From assembly GCA_017531985.1 (NCBI GenBank), contig JAFXJY010000034.1, forward strand, positions 1,214 to 65,213: a DNA stretch of 64,000 nucleotides. The letters run 5' to 3'. The notes under the pieces were generated by a model that saw only the letters and a program-made list of their open reading frames with translations, was not told where the DNA came from and did no database searches. Of the stretch, positions 1-64,000 are shown in pieces; position 1 is the stretch's first letter, and every line of letters starts with the position of its first letter. The position numbers and the translations under genes were made by a program. Origin of the DNA: Bacteroidaceae bacterium (GTDB lineage: Bacteria; Bacteroidota; Bacteroidia; Bacteroidales; Barnesiellaceae_A).

Positions 1-165
1 CTCATCACACAGGAATTTTAATATTGTTTCACAACATTGTGATAATTGCTCCATGGCAATATATTCGTCCATTGACGAATTTATTGCCACATTTTCCCGA
101 ATATTTACATCAACTGTTTTCATTTTGCCGCTATATTTAGGATTAAAGCACAATGCAAAATTCAT
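1..165 (-). CDS. partial hypothetical protein running off the window edge
   Basis: Open frame from ATG at 165 or 123 to position 1 (MKTVDVNIRENVAINSSMDEY...); no recognisable motif. Confidence 0.35.
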   Translation of the reverse strand, partial: MNFALCFNPKYSGKMKTVDVNIRENVAINSSMDEYIAMEQLSQCCETILKFLCDE

Positions 166-205
166 AATGTTTGCTTTATATTCCTAATAAAATCGGCAAA
201 AACAT

Positions 206-228
206 GTCCAAACTACCGACATTTGGAC
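206..228. promoter_or_regulatory. inverted repeat, possible regulator binding site
   Basis: GTCCAAA-N9-TTTGGAC between the AraC gene and the next minus-strand ORF. Confidence 0.3.
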
Positions 229-236
229 TAAATTTA

Positions 237-1361
237 TTAAAATACCTGTCTACGTTCCCAATCTTTCAGCCATTGAGCAGGTGTCATACCCACAACTTTT
301 TTAAATACCAAGAAAAAAGTTGAGCGAGAGCGAAATCCGCATTCGGTGTAAATACTATCAATATTATACCCCGATTTTTCGAGCGACATCAGTTTCTGTT
401 TAGCTTCCTCAATGCGTAGCTCATTGATAAACTCAAAGAAATTTTGCTTACGAATTGTATTGATGGATCTCGACAACAGCCGTTGTGAAACTTGCATCTC
501 CTGAGCAAGAATAGCCAACGTAAGGTCGGGACGCAAATACAACTTGCTGGAAGATAAGATGTCCAAGGCTTGATGACATATATTTTTCATTTGCTCATTA
601 TCCTCGACAGATACGACTACCGGTACTTTATCGTTATTTATCTCTTCGGGCTGCGACATGACAGGAATAACCGCGTGTGCAATAGAGTTATATACCAAGT
701 AACACATGGCTATTACGTTAAGAATCTGTATGAGCCATGCATCGGTGCGAGGCCATATTGCATAAGCGACCATCACAATGACAAAGAGTATAGCAAAAAG
801 GGCTTCAAAACGCCATATCCATTCTTTTTGCAACCAATCGGCATCCGATGCTACATTATTTATCAGTTTTTTACTACGATAAATATAGACAAATATAGCC
901 ACAAAATATGCGACCATCTGCACAAAGATAATCATAGTGTTAATATTCCCTATCCACGTATCGTCACCGGTCATTTCATAGCGGATTGAGGCCATTCGCT
1001 CTTCGATAGACATTGACAGCCCTACCAGCAAACAAAACAATGCGGGGAGGCAATGAAGCAAATGTTTCCATTGCAAGCGAAAATCGGGTGCAAAGTTTTT
1101 AAGTGCAAACATCCACAACAGTGGCATCAACAACGTATTGACCGAAAAACTGATAGGCAACATAACAAGCGAAAACTCATGCCAACCCAACATTCGGCTC
1201 ATATTATATAGATAGACCGGAACGTTGGGTAAGACAATAATGAGAGCGGCATAGGCATTTTCTCCGCGAAATCGGGTAGCAAATAACAAAATAAGTGCCA
1301 ATACAATCAATATCACAATACTTGATGAATTGACAGTGAGTATAAACTGTGTATAATCCAT
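237..1361 (-). CDS. membrane-anchored AraC family transcriptional regulator
   Basis: About 7 hydrophobic TM segments, then a C-terminal AraC HTH (YLRPDLTLAILAQEM...CGFRSRSTFFLVFKKVVGMTPAQW). Confidence 0.9.
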   Translation of the reverse strand: MDYTQFILTVNSSSIVILIVLALILLFATRFRGENAYAALIIVLPNVPVYLYNMSRMLGWHEFSLVMLPISFSVNTLLMPLLWMFALKNFAPDFRLQWKHLLHCLPALFCLLVGLSMSIEERMASIRYEMTGDDTWIGNINTMIIFVQMVAYFVAIFVYIYRSKKLINNVASDADWLQKEWIWRFEALFAILFVIVMVAYAIWPRTDAWLIQILNVIAMCYLVYNSIAHAVIPVMSQPEEINNDKVPVVVSVEDNEQMKNICHQALDILSSSKLYLRPDLTLAILAQEMQVSQRLLSRSINTIRKQNFFEFINELRIEEAKQKLMSLEKSGYNIDSIYTECGFRSRSTFFLVFKKVVGMTPAQWLKDWERRQVF

Positions 1362-1571
1362 ATAAATTATTGAGGTCTATATGTTACCCCTCAGAAAATC
1401 ATTTTTCATTCAAGGGTAGTTCAATCTAACATAATTATTATAATATAGGTAAACTTCTATAAGCACCCATCAAGGTTACATTATTTTGCAAAAGTATGTA
1501 ATATATAGTACTTTTACAACTCAATTTTGTCCAGACTTATGCTAAACACTTCTCCTACAATAAGTTAAAAA

Positions 1572-1603
1572 CGCCCCATAGTTCAATGGATAGAATGCCT
1601 GAT
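1572..1603 (+). pseudogene. 5' half of a tRNA (Arg-like D arm), truncated at the anticodon loop
   Basis: CGCCCCA-TA-GTTC-AATGGATA-GAAT-G-CCTGA-T gives the acceptor 5' strand, D arm and anticodon-stem 5' strand; no T arm or 3' acceptor strand follows. Confidence 0.55.
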
Positions 1604-1670
1604 AAATGTGACAGTCGAAAAAGAGGTAAATACTGACATTGCTGTCCATTGACAATGATTGAAGCTGTAT

Positions 1671-1708
1671 AAAAAATGAGGATGCCTCCGTATGTGAAGC
1701 ATCCTCTT
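1671..1708 (-). terminator. intrinsic terminator of ruvX-def-ettA
   Basis: GAGGATGC...GCATCCTC stem followed by a U-tract on the minus strand. Confidence 0.6.
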
Positions 1709-1896
1709 GTATCTTAGAGAGGCTAAGTAGCGTATATCATTGGCTCACAGCATCTCAGAGGTTGTAAGAACTGATAATATACAAGTCAAGTGGTTTAGCA
1801 GGGGAGCAATGTGGTGTACCCGACCAAATCCCAACATCAGCTACAACGAAGAAGATTGTCAATTGCTACACCCAGCCTTGCAGTCTGACATGACTA

Positions 1897-3582
1897 TTAC
1901 TCACCAAACTTGCGATAGCGAACACGTTGGGGTTCTACATCACCCATACGACGGCGTTTGTTTTCTTCGTATTCGCTGTACGAGCCTTCGAAGAAGAACA
2001 CTTCGGAGTTACCCTCAAATGCGAGGATGTGGGTACAGATGCGATCGAGGAACCAACGGTCGTGCGATACGACAACGGCACATCCTGCAAAGTTTTCGAG
2101 ACCCTCTTCAAGGGCTCGCAGGGTGTTGACGTCGATGTCGTTGGTAGGTTCGTCAAGCAGCAGTACGTTGCCCTCTTCTTTGAGTGCCATAGCAAGGTGC
2201 AGGCGGTTACGCTCACCACCCGACAGCACACCTATGAGTTTCTCTTGGTCGGCACCGGTGAAGTTGAAACGCGACAGATAGGCTCGAGCATTCATCTCAC
2301 GTCCACCCATGCGGAAAGTTTCTTGTCCACCCGATATGACTTGATATACACTCTTCTCGGGGTCAATATCTTTGTGTGTCTGGTCGACATAAGCTATCTT
2401 GACAGTCTCACCCACATCGAATGTTCCTTTATCGGCTTGTTCTTGTCCCATGATAAGGCGGAATAGTGTTGTCTTACCGGCACCATTAGGACCTATCACA
2501 CCTACTATACCGTTGGGTGGCAGCATGAAGTTGAGGTTGTCGAAGAGAAGTTTTTCGCCGTAAGCCTTGGCAACTCCTTGTGCTTCGATGACTTTATTGC
2601 CCAATCGAGGTCCATTGGGAATGAATATTTCGAGTTTCTCCTCACGCTCTTTCTGATCTTCGTTGAGCAGTCGGTCGTAAGAGTTAAGACGGGCTTTACC
2701 TTTGGCCTGACGGGCTTTGGGAGCCATACGCACCCATTCAAGCTCACGTTCGAGAGTCTTGCGACGCTTGCTGGCCTGCTTCTCTTCCATGGCGAGACGC
2801 TTGGTTTTCTGGTCGAGCCACGACGTGTAGTTGCCTTGCCAAGGAATACCTTCACCACGGTCGAGTTCGAGTATCCATCCTGCCACATGATCGAGGAAGT
2901 AGCGGTCGTGGGTGATGGCAATAACTGTTCCTTTGTATTGCTGCAAGTGTTGTTCAAGCCAGTCGATACTCTCGGCATCGAGGTGGTTGGTAGGCTCGTC
3001 GAGCAATAGTATGTCGGGTTGTTGCAAGAGCAGACGACAGAGAGCTACACGACGACGCTCACCGCCTGACAGGTATTTGATTTGTTGGTCTTCGGGGGGA
3101 CAACGCAGTGCATCCATGGCACGTTCAAGACGGTTGTCGATGTTCCATGCATCGGTAGCATCTATCTGATCTTGCAATTCGGCTTGGCGATTGATGAGAG
3201 CTTCCATTTTGTCGGGGTCTTCAAGCACCTCAGGGTCGCAGAATGCTTCGTTGACACGCTCATACTCGGCAAGGATGTCGAGAACAGGCTGTACGCCTTC
3301 ACGAACTACCTCTATCACTGTCTTTTCATTGTCGAGCTTGGGTTCTTGTTCGAGATAGCCCACCGAATATCCGGGAGAGAACACGACTTCGCCTTGATAG
3401 GATTTTTCGACACCGGCTATGATTTTCAACAGCGTCGACTTACCCGAACCGTTAAGACCTATGATACCTATCTTGGCTCCGTAGAAGAACGAGAGATAAA
3501 TATCTTTGAGTACTTGCTTGTGCGGTGGAAATATCTTACTTACTCCCACCATCGAAAAAATTACTTTTTTATCGTCTGCCAT
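1897..3582 (-). CDS. ettA: energy-dependent translational throttle ABC-F ATPase EttA
   Basis: Two ABC cassettes (GLNGSGKST, LSGGERRR, GPNGAGKTT, LSGGERNR), no TM segments; EttA-typical WVRMAPKARQAKGKAR linker. Confidence 0.95.
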   Translation of the reverse strand: MADDKKVIFSMVGVSKIFPPHKQVLKDIYLSFFYGAKIGIIGLNGSGKSTLLKIIAGVEKSYQGEVVFSPGYSVGYLEQEPKLDNEKTVIEVVREGVQPVLDILAEYERVNEAFCDPEVLEDPDKMEALINRQAELQDQIDATDAWNIDNRLERAMDALRCPPEDQQIKYLSGGERRRVALCRLLLQQPDILLLDEPTNHLDAESIDWLEQHLQQYKGTVIAITHDRYFLDHVAGWILELDRGEGIPWQGNYTSWLDQKTKRLAMEEKQASKRRKTLERELEWVRMAPKARQAKGKARLNSYDRLLNEDQKEREEKLEIFIPNGPRLGNKVIEAQGVAKAYGEKLLFDNLNFMLPPNGIVGVIGPNGAGKTTLFRLIMGQEQADKGTFDVGETVKIAYVDQTHKDIDPEKSVYQVISGGQETFRMGGREMNARAYLSRFNFTGADQEKLIGVLSGGERNRLHLAMALKEEGNVLLLDEPTNDIDVNTLRALEEGLENFAGCAVVVSHDRWFLDRICTHILAFEGNSEVFFFEGSYSEYEENKRRRMGDVEPQRVRYRKFGE

Positions 3583-3664
3583 ATTATTTTTTGTAATGTT
3601 TTGTTTTCTAACATTGAGCCTATGGCTCTTTACATACTATATATTCTTACGATTACACTTTCCG

Positions 3665-4228
3665 TTACTTGGTACCGGCTGCTTTCACACGATAGCCACA
3701 GTTGACACGTCCCTTAATGATGTTGTTAACCTTGGCTTTGATAAGTTGCTTGCGTATGGGCGATATATGGTCTATGAACACTTTACCTTCGAGGTGGTCG
3801 CACTCATGTTGTACCACTCGTGCCAAGTAACCTTCGATTATCTCGTCATGTTCTTCAAAGTTCTCATCGTACCAGTGCAAATGTATCTTCTCGATGCGTG
3901 TAACCGACTCATGCACTCCGGGGACACTGAGGCAGCCTTCTTCTGTAGTACATTTCTTACCATCTTCCAGCACTTCGAGTGTCGGATTTATAAGGGTCAT
4001 CTTCACGCCTGCCAACTCGGGATATGTATCGCTCAGCACATCGACGTCGATCACAACAACTCTTATCGAACGACCTATCTGTGGTGCTGCCAATCCAATA
4101 CCATCGGTAGCATACATGGTTTCATACATATCGGCAATAAGCTTTGCCAAGTCGGGGTAAGTGGCATCGATAGGCTCGGCCACTTTGCGAATTACGGGAT
4201 GTCCGTAGAGATAAACGGGTAATATCAT
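3665..4228 (-). CDS. def: peptide deformylase
   Basis: [15 protein letters not shown] and HECDHLEG motifs. Confidence 0.97.
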
Positions 4229-4650
4229 ATTGAATTGTATTTTTTACTTTCGAGATAATCTTGCAATATAATTGTGGCACTTATCTCATCGACCAACTCT
4301 TTGTTACGTCGAGCCATGCGACCGAGACCGGCATCTATCATCGTGCGGTGAGCTATAACCGAGGTAAAACGTTCGTCGTATAGTTCCACTTTCATGTCGG
4401 GGAGTTGCTTGTGCAGCGTATTGACAAAGGCTGTTACATATCGCATGTTTTCGGAGGGTTTATTATTGACCTGCTTGGGCAATCCCACAACAATGCACTC
4501 AACCGGCTCACTCGCTACATAATTGCGAATGAAGTTGAGCAACTCGCCCGAGCCTACCGTTGTAAGCCCATTGGCAATAATCTGCAAAGTATCGGTTACG
4601 GCAATGCCGCAACGCTTGCGTCCATAGTCGATAGCCATTATTCGTGCCAT
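4225..4650 (-). CDS. ruvX: Holliday junction resolvase-like RuvX/YqgF
   Basis: [35 protein letters not shown]. Confidence 0.95.
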
Positions 4651-4654
4651 GATG

Positions 4655-4662
4655 CAAAGGTA
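4655..4662 (-). promoter_or_regulatory. Bacteroidetes sigmaA -7 box for ruvX
   Basis: TACCTTTG, 4 nt before the ATG. Confidence 0.65.
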
Positions 4663-5019
4663 CTACATTTTACGACGAAAATCAAGAAAAAACGCAAATT
4701 GCCTTATCATAAAGGTAAATATAATGTTGGGAAATGATTATCCTTAATAATCTTCATAATGTAGAATTACAACGTAAAAATTTTAAATAAAGGGGTGATT
4801 GAGGAGTCATGCTGTGCGAAATCGCATATCGTCAAGAGTGGAGGGGACTCTCTTCAATTGGAACTTATCTCAGATAATCTTTTCATAGAATCAATATCGA
4901 GCGAAAGAACAATTTTTTAGTACACTTTTTTTGGTAATTGACATCAAACGGCTTATCTTTGCTGAATGAATGGGTGTGTATGCTCCCAATACATTATATA
5001 GAGTTTAAATTTTACTACG

Positions 5020-5565
5020 ATGGTATACAAGTTTTTAATTATTTCGGACGAAGTTGAAGACTTCAAGCGAGTGATAAGAATTGACTCGGATGCAACATTC
5101 AAGGAATTGCATGATGTGATACTCGACTCGGTAGGTTACACCAAAGACCAGATGACCTCATTCTTCATCTGCGAAGATGATTGGGAGAAACAGACCGAAG
5201 TAACCCTCATGGATATGGGTCTTGAAAGCGACGAGGATATATGGTTGATGGATTCAACTCCGCTGAGCGAGTTGGTTGAGGATGAAGGTCAACGATTGAT
5301 GTTTACATTCGATTATCTGACCGATCGCTCTTTCTTCATGGAACTGAGAGAAATAGAGTTTGGCGAAGACCTTGACCAAGCCGAGTGCATCAAGTCGGTT
5401 GGTGATGCTCCTGCTCAAACCATAGACTTCGAAGAGATAGAAAAGAAAATTGCTGCCCAATCGACATTCGACGATCTTGATGCCGACTTCTACGGCTCGG
5501 ACGAATATGACATATCGGAACTCGATGAAGAGAGTTTCGGCAGCTACGATCCCTCTGAATATTAA
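5020..5565 (+). CDS. pRiA4b ORF-3 / IS1096 passenger TnpR-like protein
   Basis: FKRVIRIDSDATFKELHDVI and RLMFTFDYLTDRSF pattern, acidic tail; TATCTTTG box upstream. Confidence 0.75.
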   Translation: MVYKFLIISDEVEDFKRVIRIDSDATFKELHDVILDSVGYTKDQMTSFFICEDDWEKQTEVTLMDMGLESDEDIWLMDSTPLSELVEDEGQRLMFTFDYLTDRSFFMELREIEFGEDLDQAECIKSVGDAPAQTIDFEEIEKKIAAQSTFDDLDADFYGSDEYDISELDEESFGSYDPSEY

Positions 5566-5598
5566 TACCGCCCTCGGGCAGAAAAACCACACATAACA

Positions 5599-7686
5599 AT
5601 GAACAAAAACTGGATTATGATGGGTATGGCAGGCTTAGCAATGTTGTCGGCTTGTAACTCACAAGAGACTACCCAAGAGAATGTAATAGGGAAACAAGAG
5701 ATTGCCATCGAAAATGGCATAATGACACCCGAAGTAATGATGGCTTTCGGTCGCGTATCGTCACCGACGGTATCGCCCGACGGCACCAAAGTCATGTATA
5801 GCGTACAATATGTCGACTACAAAGCCAATAGAGGTAACAGCGAATTATTTGTTGCCCCTATCGATGGTACTCCCACACAGATTACGCACACCCCCAAGAG
5901 TGAAGGCAATGCTACATGGCTCGATGACAACACCATCGCCTTTACCTACCCCGATGCCAATGGCTTGCCACAAGTGTGGCGTAGCAATGCCGATGGAACC
6001 GGTCGCAAACAACTCTCCAATATGGAACAAGGAGTCGAAGGCTTCCTCTTCTCACCCGACCATTCACAAGTAATCCTTATAGCCACAGTATCACTGCACA
6101 ACAAGGCTGTCGACAAGTATGCCGACCTTCCCCAAGCCACCGGTCGTGTTATCGATGACTTGATGTATAAACACTGGGATGAATGGACCGAAGCCATCCC
6201 CCACCCCTTCATTGCACAATATGATGGCAACAAGATAGTCAATCCTAAGGACATTCTTGAAGGCGAGCCTTACGAAGCTCCCATGCGTCCATTCGGCGGT
6301 GCCGAATCCTTTGCATGGACACCTGACGGCAAGTCTATCATATACACATGCCGGAAAAAGACCGGTATAGAGTATTCTCTCTCAACCAACAGCGACCTAT
6401 ATCGCTACGACCTTACCGAGGGTACTACCGAAAATCTTACCGAAGGCATGATGGGCTACGACACCAACCCTGTCATCTCGCCCGACGGACGTTACATGGC
6501 ATGGACCAGCATGGAACGTGACGGATATGAGAGCGACAAGAATCGACTCTTCGTTCTTGACCTCACCACCGGCGAGAAACGCTATTTGACAGAGCAGTTC
6601 GACTACATTGTCAACACCTTTGCCTGGGACAATGACTCACAGAAAATATATTTCACATCGCCCTACAAGGGTATGGTACATGTATTCGGTATAAGGCTCG
6701 ACAATCTTGATATCGAACAGATTACCGAAGGATACTACGATTACGCAGCCGTATATCCTGCCGCCAACAACAAGTTGGTCACCATGCGTCACTCACTATC
6801 ACAACCCGATGAGATATGCATCGTCGACCTTGCCACTCGCCAAGTCAGTGACCTGTCACGTGAGAACGAGACACTCCTTGCCGAGATAGAAATGGGTCGC
6901 GTAGAAGAACGCTGGATACCCACAACAGACGGCAAAAAGATGCTCGCGTGGGTTGTCTATCCACCCCACTTCGATGCCAACAAGAAATATCCTGCCATTC
7001 TTTATTGCCAAGGAGGTCCTCAAAGTCCCGTTAGCCAGTTCTGGTCGTATCGCTGGAACTTGCAGCTCATCGCAGCACAAGGTTATATCATCGTAGCCCC
7101 CAATCGTCGCGGTCTGCCGGGATTTGGTCAAGAGTGGCTCGAACAGATAAGCAAGGATTATGGTGGCCAGAACATGCGTGACTACTTAGCAGCAGCCGAT
7201 GCTATCAAAGCCGAACCTTATGTTGACAAAATGGGTGCAGTAGGTGCCAGCTATGGAGGATTCTCTGTGTACTGGCTTGCCGGTCATCACGAGAAACGCT
7301 TTGATGCCTTTATCGCACATGCCGGTATCTTCAACCTCGAACAACAATACATGGAGACCGAGGAGATGTGGTTTGCCAACTGGGATATGGGCGGTGCCCC
7401 TTGGGACAAAAATAACGCTATTGCACAACGTACATTTGCCAACTCACCACACCGCTTTGTAGGCCAATGGGATACTCCCATCTTGTGCATCCACGGTGAG
7501 AAAGACTTCCGCATACTCGCTTCACAAGGCATGAGTGCCTTCAATGCTGCCAAACTACGAGGCATTCCCGCCGAATTACTTGTCTTCCCCGATGAAAATC
7601 ACTGGATACTCAAACCCCAAAACGGTCTCTTGTTCCACCGCACATTTATCGGCTGGCTCGACCGTTGGTTGAAACCCGCTGAATAA
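5599..7686 (+). CDS. S9 family peptidase (dipeptidyl-peptidase 5-like lipoprotein)
   Basis: LSAC lipobox, SPDG propeller repeats, GASYGG nucleophile elbow, HGEKDFRI, DENHW. Confidence 0.92.
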   Translation: MNKNWIMMGMAGLAMLSACNSQETTQENVIGKQEIAIENGIMTPEVMMAFGRVSSPTVSPDGTKVMYSVQYVDYKANRGNSELFVAPIDGTPTQITHTPKSEGNATWLDDNTIAFTYPDANGLPQVWRSNADGTGRKQLSNMEQGVEGFLFSPDHSQVILIATVSLHNKAVDKYADLPQATGRVIDDLMYKHWDEWTEAIPHPFIAQYDGNKIVNPKDILEGEPYEAPMRPFGGAESFAWTPDGKSIIYTCRKKTGIEYSLSTNSDLYRYDLTEGTTENLTEGMMGYDTNPVISPDGRYMAWTSMERDGYESDKNRLFVLDLTTGEKRYLTEQFDYIVNTFAWDNDSQKIYFTSPYKGMVHVFGIRLDNLDIEQITEGYYDYAAVYPAANNKLVTMRHSLSQPDEICIVDLATRQVSDLSRENETLLAEIEMGRVEERWIPTTDGKKMLAWVVYPPHFDANKKYPAILYCQGGPQSPVSQFWSYRWNLQLIAAQGYIIVAPNRRGLPGFGQEWLEQISKDYGGQNMRDYLAAADAIKAEPYVDKMGAVGASYGGFSVYWLAGHHEKRFDAFIAHAGIFNLEQQYMETEEMWFANWDMGGAPWDKNNAIAQRTFANSPHRFVGQWDTPILCIHGEKDFRILASQGMSAFNAAKLRGIPAELLVFPDENHWILKPQNGLLFHRTFIGWLDRWLKPAE

Positions 7687-7708
7687 TCAGAACAACAATA
7701 CAAAAAGT

Positions 7709-7740
7709 GAGCGACCGAGCATAAGCACGGTCGCTCTTTT
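7709..7740 (+). terminator. intrinsic terminator
   Basis: GAGCGACCG...CGGTCGCTC followed by TTTT. Confidence 0.75.
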
Positions 7741-7874
7741 ATTATGTTGATTACAAAACAATTACGACAAGAGTAAATATAAATTTAAAAAATTAGCAAA
7801 GAAAATTGCCTAAAAACTTGCACAAGTTGCAAGAGAACTGTATCTTTGCATCGCATTTGGCAAAAAACCCACAA

Positions 7875-7961
7875 GGAAGGATGGGTGAGTGGCTGAAACC
7901 ACCAGTTTGCTAAACTGACGTACTCGTAAGGGTACCGGGGGTTCGAATCCCCCTCCTTCCG
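7875..7961 (+). tRNA. tRNA-Ser(GCT)
   Basis: GGAAGGA/TCCTTCC acceptor stem, TT-GCT-AA loop, long variable arm, GGGGG-TTCGAAT-CCCCC T arm; TATCTTTG box at 7841 and a hairpin at 7966-7991. Confidence 0.97.
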
Positions 7962-8048
7962 CAAGACGCTATCATCGCAAGGTGGTAGCGTTCTTTGTTT
8001 TTACACAATATTTTTCTACATTTGCAGTCAATAAGTAACATTATCAAG

Positions 8049-9080
8049 ATGAAGAAAATACACATTATACTTATAGCGATGGCAACACTTGCTGTCGCAG
8101 GGTTGGGAATAAGCGGTTATTTATACAAAAAATACATCAAAGACCCCATATCCGATACCGGAACAACCATCAAAGTATACATTACACCGGGCATGAGCAG
8201 CGACTCACTCTGCAATGTACTTGCCCAACAAATACCCCCAACGAAGGCACAGGAGATTGTTAAGCTAATGTATCGAGGCGAATATAACCCCGACAATCGC
8301 AAAGGTTACTTTGAGTTGAATGGCTCAACATCAATATATCGAGCATCACGTCGCCTCGCTGCCGGCAGCCAGACCCCCATCAAGTTTACGTTCAACAATT
8401 TTCGCCTACTGAGTCAATTGGTCGAACGAGCCGATGAGTGCTTATATCTAAGTGCCGATTCGCTAAACTTCCTCCTCAACGATGAGACAATATGCAATGC
8501 TTACGGCTTCAACAGCACCACAATAGCAGCCATGTTCCTGCCCGACTCGTACGAATTTTATTGGACAGTATCACCTCAACGATTTGTTGAACGCATGTAC
8601 GAATACTACACACAATTCTGGAACGAAAGCAGGAGAAAAAAAGCTGAAAAAGCAGGACTTACACCCGTCGAAGTATCGATATTGGCTTCGATTGTTGAAG
8701 AAGAGACTGCCAAGGTCGATGAGATGCCCATTGTGGCAGGTCTGTATATCAACCGTTTACGTCGCAACATACCTCTTCAAGCCGATCCCACTATCAAGTT
8801 TGCCGTAGGCAATTTTGCACTTCGTCGCATTCTTAACAAGCACCTCAACACACCATCTCCCTACAACACATACATCAACACAGGACTTCCACCGGGCCCC
8901 ATTCGCATCCCCTCCAAAACGGCTATTGATGCAGTACTCAATTATAAATCGCACAACTATCTGTATATGTGTGCCAAAGAAGATTTTTCAGGATACCACA
9001 ACTTTGCAACCACGTTGAGTGAGCATAATCGCAATGCACAACGCTATCACACAGCACTCAATCGTCGCGGCATCAAATAA
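8049..9080 (+). CDS. mltG: endolytic transglycosylase MltG
   Basis: N-terminal TM, LASIVEEET, LQADPT, SPYNTY, GLPPGPI; start moved to ATG 8049, downstream of a TACATTTG box. Confidence 0.95.
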   Translation: MKKIHIILIAMATLAVAGLGISGYLYKKYIKDPISDTGTTIKVYITPGMSSDSLCNVLAQQIPPTKAQEIVKLMYRGEYNPDNRKGYFELNGSTSIYRASRRLAAGSQTPIKFTFNNFRLLSQLVERADECLYLSADSLNFLLNDETICNAYGFNSTTIAAMFLPDSYEFYWTVSPQRFVERMYEYYTQFWNESRRKKAEKAGLTPVEVSILASIVEEETAKVDEMPIVAGLYINRLRRNIPLQADPTIKFAVGNFALRRILNKHLNTPSPYNTYINTGLPPGPIRIPSKTAIDAVLNYKSHNYLYMCAKEDFSGYHNFATTLSEHNRNAQRYHTALNRRGIK

Positions 9081-9146
9081 CAGCACTCACTTAGGAAAGT
9101 CCCAACGAGTAAGACATAACATCATTAATAGATTAATTATAGAGGC

Positions 9147-9358
9147 GAAAAGGCCGCATCATCACGATGCAGCCTTTTCCGTATCAAAAACAAGAAAGAG
9201 GAATCTTATCATTTTCCTCACAAGGAAAAGATAAGGACAATAATACCAATGAAACACACAAAAAACAAGAATATCATTATTGCATTGTAGTGCCTTATCA
9301 CTAATGACAGCCTCCACCATGACTTCATCACCATGTTGCCGGCATCGGCTGTTCGATA
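9147..9358 (-). ncRNA. candidate small RNA (~210 nt)
   Basis: Own minus-strand terminator (9147-9179), separate from the efp terminator; two internal hairpins; ECF-like promoter motif at 9361-9386. Confidence 0.45.
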
Positions 9359-9515
9359 ATATAACAAAGGAGAAATGAAATTGTTTGCTCGCTCGGGTAT
9401 TTAACCTGAAAGTCTGAAAACGATTGTCCGAAATTCGACTTAGACATTACCCCCTATCTTATCGACTGATCCAACAATCCCAATAAACAATCAGCCGAAA
9501 TCGGGATAAAAACAT

Positions 9516-9551
9516 AAAAAAGATAGACTGCTCCTTGCGGAACAGCCTATC
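9516..9551 (-). terminator. efp terminator
   Basis: GATAGGCTGTTCC-GCAA-GGAGCAGTCTATC plus U-tract on the minus strand. Confidence 0.8.
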
Positions 9552-9575
9552 GCTATGAGTTAAATAAAGTCGGTA

Positions 9576-10139
9576 TTATTTTACACGCTCAATGTAATCG
9601 CCTGTACGAGTATCAATGCGAACCTTGTCACCAGTATTGATGAAGAGGGGAACACGCACCTCAGCACCAGTTTCAACAGTAGCAGGCTTCAATGTGTTGG
9701 TAGCAGTATCACCCTTGATACCGGGCTCGGTATAGGTAATTTCAAGCACTACGTTGAGGGGCATCTCGCAAGTGAGAATAGTGTCGGTGGCTGCGTGAAC
9801 CATGGCTTCGCAGATGTCACCTTCTTTCAAGAATTTAACACCATCAATGCTCTCACCGGGGATTGATACTTGCTCGTAAGTCTCGGTATGCATGAAGTTA
9901 TAACCCATGTCATCCTTGTAGAGGTATTGATAAGGACGACGCTCGATGCGTACTTCCTCAACTTTCACACCCGAGTTCCATGTTTTGTCAAGGATACGAC
10001 CGGTTACAACGTTACGAAGTTTAGTACGGACGAAAGCCGGACCTTTTCCCGGTTTAACGTGAAGAAACTCAACAATGAAATAATAAGTACCATCGATATC
10101 GAGGCACATACCATTTTTAAAATCAGCTGTTGTTGCCAT
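9576..10139 (-). CDS. efp: elongation factor P
   Basis: [14 protein letters not shown] and PGIKGDTA motifs. Confidence 0.98.
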
Positions 10140-10261
10140 ATATTCTATATTTTATAATTAAAATTTCCTATTATCCAAAAGCCTCGCAAAGGTACATATT
10201 TTTACCATATTTTGCAATAGAGACAATGATAAAGCACACAAAAAGATTGATATAAACATTT

Positions 10262-11506
10262 TCAACATTCGATGAGCAGGTCTATAAGCATCATTATGCT
10301 ACGTTGCGTGGCTCGCTCTATAATATAGGAACGAGAACCGGCAAAATGACCGCATTCCACAGCGAGCTTATTGCCACAACGCACAGCCATCCACACCGTA
10401 CCAACAGGTTTATCGGCAGTACCTCCTCCCGGACCTGCTATACCCGAAGTGGCAATGGCACAATCTACTCCCATTACATGCAGTAACGCTTCCGACATGC
10501 ATTCTACTACCGGACGACTCACTGCCCCATGCTGCAACAACAGCTCATCCGACACACCCAGTACGTTGTGTTTCACTTCGTTGCTATATGCCACAACAGC
10601 ACCTTTGAAGTATTGCGAACTACCGGCTACGGCTGTTATCTCGTGAGCTATATTACCTCCGGTACAACTCTCGGCTGTTGCCAGTGTCAACCCTCTTTGC
10701 TGCAAGAGTTGCCCCAAGGCTCCGGCCAAAGTGGTATCTTCATCACAGAAAATGTCCTTACCCAATATTTCGTGCAATATTGCAGCCTTTTCATCGAGGA
10801 TTTTTTGTATAATCGAGCTGTCATTCCCTCGTGCCGTCAGACGCAAACGCACTACTCCGGGCATGGGCAGATAGGCCAGTTTGATAGAAGATGGCAAGGT
10901 GGACTCGAACTGTGTCAGTCGCTCAGACAGCCCCGACTCGGTGTTGCGAAAAACCATCAATGTGCGGTGCATAACCACATCGTTGTCGCCAACATGTTCA
11001 CGCAATCGTTGCAACACATCGCCTTTCATGGCCACACGCATCTCATGAGGCACACCGGGCATTGCCACCAATATTTTGTTTTGATGTTCAAACCACATGA
11101 TGGGGGCTGTTCCCACCGGATTCGATATAACAGTACATACATCGGGGACTTCGGCTTGGCGACGGGTCGATTCATTCATGGCCAACCCTCTATTGGCGAA
11201 GTAACGCAGATTCTGCTCATAAACCGTCTGATCAAAAATCATTTTGCCACCAAAATAACGGCACAGTACAGGCTTGGTGACATCGTCGGATGTGGGACCC
11301 AAACCGCCGGTCATCAGCACTATATCAACGCGTGAAAAGGCCGATGAAATCGCCTCTTCTATATCATGAGCTTCATCACTGATGGTAGTCACTCGTGTCA
11401 CATCCCATCCTTGCTTGTTCAACTCAACAGCCATCCATGCCGAGTTAGTATCGATTACCTGTCCGATGAGCAATTCATCACCGATAACAATTATTTCAAC
11501 CTTCAT
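10262..11506 (-). CDS. cinA: CinA family protein (MoCF-like domain plus NMN deamidase PncC domain)
   Basis: IGDELLIGQVIDTN, GGLGPTSDDVT, AESCTGG, SGIAGPGGG. Confidence 0.93.
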   Translation of the reverse strand: MKVEIIVIGDELLIGQVIDTNSAWMAVELNKQGWDVTRVTTISDEAHDIEEAISSAFSRVDIVLMTGGLGPTSDDVTKPVLCRYFGGKMIFDQTVYEQNLRYFANRGLAMNESTRRQAEVPDVCTVISNPVGTAPIMWFEHQNKILVAMPGVPHEMRVAMKGDVLQRLREHVGDNDVVMHRTLMVFRNTESGLSERLTQFESTLPSSIKLAYLPMPGVVRLRLTARGNDSSIIQKILDEKAAILHEILGKDIFCDEDTTLAGALGQLLQQRGLTLATAESCTGGNIAHEITAVAGSSQYFKGAVVAYSNEVKHNVLGVSDELLLQHGAVSRPVVECMSEALLHVMGVDCAIATSGIAGPGGGTADKPVGTVWMAVRCGNKLAVECGHFAGSRSYIIERATQRSIMMLIDLLIEC

Positions 11507-11519
11507 GACATATTATTTT

Positions 11520-12539
11520 TTACAATTCGACACGAGCAAACGGAGCTTTCCCCATATCGCAGAAATCTTTATCTTGATATTTGTAATAACCTGTAATGGC
11601 CACCATGGCAGCATTATCGGTAGTGAATGAAAGGCGTGGCAAGTGAATAGCCCATCCATACTTAGAGGCATACTCCTCAAAGGCGGCTCTCACTGCCGAA
11701 TTGGCCGACACACCTCCTGCCACAGCAACCTCTTTGATACCGGTCTGCTTCACCGCTTTGTACAATTTATCCATCAGGATAGCCACGATAGTCGACTGCA
11801 ACGAAGCACAAAGGTCACACTTATTTTTCTCGATGAAATCGGCATCATTTTTCAATTGATCACGCAACAAATACAAGAAAGAGGTCTTCAATCCACTAAA
11901 ACTATAATCCAAGCCCGGTATGTGTGGTCGACTCAACGTAAAGGCACGAGGGTTGCCATCCTTGGCCAATCGGTCAATTACCGGACCTCCCGGATAGGGC
12001 AGCCCCATGACCTTGGCACATTTATCAAAGGCCTCTCCGGCAGCATCATCGATTGTCTGTCCGATAACTTCCATTTTATTATACGAGCTAACCTTGATAA
12101 TCTGCGAATTACCGCCCGATACCAACAAGCACAAGAAAGGATAACGAGGAGGATTGTATTCGCTGTCGGGTTGACGGATAAAGTGAGCCAACACATGAGC
12201 TTGCAAGTGATTGACATCGAGCATCGGGACATTAAGTGCAGTGGCAAGTCCCTTGGCAAACGACGTTCCCACAAGCAATGACCCCATCAATCCGGGACCA
12301 CGCGTGAAGGCAATGGCATCTATCTCTCTCTTATCAATACCGGCACGTCTTATAGCCTCTGAAACAACCGGCACAATATTCTGCTGGTGGGCTCTTGATG
12401 CCAACTCGGGGACAACACCCCCATAAGCCTCATGCACAGCCTGCCCGGCTATGACATTTGACAACAAAAGTCCATCTCTAATGATAGCCGATGAAGTATC
12501 GTCGCACGACGACTCAATACCCAGAATTGTAATACTCAT
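11520..12539 (-). CDS. tsaD: tRNA N6-adenosine threonylcarbamoyltransferase TsaD
   Basis: ILGIESSCDDTS, GGVVPELASRAH, HLQAH, DDAAGEAFDK; start set at ATG 12539. Confidence 0.97.
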   Translation of the reverse strand: MSITILGIESSCDDTSSAIIRDGLLLSNVIAGQAVHEAYGGVVPELASRAHQQNIVPVVSEAIRRAGIDKREIDAIAFTRGPGLMGSLLVGTSFAKGLATALNVPMLDVNHLQAHVLAHFIRQPDSEYNPPRYPFLCLLVSGGNSQIIKVSSYNKMEVIGQTIDDAAGEAFDKCAKVMGLPYPGGPVIDRLAKDGNPRAFTLSRPHIPGLDYSFSGLKTSFLYLLRDQLKNDADFIEKNKCDLCASLQSTIVAILMDKLYKAVKQTGIKEVAVAGGVSANSAVRAAFEEYASKYGWAIHLPRLSFTTDNAAMVAITGYYKYQDKDFCDMGKAPFARVEL

Positions 12540-12694
12540 TATATACTCAATTAATCGATGAAATGGTTCATACTGCATCGAGTATGCAGCAATAATGTGC
12601 AAAAGTAACGATTTTATGCGAAAGAATAAAAGTTTGAACCGAACAACTGCATAAATATTTCAAAAAAAGCGTAACTTTGTACGCTTATAGAGTT

Positions 12695-15600
12695 ATGAGA
12701 AAGTTATTTCGAGTTTTCAAACGCATATTACAGATAGGAGCCTTAGCATTATTTACGCTCTTGGCAATCCTATACACTGTTGTATCGCTACCCAAGGTGC
12801 AAGACAATGTACGCACGAAGGCTCAAACAATGCTCTCGGAAACACTCGAAGTGCCTCTCGAAATATCCCGCGTCAAGATCTCACCATTCAATCGTATCGA
12901 AATATTTGGAGTAACCATCCCCGACCAACAAGGAGATACACTGCTCTACGCTCACAAGATTGGTGCCGGAATCAATCTGTGGCAATTGATAAAAAACGGT
13001 CGAATAAGTCTTAATAATATTCAACTATTCGGTGTCGACGCACATATCACTCGTCCCACTCCCAATGATGAGACCAACTTACAGTTTGTCATCGACGCAT
13101 TCAAGCCTCAGGAGAAACGTGAGAAAAAGCCCATCGACTTGTGCATCAATTCGGCATTGATACGTCGCAGTCGCATCAGGTATGATGTGCTATCCGAGCC
13201 ACACAGGAGCGAAGGATTGTTTGATGTCAACCACATCGACTTGAATGATATAACCTCATCATTATCGATGAAACACTTCGATAAAGACTCTATCAATGTA
13301 CACATCAAGCGACTCACTTGTAAGGAAAAGTCGGGATTAAATATCGAGCGACTCACCCTGCGTGTAAGTGCCAATCGTCAACTTATCAAGCTGACCGACT
13401 TCCTTTTGCAGCTGCCCCACTCCAACATTACCACCGAAAGAAGTACTATTGACATCAGCAACATAAATGACAGCCATTCATTTGCCGACAATGCCAATAT
13501 AGCGTTAGACATATCTCAATCCAACATCACGCTTTCCGACTTGTCACCACTCATTCCGGCACTGCGTGAATTTTCATTACCCATAGCACTTGACTGTCAT
13601 GCACATGGCACACTCAATGATATAAGAATAAAGCACTTGTCACTCAACATGTATGATGATGACATTGCATTGAACGCTTCGGCTCACATTGCCAATGCCC
13701 TGTTGGCTGACAGTATCGACATAAATATCAATCCAATTCAAGCTACAACGAGTCAAGAGGGCATTGCATCATTATGTCAAAACTTAGGTCTCAAAGAGAC
13801 TCGTGCTATAAATATCCTCGATGAAATGGGAATATCAACCCTCAACGGGCGGCTGGTTCTGACACCCATGCATGCTGAGGGAAATATCACCCTATTCAGT
13901 CAATTAGGTGACATACTCTCCGACATTTCTATCACAAGAGACTCCATCAACGCACCCCTACATTGCATTGGATATATCGAAAGCGATGGCCTGCATCTAA
14001 ACAAAATATTGGGAGAGAAAAGTAAGTTGGGTTTAACAGCATTCAATCTTGAAGCCAACACAATACTACACAGCAACAAGCCACACTACGCTACGTTGAC
14101 CGGAAAAATTGACCGCCTCGACTACAACAATTACAGCTACAACGACATCACGCTCTATGGCAAATATCGTCACAACAACATCAGTGGAAGAATTACGATG
14201 GACGACATCAACGGAAGCATTGATGCCCACGGCACCTTATCGTCGAAGAAAGACAGTACATCGATTGATGTAAAAATGGCATGCAAAGACTTAGACTTAG
14301 CGGCCTTCAATCTCGCTCCACAAACACAAGGAAAGACCTTATCATTCAATATCGATGCAGGCTACACCGGTACAACGATTGATGATGCCAACGGTGTAAT
14401 AGACATCCACGACATCATATATGGTAATAACGAGCAACAGATGGAATGGAATCAAATTCTGGTAGAAGTCCGCAACGACACACACCCACACGAACTGACC
14501 ATTTCATCGGATTATATCAATGGCAAGGTATCGGGCGAATACACCACAACAACCCTGCCTCGCACCATTTTCAACATGGCAGCACCATTACTTCCTTCGC
14601 TAATCGAAGTTGACAAGACAGCAAGTAGAGCGAACGATAATACAATGTATAACGACCTCGAATGGAACATCTCTATCCGTCCCAATGTTGAGATGTCACA
14701 CATCTTACAACTACCATTTACACTCACCGACACAGCCAACATTGACGGTTATATCAAGGAAAGCGAAAGAGATGCTCGCATCGATGTATCGATACCCAAT
14801 GTGTGGATGGGGAAAACCCACATTGAAGATGTATCGTTGCGAATAAATCACAATAATGAGTTGATGAACATAACGGCACAAGCCGGGCTGATGAATAAGA
14901 AAAAGCAACTGACCATATGGAGCATTAACGGTCAAGCCCACAACGATAACATCGATGTGGGTATTCACTGGAATACCAACACCGAAACGACTTACTGTGG
15001 CAGCATCAAGCTTGACTCTCAACTATCGCGTAAAAAAGGTAACAACAATGGGCTAAACGTCGCTGTAAATATTCTTCCTACCGACATAATAATCAACGAT
15101 ACCATATGGAACATCAAGCCCGCATATATTACCATCGAAGATAAAGAGATTGCAGTCAACAATCTTGAAGTGTCACGACCTTCACAGCATATATACATAG
15201 ACGGATTGGTATCGGAAAACCCCGAGGACACACTCCACGTCGACCTGCAAGACATCAGTCTTGACTATATTTTCGAGACACTGAACATCAACTATGTTAC
15301 ATTCGGAGGCCGTGCCACAGGTCGGGTTGATGCAGCCAATCTTTTCAGCAAGACACCCTATCTATGCACCCAAGAGTTGGACGTGGAAAATTTCTCCTAC
15401 AACAATGCTGTATTTGGCGATCTTGCCATCTTAGGACAATTCGACACCCATAACATGGGCATACTTCTCAAAGGCAATATTACCAATCATCGCGGTGAAG
15501 AGAGTTTTGTCGACGGATACATCTTCCCCACGCAAGACTCACTATCCATTTCATTCAATGTCGACCATGTCCCCTTGAAATTTATCGAGCCATTCGTTCA

Positions 15601-17308
15601 ACAGATATTTGTCGATGTCGAAGGTGAAGCCTCTGGCGAGGTCGTCTTGGAAGGTAACTTTGCTCGCATATCCCTCCGCGGCGATGCTTTTGCCCACTAT
15701 TTCTCATTCGGAGTTCCATTTCTCAACACACATTATCACCTTACCGATAGTGTACACTTCACCGATAGCAAGATATATTTCAACAACGTTACAGCCTACG
15801 ATGACTACGGCAATACGGCGATTGCCGATGGCGAAATTAAGCATCGGTACTTTATGCAACTCGATTATGACATAGACATTCATGATGCCGACAATTTACT
15901 GGTATTCAACATACCACGCACTCCGGGAGCTATGTACTACGGTACGATTTTCGGTTCGGGCAACGCTAAGATTAAAGGCAACGACTTCCACACCGACATA
16001 GAGGCCAATATGCACACCGACAAAGAGTCTGTATTTACATTTGCCATCACCAACACCACCAGTGCCATTGACTATCAATTCCTTACATTCAGCAACAACC
16101 GAGAGATTAAACCTAACATCATTACAAGAAATATTACCAAAGAAGATAGCTTGGTAGCACTCAACAACTCGCTGATGGAGCAAAAGGTTAAGCCACAACT
16201 ACCACCTCCCCCATTGTCGGTAAGTGTTATCGCCAATATTACTCCCGATGCCGAGATAGTACTCATGATGAATGAAATGACCGGCGACAACATGACAGCC
16301 AAAGGCGAAGGCGAATTACGACTCGATTACAACACAAGCGACAATGAGATAAAGATGTTTGGCACGGTAACCATCAACAATGGAAACTATGATTTCAGCA
16401 TCGAGGATATTATCACACGCGATTTTAAGATTAACCAAGGAAGCTCTGTTTCGTTCCAAGGAAATCCCCTTGATGCCCATCTTAACATCGAAGCGTTATA
16501 TCAAGCACAAGCCAATCTTGCCGATCTTGACGACTCATTTATTACCGACAGTGAATTGTCGAGTACTATCGTACCGGTTCACACCATACTGCACATTAAT
16601 GGCAAACTCACACAACCCGACATAGGCTTCGATATAAAACTCCCCACCCTCAGTGCCGACATGGATAACAAGATACATAGTATCATCAGCACAGACGATA
16701 TGATGACCCGACAAGTCATCTATCTGCTGGCACTCAATCGTTTCTTCACTCCCGAATACAACACTGCTCAGAGTCGCAACAACGACTTGACATCGGTTGC
16801 CACCTCAACCCTCACATCGTCCATAGGAGCGTTGTTGGGACAGATAGACGAAAATTGGAATATTTCGCCCAAAATCCGCAGTGAGTTAGGCGATTTCTCC
16901 GATGTGGAAGTTGACCTCTTCCTCTCGAGCCAACTCCTTAACAACCGACTTATCTTCAACGGCAACTTCGGTTACCGCGACAGTCGATACAGCTCTACCA
17001 ACTTCATTGGCGACTTCGACATAGAATATCTTCTTACCGAGAGTGGCAATCTACGTCTGAAAGGCTACAACCACTTCAACGATCGCAACTATACGGTGCG
17101 TACAGCTCTCACCACTCAGGGATTAGGATTGATGTATAAACTCGATTTCAACACATGGCGTAATCTGTTTGAATTTGCCAAGCCCAATCCATCGAAAAAA
17201 GAGGATGAAGAAAATGACGAAGAGAGAGAATCTATCGCTTCACCACATCACAACCTCGAACAACCCACCGACACAGTAATCACAACCATCACCGACATTT
17301 TTCACTAA
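12695..17308 (+). CDS. tamB: translocation/assembly module TamB (DUF490) protein
   Basis: N-terminal anchor, long beta-rich repeats, C-terminal LLNNRLIFNGNFGY...GDFDIEYLL...TQGLGLMY. Confidence 0.85.
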   Translation: MRKLFRVFKRILQIGALALFTLLAILYTVVSLPKVQDNVRTKAQTMLSETLEVPLEISRVKISPFNRIEIFGVTIPDQQGDTLLYAHKIGAGINLWQLIKNGRISLNNIQLFGVDAHITRPTPNDETNLQFVIDAFKPQEKREKKPIDLCINSALIRRSRIRYDVLSEPHRSEGLFDVNHIDLNDITSSLSMKHFDKDSINVHIKRLTCKEKSGLNIERLTLRVSANRQLIKLTDFLLQLPHSNITTERSTIDISNINDSHSFADNANIALDISQSNITLSDLSPLIPALREFSLPIALDCHAHGTLNDIRIKHLSLNMYDDDIALNASAHIANALLADSIDININPIQATTSQEGIASLCQNLGLKETRAINILDEMGISTLNGRLVLTPMHAEGNITLFSQLGDILSDISITRDSINAPLHCIGYIESDGLHLNKILGEKSKLGLTAFNLEANTILHSNKPHYATLTGKIDRLDYNNYSYNDITLYGKYRHNNISGRITMDDINGSIDAHGTLSSKKDSTSIDVKMACKDLDLAAFNLAPQTQGKTLSFNIDAGYTGTTIDDANGVIDIHDIIYGNNEQQMEWNQILVEVRNDTHPHELTISSDYINGKVSGEYTTTTLPRTIFNMAAPLLPSLIEVDKTASRANDNTMYNDLEWNISIRPNVEMSHILQLPFTLTDTANIDGYIKESERDARIDVSIPNVWMGKTHIEDVSLRINHNNELMNITAQAGLMNKKKQLTIWSINGQAHNDNIDVGIHWNTNTETTYCGSIKLDSQLSRKKGNNNGLNVAVNILPTDIIINDTIWNIKPAYITIEDKEIAVNNLEVSRPSQHIYIDGLVSENPEDTLHVDLQDISLDYIFETLNINYVTFGGRATGRVDAANLFSKTPYLCTQELDVENFSYNNAVFGDLAILGQFDTHNMGILLKGNITNHRGEESFVDGYIFPTQDSLSISFNVDHVPLKFIEPFVQQIFVDVEGEASGEVVLEGNFARISLRGDAFAHYFSFGVPFLNTHYHLTDSVHFTDSKIYFNNVTAYDDYGNTAIADGEIKHRYFMQLDYDIDIHDADNLLVFNIPRTPGAMYYGTIFGSGNAKIKGNDFHTDIEANMHTDKESVFTFAITNTTSAIDYQFLTFSNNREIKPNIITRNITKEDSLVALNNSLMEQKVKPQLPPPPLSVSVIANITPDAEIVLMMNEMTGDNMTAKGEGELRLDYNTSDNEIKMFGTVTINNGNYDFSIEDIITRDFKINQGSSVSFQGNPLDAHLNIEALYQAQANLADLDDSFITDSELSSTIVPVHTILHINGKLTQPDIGFDIKLPTLSADMDNKIHSIISTDDMMTRQVIYLLALNRFFTPEYNTAQSRNNDLTSVATSTLTSSIGALLGQIDENWNISPKIRSELGDFSDVEVDLFLSSQLLNNRLIFNGNFGYRDSRYSSTNFIGDFDIEYLLTESGNLRLKGYNHFNDRNYTVRTALTTQGLGLMYKLDFNTWRNLFEFAKPNPSKKEDEENDEERESIASPHHNLEQPTDTVITTITDIFH

Positions 17309-17328
17309 CAACTCATTACAGGTCGGTA

Positions 17329-18042
17329 TCAGCGAGGCATGTGTTGCTCGATATACTGCATTACTGCATTCTTATAGGTCTCGCTGATGGGAATATACTG
17401 CTTACCGAACACTATGCGATTGCGATCGATGAGTCCTATCTTACAGCCCTGCACTATAAACGAACGATGCACCCGCATAAAACGCTCACTCGGCAACATT
17501 TCTTCGAGCGATTTGAGACTCAATAGCGATAGGATGGGATGTGGTTCATCCTCAACATAAATCTTGACGTAATCTTTCAGCCCCTCGATGTAAAGTATTT
17601 TATTAAGAAAAATTTGACGTAACTTATAGTCACTCTTTACAAAGATAAACTCTTCATGAGTAGATATTCCCGACGATGACACACACGGCATCATTCGCAA
17701 CACTTTCTGCGTAGCTTTCAGAAAATGCTGATATGATATAGGTTTAAGCAGATAATCGACAGCATCAACCTTATAACTATCTACGGCATATTGCCCAAAG
17801 GCCGTTGTAAATACGATATGCGTCTTACCCTCTACTAGATGCGAAAATTCGAGACCATTCAGATTGGGCATCTGTATATCACAGAACACCAAATCGATAT
17901 CACCACGCATCACTCGCTCAACAGCTTGCAATGCCGACGAAAAGGTATCGACAAGCGACAAGTAAGGAGTTTTTTCAACATACGAAGCAAGCAACTCAAC
18001 TGCCAATGGCTCATCATCGATAATACAACATTTCAAGTTCAT
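17329..18042 (-). CDS. LytTR family response regulator
   Basis: IIDDEPLA, DIQMP, DYLLKP; LytTR domain FMRVHRSFIV. Confidence 0.95.
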   Translation of the reverse strand: MNLKCCIIDDEPLAVELLASYVEKTPYLSLVDTFSSALQAVERVMRGDIDLVFCDIQMPNLNGLEFSHLVEGKTHIVFTTAFGQYAVDSYKVDAVDYLLKPISYQHFLKATQKVLRMMPCVSSSGISTHEEFIFVKSDYKLRQIFLNKILYIEGLKDYVKIYVEDEPHPILSLLSLKSLEEMLPSERFMRVHRSFIVQGCKIGLIDRNRIVFGKQYIPISETYKNAVMQYIEQHMPR

Positions 18043-19115
18043 GAATTAGTACAATTTTCAAGGTTAATATCAAGACTTACACTATACATCGCCTCGGTTT
18101 TAATGATATTCAACTTATGCCTATGCGGATACAATAAAGAAAGCTGACGCTTCATATTTTCAAGGCCTATACCCGAACCGCTGCAATCACTCTCGCCCTT
18201 GGGATAGCAACTATTCTCAACAGTACATGATATAGATTGAGCATCGGGCGACACTATTTTAACACGGATAAACGACTCACCAATAGGACTTACACCATGC
18301 TTAAAGGCATTTTCGACGAGTGGTATAAAAATCAATGGGGCAATTAATCGGTCACGACACAACTCTACATTGACCGAGACATCAATATGAGTATCTTTGC
18401 CTTGTCTAATACTCATCAGTGCTATGTAATCTTTGATAAAATCAATCTCCCTTTCCACCGGCACAAAGGTCTCTTTATTCTCATACAGCACATATCGCAA
18501 CAGATTACTCAACTCAAGCACTACCTGCTGAGCTTTCTCTCCATTAATGGCAATGAGAGCATAAATATTATTAAGTGTATTGAAAATAAAATGCGGATTG
18601 AGCTGGTGTTTCAGATTCTTCAATTCGGCATCTTTGCGTTGTTGTTCAAGTTCACGATTACGAATCTCCACTTGTCGTGTCCGTAGAAATATCTTCAATG
18701 CCATACTCAGACCCACAAACATGACCATAAACAGCAAGTCATTAAGTATCTTACCCATACGCGGCGGATGATGTGGTGGCATCGATACGCCCTCTACAAT
18801 GAGAGGTAATGATTGAGGACGAAACGTATCGTGAATATATTGCAAAACAAAGCACAAGAGCGACAACAATAGAACATTACACACGACAAACCATGTAGTC
18901 TTGTGCCGAAACAACAATCTATCAATAAACAGGCAATAATTGAGATAAAATATAACAAGAAAAAATAGATATTGCACCCATACATGCCATCCTATGAGCG
19001 GACGCGGAGAAGCACTATCCGACCACGATAACACAAACGGAAAGAGTATCAATAACAGCCACGAAACAAGATGGATAAACGGCTCATATATACCCTTGCT
19101 ACAATACTTATTCAT
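18039..19115 (-). CDS. LytS/YehU family sensor histidine kinase
   Basis: About 4 TMs, LKHQLNPHFIFNTLNNIY, LVENAFKHG, GIGLENM. Confidence 0.95.
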   Translation of the reverse strand: MNKYCSKGIYEPFIHLVSWLLLILFPFVLSWSDSASPRPLIGWHVWVQYLFFLVIFYLNYCLFIDRLLFRHKTTWFVVCNVLLLSLLCFVLQYIHDTFRPQSLPLIVEGVSMPPHHPPRMGKILNDLLFMVMFVGLSMALKIFLRTRQVEIRNRELEQQRKDAELKNLKHQLNPHFIFNTLNNIYALIAINGEKAQQVVLELSNLLRYVLYENKETFVPVEREIDFIKDYIALMSIRQGKDTHIDVSVNVELCRDRLIAPLIFIPLVENAFKHGVSPIGESFIRVKIVSPDAQSISCTVENSCYPKGESDCSGSGIGLENMKRQLSLLYPHRHKLNIIKTEAMYSVSLDINLENCTNS

Positions 19116-19501
19116 GATGCAAACTTAGTGAAAAAAAATGTTTTTCTCATATAATACATTAAAAAAGCAAGCACTACATTTTCATGTAATGACATGAAAA
19201 TTATTATAAGAACTATGTTACGATACTCACATAGAAAATTGACAATACAGCATTTAGGCAAATATACAAATCTTATAGCAAGTTGTAAAAAATTATATAC
19301 CAAACAGCTATTTTAATCGACAAGTTATAAAATGTAGCATTTTGTAATAGGATGACAGGAACTCTAATTAGAATATTTAACACATAAAAAAGTTGATATT
19401 TCACATTACAGTATCAAATAAATAGAGTATGTTTGTACACGATTTTTTCGGTACAAAAAACGATTATTTACATTTATATAGAAATAACAAATACCAACAA
19501 C

Positions 19502-22500
19502 ATGAAACACCGACTACTTTCATTATTGATTTTATTGACAAGTATATTGAGCATTCAAGCACAAGTTACTATCAAGCACGTGGAGGGATGGTTTGAGAGT
19601 GCATATATGACATGGAATCATTATCCCGATGCCGACATGTACAACGTATATATCAAAGGTGTTAATGAGACATCATGGACACAACTCGACAAGGAGTTAA
19701 TTCGCAACTATGGCTATTATGGACGAGCCGATATGGTGGGGCTAAAAGCCGGCAACTATCAGTTTAAGATTGAAGCCATGTCGGCGGGAAATGTAATAGC
19801 CGGCAGTACAAGCACATCTTCGACTGTAACGGTACAATCCTACGACAGAGCCGGATTTGCCCACCTCGATGGCGAAGCAGTGGGTGCTTACAACAACGAC
19901 GGCACACTGAAAGCCAACGCTCGCGTATTGTACATAGACAACACCAATGTCGACAAGGTGAGCCTACCCATTCTCAATGGTAAAAGCGAAACCACGCTGA
20001 CCGGTCTTGGCGAAATCCTCAAAGGTTATGAAAAGGGACTCGAAACACGACCATTGGCTATACGTTTTATCGGCGACATCAATATGACAAGTTCACAACT
20101 TTACGGTGATGCCGACGCCATGCAGATAAAAGGAAAGAATAACAACATCCCCATGCACATTACCTTTGAAGGTATAGGCAACGATGCCTATCTGAGCGAT
20201 TGGGGACTGGTAATAGTCCGTTCCAACAACATCGAAGTACGCAACTTGGGCATTATGCTCTTCAACGATGATGGCATCTCGCTCAAAGAATCGGTCAAGG
20301 TGTGGGTACACCATTGCGATATTTTCTACGGCAAGGCCGGTAGTGCTGCCGACCAAGACAAAGGCGATGGTTCACTCGACACGAAAGATGATTCTCAGTA
20401 CTGCACCTACTCATACATCCACTTTTGGGATGCCGGCAAGATGGCACTATGCGGCATGAAATCTGAGTCGGGACCCAACTATATGTCGTACCATCACAAC
20501 TGGTTTGACCACAGCGACTCACGACACCCTCGTGTGCGTCGCATGACAGTACATGTGTACAACAACTATTACGACGGAGTGGCCAAGTACGGTGTAGGAG
20601 CCACTACGGGTTCGAGCATTTTTGTCGAAAGCAACTATTTCCGCAACACCAATCGTCCCATGATGTCGTCGCTGCAAGGAACCGATGCCACCGGCGATGG
20701 AACCTTCTCGGGCGAGAATGGAGGTATTATCAAGTCGTATGGCAACCTCTTTGTCGAGTGCAGTAACAATTTCAGCTACATCACAGCCAACAATGTAGAA
20801 GGCTCAGGTGCAACAGCCGTAAGTGCAACCAGCTTTGATGCTTACCATGCCACTTCGCGTAACGAACAAGTTCCCTCAACCTACAAGACCCTCAATGGAG
20901 GTACTACTTACGACAATTTCGACACCAACAGTACATTGATGTATCAGTATACAGCCGACGATGCCATAGCAGTACCTGCCAAGGTAAAATCACAAGCCGG
21001 TCGTATGCAAGGAGGCGACTTTACTTGGTTGGGATTTGACAACAGCGTCGAAGACCACAATTACGCAATCATCGATGGCTTGATGAGTGCTGTCACCGGT
21101 TATAAGACTTCGCTTGTCGAGATAGGCTCATTCACCAAGACCACAGCAGCCCCCTCGACCTACACAGTAACCTATTATGCCGATGTTGAAGGCACACAAA
21201 TATTCAAGACAATGACCGAACAAATAGCCATTGTCTACCCCGAAGGCACTCCCACGAAAGAAGGCTACACCTTTACCGGATGGTCAGCTATAAGAGGAGC
21301 CGCTATCAAAGGTAACATTGATGTATATCCCACATTCAGCGACGGAAAGAATAGTACCGGAGGCACAACATCGGGAGGCGAAAGCACAACCGTAGTGAGG
21401 AAGTGGAATTTCACTTCATGGAGCAGTACAACACAAAGTATCATCACAAGTGACAATGCTTGGGTACAAGCAAGCGACGGAACCAACCGTTACGATCGCA
21501 CCTTCGATACTGCTACCGACCTCGGACTGGAAGAAACCGAAGGCATCACATTCCAAGGCAAAGTACGCGTAAGTTGGGACTCATCGAAAGGTCAATATCT
21601 GCAAGGAACATTCACCATGAATGTCCCCGTAGAAGCCGGTCAGATTATTACCGTCAACTTCTCCAATACCGGAAGCAGCAATGGTACTCGCGACCTACTC
21701 ATCAATGGCAATGTAGTAGCCTCATCGAGCAACACATCGAGCATCGATGGCTCTTACACCATACCTGAGGGAATTAATATAGTAACCATTACCGGTTCGG
21801 CAGGCCTCAATTATCGAAGCATTACACTCACCGAGACTTCATCTTCAAGTACACCTACCGATAAGGAGAAGCCCACATTCTCGTACAGTGCAACATCAGC
21901 AACCATCGACCTTGCCGACGCAACCAATAACCTACCAATACTCAACAACACATCGGATGGCGTGGTAAGATATGAAAGCAGCAATGCAAGTGTAGCATCT
22001 ATCGATGCCAACGGTGTGGTAACACCACTATCGGTAGGAACAACCATCATCAAAGCATCGGTAAGCGAGACTGAAAGCTACACAGCAGCAACAACACAAT
22101 ACACGCTCACCGTTACCGACCGTAATGCCCCCACCTACACCGTTACATTCATGGTAGGCGAAGAGGTATTTGCCATTATGGAGGAGCAAACTGTGGTTGT
22201 GTACCCCGATAAACGCCCCTCGGTAAGCGGTCACATATTCTTAGGATGGGATGTAAAAGAAGGCACACTACTCACACAAGACACCTTTATCAATGCCATT
22301 CTCGAAGAAGTAACCGCCGAGACTATCATTCTCAAAGCCGGCGACTTCCCCAACGGTTATGCCATAGATAATGCCACAAGCGGTGAATTATACACATATA
22401 GCGACAATACCAAGTCGCACGAAATATTCACACTCACCGATGGCCAACACACAGTAACTCTTCCCGACGGAGTAAAAGCCACCAAGGTAACATTCTACGG

Positions 22501-22897
22501 CTGTGCCCAGAATAACGAAAGTCGCGATGGCATCACCGAGTTTAACGGTACAAGCGAATCGATACTATTCACCAACCGCAAATCGACAGAATTGACAACT
22601 GCCACATTCGATAATATCGAAATCATTGGAAGTTTCACATTCACACTCGGTTACAAGTCGGCTGTTAAGATTTACATCGATATAGAACCTTTCAATAATG
22701 CCATCGATGATATAACACAGGTGAACAGTACGATAAGTTATCGCAACCACACGATTACAGCCGAAGGTACAATAGAAGTCTACAATCTGCAAGGTTCACT
22801 CGTAAGCACAGGCATAGGTCATGTCGACATGCATCATGCGGCACGCGGCATCTACATAGTCAAGTGCGGTAACAATATACGCAAGATAGTTCGATAA
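19502..22897 (+). CDS. multimodular PL1 pectate lyase, T9SS-secreted
   Basis: Signal peptide; VWVHHC and RHPRVR PL1 motifs; InlB-B-like repeats (PTKEGYTFTGW); Big_2-like YESSNASVASID; CTD VYNLQG...GIYIVK. Confidence 0.85.
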   Translation: MKHRLLSLLILLTSILSIQAQVTIKHVEGWFESAYMTWNHYPDADMYNVYIKGVNETSWTQLDKELIRNYGYYGRADMVGLKAGNYQFKIEAMSAGNVIAGSTSTSSTVTVQSYDRAGFAHLDGEAVGAYNNDGTLKANARVLYIDNTNVDKVSLPILNGKSETTLTGLGEILKGYEKGLETRPLAIRFIGDINMTSSQLYGDADAMQIKGKNNNIPMHITFEGIGNDAYLSDWGLVIVRSNNIEVRNLGIMLFNDDGISLKESVKVWVHHCDIFYGKAGSAADQDKGDGSLDTKDDSQYCTYSYIHFWDAGKMALCGMKSESGPNYMSYHHNWFDHSDSRHPRVRRMTVHVYNNYYDGVAKYGVGATTGSSIFVESNYFRNTNRPMMSSLQGTDATGDGTFSGENGGIIKSYGNLFVECSNNFSYITANNVEGSGATAVSATSFDAYHATSRNEQVPSTYKTLNGGTTYDNFDTNSTLMYQYTADDAIAVPAKVKSQAGRMQGGDFTWLGFDNSVEDHNYAIIDGLMSAVTGYKTSLVEIGSFTKTTAAPSTYTVTYYADVEGTQIFKTMTEQIAIVYPEGTPTKEGYTFTGWSAIRGAAIKGNIDVYPTFSDGKNSTGGTTSGGESTTVVRKWNFTSWSSTTQSIITSDNAWVQASDGTNRYDRTFDTATDLGLEETEGITFQGKVRVSWDSSKGQYLQGTFTMNVPVEAGQIITVNFSNTGSSNGTRDLLINGNVVASSSNTSSIDGSYTIPEGINIVTITGSAGLNYRSITLTETSSSSTPTDKEKPTFSYSATSATIDLADATNNLPILNNTSDGVVRYESSNASVASIDANGVVTPLSVGTTIIKASVSETESYTAATTQYTLTVTDRNAPTYTVTFMVGEEVFAIMEEQTVVVYPDKRPSVSGHIFLGWDVKEGTLLTQDTFINAILEEVTAETIILKAGDFPNGYAIDNATSGELYTYSDNTKSHEIFTLTDGQHTVTLPDGVKATKVTFYGCAQNNESRDGITEFNGTSESILFTNRKSTELTTATFDNIEIIGSFTFTLGYKSAVKIYIDIEPFNNAIDDITQVNSTISYRNHTITAEGTIEVYNLQGSLVSTGIGHVDMHHAARGIYIVKCGNNIRKIVR

Positions 22898-22923
22898 CAA
22901 AAAAAATCTTCATAACACTCTCC

Positions 22924-22957
22924 AACGAGGTGGCTTACCCAACAAAGCCACCTCGTT
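22924..22957 (+). terminator. terminator-like hairpin
   Basis: AACGAGGTGGCTT...AAGCCACCTCGTT. Confidence 0.7.
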
Positions 22958-23100
22958 CCTATTTCACACCTACATTAACTGAATATAACTAATTTGACAT
23001 ATTTGATACTAAAAAAAACATAATATAGAGTATGCATATCCTATTTTTATATAACTTTGCAACGATGAAAAAGTTATTATTCTCCTAAAAAGAATGTTTG

Positions 23101-24324
23101 ATGCAGATTAATATACCTACTGAAAATATCAAGAAGAAGTGCTACACATTAATAGAGAAAGGAAAACGAATAAAGACTTTACCTTTATGGAGTAAATACC
23201 TCATTATAGGAACTCCTATTCTCTTAATTATAACCATAGTCATACTTCTCAATCTACCCGAGAAGTCAACTCCCATATATCCCACTGTTGAAGCACAACC
23301 CGTCATCGTGGATAATGTTGAATTATACGGTGAATATGCAGGAAAAATCAAGGCTAAACAACATGTTGAAGTGCGTGCCAGAGTAGAAGGTTACTTGGAA
23401 AAGATGCACTTTCAAGAAGGAAAATATATCAATAAAAATGAGATACTTTTTACTATCGACCCTAAACTCTACAAGGCACGAGTAGAAAAAGCCAAAGCAC
23501 AATTGAACAAAAACAAAGCCTTGTCACAAAAGGCCGAACGCGATCTCGAACGCATACGACCTCTATACGAACAAAATGCGGCCAGTCGACTCGACTTGGA
23601 CAATGCCATTGCCGCATACGAGAGTGCCAAGGCCGAGGTAATCATGAGCGAAGCCGACCTCATACAAGCCGAGATAGCGTTGAGCTACACAGTGGTACGA
23701 TCGCCCATCTCAGGATTTATCAGCGAAAGTGATGCCGACATAGGAACACTGGTGGGCCCGGGTGGAAAATCACTCTTGGCAACTATCGTAAATAGTGATA
23801 CTGTACAAGTCAATTTCAGCATGACAGGACTCGACTACCTCAAAAGCAAAGAACGCAATGTCAACTTAGGACAGAAAATCGAGGAACGGAACTGGAACCC
23901 CTATATAACCATTACACTGGCCGACCACTCCGAATACCCGTTAAAGGGTATGGTTGACTTTGCCGACCCGCAAGTCAATCCCAACACCGGAACATTCTCA
24001 GTGCGTGCCGAGATGCCCAACCCCGACCACATACTACTGCCGGGACAACTCACCAAGGTAAGGCTGCTGTTGGATGTTCGAGAGAATGCCATCATCGTAC
24101 CCAAGAAAGCCCTTGTCATTGAAAAAGGAGGTGCATTTGTATTCGTTGTCCGACAAGACAACATCGTGGAAAAGCGTTTCATCGAAATAGGACCTGAAAT
24201 CAAGAACAACGTTATTGTTGAAAGAGGACTCGGCTCGAACGAAATGATTATAGTTGAAGGATTTCACAAACTATCTCATGGCATGCAGGTTGAGATTGTC
24301 AAACCGGTAAGCAATGAAGAATAA
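23101..24324 (+). CDS. RND efflux periplasmic adaptor (AcrA-like)
   Basis: VEVRARVEGYL, YTVVRSPISG, VNPNTGTFSVRA; start uncertain. Confidence 0.92.
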   Translation: MQINIPTENIKKKCYTLIEKGKRIKTLPLWSKYLIIGTPILLIITIVILLNLPEKSTPIYPTVEAQPVIVDNVELYGEYAGKIKAKQHVEVRARVEGYLEKMHFQEGKYINKNEILFTIDPKLYKARVEKAKAQLNKNKALSQKAERDLERIRPLYEQNAASRLDLDNAIAAYESAKAEVIMSEADLIQAEIALSYTVVRSPISGFISESDADIGTLVGPGGKSLLATIVNSDTVQVNFSMTGLDYLKSKERNVNLGQKIEERNWNPYITITLADHSEYPLKGMVDFADPQVNPNTGTFSVRAEMPNPDHILLPGQLTKVRLLLDVRENAIIVPKKALVIEKGGAFVFVVRQDNIVEKRFIEIGPEIKNNVIVERGLGSNEMIIVEGFHKLSHGMQVEIVKPVSNEE

Positions 24325-27300
24325 TTTTTTTATAGATCGTCCTATATTTTCAACAGTTATATCCATTATAATTGTTCTCACGGGATTGATAGGAGTGGTA
24401 TTACTACCTATCGACCAATATCCCAATATCGTACCTCCCGTAGTCAAAATTTCGGCTTCATACCCGGGAGCCAGTGCCGAGACGGTATCACAAGCCGTAG
24501 CAACTCCCATCGAACAAGTGCTGAATGGAACTCCGGGAATGCTATACATGGAATCGCGAAGTGCCAACAACGGAAGTTTCTCGGCGACACTCACATTCGA
24601 CATTTCGACCAATGCCGACCTGGCAGCCGTAGAAGTACAGAACAGAGTAAAAGAAGCCGAGTCACGTCTTCCTGGTGAGGTAGTACAGAATGGTATATCG
24701 ATAGACAAACAAGCATCCAGCAAGTTAATGACTATCGTACTGAAATCAAGCGATCCCAAATTTGACGAAATATATCTAAGCAACTACGCCACACTCAACG
24801 TATTAGACATGCTACGTCGTGTCAACGGCATCGGACAAGTATCGAACATAGGCAGTCGATACTATGCTATGCAGATCAAGGTTCGCCCCGAAAATCTGGC
24901 AGCTCTCGGTCTGACCGTACAAGATATAACCAACGCTATCAAAGAACAAAATAGAGAGTCGGCTGCCGGAGTCATGGGACAACAACCTATCGATGGCATA
25001 GATATAACCATCCCCATCGTAGCTCGTGGTCGTCTATCATCGATAAGCGAATTTGAGGACATCGTCATCAAAGCCAATAGCGACGGCTCGATACTACGCC
25101 TCCGAGATGTAGCCGACATCGAGCTTGAAGCTCAATCCTACAACACCGAGAGTGGCATTAACGGAGATAATGCCGCAGTATTGGAACTGAAAATGTTACC
25201 GGGGATGAATGCCATGGAGGTATCAAAAGAAGTTAAAAAGGCGATGGAAGAAATAAGTCGCAACTTCCCACAAGGTATTACCTACGAAATACCCTTCGAC
25301 ATGACCGAATACATTTCTCAGTCCATCAATGAGGTATATAAGACCCTGTTTGAGGCTCTGATATTAGTCATTTTAGTAGTATTTCTCTCGTTACAGAGTT
25401 GGCGTTCGACTCTCATACCGGCCATAGCTGTTCCCATTTCACTGATAGGAACATTCGGTGTGATGTTGGTTTTTGGGTTCACACTCAACACACTTACATT
25501 ACTGGGTCTTGTGCTTGCCATAGGTACCGTTGTGGATGACGCTATTGTGGTAGTGGAGAATGTCGATATGCTCATGAAAAAAGAGGGATTATCGGCCTAC
25601 GAAGCAACAAAGAAGGCTATGAACGGACTGGCAAGTGCATTGATCGCCACATCGCTCGTATTGTGTGCTGTATTCATTCCTGTCAGTTTCTTGTCGGGCA
25701 TTACCGGTTCTCTGTATCGACAATTCACCATCACCATAGCCGTTTCGGTTATCATCTCCACATTTGTAGCACTTACACTCAGTCCGGTTATGTGTTCAAA
25801 GATTCTACAAAAAAATGAACCGAACAATCGCTGGCTGACACCCCTCTTTACTGCAATCAATCGTTGGCTCGACAAGGGCAATAAGATATATAGCCGACTC
25901 ATCCGGAGTTCCATCAACAACTCATCACGAGTATTTATATCTTATGCAGTTGCTATTGTACTGATACTTCTGCTTACAAGGTACATTCCTCAGAGTTTTA
26001 TACCACAGGAAGACCAAGGTTACTTCACCGTAGAGTTAGAACTACCCGAGGGTGCATCATTGGAACGCACTCGTGAAGTATCGGATCGTGCCATGGAATA
26101 TTTACTTTCACTCAATGATGTTAAGCATGTACTGAACGTAACCGGTAGCAGTCCACGCCTCGGCACAAGCCAATCGCATTGCCAGTTTACAGTCATCATG
26201 AAAGAATGGGACAAGAGAAAAGATAAAGACTTGGCAGTTATTATGAAACAGATACGAGAACACTTTCATTCTTACCCCGAAGCCAAAGTTTACATGAACA
26301 CCCCTCCGGTTATCCCGGGACTGGGAGCATCGGGCGGATTTGAAATGGTTCTCGAAGCAAGAGGTGGCATGAATTACGACAACCTTAAAGCTGCCACCGA
26401 TACACTAATCTACTACGCATCGCAACGCAAGGAGTTGGCTCGCATATCGTCTTCGATGCAGGATGAAATACCTCAATTATACCTGAACATCGACCGCGAC
26501 ATGGCCAAACTCATGGGAGTATCGGTTGCCGATATTTTCACTACAATGAAAGCCTTCACCGGCTCGGTATACGTCAATGATTTCAATCTTTTCAATCGAG
26601 TATATCGCGTATATCTTCAAGCAGAAGCACCCTATCGGGCACACCCCGACAACATGAACTTGTACTTTGTCAAGGGAAATAGCGGTGAAATGATACCCAT
26701 CACGTCATTGGGTACGACATCCTACGTTACAGGTCCGGGTAGTCTGAAAAGGTTTAACATGTACTATGCATCAACCATTACCGGCGAAAGTGCCTCGGGA
26801 TATAGTTCGGGACAAGCTATGAAGGTGTTAGAAGAGATTGCAGCCGAGAAGTTACCTCCCAACATCGGCATCGAGTGGAGCGGACTGTCGTATCAAGAGA
26901 AGAAACAAAGCGGACAGACAGGAATTGTCATTCTACTCGCCTTCTTATTCGTCTTTCTGTTCTTGGCTGCTCAGTACGAAAGTTGGTCAATTCCCATTGC
27001 CGTACTCTTGTCACTACCTGCTGCCTGCATAGGAGCTTTTGTAGGAATCGGAATATCGGGACTTGAAAATAATATCTATTTCCAGATAGGTATAGTAATG
27101 CTCATAGGTATGGCAGCCAAAAATGCCATCCTCATTGTAGAGTTTGCCCAAGAACAAGTAGAGAAGGGTGTTGATGCGATGGAAGCTGCTGTTATAGCCG
27201 GCACAATGCGATTTCGCCCCATTGTCATGACTTCATTAACATTCATCTTGGGTATGTTACCACTGCTGTGGGCTTCGGGTCCCGGCTCGGCAAGCCGACA

Positions 27301-27430
27301 GAGTATAGGTGTTGGCATTTTTAGCGGTATGCTTGTTGCCATGACCATCGGCATTATTTTAGTACCCTTCTTCTTTGTATGGATACATAAAATCAAGGAA
27401 CGTGTAAAAACCAAACGAGAGAAAGTATGA
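24314..27430 (+). CDS. HAE1 RND efflux permease (AcrB-like)
   Basis: FFIDRPIF, GTVVDDAIVVVEN, KNAILIVEF, RFRPIVMTS. Confidence 0.96.
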   Translation: MKNNFFIDRPIFSTVISIIIVLTGLIGVVLLPIDQYPNIVPPVVKISASYPGASAETVSQAVATPIEQVLNGTPGMLYMESRSANNGSFSATLTFDISTNADLAAVEVQNRVKEAESRLPGEVVQNGISIDKQASSKLMTIVLKSSDPKFDEIYLSNYATLNVLDMLRRVNGIGQVSNIGSRYYAMQIKVRPENLAALGLTVQDITNAIKEQNRESAAGVMGQQPIDGIDITIPIVARGRLSSISEFEDIVIKANSDGSILRLRDVADIELEAQSYNTESGINGDNAAVLELKMLPGMNAMEVSKEVKKAMEEISRNFPQGITYEIPFDMTEYISQSINEVYKTLFEALILVILVVFLSLQSWRSTLIPAIAVPISLIGTFGVMLVFGFTLNTLTLLGLVLAIGTVVDDAIVVVENVDMLMKKEGLSAYEATKKAMNGLASALIATSLVLCAVFIPVSFLSGITGSLYRQFTITIAVSVIISTFVALTLSPVMCSKILQKNEPNNRWLTPLFTAINRWLDKGNKIYSRLIRSSINNSSRVFISYAVAIVLILLLTRYIPQSFIPQEDQGYFTVELELPEGASLERTREVSDRAMEYLLSLNDVKHVLNVTGSSPRLGTSQSHCQFTVIMKEWDKRKDKDLAVIMKQIREHFHSYPEAKVYMNTPPVIPGLGASGGFEMVLEARGGMNYDNLKAATDTLIYYASQRKELARISSSMQDEIPQLYLNIDRDMAKLMGVSVADIFTTMKAFTGSVYVNDFNLFNRVYRVYLQAEAPYRAHPDNMNLYFVKGNSGEMIPITSLGTTSYVTGPGSLKRFNMYYASTITGESASGYSSGQAMKVLEEIAAEKLPPNIGIEWSGLSYQEKKQSGQTGIVILLAFLFVFLFLAAQYESWSIPIAVLLSLPAACIGAFVGIGISGLENNIYFQIGIVMLIGMAAKNAILIVEFAQEQVEKGVDAMEAAVIAGTMRFRPIVMTSLTFILGMLPLLWASGPGSASRQSIGVGIFSGMLVAMTIGIILVPFFFVWIHKIKERVKTKREKV

Positions 27431-28794
27431 GACAATTATTATACATCATCATCGTTGCATTACTTACATGCGGATGTTCAATATCGAAACGATGTGTAGC
27501 ACCCGAGGTGGAACTTCCTGCCGAAATAGTAGCCGGCATGGAGGCCGACTCGATGTGCATGGCCGATCTGAAATGGTACGATATATTTGCCGACTCATGT
27601 CTTGTTGAGCTTATCGAGATGACTATCGCAAACAACAAAGACCTACTCTCAGCTACGGCAAAGGTCGAAGAGTTAGAAAAATTGTACCGCGTAGCAAAAA
27701 GCGATTATTTTCCATCGCTCGATGCCGATGCTTATGTCGACCATGAGACCAACGACAAAAGTAATGCCGAGGCCACAGCCGATTTAGAAGTATCGGCTAC
27801 GTTAACTCTTTCATGGGAACTCGACTTCTTTGGCAGAGTACGCTGGAACAATCGTCAAGCTCTTGCCAATTATCTGAAAACAGTTGAAGGGCAACGCACA
27901 CTTCAAATGATATTAGTTGCCGATGTAGCCACAGCATACTTTGAACTGATAGCTCTTGACAACGAACTGGACATTATCACCCGCACACTCGATACGCGAG
28001 AAGAAGACTTAAACAAAGCCAAACTCCGATTTGAAGGAGGTCTGACATCCGAAATACCCTATCGGCAGGCCATTGTAGAGTATGCAACAACAGCCTCTCT
28101 CATACCCGACTTACGTCGCAAAATAGAGACCAAAGAGAACAAGATATCGGTACTGACAGGACAAATGCCTACAAGCATTCGCCGATCGGCAATATCGCGT
28201 TACAATGATTCTAAGCTACTCCCCGAGGTAGGTATTCCATCAGACCTGCTTCGACGTCGTCCCGACCTGCGAGCAAGTGAGCAATCGCTAAAAGCAGCTA
28301 TGGCAGCAGCCGGATATGCTTGGGCTGATAGGTTTCCACGTTTCTCCATAAGCCTACAAGGTGGCTTAGAAAACAATGCTTTTGAAGGCTTCCTTTCAGC
28401 TCCTTTTACTTACATGTTGGGCGAACTGACAGCACCAATATTTGCCTTTGGCAAGCGTAAAGCTAAGTATGAGGCTGCTATTAAAGCCTATGACGCAGAG
28501 CGATACCAATACGAAAAATTGGTATTACAAGCATTTCAAGAAGTCAACGATGCTGTTATAGCCTACACCTCGGCCAATGAAAAGGTAGAACTCATGACCA
28601 ATCTTAAAGAATCGGCTCAGAAATATCTCAATTTAGCGATGTTCCAGCACATCAATGGTCACATCAACTATATAAACGTACTGGATGCTCAACGCAGTTA
28701 TCTCAATGCCGAAATTGACCTCTCCAATGCTATTAGGGACGAATACATTGCCTTGATAGTATTATATAAGGCTCTTGGTGGAGGATGGAATTAA
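27427..28794 (+). CDS. outer membrane efflux lipoprotein (OprM/TolC family)
   Basis: Lipobox-like LTCGC, WELDFFG, LLRRRPDL, LYKALGGGW. Confidence 0.95.
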   Translation: MRQLLYIIIVALLTCGCSISKRCVAPEVELPAEIVAGMEADSMCMADLKWYDIFADSCLVELIEMTIANNKDLLSATAKVEELEKLYRVAKSDYFPSLDADAYVDHETNDKSNAEATADLEVSATLTLSWELDFFGRVRWNNRQALANYLKTVEGQRTLQMILVADVATAYFELIALDNELDIITRTLDTREEDLNKAKLRFEGGLTSEIPYRQAIVEYATTASLIPDLRRKIETKENKISVLTGQMPTSIRRSAISRYNDSKLLPEVGIPSDLLRRRPDLRASEQSLKAAMAAAGYAWADRFPRFSISLQGGLENNAFEGFLSAPFTYMLGELTAPIFAFGKRKAKYEAAIKAYDAERYQYEKLVLQAFQEVNDAVIAYTSANEKVELMTNLKESAQKYLNLAMFQHINGHINYINVLDAQRSYLNAEIDLSNAIRDEYIALIVLYKALGGGWN

Positions 28795-28954
28795 ACGTAC
28801 CACCATGCGAGTTTCAGCTTAAAGGAACCACTCCATTATAATCTTCACAAACCCTATTTTTGCTAAAAATTGTTCTTCCAACTCATTATGTCGCAAAAAT
28901 ATCTTACTTTTGCAATTTATATGATATTCAGTATCGATATAGGGTAATAAAAAT

Positions 28955-29395
28955 ATGGAAAACAGAGAAAAGCAACAACAGCTCGACGAGCGATACATAC
29001 GCATGGCTCGAATATGGGGTGAAAATTCATACTGCAAACGCCGACAAGTAGGAGCTTTGTTGGTCAAGGAGAAGATGATTATCTCCGATGGTTTCAACGG
29101 CACGCCTTCGGGGTTTGAGAATATCTGCGAGGATGAGAATGGTCGCACCAAACCTTATGTACTACATGCAGAAGCCAATGCCATAACCAAGGTAGCACGC
29201 AGCAATAACAGCAGCGAAGGAGCAACCCTCTATGTTACCTGCTCACCCTGTATCGAATGTGCCAAGCTTATCATACAAGCCGGTATAAGAAGAGTCGTAT
29301 TCTCCGAGCTATATCACAACACCGATGGTGTAGAGTTGCTTGAACGAAACGGCATAGAAATTGTATATATAAATGATAAAAAAACAGACGAATGA
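28955..29395 (+). CDS. dCMP deaminase
   Basis: HAEANAI and PCIECAK zinc motifs. Confidence 0.93.
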   Translation: MENREKQQQLDERYIRMARIWGENSYCKRRQVGALLVKEKMIISDGFNGTPSGFENICEDENGRTKPYVLHAEANAITKVARSNNSSEGATLYVTCSPCIECAKLIIQAGIRRVVFSELYHNTDGVELLERNGIEIVYINDKKTDE

Positions 29396-31056
29396 AAGAG
29401 CCTCAATTTAATTACGCATGGCTGCCATTTTGGGCTGCTGTAACAATGGTTGCAGGTATTCTTATCGGCAACTGGAACTCCAACTCGACCGAATATCAGT
29501 TCTACGATACTTACGACTTTGAATACTCCCGTCGCAACAACCTCAACATGTTATTGCATGCCATAGAGCAACAATATGTCGATAGCGTCAACAGCAAAGA
29601 ACTGACCGACAATGCTATGGCAAGCATCCTTCGCGAACTTGATCCACACTCGGCCTACATCCCTGCCGAGGATATGGAGAGTGCCACCGAGGACCTTGAA
29701 GGCTCATTCTCGGGTATCGGTATACAATTCAATCTGCTCAACGACACCATCAATGTAGTAGATGTTATCTCAGGCGGACCTTCGGAGAGAAGCGGACTGC
29801 TACCGGGCGACCGCATCATAACCGTCGACGACTCGTTGTTTGTAGGTAAGAGTATCTCCAACGAGCGTGTCATGAAGCATTTGCGTGGTAAGAAAGGTTC
29901 TATCGTCAAGCTGGGCATCAAACGCCAAGGCTCAGAAGATTTATTACAATTTGAGATAGAACGAGGCGACATTCCCCTACACAGTGTCGATGCCGCATAT
30001 ATAATAGAACCGGGTATAGGATACATCCTCATCAGCAAGTTTGGTCGCACTACTTACGAAGAGTTTCTTGTAGCCTTGGCACGACTCACTAACGAGGGAG
30101 CCGAGAGTTATATCATTGACTTGCGAGGCAACGGAGGAGGCTACATGGATGCAGCCATTAACATGGTAAATGAGTTTATGCTCATGAACCAGCTCATCGT
30201 CTACACCGAAGGACGAGCCATAACACGCGAAGAAGCGAGAGCCAACGGCATGGGGTCGTTCAAAGAACAACCCATCATAGTACTCACCGACGAGTGGTCG
30301 GCATCGGCAAGTGAAATTTTTGCCGGAGCTATTCAAGACAACGACAGAGGACTGATTGTGGGTCGTCGCTCATTTGGCAAGGGATTGGTTCAGAGTCAAA
30401 TACCCTTCTCCGACGGGTCGGCAGTACGCCTTACAATAGCTCGTTACCACACACCATCGGGACGTTGCATTCAGAAAGAATATAAGATGGGCGACAATGA
30501 GGACTACGAGTTGGATATACTCAATCGCTACAATCGAGGAGAGTTTTTCAACGCCGACAGCATACACCAGCACACCGATCTAATATACCACACCGTTGGT
30601 GGTCGCACCGTGTATGGTGGAGGTGGTATCATGCCCGACGTATTCATTCCGAGCGACACCACCCACGTCACACCTTATTATAATAATGTTATCAACAAGA
30701 GTCTGCTTTACAAGTATGCCTTTGAATATGTTGACAAGAATCGCACCAAGCTATCAAAGGCACACGACTATAAAGAGCTGCTCGCAATGCTGGATAGCGA
30801 GAGACTACTCAACGACTTTATAAAATATGCTGCCAAGAATGGTGTTCAGGCTCAATATAACGAGATAAACAAGTCACGCAAAGTTCTTATCCGACTGCTC
30901 GAAGCATATATTGCTCGCGACATCATGGGCGATGAAGCATTCTATCCCATCTTCATGCGTGACGATGATGTAATAGAGAAAGCCTGTCAACTTATCAGGG
31001 AGGGTAAAGCCTACCCTTCATTACCCGAAACGACCTCGCACGAGGATGAAAAGTAA
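29392..31056 (+). CDS. S41 carboxy-terminal processing protease
   Basis: LDPHS, PDZ domain, DLRGNGGG, SASASEI, FGKGLVQ. Confidence 0.95.
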   Translation: MKEPQFNYAWLPFWAAVTMVAGILIGNWNSNSTEYQFYDTYDFEYSRRNNLNMLLHAIEQQYVDSVNSKELTDNAMASILRELDPHSAYIPAEDMESATEDLEGSFSGIGIQFNLLNDTINVVDVISGGPSERSGLLPGDRIITVDDSLFVGKSISNERVMKHLRGKKGSIVKLGIKRQGSEDLLQFEIERGDIPLHSVDAAYIIEPGIGYILISKFGRTTYEEFLVALARLTNEGAESYIIDLRGNGGGYMDAAINMVNEFMLMNQLIVYTEGRAITREEARANGMGSFKEQPIIVLTDEWSASASEIFAGAIQDNDRGLIVGRRSFGKGLVQSQIPFSDGSAVRLTIARYHTPSGRCIQKEYKMGDNEDYELDILNRYNRGEFFNADSIHQHTDLIYHTVGGRTVYGGGGIMPDVFIPSDTTHVTPYYNNVINKSLLYKYAFEYVDKNRTKLSKAHDYKELLAMLDSERLLNDFIKYAAKNGVQAQYNEINKSRKVLIRLLEAYIARDIMGDEAFYPIFMRDDDVIEKACQLIREGKAYPSLPETTSHEDEK

Positions 31057-31615
31057 CAAAATCATGATAGACAAGAAAGCACTTCGCAAAGAAATGAAAC
31101 AACGCAAGGCTGCCTTGACACCCGAACAGAAGGCAACCGAAAGTGAGCGTGTGTGGCAACATATAGAGCAACTATCGTGTTTCCGACAAGCCCATCACAT
31201 ATTGCTATACCACTCACTCCCCGATGAGCTTATAACGCACAACATCATAGAGCGATGGGCTACACAAGGTAAAGAAATATATCTCCCCGTAGTCATTGGT
31301 GATGACCTTGTCATACGCCGCTACGACCACGAAGCCATGCAACAAGGAGAGTTCAACATCATGGAGCCTATGGGCAATGACATAGATACCGAAGTGATAC
31401 AACTCATTATAGTTCCCGGGGTCGCATTTGACAGCAACGGCAACAGACTGGGTCGTGGCAAAGGATACTATGACCGACTTTTGTCGCGAACATCATCCAC
31501 TTGTATAGGTGTGTGTTATAATTGCCAATTGGTCGACCTGATTCCTACCGAACCACACGATCACGTCATGCAATATATAGTCACTCCGCAAGGCGTAATA
31601 AAGAGTCCTATATAA
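31046..31615 (+). CDS. 5-formyltetrahydrofolate cyclo-ligase
   Basis: IVPGVAFD...RLGRGKGYYDR. Confidence 0.95.
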   Translation: MKSNKIMIDKKALRKEMKQRKAALTPEQKATESERVWQHIEQLSCFRQAHHILLYHSLPDELITHNIIERWATQGKEIYLPVVIGDDLVIRRYDHEAMQQGEFNIMEPMGNDIDTEVIQLIIVPGVAFDSNGNRLGRGKGYYDRLLSRTSSTCIGVCYNCQLVDLIPTEPHDHVMQYIVTPQGVIKSPI

Positions 31616-31740
31616 GAAAAATAGCTTCACTTCTACAACATTTGCAAAAAAGAGTATAAAGAAACTTGGTAAATTCAAAAAAAGTACCTAATTTTGCACT
31701 CCGATAAATTGAAAGAATAATAACATAAAAATATCAGGCA

Positions 31741-31896
31741 ATGAAAAGAACATTTCAACCCTCTAACAGAAAAAGAGTTAACAAGCACGGTTTCCGCTTG
31801 AGAATGTCTACCGCTAATGGTCGTCGCGTTCTCGCCAGCCGTCGTGCAAAAGGTCGCAAGGTACTCACCGTATCGGACGAAATGTACAAGAAGTAA
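31741..31896 (+). CDS. rpmH: 50S ribosomal protein L34 (absent from the ORF track, 51 aa)
   Basis: Hand translation [51 protein letters not shown]. Confidence 0.98.
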
Positions 31897-31956
31897 TCTT
31901 GCCTCATGGCTTGATTACGAGTCCGATTCTATATTGGATTCCTACTAACATTCGAT

Positions 31957-31996
31957 ACAAACGGCAGCACATCCGCATGGATGTGCTGCCGTTTGT
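31957..31996. terminator. bidirectional terminator between convergent rpmH and phosphatase genes
   Basis: Perfect 18-bp stem ACAAACGGCAGCACATCC-GCAT-GGATGTGCTGCCGTTTGT. Confidence 0.85.
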
Positions 31997-32026
31997 GTAT
32001 TGATAATATACGACTTATCGCTATAA

Positions 32027-33445
32027 TCAGTGCCAGCCGAGACGGCACAAGCGAGCCATGATACGAGGTATATCGGTATTATCAAGCCATCCTTTATTAT
32101 CGAAAGAATCGGCACCGGCACCCATCACGAATAGTGGAACCGGACTACCGGTGTGATGCACCGTTGTCCAACCCAGTCCCAACTTGGCTGAATAGATTTT
32201 ATACACCTCTTTCGTCAGTTCGTCATAGCTGGCATACAAGGTCTCCTGCACTTTACTTCTTTCATCAAGAATTTCTTGCAACACCATCATCAAATGCCCT
32301 TCTTCTCCGGCTGTCATGGGAATGTGAGTACCCAGTCCCAACTTATCGGCCATCAACGAAGCCACCTCACTCCATGTCACATCCTTACCACGATGCGATA
32401 GCAATACTCGCACATCCTCGCCAAATTGACCTTTCGACACCGTTGCATACGGCAAGTAATGCATATTGACCTTGTGACGACTATCGATAGTTCCCACCGA
32501 CATTCCACCGGTCTCATGGTCGGCAGTTATTACAATAAGAGTCTCGCGAGGATGTTTCTTATAAAACTCTATCGCCTCACGCACTGCTGCATCGAACTCG
32601 ATGGTCTCACGCAACACACCCGATGGGTCGTTACCATGCCCCATGTGGTCGATAGCACCACCCTCAGCCATCATAAAGAAGCCTTTGGGATATTTTTTAT
32701 ACAGGAAATCAATACCACTACGCACCATCTGCGGCAGGGTCATATCACCATTATCGCCATCAATGGCATAACCTATACGATTTTCAGTAGTCGTGTCACT
32801 ATCAAGCCACAACACTCGTTGGGCTTTATCAATTACAGCTTGCTCATAGCCCTCACGACCACGCACTATGGTGTAACCAGCCGCTTCATACTCGGCAAAG
32901 ACATTGCCGGGAGTACCACTTCTCACTCCATAGGGATCGCGGAAATAGGCTCCTGCCATAAAGTCGAACCCCGACTCGGCACCTTGTCGGGCTATCTGAT
33001 AATAATGATGACGACTGGGACGAGTGGCATAAAAAGCCGCAGGTGTAGCATCATCGAGACACACACTACTCATTATCGCAACTCCGCGACCGGCTGCCTT
33101 CATCTTCTTGGCTATCGATGTCAAGGTAAGCGTGTCAGCATCCATTCCTATCATTCCATTGCGAGTCTTTGCCCCACATGCCAGAGCCGTACCGGCAGCA
33201 GCCGAGTCGGTTATATCATCATTAGCCGAAAAGGTTGTGATAAACCCCGAAACCGGAGTTTCATAAAAATGAGGCAATGCCGACACCGAGTCTTGAATGT
33301 TTTTGTAATAGGTACGCAATGCTTGCACCTGTCCTATCCCCATTCCATCGCCGATGAAGTAAAATACATATTTGGGTACATCAGCCGATGCTATTCCACT
33401 CAATATCAACAATAAACTCAATACCTTTAAACGAATATTCTTCAT
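32027..33445 (-). CDS. alkaline phosphatase
   Basis: Signal peptide from ATG 33445, FIGDGMG, TDSAAAGTA, EGGAIDHMGH, TADHETGG. Confidence 0.93.
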   Translation of the reverse strand: MKNIRLKVLSLLLILSGIASADVPKYVFYFIGDGMGIGQVQALRTYYKNIQDSVSALPHFYETPVSGFITTFSANDDITDSAAAGTALACGAKTRNGMIGMDADTLTLTSIAKKMKAAGRGVAIMSSVCLDDATPAAFYATRPSRHHYYQIARQGAESGFDFMAGAYFRDPYGVRSGTPGNVFAEYEAAGYTIVRGREGYEQAVIDKAQRVLWLDSDTTTENRIGYAIDGDNGDMTLPQMVRSGIDFLYKKYPKGFFMMAEGGAIDHMGHGNDPSGVLRETIEFDAAVREAIEFYKKHPRETLIVITADHETGGMSVGTIDSRHKVNMHYLPYATVSKGQFGEDVRVLLSHRGKDVTWSEVASLMADKLGLGTHIPMTAGEEGHLMMVLQEILDERSKVQETLYASYDELTKEVYKIYSAKLGLGWTTVHHTGSPVPLFVMGAGADSFDNKGWLDNTDIPRIMARLCRLGWH

Positions 33446-33626
33446 GCTACATAAATTTAGAATCGTTAATAACACTACAAATGTAACGAAAAATAAGACA
33501 CAAAAATCTTTCTCCGACAAAAAACGAAGTAAATACTTGGCAATCGCCATAAAATATCAGGGCAGGTCGGTTATATTTCGGTCAAATTCGTTATCTTTGC
33601 ACATAATTATTAAAAGAGACATATTT

Positions 33627-34688
33627 ATGAAAGATATTGTTGTGAGCGGCATCCGCTCAACAGGAAACTTGCATTTGGGTAACTATTATGGAGCACTGCG
33701 TAATTTCGTAAAGATGCAGGATGAGAATAACTGCTTCTTCTTTATTGCCGACTTGCACGCCCTTACTACTCACCCCGACCCTAAGATGCTACACGAGAAT
33801 GTCAAGAACATTCTTGCCGAATACTTGGCAGCCGGACTCGATCCCGAGAAATCGACTATATTCATCCAGAGTGATGTCCCCGAGATTTCAGAACTATACC
33901 TACTCATGAACATGCATGTGGGTATAGGAGAACTAATGCGTACAGCATCGTTCAAGGACAAGGCACGCAAGCAGCTTCGCCTCGACACTCCGTCCGATGA
34001 CAATGACGATGCCATTGAAAAGGAAATTATCAGCGACACATCCAAGAATCGCGTCAATGCCGGTTTGCTCACCTACCCTACGCTGATGGCAGCCGACATC
34101 CTCATACACAAAGCACATAAAGTGCCGGTGGGCAAAGACCAAGAGCAACACTTGGAGATGACTCGCCGATTTGCTCGTCGCTTCAACTCGATATACGGTG
34201 TCGAGTTATTCCCCGAGCCCACCAGCTACAATTTTGGTCAAGCCAGTATCAAAGTTCCCGGTCTTGACGGCAGTGGCAAGATGGGCAAAAGTGAAGGCAA
34301 CTGCATATACCTATGCGACGAAGAGAAAGCTTTGCGTAAGAAGGTGATGCGTGCCGTTACCGACGAAGGTCCTAAAATGCCCAATTCCACAAAGTGTGAA
34401 GCTGTGGAAAACCTCTTTACGTTGCTCAAAATCGTATCATCACCCGATACAATTGCCTACTTCGAAGAACAATACAACAACTGCTCAATACGATATGGCG
34501 ACCTGAAAAAGCAACTTGCCGAGGATATACTCAGAACAACAACCCCCATACGCGAACGAATACTCGACATACGCAACAACGATGAATATCTGCGTCGTGT
34601 AGTATCGATGGGTGCCGAACGAGCCAGAGAAAGTGCCGCCCGCACGTTGCAAGAGGTACGAAACGTGATGGGTTTCAAACCTTTCTGA
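33627..34688 (+). CDS. trpS: tryptophan--tRNA ligase
   Basis: SGIRSTGNLHLGNY, YPTLMAADI, VPVGKDQ, KMGKS; start ATG 33627. Confidence 0.97.
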   Translation: MKDIVVSGIRSTGNLHLGNYYGALRNFVKMQDENNCFFFIADLHALTTHPDPKMLHENVKNILAEYLAAGLDPEKSTIFIQSDVPEISELYLLMNMHVGIGELMRTASFKDKARKQLRLDTPSDDNDDAIEKEIISDTSKNRVNAGLLTYPTLMAADILIHKAHKVPVGKDQEQHLEMTRRFARRFNSIYGVELFPEPTSYNFGQASIKVPGLDGSGKMGKSEGNCIYLCDEEKALRKKVMRAVTDEGPKMPNSTKCEAVENLFTLLKIVSSPDTIAYFEEQYNNCSIRYGDLKKQLAEDILRTTTPIRERILDIRNNDEYLRRVVSMGAERARESAARTLQEVRNVMGFKPF

Positions 34689-34720
34689 CAGGAACAAAGA
34701 TAAGGAATGTCTATAATACT

Positions 34721-34753
34721 ATGAGAAGGTACATCATAAGTGTGCCTTCTCAT
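34721..34753 (+). terminator. trpS terminator hairpin
   Basis: ATGAGAAGGTACA...TGTGCCTTCTCAT. Confidence 0.65.
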
Positions 34754-34908
34754 TTCATTATTAAATAATAATTAATACACCTTAATACTTCACCCAAAGT
34801 TTATTTCACTAATAATTAGGATAAATCAATAAAAAAATTGTAATTTTGCACTTTCTTAAAACAACGAAAATAACAACAAATAAATAACCTTAAAACCTCA
34901 AAAAACTT

Positions 34909-37900
34909 ATGAAGAAATTATTGTTACTCACCATTAGTGTATTGATGGGTATAGGTAGTGTTATAGCACAGCAAGTACCTGTTTTCCATAAATACACATT
35001 TGATGATGCAGCCATTATCAATGGTATGTCGGATAATGGAAAGTATGCAGTAGCACATGGATTCAGTGCCGATAACTCACTGATGCAAAAAGGTGCTCGC
35101 CTTATCGAGATTGACACCGATGTCGTTACCGACTTGGCCAAGAACTACTCGACCAACGACTACATGTCGATGGGTACCGCCGATGTTACCGACGATGGCA
35201 GCATTGTAGTTGGCGAATTTAACCACAAACCCGCCTATTGGTCAAAGTCTACCGGCAAGTGGACAATACTTCCCTGCGAAGAAGATGAATACTTCGGTGA
35301 TGTACGCTCGGTAACTCCCGATGGCAAGTATGCCGTAGGTCGTCAATCGATCGATGAAGATGGTTTCTACACACTGCCTGCATTGTGGGACTTGACCACC
35401 AATACATTGGTTGAAGTAGAAGGACTTCCCACATTCGACATGTCGGGACAAGACCAAGACCAAAACTGGTTCAATCAGATTTCGCCCGATGGCAAGTACA
35501 TCTTAGGAAGCATGTCTTTCAGTTACTTAGGTGATGGTTTCTTCTACATATACGATGTTGATAAAAAGACATTCTCACCCATAGGTTTTACCCTCGAAGG
35601 TAAACGCTTCTCACCTCTCGCGGCTAATCTCTACTTCATCAATAGTGCCACATTCAGCCCCAATGCCCAATGGGTGTCGGGACGTGCCTACATGGTAGAA
35701 ATGGATGGCAACAATATAGGAAACCAATATGAAACAACTTTCGTATTGAACGTAGCCACCGGCGATTTTAATGTCTATACCGCTACTGAGGACATCGACA
35801 TAGTATCAAGTGCTATCGACAACAACGGATATGCCTTTGGTGCAACACCCGGTGGCAATCCCATTCGTCAATGGAGTATCCGCAATAATGCCTATTGGTA
35901 CACTTTCGAGCAGATTCTCAAACAGCAATATGACTACGACTTCTATGCTCGCACAGGTTACGAAAATACGGGTACACCTATATGCCTGAGCAACGATGGT
36001 CGTCGTGCAGCCGTCTTGGTTGACCCCTACACAAGCTACGTTGTCGAAATGCCCACCACATTTGCCGAGGCTACACAAGGTGTTGACTTGCTTGGTTCTT
36101 ACTACGCCACCCCTCGTGCCGGTTCTACCATCTCACGACTGGGCGAAGTTTCGGTTACTTTTGACCGCGATGTACAAATAGTGGGTGCCAACAATTGTGT
36201 GGAAATCCGCAACTCGAAGGGTGAAACTGTATATAACTCAGCAGGTCTCACCGCCAATAAGAAAAAAATAACCGTTCGCTATCGTAATGGTTCATTGACC
36301 GAAGGCGAGAAGTACACCCTACATATTCCCGCAGGCTCGATAGCCTTGGCGAGTGATGCTCAACTCACCAACAAAGAGATAAACATCGAATATACCGGTC
36401 GTGCCAACAAGCCTGTTGCAGTTACATCGGTCTATCCTACCGAGGGTAGTTCTTTTGCCAAAATTGACAACTCAACCAACCCCATCCTGCTTACATACGA
36501 TGTAGAGGTATATCTGCCCGACAGTGCCAAAGCCTATCTGTACGACGTAAACGAGGCAGAACCCATCGCTACATTGCTAATGGCATATAGTGGCAAGGTT
36601 GTTGCCGTATATCCTGCAACTACACAATACTTGTTCAAAGACAATAACTACCGCATAGAAGTAATGCCCGGCTCGGTAACCGATGTTGCAGGAAATGGTG
36701 CAAGCGAAAAGTTTGTTATCAATTATACCGGTAGTTATGAGCGTGAAATTTCGTTTGACGACAATTCGTTGATGATAGAGGACTTTAATCGTGCCGGTGT
36801 TGCCAACTTCATGCTGTGGGACGGCGACCGCCTCTCGCCCGATGCCAATGCACAAGCTATCGGATTTGATCGCAACGACTACGGTTGGGCTATCGTATGG
36901 GATGAAGAGGACGCTTCGAACATTGCTGCATCGTCACACTCCATGTACACTCCCGCCGGTAAGAGTGACGACTGGATGGTTGTTCCTCAACTCTATATTC
37001 CCGATGAGAAATGCTCACTCTCATTCAAGTCTCAAAGCTACCTCAGCAGCAAGAATGATTACTTGAAAGTATATATATGGGCTAACGATGAAAACATCAA
37101 CAGCCTTGATGCCAACATAGTAGCACGCATCAAGAATGAAGGCACATTGGTTTACAACGACTTGCAGTCGCCCGGCAAAGATGACAACCTCCTTGCCAAC
37201 GACTGGACTGAAAACTCTATCAGTCTGGCACAATATGCCGGCAAAAACATCTACATCGCATTCTTGAACGACAATGAGGGACAAAGTGCCGTTTTCGTTG
37301 ACGATGTGAAAGTGATGCACAACAAGCCCATTCGTGTTGCCTTCACTCACGCCTCATCGGTTATCAAGCAAGAGAATATCACTATCGAAGGTATTATCTC
37401 TATTGACTCAGATACCGACACATACCAAACTCTGACTCTCACACTCAAAGATAACAATGACAACGAAATAGACGTAATCAACGAGAGTGGTCTCAACTTA
37501 AAGAAGGGCGACACTTATAAGTTCTCATTCAGCAAGCCTCTACCCTTGGAAGAAGGTAAGTCTAATAAATTCACAGTGTCGGCACTGTGCAACGACAACT
37601 TGTATGAACTTGTAGGTCATGTATCAAATCTGGCATTCGAGCCTGTTAAACGCATGGTTATCGAGGAGTTCTCGGGTCGCTCATGCAGCAACTGTCCTCT
37701 TGGATTTATCTCAATGGAACGTATGATAGAACTATACGGAGACTTGATTATTCCTATCGTCATCCGCACCTATGGCGATGATCCCCTTGGTACCGGACTA
37801 TCAGAATATACACAATTCCTCGGTGTTGTGGGAGCTCCCTCGGCCGTCATCAACCGCATGGGAGTAAGCTATCCTGCCGTATCGCACAATGGTGATTACT

Positions 37901-38670
37901 ATTTCAGCAATGCCGAACTTCCCGAGGGACAAGATCGTCTATGGCTCGACGTCGTTGCCGACGAGTTGGAAGTACCCACCAATGCCGATATCAATATAAA
38001 CAACCTCTCGGTAGACAAATCGACCAACGAGTTTATCATACCCTGCACCGTACGTTATGCCATGAACGCTGAGAACCTGAACCTCAACCTTTTCGTTGTT
38101 GTTCTTGAAGACAATGTAGAGACATGGCAGCTGAACGGATTTGCCAGCTACCCGAGCGAGGCCCTTGGCGAATGGGGCAGCTATGGTATCTATGCCGGTC
38201 AACCTGTTGTCTACGACTACATGTTGCATGATGTGTGCCGTGCATATTATGGCCTTACCTTTAATGGAACAGGTGGTTACTTGCCACAAAGCATGATTGC
38301 CGGCGAAGAATATAACGCCGAACTTCGTGTCGCAGTACCCCAAAACATCGAAAACATATCGAATGCCAAGGTAGTCGTTATGATGATTGATGCCAACACA
38401 GGAGTGGTAGTCAATGCTGTTTGTGCCGATGAAATTGCAGCAGTTGAAAACATTGACAGCGACACAAACGTATCTATAACTACACTCAACGGCAACATCG
38501 TTGTTAACACCACAAGCGAGGCCAACGTAATGGTGTACAGCACCAATGGCTCATTAATGGGTAACGCTCGCGGAATGAATCAGATTACCATCGATACTCC
38601 CGAAGGAATAGCTATTGTTAAGGTAGTAACAGCTCAGGGCGTTGTTGTTAAGAAAATTCTGGTACAATAA
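34909..38670 (+). CDS. large T9SS-secreted surface protein: beta-propeller, Ig-like, cleaved-adhesin-like and Omp28-like domains
   Basis: Signal peptide; S/TxDG propeller repeats; DDWMVVPQL and YAGKNIYIAF adhesin-like motifs; EEFSGRSCSNCP; CTD VYSTNG...KKILVQ. Confidence 0.75.
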   Translation: MKKLLLLTISVLMGIGSVIAQQVPVFHKYTFDDAAIINGMSDNGKYAVAHGFSADNSLMQKGARLIEIDTDVVTDLAKNYSTNDYMSMGTADVTDDGSIVVGEFNHKPAYWSKSTGKWTILPCEEDEYFGDVRSVTPDGKYAVGRQSIDEDGFYTLPALWDLTTNTLVEVEGLPTFDMSGQDQDQNWFNQISPDGKYILGSMSFSYLGDGFFYIYDVDKKTFSPIGFTLEGKRFSPLAANLYFINSATFSPNAQWVSGRAYMVEMDGNNIGNQYETTFVLNVATGDFNVYTATEDIDIVSSAIDNNGYAFGATPGGNPIRQWSIRNNAYWYTFEQILKQQYDYDFYARTGYENTGTPICLSNDGRRAAVLVDPYTSYVVEMPTTFAEATQGVDLLGSYYATPRAGSTISRLGEVSVTFDRDVQIVGANNCVEIRNSKGETVYNSAGLTANKKKITVRYRNGSLTEGEKYTLHIPAGSIALASDAQLTNKEINIEYTGRANKPVAVTSVYPTEGSSFAKIDNSTNPILLTYDVEVYLPDSAKAYLYDVNEAEPIATLLMAYSGKVVAVYPATTQYLFKDNNYRIEVMPGSVTDVAGNGASEKFVINYTGSYEREISFDDNSLMIEDFNRAGVANFMLWDGDRLSPDANAQAIGFDRNDYGWAIVWDEEDASNIAASSHSMYTPAGKSDDWMVVPQLYIPDEKCSLSFKSQSYLSSKNDYLKVYIWANDENINSLDANIVARIKNEGTLVYNDLQSPGKDDNLLANDWTENSISLAQYAGKNIYIAFLNDNEGQSAVFVDDVKVMHNKPIRVAFTHASSVIKQENITIEGIISIDSDTDTYQTLTLTLKDNNDNEIDVINESGLNLKKGDTYKFSFSKPLPLEEGKSNKFTVSALCNDNLYELVGHVSNLAFEPVKRMVIEEFSGRSCSNCPLGFISMERMIELYGDLIIPIVIRTYGDDPLGTGLSEYTQFLGVVGAPSAVINRMGVSYPAVSHNGDYYFSNAELPEGQDRLWLDVVADELEVPTNADININNLSVDKSTNEFIIPCTVRYAMNAENLNLNLFVVVLEDNVETWQLNGFASYPSEALGEWGSYGIYAGQPVVYDYMLHDVCRAYYGLTFNGTGGYLPQSMIAGEEYNAELRVAVPQNIENISNAKVVVMMIDANTGVVVNAVCADEIAAVENIDSDTNVSITTLNGNIVVNTTSEANVMVYSTNGSLMGNARGMNQITIDTPEGIAIVKVVTAQGVVVKKILVQ

Positions 38671-38743
38671 TCACTAACCACTTCAACCCACTGACAACCC
38701 ATAGTGTTGTCGGTGGGTTAAGTATTAAACATAAAAACATATT

Positions 38744-40372
38744 ATGAAAAAAATCTTTACACAATTGTTTATGCTTGTAGCATGTGTAGCAATGTCATTC
38801 ACAGCCCAAGCCAAGCTCGTAGATCTGGGCGAGATACAACTCGACACGGACTACCAAATCCCCATGGATTTCAACTCCTACATTGCATCATTCACTGCCA
38901 CAAGTAGCGGCACACTCGTTGCAAGCAGTACCGATACTTATACCCTGCTCCCCTATCACGAAAAGTTGAGCGACATGGAGACCGAAGGTAATGCCATAGC
39001 CTACACACTCGACAACCCTTACGGTGCAAAACAATATCACTTTGATGTTACCGAAGGTACTACCTATTACTTCTACATTGACTTTACAATGAGCGAGTTT
39101 ACCTTCCGCATCTCGATGGATGCCGGTGATGGCATAGCCATTACAAAGACTACCCCCGAGGCCGGCAGCGTATTCAGTGTTTCGGGTGGCGGATTGGTTT
39201 CGGTTCAATTCAGTCGAGCCATAAACTACGACGGCACAGCTACCCTCATTGCCAACGGACAAACAGCATCGGTACCTGTCAACGGACAGAACAATATCAT
39301 CTCAATGGAGATTAAAGAGCCACTCTTCAATTGGCTCAACAATGGTACACTCAATGGCGGTGACTCGTTCATCATCCGCCTTACCAACGTAAGAGCAGCC
39401 GACGATGCCACATTGGTTTACGGCACAGACGGTACTGCCGATATTGAATATGTTATAGGCGAAATGCCCATTCAACTCCTCAACAGCAAGAACACATCAG
39501 GCACGTTCAAGTCATACTACATGCCCAACGATCCTTCTGCCATTGTAACGCTCACATTCGACGGTGCTGTTGCATCGGCAATGGTATCACTCTCATTCGG
39601 CTCGACCGATGCTGAGGGCGACTATTACGTTGAAGAACTTACACCCATCATTGAGGAAAACACTATCAAGGTAGACCTTAGCGGCAAAACTCGCACACCC
39701 GACAACATGGTAAAATCGGGTACCAACTACAATAACATGACTATTTCATTCAATAAGGTTCTTGACACTACCGGTCAGCATGCTTATTCGGGTGGTCAAG
39801 GTACAATTGGTGGCTATTCGTTTACCTACGAAACATTGGACGTTGTAACAGCCGATGTCATCAGCGAGTTTATTCCCGCACCGGGTTCTACACTCGATTG
39901 TTGCGAACCTGAGACTATCGAAATATGGATTACCGATGAAGGCAAACTCTCATATGATGGAGTAAAATTTGCTCTCGACTTCATGGAAGAACCCATTGTA
40001 GTGACTGACTACACTAAGGAAGCCGATACGTTTGACCCCACAGCAGCCATTCTGACAGTACCCTTCCCATGGGAACAAATTCCTATGTTAACACAAGAGA
40101 ATGAAGAAAACGCCCCCATTGTTATCACCGTAACACTCAACAACTTGCAGAGTGCCGATGGTATTGACCACACAGCCGATGTAACTGCTACTTACTACCT
40201 TAACAGTTTAGGTGCCGTAAACAGCATATTGGGTGACGATACAAATACATTTACTGTGTACAATACTCGTGGCATACTTGTCATGCACACCACCAACCGC
40301 GATGAATTGAAGAACCTCCCCCGTGGTATCTACATCATCAATGGTGAGAAATTTGTGGTAACAACTCGATAA
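38744..40372 (+). CDS. T9SS-secreted Ig-like domain protein
   Basis: Signal peptide, acidic beta-rich repeats, CTD VYNTRG...LPRGIYIINGEKFVV. Confidence 0.7.
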   Translation: MKKIFTQLFMLVACVAMSFTAQAKLVDLGEIQLDTDYQIPMDFNSYIASFTATSSGTLVASSTDTYTLLPYHEKLSDMETEGNAIAYTLDNPYGAKQYHFDVTEGTTYYFYIDFTMSEFTFRISMDAGDGIAITKTTPEAGSVFSVSGGGLVSVQFSRAINYDGTATLIANGQTASVPVNGQNNIISMEIKEPLFNWLNNGTLNGGDSFIIRLTNVRAADDATLVYGTDGTADIEYVIGEMPIQLLNSKNTSGTFKSYYMPNDPSAIVTLTFDGAVASAMVSLSFGSTDAEGDYYVEELTPIIEENTIKVDLSGKTRTPDNMVKSGTNYNNMTISFNKVLDTTGQHAYSGGQGTIGGYSFTYETLDVVTADVISEFIPAPGSTLDCCEPETIEIWITDEGKLSYDGVKFALDFMEEPIVVTDYTKEADTFDPTAAILTVPFPWEQIPMLTQENEENAPIVITVTLNNLQSADGIDHTADVTATYYLNSLGAVNSILGDDTNTFTVYNTRGILVMHTTNRDELKNLPRGIYIINGEKFVVTTR

Positions 40373-40396
40373 GATATAGCAGTCATAACCATAGCG

Positions 40397-40433
40397 AGCG
40401 ACCGCACCGGAAGGTGCGGTCGCTTATATTTTA
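40397..40433 (+). terminator. intrinsic terminator
   Basis: AGCGACCGCACC-GGAA-GGTGCGGTCGCT followed by a T-rich tail. Confidence 0.85.
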
Positions 40434-40535
40434 TGTATTAGAGGCTGTGACTGTTGCCTAATTTTTATCATATCACAAATATTTCTTTTACCATTCTTGC
40501 TTTTCGCGATATAAAAGGGTAACTTTGCGTTGGAT

Positions 40536-40934
40536 ATGAAAAGCCGAGTGGTCAACATAGCATTACTCATAGGCATACTCACATGGTGGGTTATGACCAT
40601 ATTTACGTCATCGAATAACAAAATGGTTGTCAATGACTGTACGACTGAACCGACACAGACAACCGAGTCGTTAATCGTTGATGCCTCAACCATCGCATTC
40701 CCCGACACACTGTTATGCCTGCCACGCACAACCACTCCTATACACATACACCTCTCGCAACAAAGCAACAAACGAAATGATACAGAAAGACGTCACAATA
40801 CGTCCTACTTAAAATCCGGTAAAATAATTGACACTGATGTAAGTCTTTCTATTCATAAACCTTCAAAACCTTTCTGCTCAGTTCTTTCCGAGCCTTATCA
40901 TCGTCTTATAAGCCTCGGAAGGCTTATTATTTAG
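40536..40934 (+). CDS. hypothetical exported leader-like protein
   Basis: TAACTTTG box 8 nt before the ATG, N-terminal hydrophobic segment, polar body, C-terminus HRLISLGRLII. Confidence 0.7.
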   Translation: MKSRVVNIALLIGILTWWVMTIFTSSNNKMVVNDCTTEPTQTTESLIVDASTIAFPDTLLCLPRTTTPIHIHLSQQSNKRNDTERRHNTSYLKSGKIIDTDVSLSIHKPSKPFCSVLSEPYHRLISLGRLII

Positions 40935-41101
40935 CCGTCAACACATTTCTACCTCAACAATGCAGCATTAACAGAATGTTGCACAGTCTACACTACACCT
41001 ATATCAGCATCAACAACAAGCACGACAATATTGTGTGATGCGGTTGCGTGTGTGTACATAACTTTCAATCACAAATATCAACCGACTAAATAATAAAAAC
41101 A

Positions 41102-41548
41102 ATGGAAAATAACTTTATCAAAATACATTCAACCAAAGATATTATCATCATTAGCATTCTTATAATAATAGGTATTCTACTTGCCATTCTACCCATCGGT
41201 GGTGCCATCAATGTAACAGGCTACATACTCATAGTTATCGGGGCATTACTTATACCTTTCTACAAGAACGGATACAAAGATGCATGGGAAGGCAAGAGTT
41301 ATATAAAAAAAGAATACTACTTTGCCAATAACAGAAAAGCCGAGTTAATAGCATCCGTTATCGACCACCCTCAGAATATAACCATTGAGGAGCAAGATAA
41401 AGGCAACACTCTGCGTTTGATAGTATTTTATAGCAAGGAGTCGGGACGTGCATTCTTACAACTACAAGAGTATATACCGTATAAATACGAACCTTGCACC
41501 GATGTTGTAGAACACAAGGTGAGCCAAATAGGAAATCTTATCAAATAG
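41102..41548 (+). CDS. hypothetical membrane protein (2 TM)
   Basis: A-rich leader, two hydrophobic segments, soluble C-terminal domain. Confidence 0.8.
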   Translation: MENNFIKIHSTKDIIIISILIIIGILLAILPIGGAINVTGYILIVIGALLIPFYKNGYKDAWEGKSYIKKEYYFANNRKAELIASVIDHPQNITIEEQDKGNTLRLIVFYSKESGRAFLQLQEYIPYKYEPCTDVVEHKVSQIGNLIK

Positions 41549-41787
41549 ATCGGCTGACATCTCATAAGAGTTGCCGATTGTATACCTATCATCCAGCAGC
41601 TATATGGATGTTCTATAAATCGGTAAAAAGTTAAACCTTGTAGAGATATTCTATTACGGTCGCTTAGGAATTTATTGAGGTATCATTCTAATTCTACTCG
41701 GTTACAATGCCTGCATTACTCCATCGTAAGAAATTAAGAAAACATCCTGAAATAATCCGACCAGACATATAGAACACCATTATATAA

Positions 41788-41877
41788 AAAGAGAGGATGT
41801 CTCAATGCGAAGTGAATCTCAGATGTTGAATGAAAAAACTTCCGGGAGTACACTCGATGAAGAGGCATCCTCTCTTT
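41788..41877. repeat. REP/MITE-like palindromic element between convergent genes
   Basis: AAAGAGAGGATGTCTC ... GAGGCATCCTCTCTTT, 16-bp inverted repeat with one G-U/mismatch position. Confidence 0.55.
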
Positions 41878-41891
41878 GTTAAGAGATCAGT

Positions 41892-42269
41892 TTATAACTT
41901 GAACGATATAGGTAGAACAAAACGAGCATCTACACGTTTGCCATCATCGACAGCAGGAGTCCATCGAGGCATCAGCCCTACAATACGTAACACCTCAGCA
42001 TCGCACTCGGGTGTGAGTCCTCGCAGAATCTTGGCATTTACGACCTCGCCATCAACAGTTATTATAAACTCAACAAATACATTACCCTCAACCTTGTCAT
42101 TTACAGCCTGCTGCGGATATACAAGATTTTGCGACACAAACTCGTACAATGCTGTATCACCGCCCGGAAACTGTGGCAAAACATCGGGGGTAGTTGCAGT
42201 TTGAGCATCAACATGCACCATAACACAGGTTGCAAACATTACGCTAAGTAATAAAAGGACTTTTTTCAT
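41892..42269 (-). CDS. stand-alone TonB C-terminal domain protein with signal peptide
   Basis: PQFPGG, YPQQA, VEGNVFVEFII, MPRWTPA. Confidence 0.88.
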   Translation of the reverse strand: MKKVLLLLSVMFATCVMVHVDAQTATTPDVLPQFPGGDTALYEFVSQNLVYPQQAVNDKVEGNVFVEFIITVDGEVVNAKILRGLTPECDAEVLRIVGLMPRWTPAVDDGKRVDARFVLPISFKL

Positions 42270-42361
42270 AACTAAATGTTTTTAAGATGAGACAATAGAG
42301 GTGCCTTCCGCGGTAAAAACACCTCGGCAAATATATAAGATAGCTATATTTTAAATTATAT

Positions 42362-43612
42362 TTACAATTTAAATGTAATAGGCAAAACAAAATCGACATC
42401 TACGGCAATGCCGTCTTGTACACTTGGCTGCCATCGAGGCATCAACCCTACAATACGCAACACCTCGGCATCACACTCGGGAGTGAGTCCTCGTAATATA
42501 GTTGGGGAAACCACATAACCCTCACTGTTAATAATAAATCGCACCATTACCATTCCTTCCACTTTATCCGACACAGCCTGCGGAGGATATTTGATATTAT
42601 CGGCAACAAATTTATTTAATGCTATATCACCACCCGGGAACTGTGGTAAAGCAGTGCTACTTGCAGTTACCTCTTGTGGCGATAAATAATTAGTGGCAAC
42701 ATTCTCCTGCAATTCAGTTTTGTCAGATAACGAGTGCATCGTATATTGGTACAACGAACCGCCGGCATGGGCTGCAAAGATAAGCATAAACGACACCGGC
42801 AATAAAATAATGTATAATAACCTTCGTGACAAACGACTGATGGGCTGGTTGATTTTCTTTATACGCTCCACCAACATCTTTTGATTAAAGTGTATCCCTA
42901 TCAACCCATCACTGCCACCTTGCACTGATTGTAACAGATGATATTGATAACCCCTGATCGAAAAGGTATCTTTCACAGCATCGGCATCGGCAAGATATTC
43001 GACAAGGCTATGAAATTCCTGTCGAAGTAACCAAGAAAATGGATTAAACCACCCCATAATAACCATTATTTCGCCAACAATCAAATCAATAGTATGACAA
43101 CCTCGAACATGAGCCTTTTCATGCAACAAAATATCTCGCAGCATTGCCGGGTCATATCTATCTACATTCATATATATTACCGAAGCAAAAGAGAATGGTT
43201 TGATAGGAACATGTGGCACACAGACTTTTATGCCCATTACCATCCGGCTATCACTATGCATACGCAAATAAAGGAGCGATAGAACCCTGATGACAAGAAG
43301 CAAAAATCCTAATACAACTCCTATATAGTACAAATCAATCAACATAAAACTATCGGCCATACGTTCAACTCCGACTGTGACAGTCGACAATTCTACACCA
43401 TAACGTACATTAATATTATTATATAGAGCTTCGACACCTTCACGAGGAATATGAAAGCAAGCCAAAGGATATATAAAGGCAAATATCACACCACCCAATA
43501 AAGTATATCGGTGAGCGTGCAAGAAGGTATCGCCCGACAAAAATAACTTATATAGCAAGTATAGAGTCGTTATACCCAACTGAACAAATATTATATAGGT
43601 AAGAATATTCAT
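42362..43612 (-). CDS. M56 (BlaR1-like) metallopeptidase fused to a TonB C-terminal domain
   Basis: TMs, HEKAH zinc motif, WFNPFSW, EYLAD, C-terminal PQFPGG...MPRWQP. Confidence 0.92.
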   Translation of the reverse strand: MNILTYIIFVQLGITTLYLLYKLFLSGDTFLHAHRYTLLGGVIFAFIYPLACFHIPREGVEALYNNINVRYGVELSTVTVGVERMADSFMLIDLYYIGVVLGFLLLVIRVLSLLYLRMHSDSRMVMGIKVCVPHVPIKPFSFASVIYMNVDRYDPAMLRDILLHEKAHVRGCHTIDLIVGEIMVIMGWFNPFSWLLRQEFHSLVEYLADADAVKDTFSIRGYQYHLLQSVQGGSDGLIGIHFNQKMLVERIKKINQPISRLSRRLLYIILLPVSFMLIFAAHAGGSLYQYTMHSLSDKTELQENVATNYLSPQEVTASSTALPQFPGGDIALNKFVADNIKYPPQAVSDKVEGMVMVRFIINSEGYVVSPTILRGLTPECDAEVLRIVGLMPRWQPSVQDGIAVDVDFVLPITFKL

Positions 43613-43631
43613 AAAGAATCTATTATATTAA

Positions 43632-43823
43632 GAATCTGTTTTAATTTTATTTCGAGATTATTTGAGGATTATTTTTGAGCAGATATTCATTTTGGGGATG
43701 CAGGGAATAGCGAGCTATTTTCAAATTTCCGAAATGAATAGATGCCGAAAAGAGCCTCAAAGAAGCCGTATCTATTCTTAGCAATAGCAAATGAACTTGT
43801 TTTATAAAATTCAAAACAGATTC
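43632..43823. mobile_element. 192-bp MITE (non-autonomous, IS5-like ends)
   Basis: TIRs GAATCTGTTTT(-/G)AATTTTAT; TAA direct repeat at 43629-31 and 43824-26; no ORF. Confidence 0.75.
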
Positions 43824-44185
43824 TAAGATTTACCCTTCTCTATAATTCTTACTATTTCCTGCAACTCCTCGGCTGTCAGTTGTTCTTCTTTGACAAAAAA
43901 AGCAACCATATCACGATATGAGTTGGCAAAATAGTTGCGAACGACATTCGACAGGAACTTACGTTTATACTCATTCTCATCAATAGCGGGAGTATAGAAA
44001 TAAACATTTCCATACCGCTTGGCAACTACATATCCTTTTCGCTCTAGATTTTTTATTACCGAGGCAAGAGTTGTATATGGCGGCTTAGGTTCGGACATCT
44101 GTTCGAGAAAATCCTTCACACAACCACTTTTCTGTTGCCATATTACCAACATAACATCTTCTTCTTGAGCTGTCAACTTTTCCAT
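43823..44185 (-). CDS. BlaI/MecI/CopY family repressor
   Basis: LTAQEEDVMLVIW, YTTLASVIKNLERKGYV. Confidence 0.95.
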   Translation of the reverse strand: MEKLTAQEEDVMLVIWQQKSGCVKDFLEQMSEPKPPYTTLASVIKNLERKGYVVAKRYGNVYFYTPAIDENEYKRKFLSNVVRNYFANSYRDMVAFFVKEEQLTAEELQEIVRIIEKGKS

Positions 44186-44212
44186 ATAACAAATAGCTTT
44201 TAGATGTTGAAA

Positions 44213-44249
44213 TACGAAATCTTCGCAAATCTACGAAATATTCGTAGAT
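44213..44249. promoter_or_regulatory. tandem palindromic operator overlapping the blaI -7 box
   Basis: ATCTACGAA-ATA-TTCGTAGAT (44229-49) and TACGAA-ATC-TTCGCA (44213-27); TAGATTTG on the minus strand at 44226-33. Confidence 0.75.
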
Positions 44250-44286
44250 ACACAACCAACACTATTGTTAAAAAAAACAAAAACAC

Positions 44287-44313
44287 AAAAAGGGCGTACC
44301 ATCGGCACGCCCT
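44287..44313 (-). terminator. trxA terminator
   Basis: AGGGCGTGCC-GAT-GGTACGCCCT-TTTT on the minus strand. Confidence 0.75.
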
Positions 44314-44345
44314 GTAACAGTGATTTTATATAGTTATAAACTATA

Positions 44346-44660
44346 TTACAGCAATTTTTTAACTTTCTCTTCGAGTTGAGCCTTATTGGCAGAACCTACA
44401 TGCTTGTCGACCAATTGACCACCCTTAAAGAACAACAATGTGGGGATATTGCGGATGCCATATTCGCCACTGATTTCATCACCCTCGTCAACATTGTATT
44501 TACCGATAGTTACGCGACCTTCGTACTCGGCTGCAAGTTCGTCAACAAAAGGACCGATTTGGCGGCAAGGCCCGCACCACTCTGCCCAGAAGTCAATTAC
44601 AACGGGTTGACCCGATGCTATAAGTTCTTTTCCTAATTCGTCTGTGATTTTTAATGCCAT
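44346..44660 (-). CDS. trxA: thioredoxin
   Basis: DFWAEWCGPC, IRNIPTLLFFK. Confidence 0.97.
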   Translation of the reverse strand: MALKITDELGKELIASGQPVVIDFWAEWCGPCRQIGPFVDELAAEYEGRVTIGKYNVDEGDEISGEYGIRNIPTLLFFKGGQLVDKHVGSANKAQLEEKVKKLL

Positions 44661-44816
44661 AGTATTTAAAATTTAGAGTTAATAATATTCGTTTTAGACT
44701 GTACAAAAATAACAAATGAAATATACATACACAAGAAAATTGCATGTTAAATTTTATAATTATCACAAAAAGAGTTGTCAGTATCGCATCGAATACCTAT
44801 CTTTGCAACACCTAAA

Positions 44817-45224
44817 ATGCTTATGTATAATGCAAAACATGTCATAGCAATCCTATCGATACTGTGTGCCACTTTTTTGATGGTGACCACATCGATACTT
44901 CCTCATCATCATCATGACGATGGGAGCATATGTCTTGTGTGGAATAGCGATAATGACAAAGGAGAAGCTCACGATCACTCACACAATGGCTGTGATGACG
45001 ATTGTGCCATGAATATCGACATTGTACAAGATGCTTCGCAACCGGGACATGCCTCAAAGGTGTGGCTGATACCATCACTAACAGCCATTCTTGCTTGGGA
45101 CAACACTCAACTACCCGACCCCGATGTAAAGCGTATCACCACTTTATTTTACTACCTCTTACCCTGCGATGCCGGCATTGTGGGGTCGCCTTGCGGCTTG
45201 CGAGCTCCCCCGGTCAAGGCTTAA
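44817..45224 (+). CDS. His/Cys-rich exported leader protein ending in RAPP (DUF6769/DUF2946-like)
   Basis: TATCTTTG box at 44798, signal-like N-terminus, PHHHHDDGSIC, HDHSHNGCDDDC, C-terminus GLRAPPVKA. Confidence 0.8.
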   Translation: MLMYNAKHVIAILSILCATFLMVTTSILPHHHHDDGSICLVWNSDNDKGEAHDHSHNGCDDDCAMNIDIVQDASQPGHASKVWLIPSLTAILAWDNTQLPDPDVKRITTLFYYLLPCDAGIVGSPCGLRAPPVKA

Positions 45225-45347
45225 TAATTTGATTGTATCCGTCTCTCTTTGGATACATAATTCTCCCCCCGTAACAATTATACAACAAACCTTATCACAT
45301 GTGGTTGCCATCACGCATCCATATCTACACATTAATAATACAGAACA

Positions 45348-46586
45348 ATGAAAAAACAAGTTTTCGTCATTCTTACCATTGGTGCATACTTACTGGCAAG
45401 TTGTGCCAATAATACCCATGAACACGAGCATGCTCATGAACATGCTACCACAACTCACAGCCACGAAGGTCACAATCACTCGGCTCATAGCCACGATCAC
45501 AAAGGTCATGACCACTCGGGTCATAGCCATAGCCAATCGGCAGCTACTCATAACCACAACCACGAGGGTGGTATTTCACTTAAACCGGGCGAAGCAGAAG
45601 CCATCGGTCTGACCACCGAAGAGGTGACTCCGGGTGTATTCAATACAGTTATCAAATGTACCGGTCATGTAGTGGGTGCAACCGGCGATGTAATGACAGT
45701 CGTAGCACCACAATCGGGAACAGTTCACTATGCTCGCACATGGAGCGAGGGTGCAGCAGTATCAAACAGTACCGTTCTCTTTACCATATCGTCACGCAAT
45801 GTTGGTGCAGGTGATGCCGCTGAACGCACTCGCGTCACCTACGAGACAGCTAAGGCAGCCTACGAACGTGCCGAAAAATTAGTAGCCGATAAGATCGTGT
45901 CACAACGTGAATATGAAGCAGCTCGCGAGGCTTACGAACAGGCTCGACTGGCATACGAGGCGGTCAGCAGCAGTGATACCTCCGGAAGCGAAGCTCGTGC
46001 TTCAAAAGGCGGTTACATTACACGCCTGTGGGTAAGCGAGGGTGACTATGTTGAGGCAGGAACGCCACTGGCTACAATTGCACAGAACAAGCGTCTGCAA
46101 CTGCGTGCCGATGTTCCTCAACGCTACTACAACGAATTACCCTCTATTACATCAGCCAACTTTGTTACACCCTACGATGAGCATGTATATCAACTCGGCG
46201 AGATGAATGGCAAACTTCTTTCGTACGGACGCAATGCCGGTGAGACATCATTCTTTGTTCCTGTCACTTTCGACTTTGACAACCACGCAGCCATTGTACC
46301 GGGAAGCAGTGTCGATGTATATCTGCTGGGCAAGAGCCGCAACAATGTTATAAGCCTTCCCATGCAATCTATTACCGAGGAACAAGGTCTGTACTTCGTG
46401 TATCGTCGATTGTGCGAGAATGACTTTGAAAAAGTCGAGGTAAAAACCGGCTTATCGAATGGCAGCCGCATAGAGATACTCTCGGGCATCAAAGCAGGAG
46501 ACAAAATTGTTGTCGATGGCGTTTATCGCGTAAAATTGGCAGCCAACAGCAATGTACTGCCCGAAGCACACAACCATAACCACTAA
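45348..46586 (+). CDS. heavy-metal RND periplasmic adaptor (CzcB/CusB-like) with His-rich N-terminus
   Basis: LASC lipobox, 19 His in ~50 residues, VSEGDYVEAG, C-terminal HNHNH. Confidence 0.92.
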   Translation: MKKQVFVILTIGAYLLASCANNTHEHEHAHEHATTTHSHEGHNHSAHSHDHKGHDHSGHSHSQSAATHNHNHEGGISLKPGEAEAIGLTTEEVTPGVFNTVIKCTGHVVGATGDVMTVVAPQSGTVHYARTWSEGAAVSNSTVLFTISSRNVGAGDAAERTRVTYETAKAAYERAEKLVADKIVSQREYEAAREAYEQARLAYEAVSSSDTSGSEARASKGGYITRLWVSEGDYVEAGTPLATIAQNKRLQLRADVPQRYYNELPSITSANFVTPYDEHVYQLGEMNGKLLSYGRNAGETSFFVPVTFDFDNHAAIVPGSSVDVYLLGKSRNNVISLPMQSITEEQGLYFVYRRLCENDFEKVEVKTGLSNGSRIEILSGIKAGDKIVVDGVYRVKLAANSNVLPEAHNHNH

Positions 46587-46600
46587 ACACAGCCAGCCGT

Positions 46601-49600
46601 ATGCTAAATAAGATTATAGAATTTTCACTTCACAATCGCCTGCTGGTATCCGTTATATCGGCTCTTATACTGGTGTTGGGCGTGTACAGTGTATCGAATA
46701 TGGAGGTCGATGTATTTCCCGACCTCAATGCTCCCACGGTGGTTGTCATGACCGAAGCTCACGGCATGGCACCCGAAGAGGTAGAACGTCTTGTAACTTA
46801 CCCCATAGAGACCAGCGTAAACGGTGCCACACATGTACGCCGTGTACGTTCATCATCGACAACAGGTTTTTCGGTTGTTTGGGTCGAATTTGACTGGGGA
46901 ACCGACCTATATCTGGCTCGACAGATTACCTCGGAACGATTGGTACAACTCAATGAAATGCTCCCCGAGGGAGTAGGAACACCCACAATGGCTCCACAAT
47001 CGTCAATTCTGGGTGAGATGATGATTATAGGTCTTACAGCCGACAGTACCTCGCTGCAAGACTTGCGAACATTTGCCGACTGGACTATCCGTCCGCGATT
47101 GCTCTCGATCGGAGGTGTTGCTCAGGCCACTGTCATAGGTGGAGAAATCAAGGAGTATCGTATATCGATTGATCCGGCTCGCATGAAACATTATGATGTC
47201 ACCATCGATGAAGTGCTGGCAGCTTCACGCGGCATGAACGACAATGCAAACGGAGGTATCATATACGAATATGGCAACGAATATATAGTGCGTGGTAACA
47301 TCTCGACCACCGACGTCGATGCCATAGGTCGCTCGGTGGTGAAACGCATCGATGGTCGTCCGGTAGTATTATCGGATGTAGCCGATGTAATCATTACCGA
47401 CAAGTCGCCCAAACTGGGTATGGCTTCGGTTGAAGGCAAGCCTGCTGTACTCATAACTGTCAAGAAGCAACCTAACACCGGTACAATAAAACTGACCGAA
47501 AACATAGAGTCGGCACTCGTTGAGTTGCAGAAAAATCTGCCTGAGGATGTTGTCATGTCGACCGATATTTTCAAGCAGTCGCACTTCATCAATAGTTCAA
47601 TCAACAACGTACAACGAGCCCTCATCGAGGGAGCCATATTCGTCATTATAGTATTATTCTTCTTCTTGATGAATACTCGTACGACACTCATTTCATTGGT
47701 AGCCATTCCTCTATCGGCCATAATATCATTGCTCACGCTTAAAGGCTTGGGATTGACCATCAACACGATGAGTCTTGGAGGTCTTGCCATAGCTATCGGC
47801 TCGTTGGTCGATGATGCTATTGTCGACGTAGAGAATGTATATAAGCGATTGCGAGCCAACCGACAACTGCCCATAGAGCAACGTGCCAAGACCATCGACA
47901 TCGTATTTGAGGCATCGAAAGAGGTGCGTATGCCCATTCTCAACTCCACACTTATCATCATGGTAAGTTTCATGCCTTTGTTCTTCCTGTCGGGTATGGA
48001 AGGTCGCATGTTGCGTCCGTTGGGTATAGCCTTCCTTGTAGCACTTGTAGCCTCGACAGTGGTGGCTCTCACGCTTACACCGGTACTGTGTAGCTATTTG
48101 CTCAACAGCGACAAAGCTCTCAAACAGGACAAAGAGCCTTGGTTGTCACGCAAGCTGCAAGGTATATACAGCAAAGTTCTGAACAAAGCACTATCACACC
48201 ACAAGGCAGTATTAGGCGTTACCATTGCCATCTTTGTCATAACCATTGGCATATTTTTCACACTGGGTCGCAGTTTCTTACCCCCCTTCAATGAAGGTTC
48301 ATTCACCATCAACATAGCCACTCAACCGGGAGTATCGCTCGAAGAGTCGGATCGAATGGGACGTCAGGTCGAAGAACTCCTCTTACAAGTACCCGAGATA
48401 AAGACAGTGGCACGCAAAACAGGACGTGCCGAGCTTGACGAACATGCCTTGGGTGTAAATGCCAGTGAGATAGAAGCACCCTTCGAGTTGCAAAAGCGTT
48501 CTCATGCAGCCGTCAAGGCCGATATTAGAGAGAAATTAAGCACAATATCGGGATTGAATTTCGAAATAGGTCAGCCCATATCACACCGTATCGACGCCAT
48601 GCTGTCGGGAACAAAATCGCAAATAGCCATCAAGCTGTTTGGTGAAGACCTCAACCGCATGTATGCCATCGGCACAGAGATAAAAAACAGGGCCTCGGGT
48701 GTTGCAGGAGTTGCCGACCTGAACATCGAACAACAAATAGAACGTCCGCAGATACACATTGTACCTCGCCGCGACCTCTTGGCTCGCTATGGCATTACGA
48801 TGCCCGAATTTATTGAATTTATCAACGTAGCCATGGCCGGAGAGGTGGTATCGCAAGTGTATGACGAAAGTCGCACATTCGACCTTACAGTGCGTGTCAA
48901 GGATGACAACCGCGACACTGCATCGAAATTGAGAGACATCATGATAGACACCCCCGAGGGCAAAATTCCGCTTTCACAAGTAGCGGAGGTACGTTCGTCG
49001 ATGGGTCCCAATACCATCAACCGAGAAAACGTAAAACGCAAAATTGTTATCTCGGCCAACGTTGCCGATCGCGACTTACGCAGTGTTATAGACGACATCA
49101 GATCGCAAGTAGATGAACTGAAAATGCCCGAAGGATATTACGTCGAGTATGGAGGTCAGTTTGAGAGCGAACAAGAAGCCTCACGCATCCTTGTCATAGC
49201 ATCAATGGCAGCGATTCTCATTATCTTCTTGCTTCTTGTTCAGCAGTTCAAGAGTGCCAAACAATCGGCTATCATCCTTCTCAACCTGCCACTCGCCCTG
49301 ATTGGTGGTGTGTTTATTCTACGATTTACATCGGGTGAAATAAGTATTCCTGCCATTATCGGTTTCATCTCGTTGTTCGGTATAGCCACACGCAACGGAA
49401 TGTTGCTCATTTCACGCTACAATGCCTTGCAAGAAGAAGGAATGCCACTACAACAAGCTATTGTAACAGGTTCGCTTGACCGTCTCAATCCCATCTTGAT
49501 GACAGCATTGACATCGGCACTTGCACTTATCCCCTTGGCACTCAATGGTAGTGCTCCGGGTAATGAGATACAAAGTCCCATGGCACAGGTTATCTTGGGA

Positions 49601-49684
49601 GGTCTGTTCAGTTCGACACTGCTCAATGCTTTCGTCATCCCTATTATTTACCTTATAACGAACCGCAAAAACAGCTCGCAATGA
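46601..49684 (+). CDS. heavy-metal RND permease (CzcA/CusA family)
   Basis: VDVFPDL, APEEVERLVTYPIE, GSLVDDAIVDVEN, TGRAELDEH, RLNPILMTA. Confidence 0.95.
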   Translation: MLNKIIEFSLHNRLLVSVISALILVLGVYSVSNMEVDVFPDLNAPTVVVMTEAHGMAPEEVERLVTYPIETSVNGATHVRRVRSSSTTGFSVVWVEFDWGTDLYLARQITSERLVQLNEMLPEGVGTPTMAPQSSILGEMMIIGLTADSTSLQDLRTFADWTIRPRLLSIGGVAQATVIGGEIKEYRISIDPARMKHYDVTIDEVLAASRGMNDNANGGIIYEYGNEYIVRGNISTTDVDAIGRSVVKRIDGRPVVLSDVADVIITDKSPKLGMASVEGKPAVLITVKKQPNTGTIKLTENIESALVELQKNLPEDVVMSTDIFKQSHFINSSINNVQRALIEGAIFVIIVLFFFLMNTRTTLISLVAIPLSAIISLLTLKGLGLTINTMSLGGLAIAIGSLVDDAIVDVENVYKRLRANRQLPIEQRAKTIDIVFEASKEVRMPILNSTLIIMVSFMPLFFLSGMEGRMLRPLGIAFLVALVASTVVALTLTPVLCSYLLNSDKALKQDKEPWLSRKLQGIYSKVLNKALSHHKAVLGVTIAIFVITIGIFFTLGRSFLPPFNEGSFTINIATQPGVSLEESDRMGRQVEELLLQVPEIKTVARKTGRAELDEHALGVNASEIEAPFELQKRSHAAVKADIREKLSTISGLNFEIGQPISHRIDAMLSGTKSQIAIKLFGEDLNRMYAIGTEIKNRASGVAGVADLNIEQQIERPQIHIVPRRDLLARYGITMPEFIEFINVAMAGEVVSQVYDESRTFDLTVRVKDDNRDTASKLRDIMIDTPEGKIPLSQVAEVRSSMGPNTINRENVKRKIVISANVADRDLRSVIDDIRSQVDELKMPEGYYVEYGGQFESEQEASRILVIASMAAILIIFLLLVQQFKSAKQSAIILLNLPLALIGGVFILRFTSGEISIPAIIGFISLFGIATRNGMLLISRYNALQEEGMPLQQAIVTGSLDRLNPILMTALTSALALIPLALNGSAPGNEIQSPMAQVILGGLFSSTLLNAFVIPIIYLITNRKNSSQ

Positions 49685-50868
49685 AACGAATATTCATCTA
49701 CATAACAACGGCTGCAATGGCTCTCACCGCAACGGCTCAATCGCCCATAGAGAGCATCATGGAAAGCGTATCGACACATAATAACAGCATCAAATCGGTA
49801 CAACAAGAGGTTACAGCAGCCCAAACCGAATTATCGGCCGAGAATTGTCTTGAAAACCCCACATTCGAGTTTGAGTATTTGTGGGCTGAGAAGCAAGTCC
49901 CCGGAGGAAACAAATATGGTTTTGCCATCATGCAGGGATTTGATTTCCCTACACTCTACTCCGGTCGTCGCAAACTCATCAATGCACAGAACTCGTTGGG
50001 CAATTCACAAGTTAAACTGGCACGCCAAGAAGTGTTGCTGGCCACTCGTGAGTTGTGTATCAAGATTGTATATCTCAACAAGCAAATAAAACTTGTAAAC
50101 GAACGTGAGAAAATTGCACAATCGTTAGTCAAGTTATACAACCAACGATTGGAAGCCGGAGATGCCAACCAATTAGAAGTTAATAAAGTAGAAATAGAAC
50201 GCATCAGCCAATCGACTCGCTTGAAAATGCTCCTTAGCGAACGCGATGCAGCTATCGCCTCACTCATAGCTTACAATGGCGGCAATACACTCCCCGTCAA
50301 CGCTACCACTCTGTCGCAATATCCCATCATATCCATGCCTGCGTCACTCGAAGATGCTGTGAGCCAATGGAGAGAAACCGATGCCACCATGCAGACGCTA
50401 CGCAATCAGCAATTGATGGCCGAGTCATACAGTTCGGTGGCACGTCAAGGATGGATACCCCGATTTGAGATAGGTTATAAGCAAGCCTACGAAGTAGGTG
50501 ATATGTTCTACGGTTTGGCCGTAGGTGTATCCCTACCGTTATTTAAGACCAACAACGAGGTGAAGACTGCCAAGGCTCGTGCATTGGCACTTACCTGGCA
50601 AACAGAAGAGACCCAATCGCAAGTTACCGCCGAAGCTACTCAGTTATACAAAGAAACTTGTGCATTAAAAGCGGCTCTCGCCGATTACGAGTTACTCATG
50701 GTTCAGAACAATCGAACCTTGTTGGTCAAAGCCTTGGAAAGCGGACAAATATCCTTGCTCGAATACATGAGCGACATAGCTCAACTCAATAAGGCCGAAG
50801 AAAACCGATTACTCATCGAGTATCAATATCACAGCAAACTATCGCAACTCAATCGCAACAACTTATAA
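49681..50868 (+). CDS. TolC family outer membrane protein (CzcC-like)
   Basis: Signal peptide, helical repeats, GVSLPLF, ESGQISLLEY; last gene of the operon. Confidence 0.88.
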   Translation: MKRIFIYITTAAMALTATAQSPIESIMESVSTHNNSIKSVQQEVTAAQTELSAENCLENPTFEFEYLWAEKQVPGGNKYGFAIMQGFDFPTLYSGRRKLINAQNSLGNSQVKLARQEVLLATRELCIKIVYLNKQIKLVNEREKIAQSLVKLYNQRLEAGDANQLEVNKVEIERISQSTRLKMLLSERDAAIASLIAYNGGNTLPVNATTLSQYPIISMPASLEDAVSQWRETDATMQTLRNQQLMAESYSSVARQGWIPRFEIGYKQAYEVGDMFYGLAVGVSLPLFKTNNEVKTAKARALALTWQTEETQSQVTAEATQLYKETCALKAALADYELLMVQNNRTLLVKALESGQISLLEYMSDIAQLNKAEENRLLIEYQYHSKLSQLNRNNL

Positions 50869-50892
50869 AGTAAGCGAATAGTTATAATACCG

Positions 50893-50932
50893 ATAAGGGA
50901 TGCAACAACACAACTGCATCCCTTATTTTTTT
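50893..50932 (+). terminator. metal-efflux operon terminator
   Basis: ATAAGGGATGCA...TGCATCCCTTAT followed by a T-tract. Confidence 0.85.
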
Positions 50933-51254
50933 AAGGCAACATCTATAAAATGCACAGATTAATCATTCGTTCGTTGAGGAAAATAATCTCTTCGCTCGAT
51001 ATTCTTTTCGGCATCTTTCAACCTCAACCTCAACCACTTAGTATGCAACACCCATTCGACCAAAGACTAAAATCCGCTCTACGAGAAAAATCATCCATCA
51101 TCACAAAGCAATGGATAGAAGCCTCCTTAAACCTTCGGGATATGTTAAAAAAAACAAACATGACAATATAATACATTATTTTGCAATGTATAGTTGGCAA
51201 ATTAGCTATTTAATAACTATCTTTGCAGTGAAATCACTTTATAAGTACAGATAG

Positions 51255-52436
51255 GTGGAGTCTTTTTACAGAACACATAATTACTTGTTGGAGCATTTGG
51301 GTAATCCTGTGCGACGAGAATTGATGCGTGAAATCGACTGGTCGCATCGGCTCATCGGTATAAAAGGCAGCCGTGGAGTGGGCAAGACAACATTTCTTCT
51401 ACAATATGCACGCGAGCGATTTGCCACCGACGATCGATCATGTCTCTACATCAACCTTAACAATCTGTACTTTACCGACCACACCTTAGACGATTTTGCC
51501 ACAACATTCTATCGCCAAGGTGGACGCACACTACTCATCGACCAAGTGTTTAAATACCCCGAGTGGAGTGAAGCACTACGTCGATGCCACGACACATTAC
51601 CCGAGTTACAAATCATCTTTACCGGCTCGACGGTAATGCGACTGAAAGAAGAGAACCCCTTGCTCGATGGATTGGTAGCATCATACAATCTGCGAGGATT
51701 CTCATTCCGCGAATATCTCAATATCAAATCGGGGTTATCGTTTCACACCTACACACTGAGCGAGATATTGAGTAACCACGAAGCCATCTCACAAGCCATA
51801 ACAAGTCGTGTCAATCCACTTGAATATTTCGACGGCTACTTACACCACGGTTACTATCCTTTTTTCCTAGACAAGAGCAACTTCTCGGAGAATCTCATTA
51901 AGACCATCAATATGATGATGGAAATCGACATCATGTTGCTTAAACAACTTGAACTATCCTATCTACCCAAGTTGCGACGGCTGCTCTATCTCGTGTTTAA
52001 GCAATCGCCCGGAACATTCAACGTAAGTCGACTGAGCCAAGAGACACAAATATCACGAGCAACGGTAATGAACTATATCAAGTGTTTCAAGGATGCAAGA
52101 CTCATTAACATGCTATATCGTGAAAATGAATCATATCCTCAGAAACCCGCCATGCTCTATTTGCATAACCCCAATCTGATATATTCCAATCGTTCATTGC
52201 AGGCCGACCGCCAAGCTGTATGTGAGACATTCTTCTACAACACCGTACATAGTTGCCACTCACTAAACTTGGGCAGTAACAGCGTACGATTTGTTGTGGA
52301 CGGACTTCACTCATTCCGCATCATCACACAACGCTCAAAGGTGCGAATGAGTGGCGACATGTACTATGTAATAGACAACATGTCCACCGGAGCAAACAAG
52401 AATATCCCTTTGTGGCTATTCGGATTTTTATATTAA
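51255..52436 (+). CDS. AAA_14 family ATP-binding protein
   Basis: GSRGVGKTT, LLIDQVFKY, FTGS, GYYPF, IPLWLFGFLY; GTG start. Confidence 0.85.
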   Translation: MESFYRTHNYLLEHLGNPVRRELMREIDWSHRLIGIKGSRGVGKTTFLLQYARERFATDDRSCLYINLNNLYFTDHTLDDFATTFYRQGGRTLLIDQVFKYPEWSEALRRCHDTLPELQIIFTGSTVMRLKEENPLLDGLVASYNLRGFSFREYLNIKSGLSFHTYTLSEILSNHEAISQAITSRVNPLEYFDGYLHHGYYPFFLDKSNFSENLIKTINMMMEIDIMLLKQLELSYLPKLRRLLYLVFKQSPGTFNVSRLSQETQISRATVMNYIKCFKDARLINMLYRENESYPQKPAMLYLHNPNLIYSNRSLQADRQAVCETFFYNTVHSCHSLNLGSNSVRFVVDGLHSFRIITQRSKVRMSGDMYYVIDNMSTGANKNIPLWLFGFLY

Positions 52437-52477
52437 AGAAAAAACTATATTACAAAAAACTAATATACATCAAGACA

Positions 52478-55400
52478 ATGAGTAAAGAAAAAAAATTTTT
52501 GACATGTGATGGTAATCAAGCTGCTGCACATATCTCGTATATGTTCTCAGAAGTAGCAGCCATCTACCCCATCACACCCTCGTCGACCATGGCAGAGTAT
52601 GTTGACGAATGGGCTGCAGCAGGACGTAAAAACATCTTTGGCGAGACAGTCCTTGTACAAGAAATGCAATCGGAAGGTGGTGCAGCCGGAGCATTGCACG
52701 GCTCATTGCATGCAGGTGCATTGACCACAACATATACAGCATCGCAAGGTCTGTTACTGATGATTCCCAATATGTACAAAATTGCCGGTGAGATGCTTCC
52801 CTGCGTCTTCCATGTCTCGGCACGCACATTGGCATCGCATGCATTGAGCATCTTCGGCGACCATCAAGATGTGATGGCTTGCCGTCAGACAGGATTTGCC
52901 ATGCTTGCCGAAGGTTCGGTACAAGAAGTAATGGACTTGGCAGGTGTTGCACACTTGGCTACCATCGAGTCGCACATTCCATTCTTGAACTTCTTTGATG
53001 GTTTCCGCACCTCGCACGAAATACAGAAGATAGAGGCCATCGACCAAGAAGACCTCGCTCCCCTTATCGACCAAGAAGGTCTTGCAGCCTTCCGTCGTCG
53101 TGCACTCACTCCCGATGCTCCCATCGCTCGCGGTCTTGCTGAGAATGGCGACGTATTCTTCCAACATCGTGAGTCGAGCAACAAGTTCTACAATGCCGTT
53201 CCCGAGATTGTAGAGAAATACATGAATGAGATATACAAGATTACAGGTCGCAAGTATGGCTTGTTTGATTACTATGGTGCCGAAGATGCCGAACGAGTAA
53301 TCATCGCCATGGGTTCGGGTACAGAAGCTATCCGCGAGGCTGTTGACCACCTCGTTGCCTTGGGCGAGAAAGTGGGTCTTGTGGCTGTTCACTTGTATCG
53401 TCCTTTCTCGGCCAAACACTTCTTGGCAGCCGTACCCGCTACTACCAAGCGTATCGCTGTACTCGACCGCACCAAAGAACCCGGAGCCAATGCCGAGCCT
53501 CTCTACCTCGATGTTAAAGAATGCTTCTACGGCAAGGAGAATGCCCCGCTTATCGTAGGCGGTCGCTACGGATTGGCATCGAAGGACACTACTCCCGCTC
53601 AGATTCTCTCGGTATACGAAAATCTCGCTTTGCCACAACCCAAAGACCACTTTACACTGGGTATCGTAGATGATGTAACCTTCACATCACTCCCCTTGAA
53701 AGAGGAGATTGCTCTCGGTGGTGAAGGTATGTACGAAGCCAAGTTCTATGGTCTTGGTGCCGATGGTACTGTGGGTGCCAACAAGAACTCAATCAAGATT
53801 ATCGGTGATAACACCAACAAATATTGCCAAGCATACTTTGCCTACGACTCGAAGAAGTCGGGAGGTTTCACTTGCTCACACCTTCGTTTCGGCGACAGCC
53901 CCATCCGTTCGACTTACTTGGTAAACACCCCCAACTTCGTTGCATGTCACGTTCAAGCCTACTTGCACATGTACGATGTTACTCGTGGCTTGCGTGAGAA
54001 CGGTACATTCCTGCTCAACACCGTGTGGAGCGGTGAAGAACTTGCCAAGCATCTGCCCAACAAAGTAAAACGCTACTTTGCCGAGAAGAACATCACCGTA
54101 TACTACATCAACGCTACACAGATAGCACAAGAAATAGGATTGGGCAACCGCACCAACACAATCTTGCAGTCGGCCTTCTTCCGCATCACTGAGGTTATAC
54201 CCGTCGACTTAGCCATTGAGCAAATGAAGAAATTCATCGTTAAATCATACGGCAAGAAGGGTGAAGATGTAGTTAACAAGAACTACGCTGCTGTTGACCG
54301 TGGTGGTGAATACCAACAACTCACAATCGACCCTGCATGGGCTACACTTGCCGATGATGCAGCCACAGAAAACAACGATCCGGCCTTCATCAACAAGGTG
54401 GTACGTCCTATCAACGCACAAGATGGCGACTTGCTTAAAGTATCGGACTTTGTAGGTTACGAAGATGGAGCATGGGAAGCCGGTACTGCCAAGTACGAAA
54501 AACGCGGTGTAGCTGCCTTCGTTCCCACATGGAATGCCGCCAACTGTATACAATGTAACAAATGCTCGTTCGTGTGTCCTCATGCTTGTATACGTCCTTT
54601 TGTTCTTGACGAACAAGAAATGGCCGGTGCCAACTTCGAAACACTCGAAATGAAAGTACCTGCAACCATGAAAGGTATGAACTTCCGCATACAAGTGAGC
54701 GTTCTCGACTGTCTTGGCTGTGGTAACTGTGCCGATGTTTGCCCCGGAAACAAAGAGGGTAAAGCTCTTACTATGGTACCCCTTGAAGGCGAACTTCCCC
54801 AAGCTGCCAACTGGGATTACTGCGTGAAGAACGTAAAGAGCAAACAATCGCTCGTCGATGTCAAGAGCAATCCCAAAAACTCACAATTTGCCACTCCGCT
54901 GTTTGAGTTCTCGGGTGCATGTTCGGGTTGCGGTGAGACTCCTTATGTCAAACTTCTCACACAACTCTATGGCGAACGCGAGATGGTTGCCAACGCAACA
55001 GGTTGCTCGTCGATCTACTCAGGTTCAGTACCTTCAACACCCTATACAGCCAATGAGAATGGTCGTGGACCGGCATGGGGTAACTCACTCTTTGAGGACT
55101 TCTGCGAGTATGGCTTGGGTATGACACTGGCCAATGACAAGATGCGTGCCCGCCTTATTGAAGCTATGGAGGCCGGCTTGAAATGTGACTGCTGCACCGA
55201 CGAGATGAAGGCACTCTTTGCCGAATGGCTCGAAAAACGTGAAGACGGTGAAGCTACACTTGTCCTTGCCGAGAAAATCAAAGCTATCGTTGCCACTTGC
55301 GATTGCGACTGCTGCAAGAAGATTGCATCATTGAGCAGCTTCCTCGTTAAACGCAGCCAATGGATTATAGGTGGTGACGGTGCCTCTTACGACATCGGTT

Positions 55401-56017
55401 ACGGTGGTCTCGACCATGTTATCGCATCGGGCAAAGATATCAACATCCTCGTTCTCGACACCGAGGTATATTCCAATACAGGTGGACAATCGTCTAAGTC
55501 AACACCCATCGGTGCTATTGCCAAGTTTGCCGCTGCCGGTAAACGTATTCGCAAGAAAGACTTGGGTATGATTGCTACAACCTACGGATATGTATATGTA
55601 GCCCAGATAGCGATGGGTGCCGACCAAGCTCAGACCTTGAAGGCCATCCGCGAGGCTGAGGCTTATCCCGGACCTTCGTTGGTAATTGCTTACGCTCCCT
55701 GTATCAACCACGGATTGAAGAAAGGTATGGGCAAGTCACAAGCCGAAGAGGCAGCTGCCGTAGAATGCGGATACTGGCACTTGTGGCGTTACAACCCCGC
55801 ACTTGAAGCCGAAGGCAAAAACCCCTTCACTCTCGACTCGAAAGAACCTCAATGGGATAAATTTGAAGATTACCTCAAAGGCGAAGTACGCTTTGCATCG
55901 GTAATGAAGCAATATCCCGAAGAGGCTGCTCAACTCTTCGCTGCCGCCAAAGAAAATGCTCAATGGCGTTACAAGAGCTACTTGCGTCAAGCAAAACAAA
56001 ATTGGGGCGAAGAATAA
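52478..56017 (+). CDS. nifJ: pyruvate:ferredoxin (flavodoxin) oxidoreductase
   Basis: YPITPS, EMQSEGGAAG, two CxxCxxCxxxCP ferredoxin motifs, GACSGCGE, GGDGASYDIG. Confidence 0.98.
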   Translation: MSKEKKFLTCDGNQAAAHISYMFSEVAAIYPITPSSTMAEYVDEWAAAGRKNIFGETVLVQEMQSEGGAAGALHGSLHAGALTTTYTASQGLLLMIPNMYKIAGEMLPCVFHVSARTLASHALSIFGDHQDVMACRQTGFAMLAEGSVQEVMDLAGVAHLATIESHIPFLNFFDGFRTSHEIQKIEAIDQEDLAPLIDQEGLAAFRRRALTPDAPIARGLAENGDVFFQHRESSNKFYNAVPEIVEKYMNEIYKITGRKYGLFDYYGAEDAERVIIAMGSGTEAIREAVDHLVALGEKVGLVAVHLYRPFSAKHFLAAVPATTKRIAVLDRTKEPGANAEPLYLDVKECFYGKENAPLIVGGRYGLASKDTTPAQILSVYENLALPQPKDHFTLGIVDDVTFTSLPLKEEIALGGEGMYEAKFYGLGADGTVGANKNSIKIIGDNTNKYCQAYFAYDSKKSGGFTCSHLRFGDSPIRSTYLVNTPNFVACHVQAYLHMYDVTRGLRENGTFLLNTVWSGEELAKHLPNKVKRYFAEKNITVYYINATQIAQEIGLGNRTNTILQSAFFRITEVIPVDLAIEQMKKFIVKSYGKKGEDVVNKNYAAVDRGGEYQQLTIDPAWATLADDAATENNDPAFINKVVRPINAQDGDLLKVSDFVGYEDGAWEAGTAKYEKRGVAAFVPTWNAANCIQCNKCSFVCPHACIRPFVLDEQEMAGANFETLEMKVPATMKGMNFRIQVSVLDCLGCGNCADVCPGNKEGKALTMVPLEGELPQAANWDYCVKNVKSKQSLVDVKSNPKNSQFATPLFEFSGACSGCGETPYVKLLTQLYGEREMVANATGCSSIYSGSVPSTPYTANENGRGPAWGNSLFEDFCEYGLGMTLANDKMRARLIEAMEAGLKCDCCTDEMKALFAEWLEKREDGEATLVLAEKIKAIVATCDCDCCKKIASLSSFLVKRSQWIIGGDGASYDIGYGGLDHVIASGKDINILVLDTEVYSNTGGQSSKSTPIGAIAKFAAAGKRIRKKDLGMIATTYGYVYVAQIAMGADQAQTLKAIREAEAYPGPSLVIAYAPCINHGLKKGMGKSQAEEAAAVECGYWHLWRYNPALEAEGKNPFTLDSKEPQWDKFEDYLKGEVRFASVMKQYPEEAAQLFAAAKENAQWRYKSYLRQAKQNWGEE

Positions 56018-56075
56018 TAGAGTGACAACACAATTGAATGATAAAGCCTGATTGTCAATAGGCTCTCTTTACTAT

Positions 56076-56115
56076 ATCGAGGTGCATCTTACAACGAGTT
56101 GCACCTCGATTTTTT
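56076..56115 (+). terminator. nifJ terminator
   Basis: ATCGAGGTGCA...TGCACCTCGAT followed by a T-tract. Confidence 0.8.
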
Positions 56116-56250
56116 CATAGTATTTTTTTCACCTGAATACCTTTTGCACTTCTTATTGGAGTTTTTACTTTCGCTCGCTGCGAAAAATATTCAAGCAAGC
56201 ATGATATTTCTCGCTTGCTTATTTGTATCTTTGCACATTGTACGAAAGAC

Positions 56251-57375
56251 ATGAGCCACACTATTGATAAAAGATTTCAGACCCAATGCCTCGACTTGCT
56301 ACGGTTTCCGCTGGCTGTCATTATTCTCTACATCCACATATTCAATAACGCCTCGGCTATTGCTACGGATGAACTGACTTCGGGAGGCGAGTTTCTGCAC
56401 TTTGTCGACAGCATTATAAAAGCATTTCTCAGCGGACAGAGTGTACCCATATACTTCTTTATATCGGGCTATGTATTCTTTTGGGGAGGGAAATTGGATG
56501 TCAATATCTACCTTCGCAAACTCCGCAATCGCATTCACTCACTGTTCATTCCTTACATTGTGTGGAATACGGTAGCATTGCTCACGATTTTGTTCTTCAT
56601 GTTACCCTGGTTTGCATCGGTCAATCCTCTTGAACAAGAGCCACACTTCACGCTTAGCTCTCTACTTAATACATATTGGAACAGCGAGAAAGGTGTATTT
56701 GCGACACCCGAGTTAACCGGACATATCTTTCCGCAAAACCAAGCGATGTGGTTCTTACGAGACCTGATGGTGCTGGCACTACTCAGTCCTATCATATATT
56801 TTACCATAAAACATGGAAAGATATATTCAATCATAACATTTGCCATACTATGGTTGCTCACCGACTATTACTCTTTCCACGACTTCTACTTTCCATTCCA
56901 AGGTTTGTTCTTTTTCTCTTGGGGTAGCTATATGAGTATTAATCAACGTGACTTGATAGCCGACATGGGACGTGTTAAAGTACCCGGTTTCATGCTCTAT
57001 ATTCTTCTATCCATCGCACACATTGTTCTTCAACCACACTCCCCTGAGGCTACAACCATCATCAAGGCTTGCAATATGTGGGTAGGTGTTATTGTAGCAT
57101 TCAACACTGCTGCAATACTGCTCAATAGTGGGAAATGCCGAGTCAATCGGTTTCTTGCCTCATCAGCCATATTCATATATCTTGCACAAACGATGTGTGC
57201 CAAATACATTTTCAAAGCTCTTATGATACTTACCGGCACAGATAGCGGCTACATCGTCGTTCTCATTACCATTGTAACACTACTCCTTTCATTGGGCTTA
57301 CTATTGTGCCTATACCATGTCATGCGGCGATATACCCCCTCGTTGCTCTACATCATGATAGGCCGCAAAGAGTGA
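56251..57375 (+). CDS. acyltransferase-3 (OafA-like) membrane protein
   Basis: LDLLRFPLAVIILYIH, VPIYFFISGY, SLFIPYIVWN, MWFLRDL. Confidence 0.9.
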   Translation: MSHTIDKRFQTQCLDLLRFPLAVIILYIHIFNNASAIATDELTSGGEFLHFVDSIIKAFLSGQSVPIYFFISGYVFFWGGKLDVNIYLRKLRNRIHSLFIPYIVWNTVALLTILFFMLPWFASVNPLEQEPHFTLSSLLNTYWNSEKGVFATPELTGHIFPQNQAMWFLRDLMVLALLSPIIYFTIKHGKIYSIITFAILWLLTDYYSFHDFYFPFQGLFFFSWGSYMSINQRDLIADMGRVKVPGFMLYILLSIAHIVLQPHSPEATTIIKACNMWVGVIVAFNTAAILLNSGKCRVNRFLASSAIFIYLAQTMCAKYIFKALMILTGTDSGYIVVLITIVTLLLSLGLLLCLYHVMRRYTPSLLYIMIGRKE

Positions 57376-57511
57376 ACCAATCGTGCAAACGAGGTGTTCG
57401 TACTATGAAAGTTTATATCTCACAGACCTATCATATTGGGATGATAGCGATAGAATGAAATTTTATAATAAGTATGAGGGCTTATCTCAAACCTTTCATT
57501 ATCTTTGCGAT

Positions 57512-59581
57512 ATGGAACTGACTCAAAACATTATTGCCCTACTCAACGGATGGGTAGTGCTACCAACTGGCAAAGAAGAAAATGGACTGGCTGCAACAAT
57601 ACAATATGAATTAATGCAAGCCGGATATATGCTCAATGAAGAAGCTTATCGGATGGTTGAACACGCTCCTTACGATGACGCTGTAACCTTTCACCGAGAG
57701 GTGATAGGTTATCTACGTTACATGTTGGGGGATTTGGGCAATTTCAAACCATTCTACGAAGGCTTTCCACAGCAAGTCATGGAGTTGAGTCACGCCGACT
57801 TGTTTATCAATCAACTTATCTATTATTGGAGCAATGGTCATTTCATACCCGAAGGATGGAAAGGCGAACGTCCTACTGCGATGGAACATCCGCAATATAA
57901 CATGCTCCGAGCAGCCGACATCAAGGACTTTGAGGCAATATTTACAACACTATGTGCAGCCAATCAATCTCTGACCCAACAGAGTCGCGACACAATATTG
58001 TGGTTTGTACGCCAATATCCCGATGTAGTACGGTTACTACCCGAAGTCATTCCATTCAAGGAGACATTGTGCATGCTTGCTGCCGAAAACATGCCAGTCC
58101 AACTGGCAACAGCTACCGATGTTTTACGACTGGCAGTATATATGTCGGGAGGTGACATATCACTCCCCCCCGTGCCACCAACACACATTACTATCATGGC
58201 CGATGGCACACCTCACCGATATCTCAACAAAGCCTCACTGGCATTCCGATTCAAGAAATTCACACGTCGTGAACGACGTATGCTGCTCGACCATTTGGAA
58301 CAATCGTCGTGCGATGCATCAGAAATGGTATTGCGTGCCGAGCGTTGGAAACGATTGGGCGAGATACTACATGTTGGCGATTATGCCCGCCGCTATCCTC
58401 GCAGTGCCGAGGCATTCTGTGCAGTTCGCAACTATGCTCGCAGTTGGTATGCCGAAGTGGATGATTCGGCCGACATCGGTCAACGCATAGCCATCCTCTC
58501 ACAACGCCCCGGCGAGTATATGCGTCGCATCGACCACTTGCTACGCATGGCTCAGAATGACAATGAGCGAGAGAGTATCCTTGCCACATTTACACACCTA
58601 TTACCTCGCGTTTCGAGCAAGGTGCTGTACGAACTATACAACCACTTCCTTCGTCGCACCGATGCCGATGCTGCTCGCTCTATCATAATCAAGGGCAAAC
58701 AGGCTCCTGTATTTCTTGAAAAGTTGACTCCCATGGCGACTTCGTTAGCCAATCGCATCAACGATAGCATTGTTGATGAACTGAAACGACGCTTCGCCAA
58801 GTCCGAACCACTGGGTAAAGTGTTCATTGATGAACAGTTGAAGAATGTTCCGGCTCCATTGCAAATGCGTGGACTCAACCCATCGTTGAAGACTCGTGTC
58901 AGAGGCACTCGCATTCCATTCGACAATCCCGATGCTCGTGTTGTACGTTTCTACCTTCACTGGGTAGATAAAGATGGATATGAAGACCTTGACCTTTTTG
59001 CCACGTTTGTGAGCGAAGATAGTACCGAAACAATATCATGGGCAACAGGACTGAAAAGCGATTGTGCCGTACACTCGGGCGATGTACGCCATCACAAAGG
59101 CGATTGTGCCGAATACATCGATGTTGTCATGGACGAGGCTCGCAAGCACTATCGTTACGTCATTGTGTCAGCCAGCAATTTCGAACGTCGTCCCATGAAC
59201 AGTCTCGACGCGGCTTTTGGCTACATGGAGCGAGAACACCCCGAGTCAAACCCTACATGGATACCTGCTACGGCTGTCAACAGTTTCCGTTTCTCATCCT
59301 TGTCCAATGGGGTTCACATGGTGATTGTCGACCTACATAAGAACGAGTACATCGTTCTCGATATAGATAGTGGCAGTGCCTTACCATTCAATCATGTACC
59401 ACTCTTACTCGATGTTATTCATCTCTACACCGAGACCCCCACTCTCGATATGTACACGTTATTGTCGTGGCACGCCGAAAGTCGCGGACAACGGGTAGAA
59501 TCGCCGGAGGATGCCGATATTATCATGGATTTTGAAAATTTTTCGACACAATATACCGAATGTTTAAAATATATGATATAA
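57512..59581 (+). CDS. alpha-helical TROVE-like repeat protein with C-terminal TerD domain
   Basis: PFYEGFPQQVME, ATDVLRLAVYMSGGD, RPGEYMRRIDHLLR; TerD-like FYLHW, DLDLFA, HSGDV, AEYIDV; start set after TATCTTTG at 57500. Confidence 0.75.
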   Translation: MELTQNIIALLNGWVVLPTGKEENGLAATIQYELMQAGYMLNEEAYRMVEHAPYDDAVTFHREVIGYLRYMLGDLGNFKPFYEGFPQQVMELSHADLFINQLIYYWSNGHFIPEGWKGERPTAMEHPQYNMLRAADIKDFEAIFTTLCAANQSLTQQSRDTILWFVRQYPDVVRLLPEVIPFKETLCMLAAENMPVQLATATDVLRLAVYMSGGDISLPPVPPTHITIMADGTPHRYLNKASLAFRFKKFTRRERRMLLDHLEQSSCDASEMVLRAERWKRLGEILHVGDYARRYPRSAEAFCAVRNYARSWYAEVDDSADIGQRIAILSQRPGEYMRRIDHLLRMAQNDNERESILATFTHLLPRVSSKVLYELYNHFLRRTDADAARSIIIKGKQAPVFLEKLTPMATSLANRINDSIVDELKRRFAKSEPLGKVFIDEQLKNVPAPLQMRGLNPSLKTRVRGTRIPFDNPDARVVRFYLHWVDKDGYEDLDLFATFVSEDSTETISWATGLKSDCAVHSGDVRHHKGDCAEYIDVVMDEARKHYRYVIVSASNFERRPMNSLDAAFGYMEREHPESNPTWIPATAVNSFRFSSLSNGVHMVIVDLHKNEYIVLDIDSGSALPFNHVPLLLDVIHLYTETPTLDMYTLLSWHAESRGQRVESPEDADIIMDFENFSTQYTECLKYMI

Positions 59582-59591
59582 ATTTGCAACA

Positions 59592-59713
59592 TCAATAAGA
59601 CTACAACAACAACCATCGTTGCGTTGTTACCATATAAGCAGGCTATCGGTTGAGGTTACTTCTATAGTTTTTTCAGAAAACGTATTTCACCTCCCGGCTC
59701 ACCTGCTTTTTTT
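59592..59713 (+). ncRNA. candidate structured ncRNA linked to the TROVE-like/TerD gene
   Basis: TAAATTTG -7 box at 59579-86; nested stems AAGCAGG/CCTGCTT, CGG-tt-GAGGT/ACCTC-CCG, GTTTT/AAAAC; ends in T7. Confidence 0.55.
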
Positions 59714-59840
59714 ATATCCTATCGACTGCATAGAGTGATGAGAAAATATATCGATGAATATATTTCCTCGGGCTAAACATCGGTGTGGATGAGATTTCTT
59801 TGCCCCCAACCAATATACCCCTTACACTCTCGTGGCATAC

Positions 59841-60359
59841 TTACTCCACGACTACATCATATCGAACGATGTCATACTTTACTTCATAGGGTATACCCGT
59901 GGCACGGGTAGGTGGGGTACTGTGATGATAGTAATTCTTCCCTTTGTCGAAACTCTTGATACTTACCATACGAGTCATACCGGGTCTGATATCACACTCA
60001 ACAAGTTCTTCTCGGTTGTGGAATGTGATACCATCTTCGGTGGTGGTATACACCAATTTTATCAGTACCCTCGATATATGATAGTTGGCAGTATTGTTAC
60101 GCAATATAAAACTCTCATGTTCGTCATTACGGTGCTTACTATAACCCATCATCGATACAGCCATAGGCGTGAAAGGCACATCGGGTGTGAGCAATGTATC
60201 GACCACTTGATGCATACCCATCGCAACTTGCTGTGTTGCAGAACGGGAGGCATTACGCTGCCACTCGGCAGTCACACTGCGATTACGACCGGCAATATTA
60301 CTCTGCCCCGACATGCACAATGGCAATATGACCAGTATATAAGTCAGCAATTTTTTCAT
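59841..60359 (-). CDS. hypothetical exported protein
   Basis: Signal-like N-terminus, beta-rich body, co-oriented with the nitroreductase gene. Confidence 0.75.
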   Translation of the reverse strand: MKKLLTYILVILPLCMSGQSNIAGRNRSVTAEWQRNASRSATQQVAMGMHQVVDTLLTPDVPFTPMAVSMMGYSKHRNDEHESFILRNNTANYHISRVLIKLVYTTTEDGITFHNREELVECDIRPGMTRMVSIKSFDKGKNYYHHSTPPTRATGIPYEVKYDIVRYDVVVE

Positions 60360-60371
60360 GACAAATGGTCG

Positions 60372-60917
60372 TCAATATTGATTATACCCCACAACTTTAT
60401 CGTCATCCTTGCGTTTTTTGTCGCGTAATGGCTGTGTGGAATATCCTATAACGATGTCGAGTAGGATGCGTTTGCGTGCCGGTATATCCAACAAGGTACG
60501 CAACTTTTTCTCATCAAACCAGCCTAAGATGCACGAGCCAAGTCCTTCATCGGCAGCGGCCAAAGTTATATGTGCTGCCACAATGCCGATGTCGATATAC
60601 GGGAAATGCTTGTCCTTTACCACTGCTCCAATACCCGAGGTAAGATTGGGATTTTCCTCCACAATAACCATATGCACAGGAGCTTGCTTGGTAAAGTGAT
60701 TCATACCCAACACTTTCGACGATGTTGTATCAGCCACCTTATTCTTCAACTCGGGGTCATCTACTACAATTATCCTATAAGGCTGTGCATTACATGCCGA
60801 AGGAGCCAACTGAGCAGCAGCAAGAATACGCTCTATTTTCTCCTTTTCAACCGGACGTGTTGCATCGAAAGCTCGGTCGCTCTGGCGACTGCGAGCCAAG
60901 TCAAGAAATGTTTTCAT
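60372..60917 (-). CDS. nitroreductase family protein
   Basis: RQSDRAF, LAPSACNAQP, GLGSCILGWF. Confidence 0.93.
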   Translation of the reverse strand: MKTFLDLARSRQSDRAFDATRPVEKEKIERILAAAQLAPSACNAQPYRIIVVDDPELKNKVADTTSSKVLGMNHFTKQAPVHMVIVEENPNLTSGIGAVVKDKHFPYIDIGIVAAHITLAAADEGLGSCILGWFDEKKLRTLLDIPARKRILLDIVIGYSTQPLRDKKRKDDDKVVGYNQY

Positions 60918-60928
60918 TGTTCACTATC

Positions 60929-61537
60929 TTATTGCTCGGCAAAGTGCATCATGCGAGAGAGATACTTTCCGATGATATCGAACTCGATGTTTACAACTGT
61001 ACCTTTCTTGATACAGCAGAAGTTGGTATTATCGTGAGTGTAAGGTATGATAGCAACCTGGAAGGTATTGTCGGTGGGATTGCACACAGTAAGACTCACG
61101 CCATTGACCGTTACCGAGCCTTTATCGACAGTAAAATATCCGCGACGAGCCATTTCCTTATCCAACTCATACTCGAAGGTGTAATACCAACTACCATCGG
61201 CCTCCACCACATCACGACACACAGCCGTCTGGTCGACATGTCCCTGCACAATGTGTCCATCAAGACGACCATTCATCACCATGCTACGCTCAAGGTTGAC
61301 CTTGTCGCCCACTTCGAGCAATCCCAGATTGGAGCGTTCGAGGGTCTCTTTGATGGCTGTTACGGTATAGGTATTGTCATCGATACTTACCACTGTAAGA
61401 CACACACCATTGTGCGATACACTCTGGTCTATTTTCAACTCATTGACAAATGAACAACTCAATGTCAAGTGCAAATTGCCTTGGTCATTACGCAATGCTA
61501 CTACGGTAGCCGCTTCTTCTACTATTCCTGAAAACAT
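60929..61537 (-). CDS. ribE: riboflavin synthase (alpha type)
   Basis: MFSGIVE, NGVCLTV, VNLER, GHIVQGHVD, GVSLTV, VNIEFD. Confidence 0.96.
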   Translation of the reverse strand: MFSGIVEEAATVVALRNDQGNLHLTLSCSFVNELKIDQSVSHNGVCLTVVSIDDNTYTVTAIKETLERSNLGLLEVGDKVNLERSMVMNGRLDGHIVQGHVDQTAVCRDVVEADGSWYYTFEYELDKEMARRGYFTVDKGSVTVNGVSLTVCNPTDNTFQVAIIPYTHDNTNFCCIKKGTVVNIEFDIIGKYLSRMMHFAEQ

Positions 61538-61699
61538 AATTTTTTTAGTTTTATCGACGGTAAAGATAGTGATTTTTTATATTTTCACTACCTTTACGGA
61601 GTAAAAGTGCTAAATATTTATCAACAAATGCCTCTTAACAACCACTGATACAAAACTCTAAGGGTATGACAGAGGTTATAATATCAAGTATAGAAGATT

Positions 61700-63916
61700 A
61701 TGTTATTGCAAGAAACTGACAAGATACAACAGAAAATATACGACGCACTGCGACATCGACACCTGCAAAATGCATTTAGCTTGATGCAACTACTCATACA
61801 AGAACTGCAAGAGTGGTCAGCCCGTACGATGCTTGACGAACTGGAAACATCTTATCGATACATGATACAATATATGCTCGATGGCATCAAAGATCCCGAA
61901 CGACAACATGTATACAATCACCTACTGACCGAGTCATACCTACTGGCCGATACCATCGACGAGCTTCGTCGATTGAAATCATCATCGACATTATATTATA
62001 CCCGCAAAAGAGAGCTGCAAAAGTCAGGACTTCACTTGCCGGAGATATTTTCCAACTTAGACAACTCTATCAACGTTCTATCACTCAGCGAACTTATTCC
62101 CGATAGTGAAGATTGTACATCACACCGTCGCGAGGCAGAGAAAGCAGCGACACGCTTTTTCAACTACGTTTGGACTAACTATCCTGCCGATGCCAAGGAT
62201 TATGCCACATTACGCGAAGCACTTAGCCCGCATCATCTGCCCGATGCCCTTGCTGCTCTTATTGTGTCAGCCCTCACACTCAACATTATTCAGCACTTCG
62301 ACGACGAGAAGATGTGTATTCTCATCGACGCTTATTGCAACCACAATAGCGATGAAGTACAGATAAGAGCCTTGTGCGGCATACTCATTACCCTGCTACG
62401 ATACCACTCGCGACTGCCACTATACGAGAAGTTGCAAGCTCGCATTACATTGCTCTTCGACGATAACCGGGTTACGACCGACATGCGTAACATCATATTT
62501 CAGTTCATACGCAGTCGTGATACCGAAAAAATTTCGCGTAGGATGACCGAGGAGATTCTCCCCAAGATGATGAAGATAAGCCCCTCCCTCTACAAGAAAA
62601 TCAAGGAAGACGATGCCATGATTGATATTGAGTCGCTCGAACAGAACCCTGAGTGGCAAGAGATACTCGAACAGTCGGGCATAGCCGATAATATCAAGGA
62701 ACTGAACGACTTACAAATGGAAGGTGCCGATGTACTGATGAGTACATTTGCACATCTCAAAGGGTTTGACTTTTTCCAATCGTTATCCAACTGGTTCATG
62801 CCCTTCACTACCACTCACACAGCTGTTACTCAGACATTGGGCAACGAAGAGTGGAGCAAGCAATTTGCCCGACTATTGCAGTCGTCAGGTTTCATGTGCA
62901 ACAGCGACAAATACTCATTCTGCCTCTCTCTGTCACAAGTTCCCGAGAGTCAACGCCGCTTAATGGCTCAGCAATTTGACAGCCAGCAAGCACACTTACA
63001 TGAGGAAGCTCGTGCCGAGTTACATCGACAAAGTCGTGAACGTGAGAACATATCCAATCGTTACATACAGGACTTGTATCGCTTCTTAAAGCTACACCCA
63101 CAACGCAACGAATTTGTCGACTTCTTTACAACTCCCATTGATAAAATTTTACAAATAGACGAATTTTCAACCATCACGCAAGATATAAAATTACTGAAAA
63201 TATTAGGCGAATATCTTTTCAAAAATGCATGTTACGACGACGCTACATACGTTTTCACCATGCTTTCACACAACAACTTTACCGACAGCGAGTTATACCA
63301 GAAGATAGGCTATTGTCATCAGTCGAAGGGCGATTATGAGACGGCACTCGAATTCTATCTGAAAGCCGACTTGATCAAACCCGACCATGTGTGGACATTA
63401 CGTCGCATAGCTACCTGCTATCGCAATATGAAGAAAACAGAGACCGCCATACAGTATTTCATGCGAGTTGATAATCTTACCCCCGACAACCCTGCTGTCA
63501 ACCTCAATATCGGTCACTGTTATCTTGAACTGAAAGAGTATAACAATGCTTTGAAATATTACTTCAAGGTCGATTATCTCGACAGTCGCTCCTCCAAGGC
63601 CCGTCGTCCCATCGCATGGTGTTCGTTCTTGGTAGGGAAAGTTGAGCAAGCATGGCGTTATTATGAAAAAATTCTCGCCGACACTCCCACCTCATCCGAC
63701 TATCTTAATGCCGGACATGTGGCTCTGGCCTTGGGTAAGATGAAAGATGCAATAGGCTTATATCGGCAAAGTATCGTAGCTGACAACAACAATATCGAAA
63801 ACTTCACTCGCAGCTTCGATCAGGATCGCAATGACCTCATCAACGCCGGAATTGCACCCGACGACCTACCCATCATCTATGACCAAGTGCTATACAACTT
63901 GCAGCAACAAGTGTGA
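61700..63916 (+). CDS. tetratricopeptide repeat protein
   Basis: C-terminal TPRs (LYQKIGYCHQSKGDYETA, LNIGHCYLELKEYNNA). Confidence 0.85.
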   Translation: MLLQETDKIQQKIYDALRHRHLQNAFSLMQLLIQELQEWSARTMLDELETSYRYMIQYMLDGIKDPERQHVYNHLLTESYLLADTIDELRRLKSSSTLYYTRKRELQKSGLHLPEIFSNLDNSINVLSLSELIPDSEDCTSHRREAEKAATRFFNYVWTNYPADAKDYATLREALSPHHLPDALAALIVSALTLNIIQHFDDEKMCILIDAYCNHNSDEVQIRALCGILITLLRYHSRLPLYEKLQARITLLFDDNRVTTDMRNIIFQFIRSRDTEKISRRMTEEILPKMMKISPSLYKKIKEDDAMIDIESLEQNPEWQEILEQSGIADNIKELNDLQMEGADVLMSTFAHLKGFDFFQSLSNWFMPFTTTHTAVTQTLGNEEWSKQFARLLQSSGFMCNSDKYSFCLSLSQVPESQRRLMAQQFDSQQAHLHEEARAELHRQSRERENISNRYIQDLYRFLKLHPQRNEFVDFFTTPIDKILQIDEFSTITQDIKLLKILGEYLFKNACYDDATYVFTMLSHNNFTDSELYQKIGYCHQSKGDYETALEFYLKADLIKPDHVWTLRRIATCYRNMKKTETAIQYFMRVDNLTPDNPAVNLNIGHCYLELKEYNNALKYYFKVDYLDSRSSKARRPIAWCSFLVGKVEQAWRYYEKILADTPTSSDYLNAGHVALALGKMKDAIGLYRQSIVADNNNIENFTRSFDQDRNDLINAGIAPDDLPIIYDQVLYNLQQQV

Positions 63917-64000
63917 CGGCCTATGCATTGACTCACTCGTACATACAACAGAGTGCCACTCTCACGAGCAGCACTCCGGTATTCATATGAAAGTGATAGT

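Follow-up and report, generated by a model that had tools for sequence, protein, structure and literature searches.

A 135-aa leader ORF of Pfam family DUF6769 stands ahead of a heavy-metal efflux operon in the window (the whole 64,000-nt stretch of DNA analyzed). We read it, with a probability of about 0.65, as a RAPP arrest peptide that would act as a co-translational metal sensor and control the operon in cis. Comparison across the family suggests that gut Bacteroidales possess a nascent-chain metal sensor of the CruR/CutF kind. CruR, CutF and published surveys of CutF-like and RAPP proteins have made this kind known, and DUF6769 represents a separate, uncharacterized variant of it. A preliminary description of the same DNA had proposed a co-translational metal sensor for efflux. 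Its sequence features were all recovered in place (ORF, His/Cys clusters, RAPP, spacer and hairpin), and RAPP conservation, full synteny, His/Cys conservation and the promoter position lend sequence-level support to the sensor that it proposed.

The DUF6769 leader and its efflux operon

The leader ORF (44817-45224; all features given with coordinates are on the forward strand) runs from an ATG at 44817 to a TAA stop codon at 45222-45224. Homologues are called from the second Met (44823), which gives a protein of 133 aa. The Pfam DUF6769 HMM (PF20558) matched residues 9-132 of 135 with 50.2 bits (cut-off 27, E 5e-13), and 30/30 aligned relatives matched it as well. DUF6769 is listed in Pfam as a family of unknown function. 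Searching the literature for the name returned one paper, on Salmonella T6SS effectors, judged unrelated by its title and abstract. The family comprises 2,835 clusters at 50% identity (E≤1e-3), and a member was present in 57 of 301 genomes sampled from the order to which the window belongs. A search for related loci with an alignment of close relatives gave only four loci.

Conservation was examined on 150 cluster representatives plus the window protein (151 sequences). In this set the N-terminal signal anchor, a PHHHH motif, one cysteine and GLRAPP are near-invariant and the remainder is variable. Among 30 diverse members with a mean identity of 26%, the invariant or near-invariant positions were P29-H33, C63 and L128-P132 only, and the same pattern held on the 151 sequences.

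The putative RAPP arrest motif (45201-45212, residues 129-132, codons CGA GCT CCC CCG) is separated from the stop by three codons (VKA), which confirms its placement in the preliminary description. Conservation of RAPP among homologues had been proposed there as a check, and the outcome was positive: the last 14 residues of the 150 representatives contain RAPP in 142 cases, RGPP in 5 and RVPP in 1, so that 147/150 have RAPP or RGPP, as do 34/34 complete loci. The tail that follows the motif is two residues long in 89/148 sequences, with a range of 1-8. By this comparison, RAPP is a defining feature of DUF6769. Over 28 loci all six Arg codons, six Leu codons and four Pro codons were used; this use of all synonymous codons indicates that the peptide, rather than the RNA, is under selection.

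The motif is rare in the genome. In ORFs of at least 150 aa (741,428 aa in total), RAPP and RGPP both occurred 0 times, versus 4 for AAPP and 4 for RAPG, and the leader is the only small ORF of the genome with a C-terminal RAPP-like motif. Bacterial proteomes generally avoid RAPP, and RAPP and RGPP are the two motifs with robust, EF-P-refractory arrest, as reported in PMC12992588. RAPP-like peptides from Bacteroidales arrested more weakly in E. coli PURE than in B. subtilis PURE, as reported in PMC10987492, which counts against the preferred reading.

Low-depth metatranscriptome contigs, in which DNA carry-over is possible, contain pieces of the leader (X1, X2, X3) and of the adaptor and pump genes, and none of them spans 45260-45345. 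They were used solely for four synonymous variants, and not for expression or termination. All the variants inside the leader ORF (4/4) are synonymous third-position changes. Together with the DUF6769 match and the rarity of RAPP in the genome, these variants mark the leader as a real feature, beyond chance.

The leader is followed by genes for an RND periplasmic adaptor lipoprotein (45348-46586; TIGR01730, E 3.9e-43; Pfam HlyD_D23), a CusA/CzcA-family heavy-metal efflux RND pump (46601-49684; TIGR00914, 810.7 bits for a cut-off of 701.45) and an outer-membrane efflux factor (49681-50868; Pfam OEP, E 2.9e-24), the start of which overlaps the pump stop by 4 nt. This order of adaptor, pump and channel is that of a heavy-metal efflux RND operon of the CusCBA/CzcCBA type. 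The pump is the only RND protein of the genome above the TIGR00914 cut-off. It scored 470.8 bits against ZneA and 467.9 bits against CusA; as these scores are about equal, the metal cannot be named from the pump. The N-terminus of the adaptor is rich in histidine (19 His in residues 20-85).

Synteny among homologues, the other check put forward in the preliminary description, was complete, with an RND adaptor as the next gene in 33/33 loci with downstream sequence. No such leader precedes any of the four further RND operons of the genome. A BlaI/BlaR1-like pair lies approximately 630 nt upstream on the opposite strand. Since this pair has no recognizable metal-sensing features, the earlier remark that no metalloregulator flanks the operon essentially holds.

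Candidate metal ligands and relation to known leaders

The predicted N-terminal signal anchor or signal peptide (44823-44897, residues 3-27) contains hydrophobic residues 9-27, preceded by basic residues. In the AlphaFold model it forms a helix over residues 3-27, with a pLDDT of 76-91 across the first three 10-residue blocks, and mean hydropathy of the N-terminal segment peaks at 2.0 in the family. The export signal of the 135-aa ORF noted previously corresponds to this segment. A second, moderately hydrophobic segment (45060-45098, residues 82-94) is found about 40 residues before RAPP, where the family mean hydropathy shows a further peak (-40 from Arg) and residues 84-92 are modeled as a helix. 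Most of the model is disordered (mean pLDDT 65), with a short beta hairpin at residues 30-40 and disorder over 41-83. Conservation is lacking in the middle of the protein, which is also predicted to be disordered.

Both His/Cys clusters named in the preliminary description were located, HHHHDDGSIC at residues 30-39 and HDHSHNGCDDDC at residues 52-63. The PHHHH motif (44901-44915, residues 29-33) is a candidate metal ligand set, conserved in 150 (P29), 151 (H30), 149 (H31), 150 (H32) and 148 (H33) of the 151 sequences. Cys39 (44931-44933) is a cysteine in 133/151 sequences. The HDHSHNGCDDDC cluster (44970-45005) ends with Cys63, which is invariant (151/151). PHHHH and this cysteine, the only near-invariant positions besides the RAPP region, are the candidate metal ligands. 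Conserved His and Cys residues of this kind would be just as suitable in a stable accessory protein that binds metal. CxxxC occurs in 36/151 sequences and CxxC in 8/151; that only 44/151 members have either is a point against the preferred reading.

The distance from Cys63 to Arg129 was 59-76 residues in the 151 sequences (median 70, interquartile range 67-72), and PHHHH lies 97-122 residues from RAPP. The CDDDC of the window protein is 66 residues before the Arg. These spacings stay fixed though the sequence varies. On the wider reading of the family given below, at about 100 and 70 residues from RAPP, respectively, the four histidines and the cysteine would have just cleared the ribosomal tunnel and the SecYEG channel at the time of arrest.

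The precedents invoked in the preliminary description (CruR, CutF and ApdA/ApdP) are reported in the papers as it described them. CruR (Bordetella pertussis Bp2923, DUF2946) has a RAPP motif three residues from the C-terminus, which is required for regulation, and it acts in a Rho-dependent manner; Cu relieves the arrest, and the signal peptide is dispensable. Thus, export need not belong to sensing, which is a point against the preferred reading. The window leader shares with CruR its position as a small first gene of an operon, the N-terminal export signal, a Cys metal motif, a long gap before the next gene (123 nt, compared with 162 nt in CruR), C>G tracts, a Rho encoded in the genome and a mostly disordered protein, as reported for CruR and modeled here. 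However, the two proteins belong to different Pfam families, the sensor is CXXC in CruR and PHHHH plus Cys here, and the Cys-to-RAPP spacing is 45 residues in CruR and about 70 here. Moreover, the target of CruR is a TonB-dependent importer, whereas an export pump is found here. With an export pump and not an importer downstream, the net sign must be opposite to that of CruR.

CutF (Rhodobacter capsulatus, DUF2946) is an exported nascent Cu sensor. Like CutF, the leader would sense metal as an exported nascent chain and precede a detoxification gene, with a CxxxC motif (CDDDC here) and an expected metal-ON logic. [quoted passage not shown] CutF-like proteins are listed in Bacteroidota, with OEP, ACR_tran and HlyD_D23 among the downstream neighbors, by Ozturk et al. 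2023 (PMC9973294).

PF11162 (DUF2946) did not match the window protein even at E≤10, and gave one marginal match (E 0.067) among 30 relatives. Alignment of DUF6769 with seven Bacteroidota DUF2946-like proteins by hhalign covered only 15 C-terminal columns around RAPP (probability 84.7%). A CXXC or CxxxC at a conserved distance of about 45 residues from the Pro motif, a trait of DUF2946, characterizes neither the window protein nor DUF6769. As judged from these comparisons, the window protein is no DUF2946 member, and its resemblance to CruR and CutF is one of architecture, not of family. The earlier parallel with DUF2946 uORFs thus stands for the architecture and falls for family membership.

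ApdA, ApdP and SecM, too, are small secretory or membrane proteins encoded upstream of a regulated gene, with RAPP (RAGP in SecM) close to the C-terminus. They control Sec/YidC genes and sense translocation, whereas here a metal pump and conserved metal ligands are found. The leader has a conserved C-terminal motif, a predicted N-terminal signal and a same-strand gene downstream after a gap, as in the RAPP-type class. It also matches the description by Fujiwara et al. 2025 (PMC12992588), being shorter than 300 aa, secretory or membrane-bound, and encoded ahead of non-Sec genes, with the motif close to the C-terminus; the non-Sec genes reported there include metal-homeostasis genes. It differs in that the word "efflux" occurs 0 times in the main text of that paper, where Cu-related uORFs are stated not to be found in Bacteroidota.

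Promoter, spacer and post-stop hairpin

A candidate Bacteroidota-type -7 promoter box, TATCTTTG, is located at 44798-44805, 11 nt upstream of the ATG. Its first base is the start coordinate given in the preliminary description. It matches TAnnTTTG, which we take to be the consensus of this box, and is the single occurrence in 44600-45400. TAnnTTTG was found 76-114 nt before the PHHHH codons in 29/34 loci and within 200 nt in 30/34, for a background of 0.13 per 200 nt. It was absent from the leader-adaptor spacers (0/22), and the window spacer has no second box. The description of the ORF as promoter-proximal is thus borne out in the window and likewise in 30/34 loci. A scan for sigma-70-type promoters gave matches at chance level, and an Rfam scan of 44600-45500 (E≤1) returned only a chance snoRNA match.

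The 123-nt window spacer (45225-45347, 26% C and 10% G) begins with the TGTATCC/GGATACA hairpin reported previously, and both elements were verified. The hairpin (45234-45257) has an 8-bp stem, in which TGTATCC(G) (45234-45241) pairs with (T)GGATACA (45250-45257). Its fold energy is -9.6 kcal/mol, and none of 500 shuffles was as stable. In close relatives a hairpin started 8-11 nt after the stop in 7/7 cases with a different stem sequence in each, forming compensatory stems. More widely, a hairpin starts 0-13 nt past the stop in 26/28 loci, and the 60 nt past the stop are structured at z<-2 in 13/28 loci. The hairpin start is 25-29 nt from the Pro131 codon. A stalled ribosome should cover roughly 15 nt, so that one arrested at RAPP is not expected to extend as far as the hairpin.

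The remainder of the spacer (45258-45347), which ends at the adaptor start codon, is C-rich and G-poor, with a GC skew of -0.43 to -0.65. The tract noted in the preliminary description is thus present in the window and does not extend to the family as a whole, with C>G in 13/22 spacers. At this frequency, the idea that a C-rich, G-poor spacer forms a rut site throughout the family is unsupported. A consensus scan detected no intrinsic-terminator pattern in the spacer.

The spacers are 51-381 nt long among the loci, which rules out translational coupling. The hairpin is too far from the adaptor start codon, at about 90 nt, for CutF-style start-site unmasking to fit. In the fold of the whole leader (z = -2.1) the RAPP region was not paired with the adaptor start, and SecM/CutF-style unmasking was dropped for this locus.

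Proposed mechanism, alternatives and wider reading

From the observed motif, conservation, synteny, promoter position and hairpin, we infer how stalling, sensing of a given metal, the sign of the response and the coupling step might be linked in this leader. Transcription would start a few bases upstream of the leader and cross it to reach the adaptor, pump and channel genes. The signal anchor would target the nascent chain to the membrane, and the PHHHH/Cys39/Cys63 region would be exported. Once R129-A130-P131 is reached with Pro132 in the A site, peptide-bond formation would be blocked and the ribosome would stall three codons before the stop. The expected geometry, with Pro131 in the P site and Pro132 in the A site, is taken from the ApdA/ApdP structures and from CruR toeprinting. 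The duration of the stall would be set by the state of the exported His/Cys region (its metal occupancy, or its folding or oxidation in response to metal), which would change the pulling force on the chain. The stalled ribosome would then determine if RNA polymerase, which would probably wait at the conserved hairpin past the stop, continues across the C-rich spacer to the efflux genes. In the sign that we prefer, metal would prolong the stall and switch the operon on. This would combine CutF-type sensing with a CruR-type output, where the stalled ribosome blocks Rho or premature termination. The coupling step is left undefined by the sequence, and the hairpin distance, the terminator scan, the C>G count (13/22) and the structure count (13/28) are points against the preferred reading.

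The same leader might follow the opposite logic, with metal relieving the stall and the operon still switched on, which we consider unlikely. The freed ribosome would then reach the stop, its leading edge would invade the post-stop hairpin and cancel a pause or attenuator, and transcription would continue. Relief of arrest by Cu in CruR agrees with this logic, as does a T-rich tract that follows the hairpin in a few homologues (e.g. L006, L017, L022). From the footprint used above, the hairpins at 0-13 nt (26/28 loci) would be reachable by a terminating ribosome but not by a RAPP-stalled one. However, in the window subfamily the hairpin is 8-11 nt past the stop, so that a terminating ribosome would barely touch it, and the window hairpin lacks a T tract, with no terminator pattern detected by the scan. 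Moreover, the published precedent for a detoxifying system, CutF, is stall-ON.

It is rather improbable that the leader serves chiefly as a small, stable, metal-binding accessory of the pump in the membrane or periplasm, a chaperone or gatekeeper like CusF or CzcI, with a protein-level role for LRAPP and only incidental stalling. The invariant four histidines and cysteine, the adaptor always encoded with it, and a model in which a helix is confidently predicted and residues 30-40 form a short beta hairpin are all compatible with such a protein. CzcI, upstream of czcCBA, is CutF-like and has no C-terminal proline motif, according to PMC9973294. Yet an accessory role does not account for the avoidance of RAPP elsewhere in the genome and in bacterial proteomes generally, or for its fixed position 1-8 residues from the stop. 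The protein middle is unconserved and predicted to be disordered, and the spacers are long and structured, unlike tight operon packing. The accessory-protein and arrest-leader readings are not mutually exclusive.

Arrest-mediated mRNA targeting exists in eukaryotes, and by analogy, which is our own, the signal anchor and arrest motif might tether the polycistronic mRNA at the translocon independently of metal, with three envelope proteins made in place. A leader with a signal anchor and a C-terminal arrest motif, placed before the genes of three proteins that are exported or membrane-bound, would suit this role, but the invariant PHHHH/Cys and their fixed distance to RAPP would be unexplained, and the other four RND operons have no such leader; we regard it as very improbable. 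Finally, a classical monitoring substrate for Sec or YidC capacity (like SecM, ApdA and ApdP) would have the same architecture of export signal and C-terminal RAPP, but is hardly credible with efflux components downstream in 33/33 loci, never sec or yidC, and with conserved His/Cys ligands that are not expected there.

Returning to the arrest-peptide metal sensor, we tentatively extend it, with more doubt than confidence, to DUF6769 as a whole: these proteins might be independently evolved, largely Bacteroidales-specific transmembrane nascent-chain sensors of a periplasmic divalent metal other than copper. Judged by the His-rich adaptor, this metal would be Zn, Co, Ni or Cd. Were this extension true, the leader would alone regulate the one heavy-metal RND pump of these genomes, and it would be the first case of arrest-peptide control both for an HME-RND operon and for gut Bacteroidales. 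The arrest-peptide reading itself would give a function to a large Pfam family of unknown function, and many gut Bacteroidales would turn on heavy-metal efflux with neither a two-component system nor a metalloregulator. Known RAPP regulation concerns Sec/YidC genes and proteobacterial copper genes; HME-RND efflux, probably of non-copper metals, would be added to these. RAPP regulation would moreover reach a phylum with translation initiation and a Rho protein unlike those of model organisms. The genome of Bacteroides thetaiotaomicron that was used as a control also has a DUF6769 gene; as this species is genetically tractable, the proposal is directly testable.

The DUF6769 leader and its conserved residues

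The leader ORF (ATG at 44817, 135 codons, TAA at 45222-45224, forward strand) scored 50.2 bits against Pfam DUF6769 (cut-off 27). Its translation begins with basic residues and then a hydrophobic stretch (residues 9-27), and continues with HHHHDDGSIC (residues 30-39), HDHSHNGCDDDC (residues 52-63) and RAPP (residues 129-132, 45201-45212); VKA and the stop come after RAPP. The ORF, export signal, His/Cys clusters and RAPP three codons before the stop reported in the preliminary description were all recovered. All four nucleotide differences between RNA-library contigs and the ORF were synonymous, third-position changes (4/4). Judged from these comparisons, the leader is a genuine and conserved gene whose family, DUF6769, has unassigned function.

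Among 30 DUF6769 members, the invariant or near-invariant positions were P29-H30-H31-H32-H33, C63 and L128-R129-A130-P131-P132. Per-residue counts, made on 150 representatives plus the window (151 sequences), gave 151/151 for H30 and C63, 150/151 for P29 and H32, 149/151 for H31, 148/151 for H33 and 133/151 for C39. The last 14 residues of the 150 representatives contained RAPP in 142 cases, RGPP in 5 and RVPP in 1; of the remaining two, one had RAPP followed by 12 residues and the other lacked the motif. The tail after the motif was 2 residues long in 89/148 DUF6769 members (range 1-8), and 'GL' directly preceded the motif Arg in 125 representatives. At genomic loci with complete ORFs, RAPP was found in 33/34 and RGPP in 1/34, locus L025 being outside this count as it is truncated at the contig end. 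Conservation of RAPP among homologues, proposed earlier as a check, was thus confirmed, with RAPP or RGPP in 147/150 representatives and 34/34 complete loci. Codon use at the motif varied across 28 loci (all six codons for Arg, six for Leu, four for Pro), indicating that the constraint is on the peptide. On sequence grounds, this pattern of conserved positions has the hallmarks of an arrest peptide combined with a metal sensor.

Robust arrest that EF-P does not relieve is reported for both RAPP and RGPP, as is their depletion in bacterial proteomes (PMC12992588). Neither motif occurred in the ORFs of at least 150 aa of this genome (0 each in 741,428 aa searched); the comparison motifs AAPP, AGPP and RAPG occurred 4, 1 and 4 times in the same set. 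The leader was the only small ORF of the genome with a C-terminal RAPP-like motif.

Close relatives of the leader numbered 16 (50-99% identity). A profile built from 30 diverse members (mean identity 26%) retrieved 2,835 clusters (50% identity) at E<=1e-3 and 1,061 at E<=1e-10. The Pfam model matched in 57/301 sampled genomes of the window's order and, at E<=1e-5, in 4/401 sampled genomes of the phylum, namely the window's own, two from the same order and one from the same class.

Genes around the leader

The promoter box TATCTTTG, starting at 44798 (forward strand), fits TAnnTTTG, the Bacteroidota -7 promoter consensus, and is its sole match within 44600-45400. TAnnTTTG was present just upstream of the leader in 30/34 loci (background 0.13 per 200 nt), ending in most of them 4-32 nt before the first in-frame ATG, and was found in 0/22 of the spacers examined between leader and adaptor. 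Given this distribution, transcription of the efflux genes appears to pass through the leader. An RND periplasmic adaptor was the next same-strand gene in 27/27 loci (TIGR01730 best, CzcB/NccB second) and in 6/6 further loci (HlyD_D23/HlyD_3), in agreement with the synteny anticipated for homologues; two loci ending before the downstream gene were outside this count.

Residues 20-85 of the window adaptor (45348-46586, forward strand) include 19 His and lack Met. The window pump scored 810.7 bits against the CusA/CzcA model (cut-off 701.45), a cut-off that no other RND of the genome exceeded; none of the other four, which fall below it, has a DUF6769 gene. Next comes an OEP-family channel gene; its start and the pump stop overlap by 4 nt (ATGA, 49681-49684), consistent with translational coupling of the pump and the outer-membrane factor. 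In the RND search of the genome, this overlap appears as one TGA within the match. Similarity of the pump to ZneA and to CusA is equal and does not discriminate between metals; an adaptor rich in His and free of Met hints at divalent cations. A contig from RNA-library run X2 carries an in-frame 18-nt insertion at 45490, in the adaptor's His-rich N-terminal repeat region, which suggests that the His tract length varies between strains.

On the opposite strand, the upstream region contains a thioredoxin gene divergent from the leader (44346-44660) and a BlaI/BlaR1-like pair. No metalloregulator or two-component system is adjacent, as originally described. The BlaI-like repressor (43823-44185, reverse strand), in which no Cys-rich CopY-type tail is visible, adjoins a BlaR1-like M56 peptidase gene with a C-terminal TonB_C domain (42362-43612, reverse strand); a further small TonB_C protein is encoded at 41892-42269. 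The same-genus loci L017 and L022 have a thioredoxin-like ORF at the same upstream position. Published RAPP uORFs sometimes precede thioredoxin-domain genes (PMC12992588), whereas the window thioredoxin is on the other strand.

Proposed arrest and metal sensing, and the spacer hairpin

We propose that RAPP-mediated arrest, with a duration set by the metal state of the His/Cys region, would govern read-through into the efflux genes. This co-translational metal-sensor reading, put forward in the preliminary description, is well supported by comparison (conserved RAPP, His/Cys and adaptor synteny). The ribosome would arrest at the RAPP of the leader for a time depending on the metal state of its His/Cys region; on the preferred sign, metal would lengthen the arrest. 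Stalled and queued ribosomes would then shield the transcript from Rho or premature termination, switching the operon on. The opposite sign, where metal relieves arrest and the freed ribosome opens the hairpin, is kept as a rival. It is less likely that the leader product is a stable accessory metal-binding protein, that the leader is an mRNA-tethering device or that it is a Sec monitor.

The spacer (45225-45347) covers the 123 nt before the next ATG, at 45348; C makes up 26% of it and G 10%. Rfam and terminator scans found no Rfam family or terminator pattern in it. Its post-stop hairpin pairs TGTATCC(G) at 45234-45241 with (T)GGATACA at 45250-45257 (forward strand, -9.6 kcal/mol); 0/500 shuffles folded as well. 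The first 60 nt after the stop folded more strongly than shuffles, at z<-2, in 13/28 loci (mean z -1.5), and the predicted first hairpin started 0-13 nt after the stop in 26/28. In the leader's own subfamily (the window, L017, L022 and L031-L034), a 5-8 bp hairpin starts 8-11 nt after the stop in 7/7 cases; the seven stem sequences are all different, a pattern equivalent to compensatory change. C>G tracts were located within the ORF (45060-45180) and in the spacer (45220-45340). The C-rich, G-poor character of the spacer described earlier holds for the window but not family-wide, C exceeding G in only 13/22 spacers. Rho is encoded in the genome by a 683-aa ORF (G000:C31:36806-38839, reverse strand), much longer than the 415-position model and consistent with a large insertion or extension.

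The distance from the hairpin start to the first base of the Pro131 codon is 25-29 nt, and a stalled ribosome covers about 15 nt downstream. The hairpin would thus lie beyond the cover of a RAPP-stalled ribosome, roughly where the front of a ribosome positioned on the stop codon would be. It is plausibly a polymerase pause site giving the ribosome time to decide the outcome; a pause has likewise been postulated for CruR. At L006, L017 and L022, the post-stop hairpin leads into a T-rich tract and resembles an intrinsic terminator, whereas the window hairpin does not. Lineages may not all share one output mechanism.

The AlphaFold model of the leader (mean pLDDT 65) places helices at 3-27 and 84-92 and a short hairpin at 30-40. 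Although the middle of DUF6769 proteins is variable and predicted to be disordered, distances to the motif Arg are held: 97-122 residues from PHHHH (median 109) and 59-76 from Cys63 (interquartile range 67-72). In sequences that cannot otherwise be aligned, a moderately hydrophobic segment has its centre about 40 residues ahead of the Arg. The exit tunnel holds about 30-40 residues, and crossing tunnel and translocon needs about 60-70. At the stall, the hydrophobic segment would therefore just be leaving the ribosome and Cys63 would be emerging beyond SecYEG, with PHHHH and Cys39 already exposed. This layout is what one would expect of a mechanism in which events outside the membrane (metal binding, or folding or oxidation that responds to metal) change the pulling force on the arrested chain, a model proposed for CutF (bioRxiv 10.1101/2025.02.05.636593). 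In CruR, the conserved CXXC-RAPP spacing is reported to matter and the signal peptide to be dispensable (PMC9426467); because of the latter, cytoplasmic rather than exported sensing by the leader is also conceivable.

Relation to known leaders

The leader shares its architecture with CruR (Bordetella pertussis) and CutF (Rhodobacter capsulatus), DUF2946 leaders of copper genes, but not their family (PF11162), which has no match in the window and one marginal match among 30 relatives. An hhalign comparison of DUF6769 with seven DUF2946-like proteins from Bacteroidota, whose own C-termini have RAPP or RGPP, aligned the last 15 columns only. On these two results, membership of the CruR/CutF family was rejected. 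In the DUF2946-like small ORFs of L040 and L042-L046, from other Bacteroidota classes, a C-terminal RAPP/RGPP is followed by 2-4 residues, and His-rich and CxxC motifs precede the Arg by about 49 residues. Bacteroidota thus contain at least two unrelated RAPP-terminal leader families.

Literature searches on DUF6769, RAPP arrest in Bacteroidota and metal-efflux uORF stalling found no paper describing the DUF6769 family. Fujiwara et al. 2025 (PMC12992588) describe small secretory RAPP/RGPP proteins upstream of diverse genes; efflux is never mentioned in the main text, and Cu-related uORFs are reported there as not found in Bacteroidota. Ozturk et al. 2023 (PMC9973294) catalogued 5,334 'CutF-like' proteins, 19% of them from Bacteroidota (40% normalised), with OEP, ACR_tran and HlyD_D23 reported as frequent downstream neighbours. 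DUF6769 proteins pass the filters described there and may well be among those listed.
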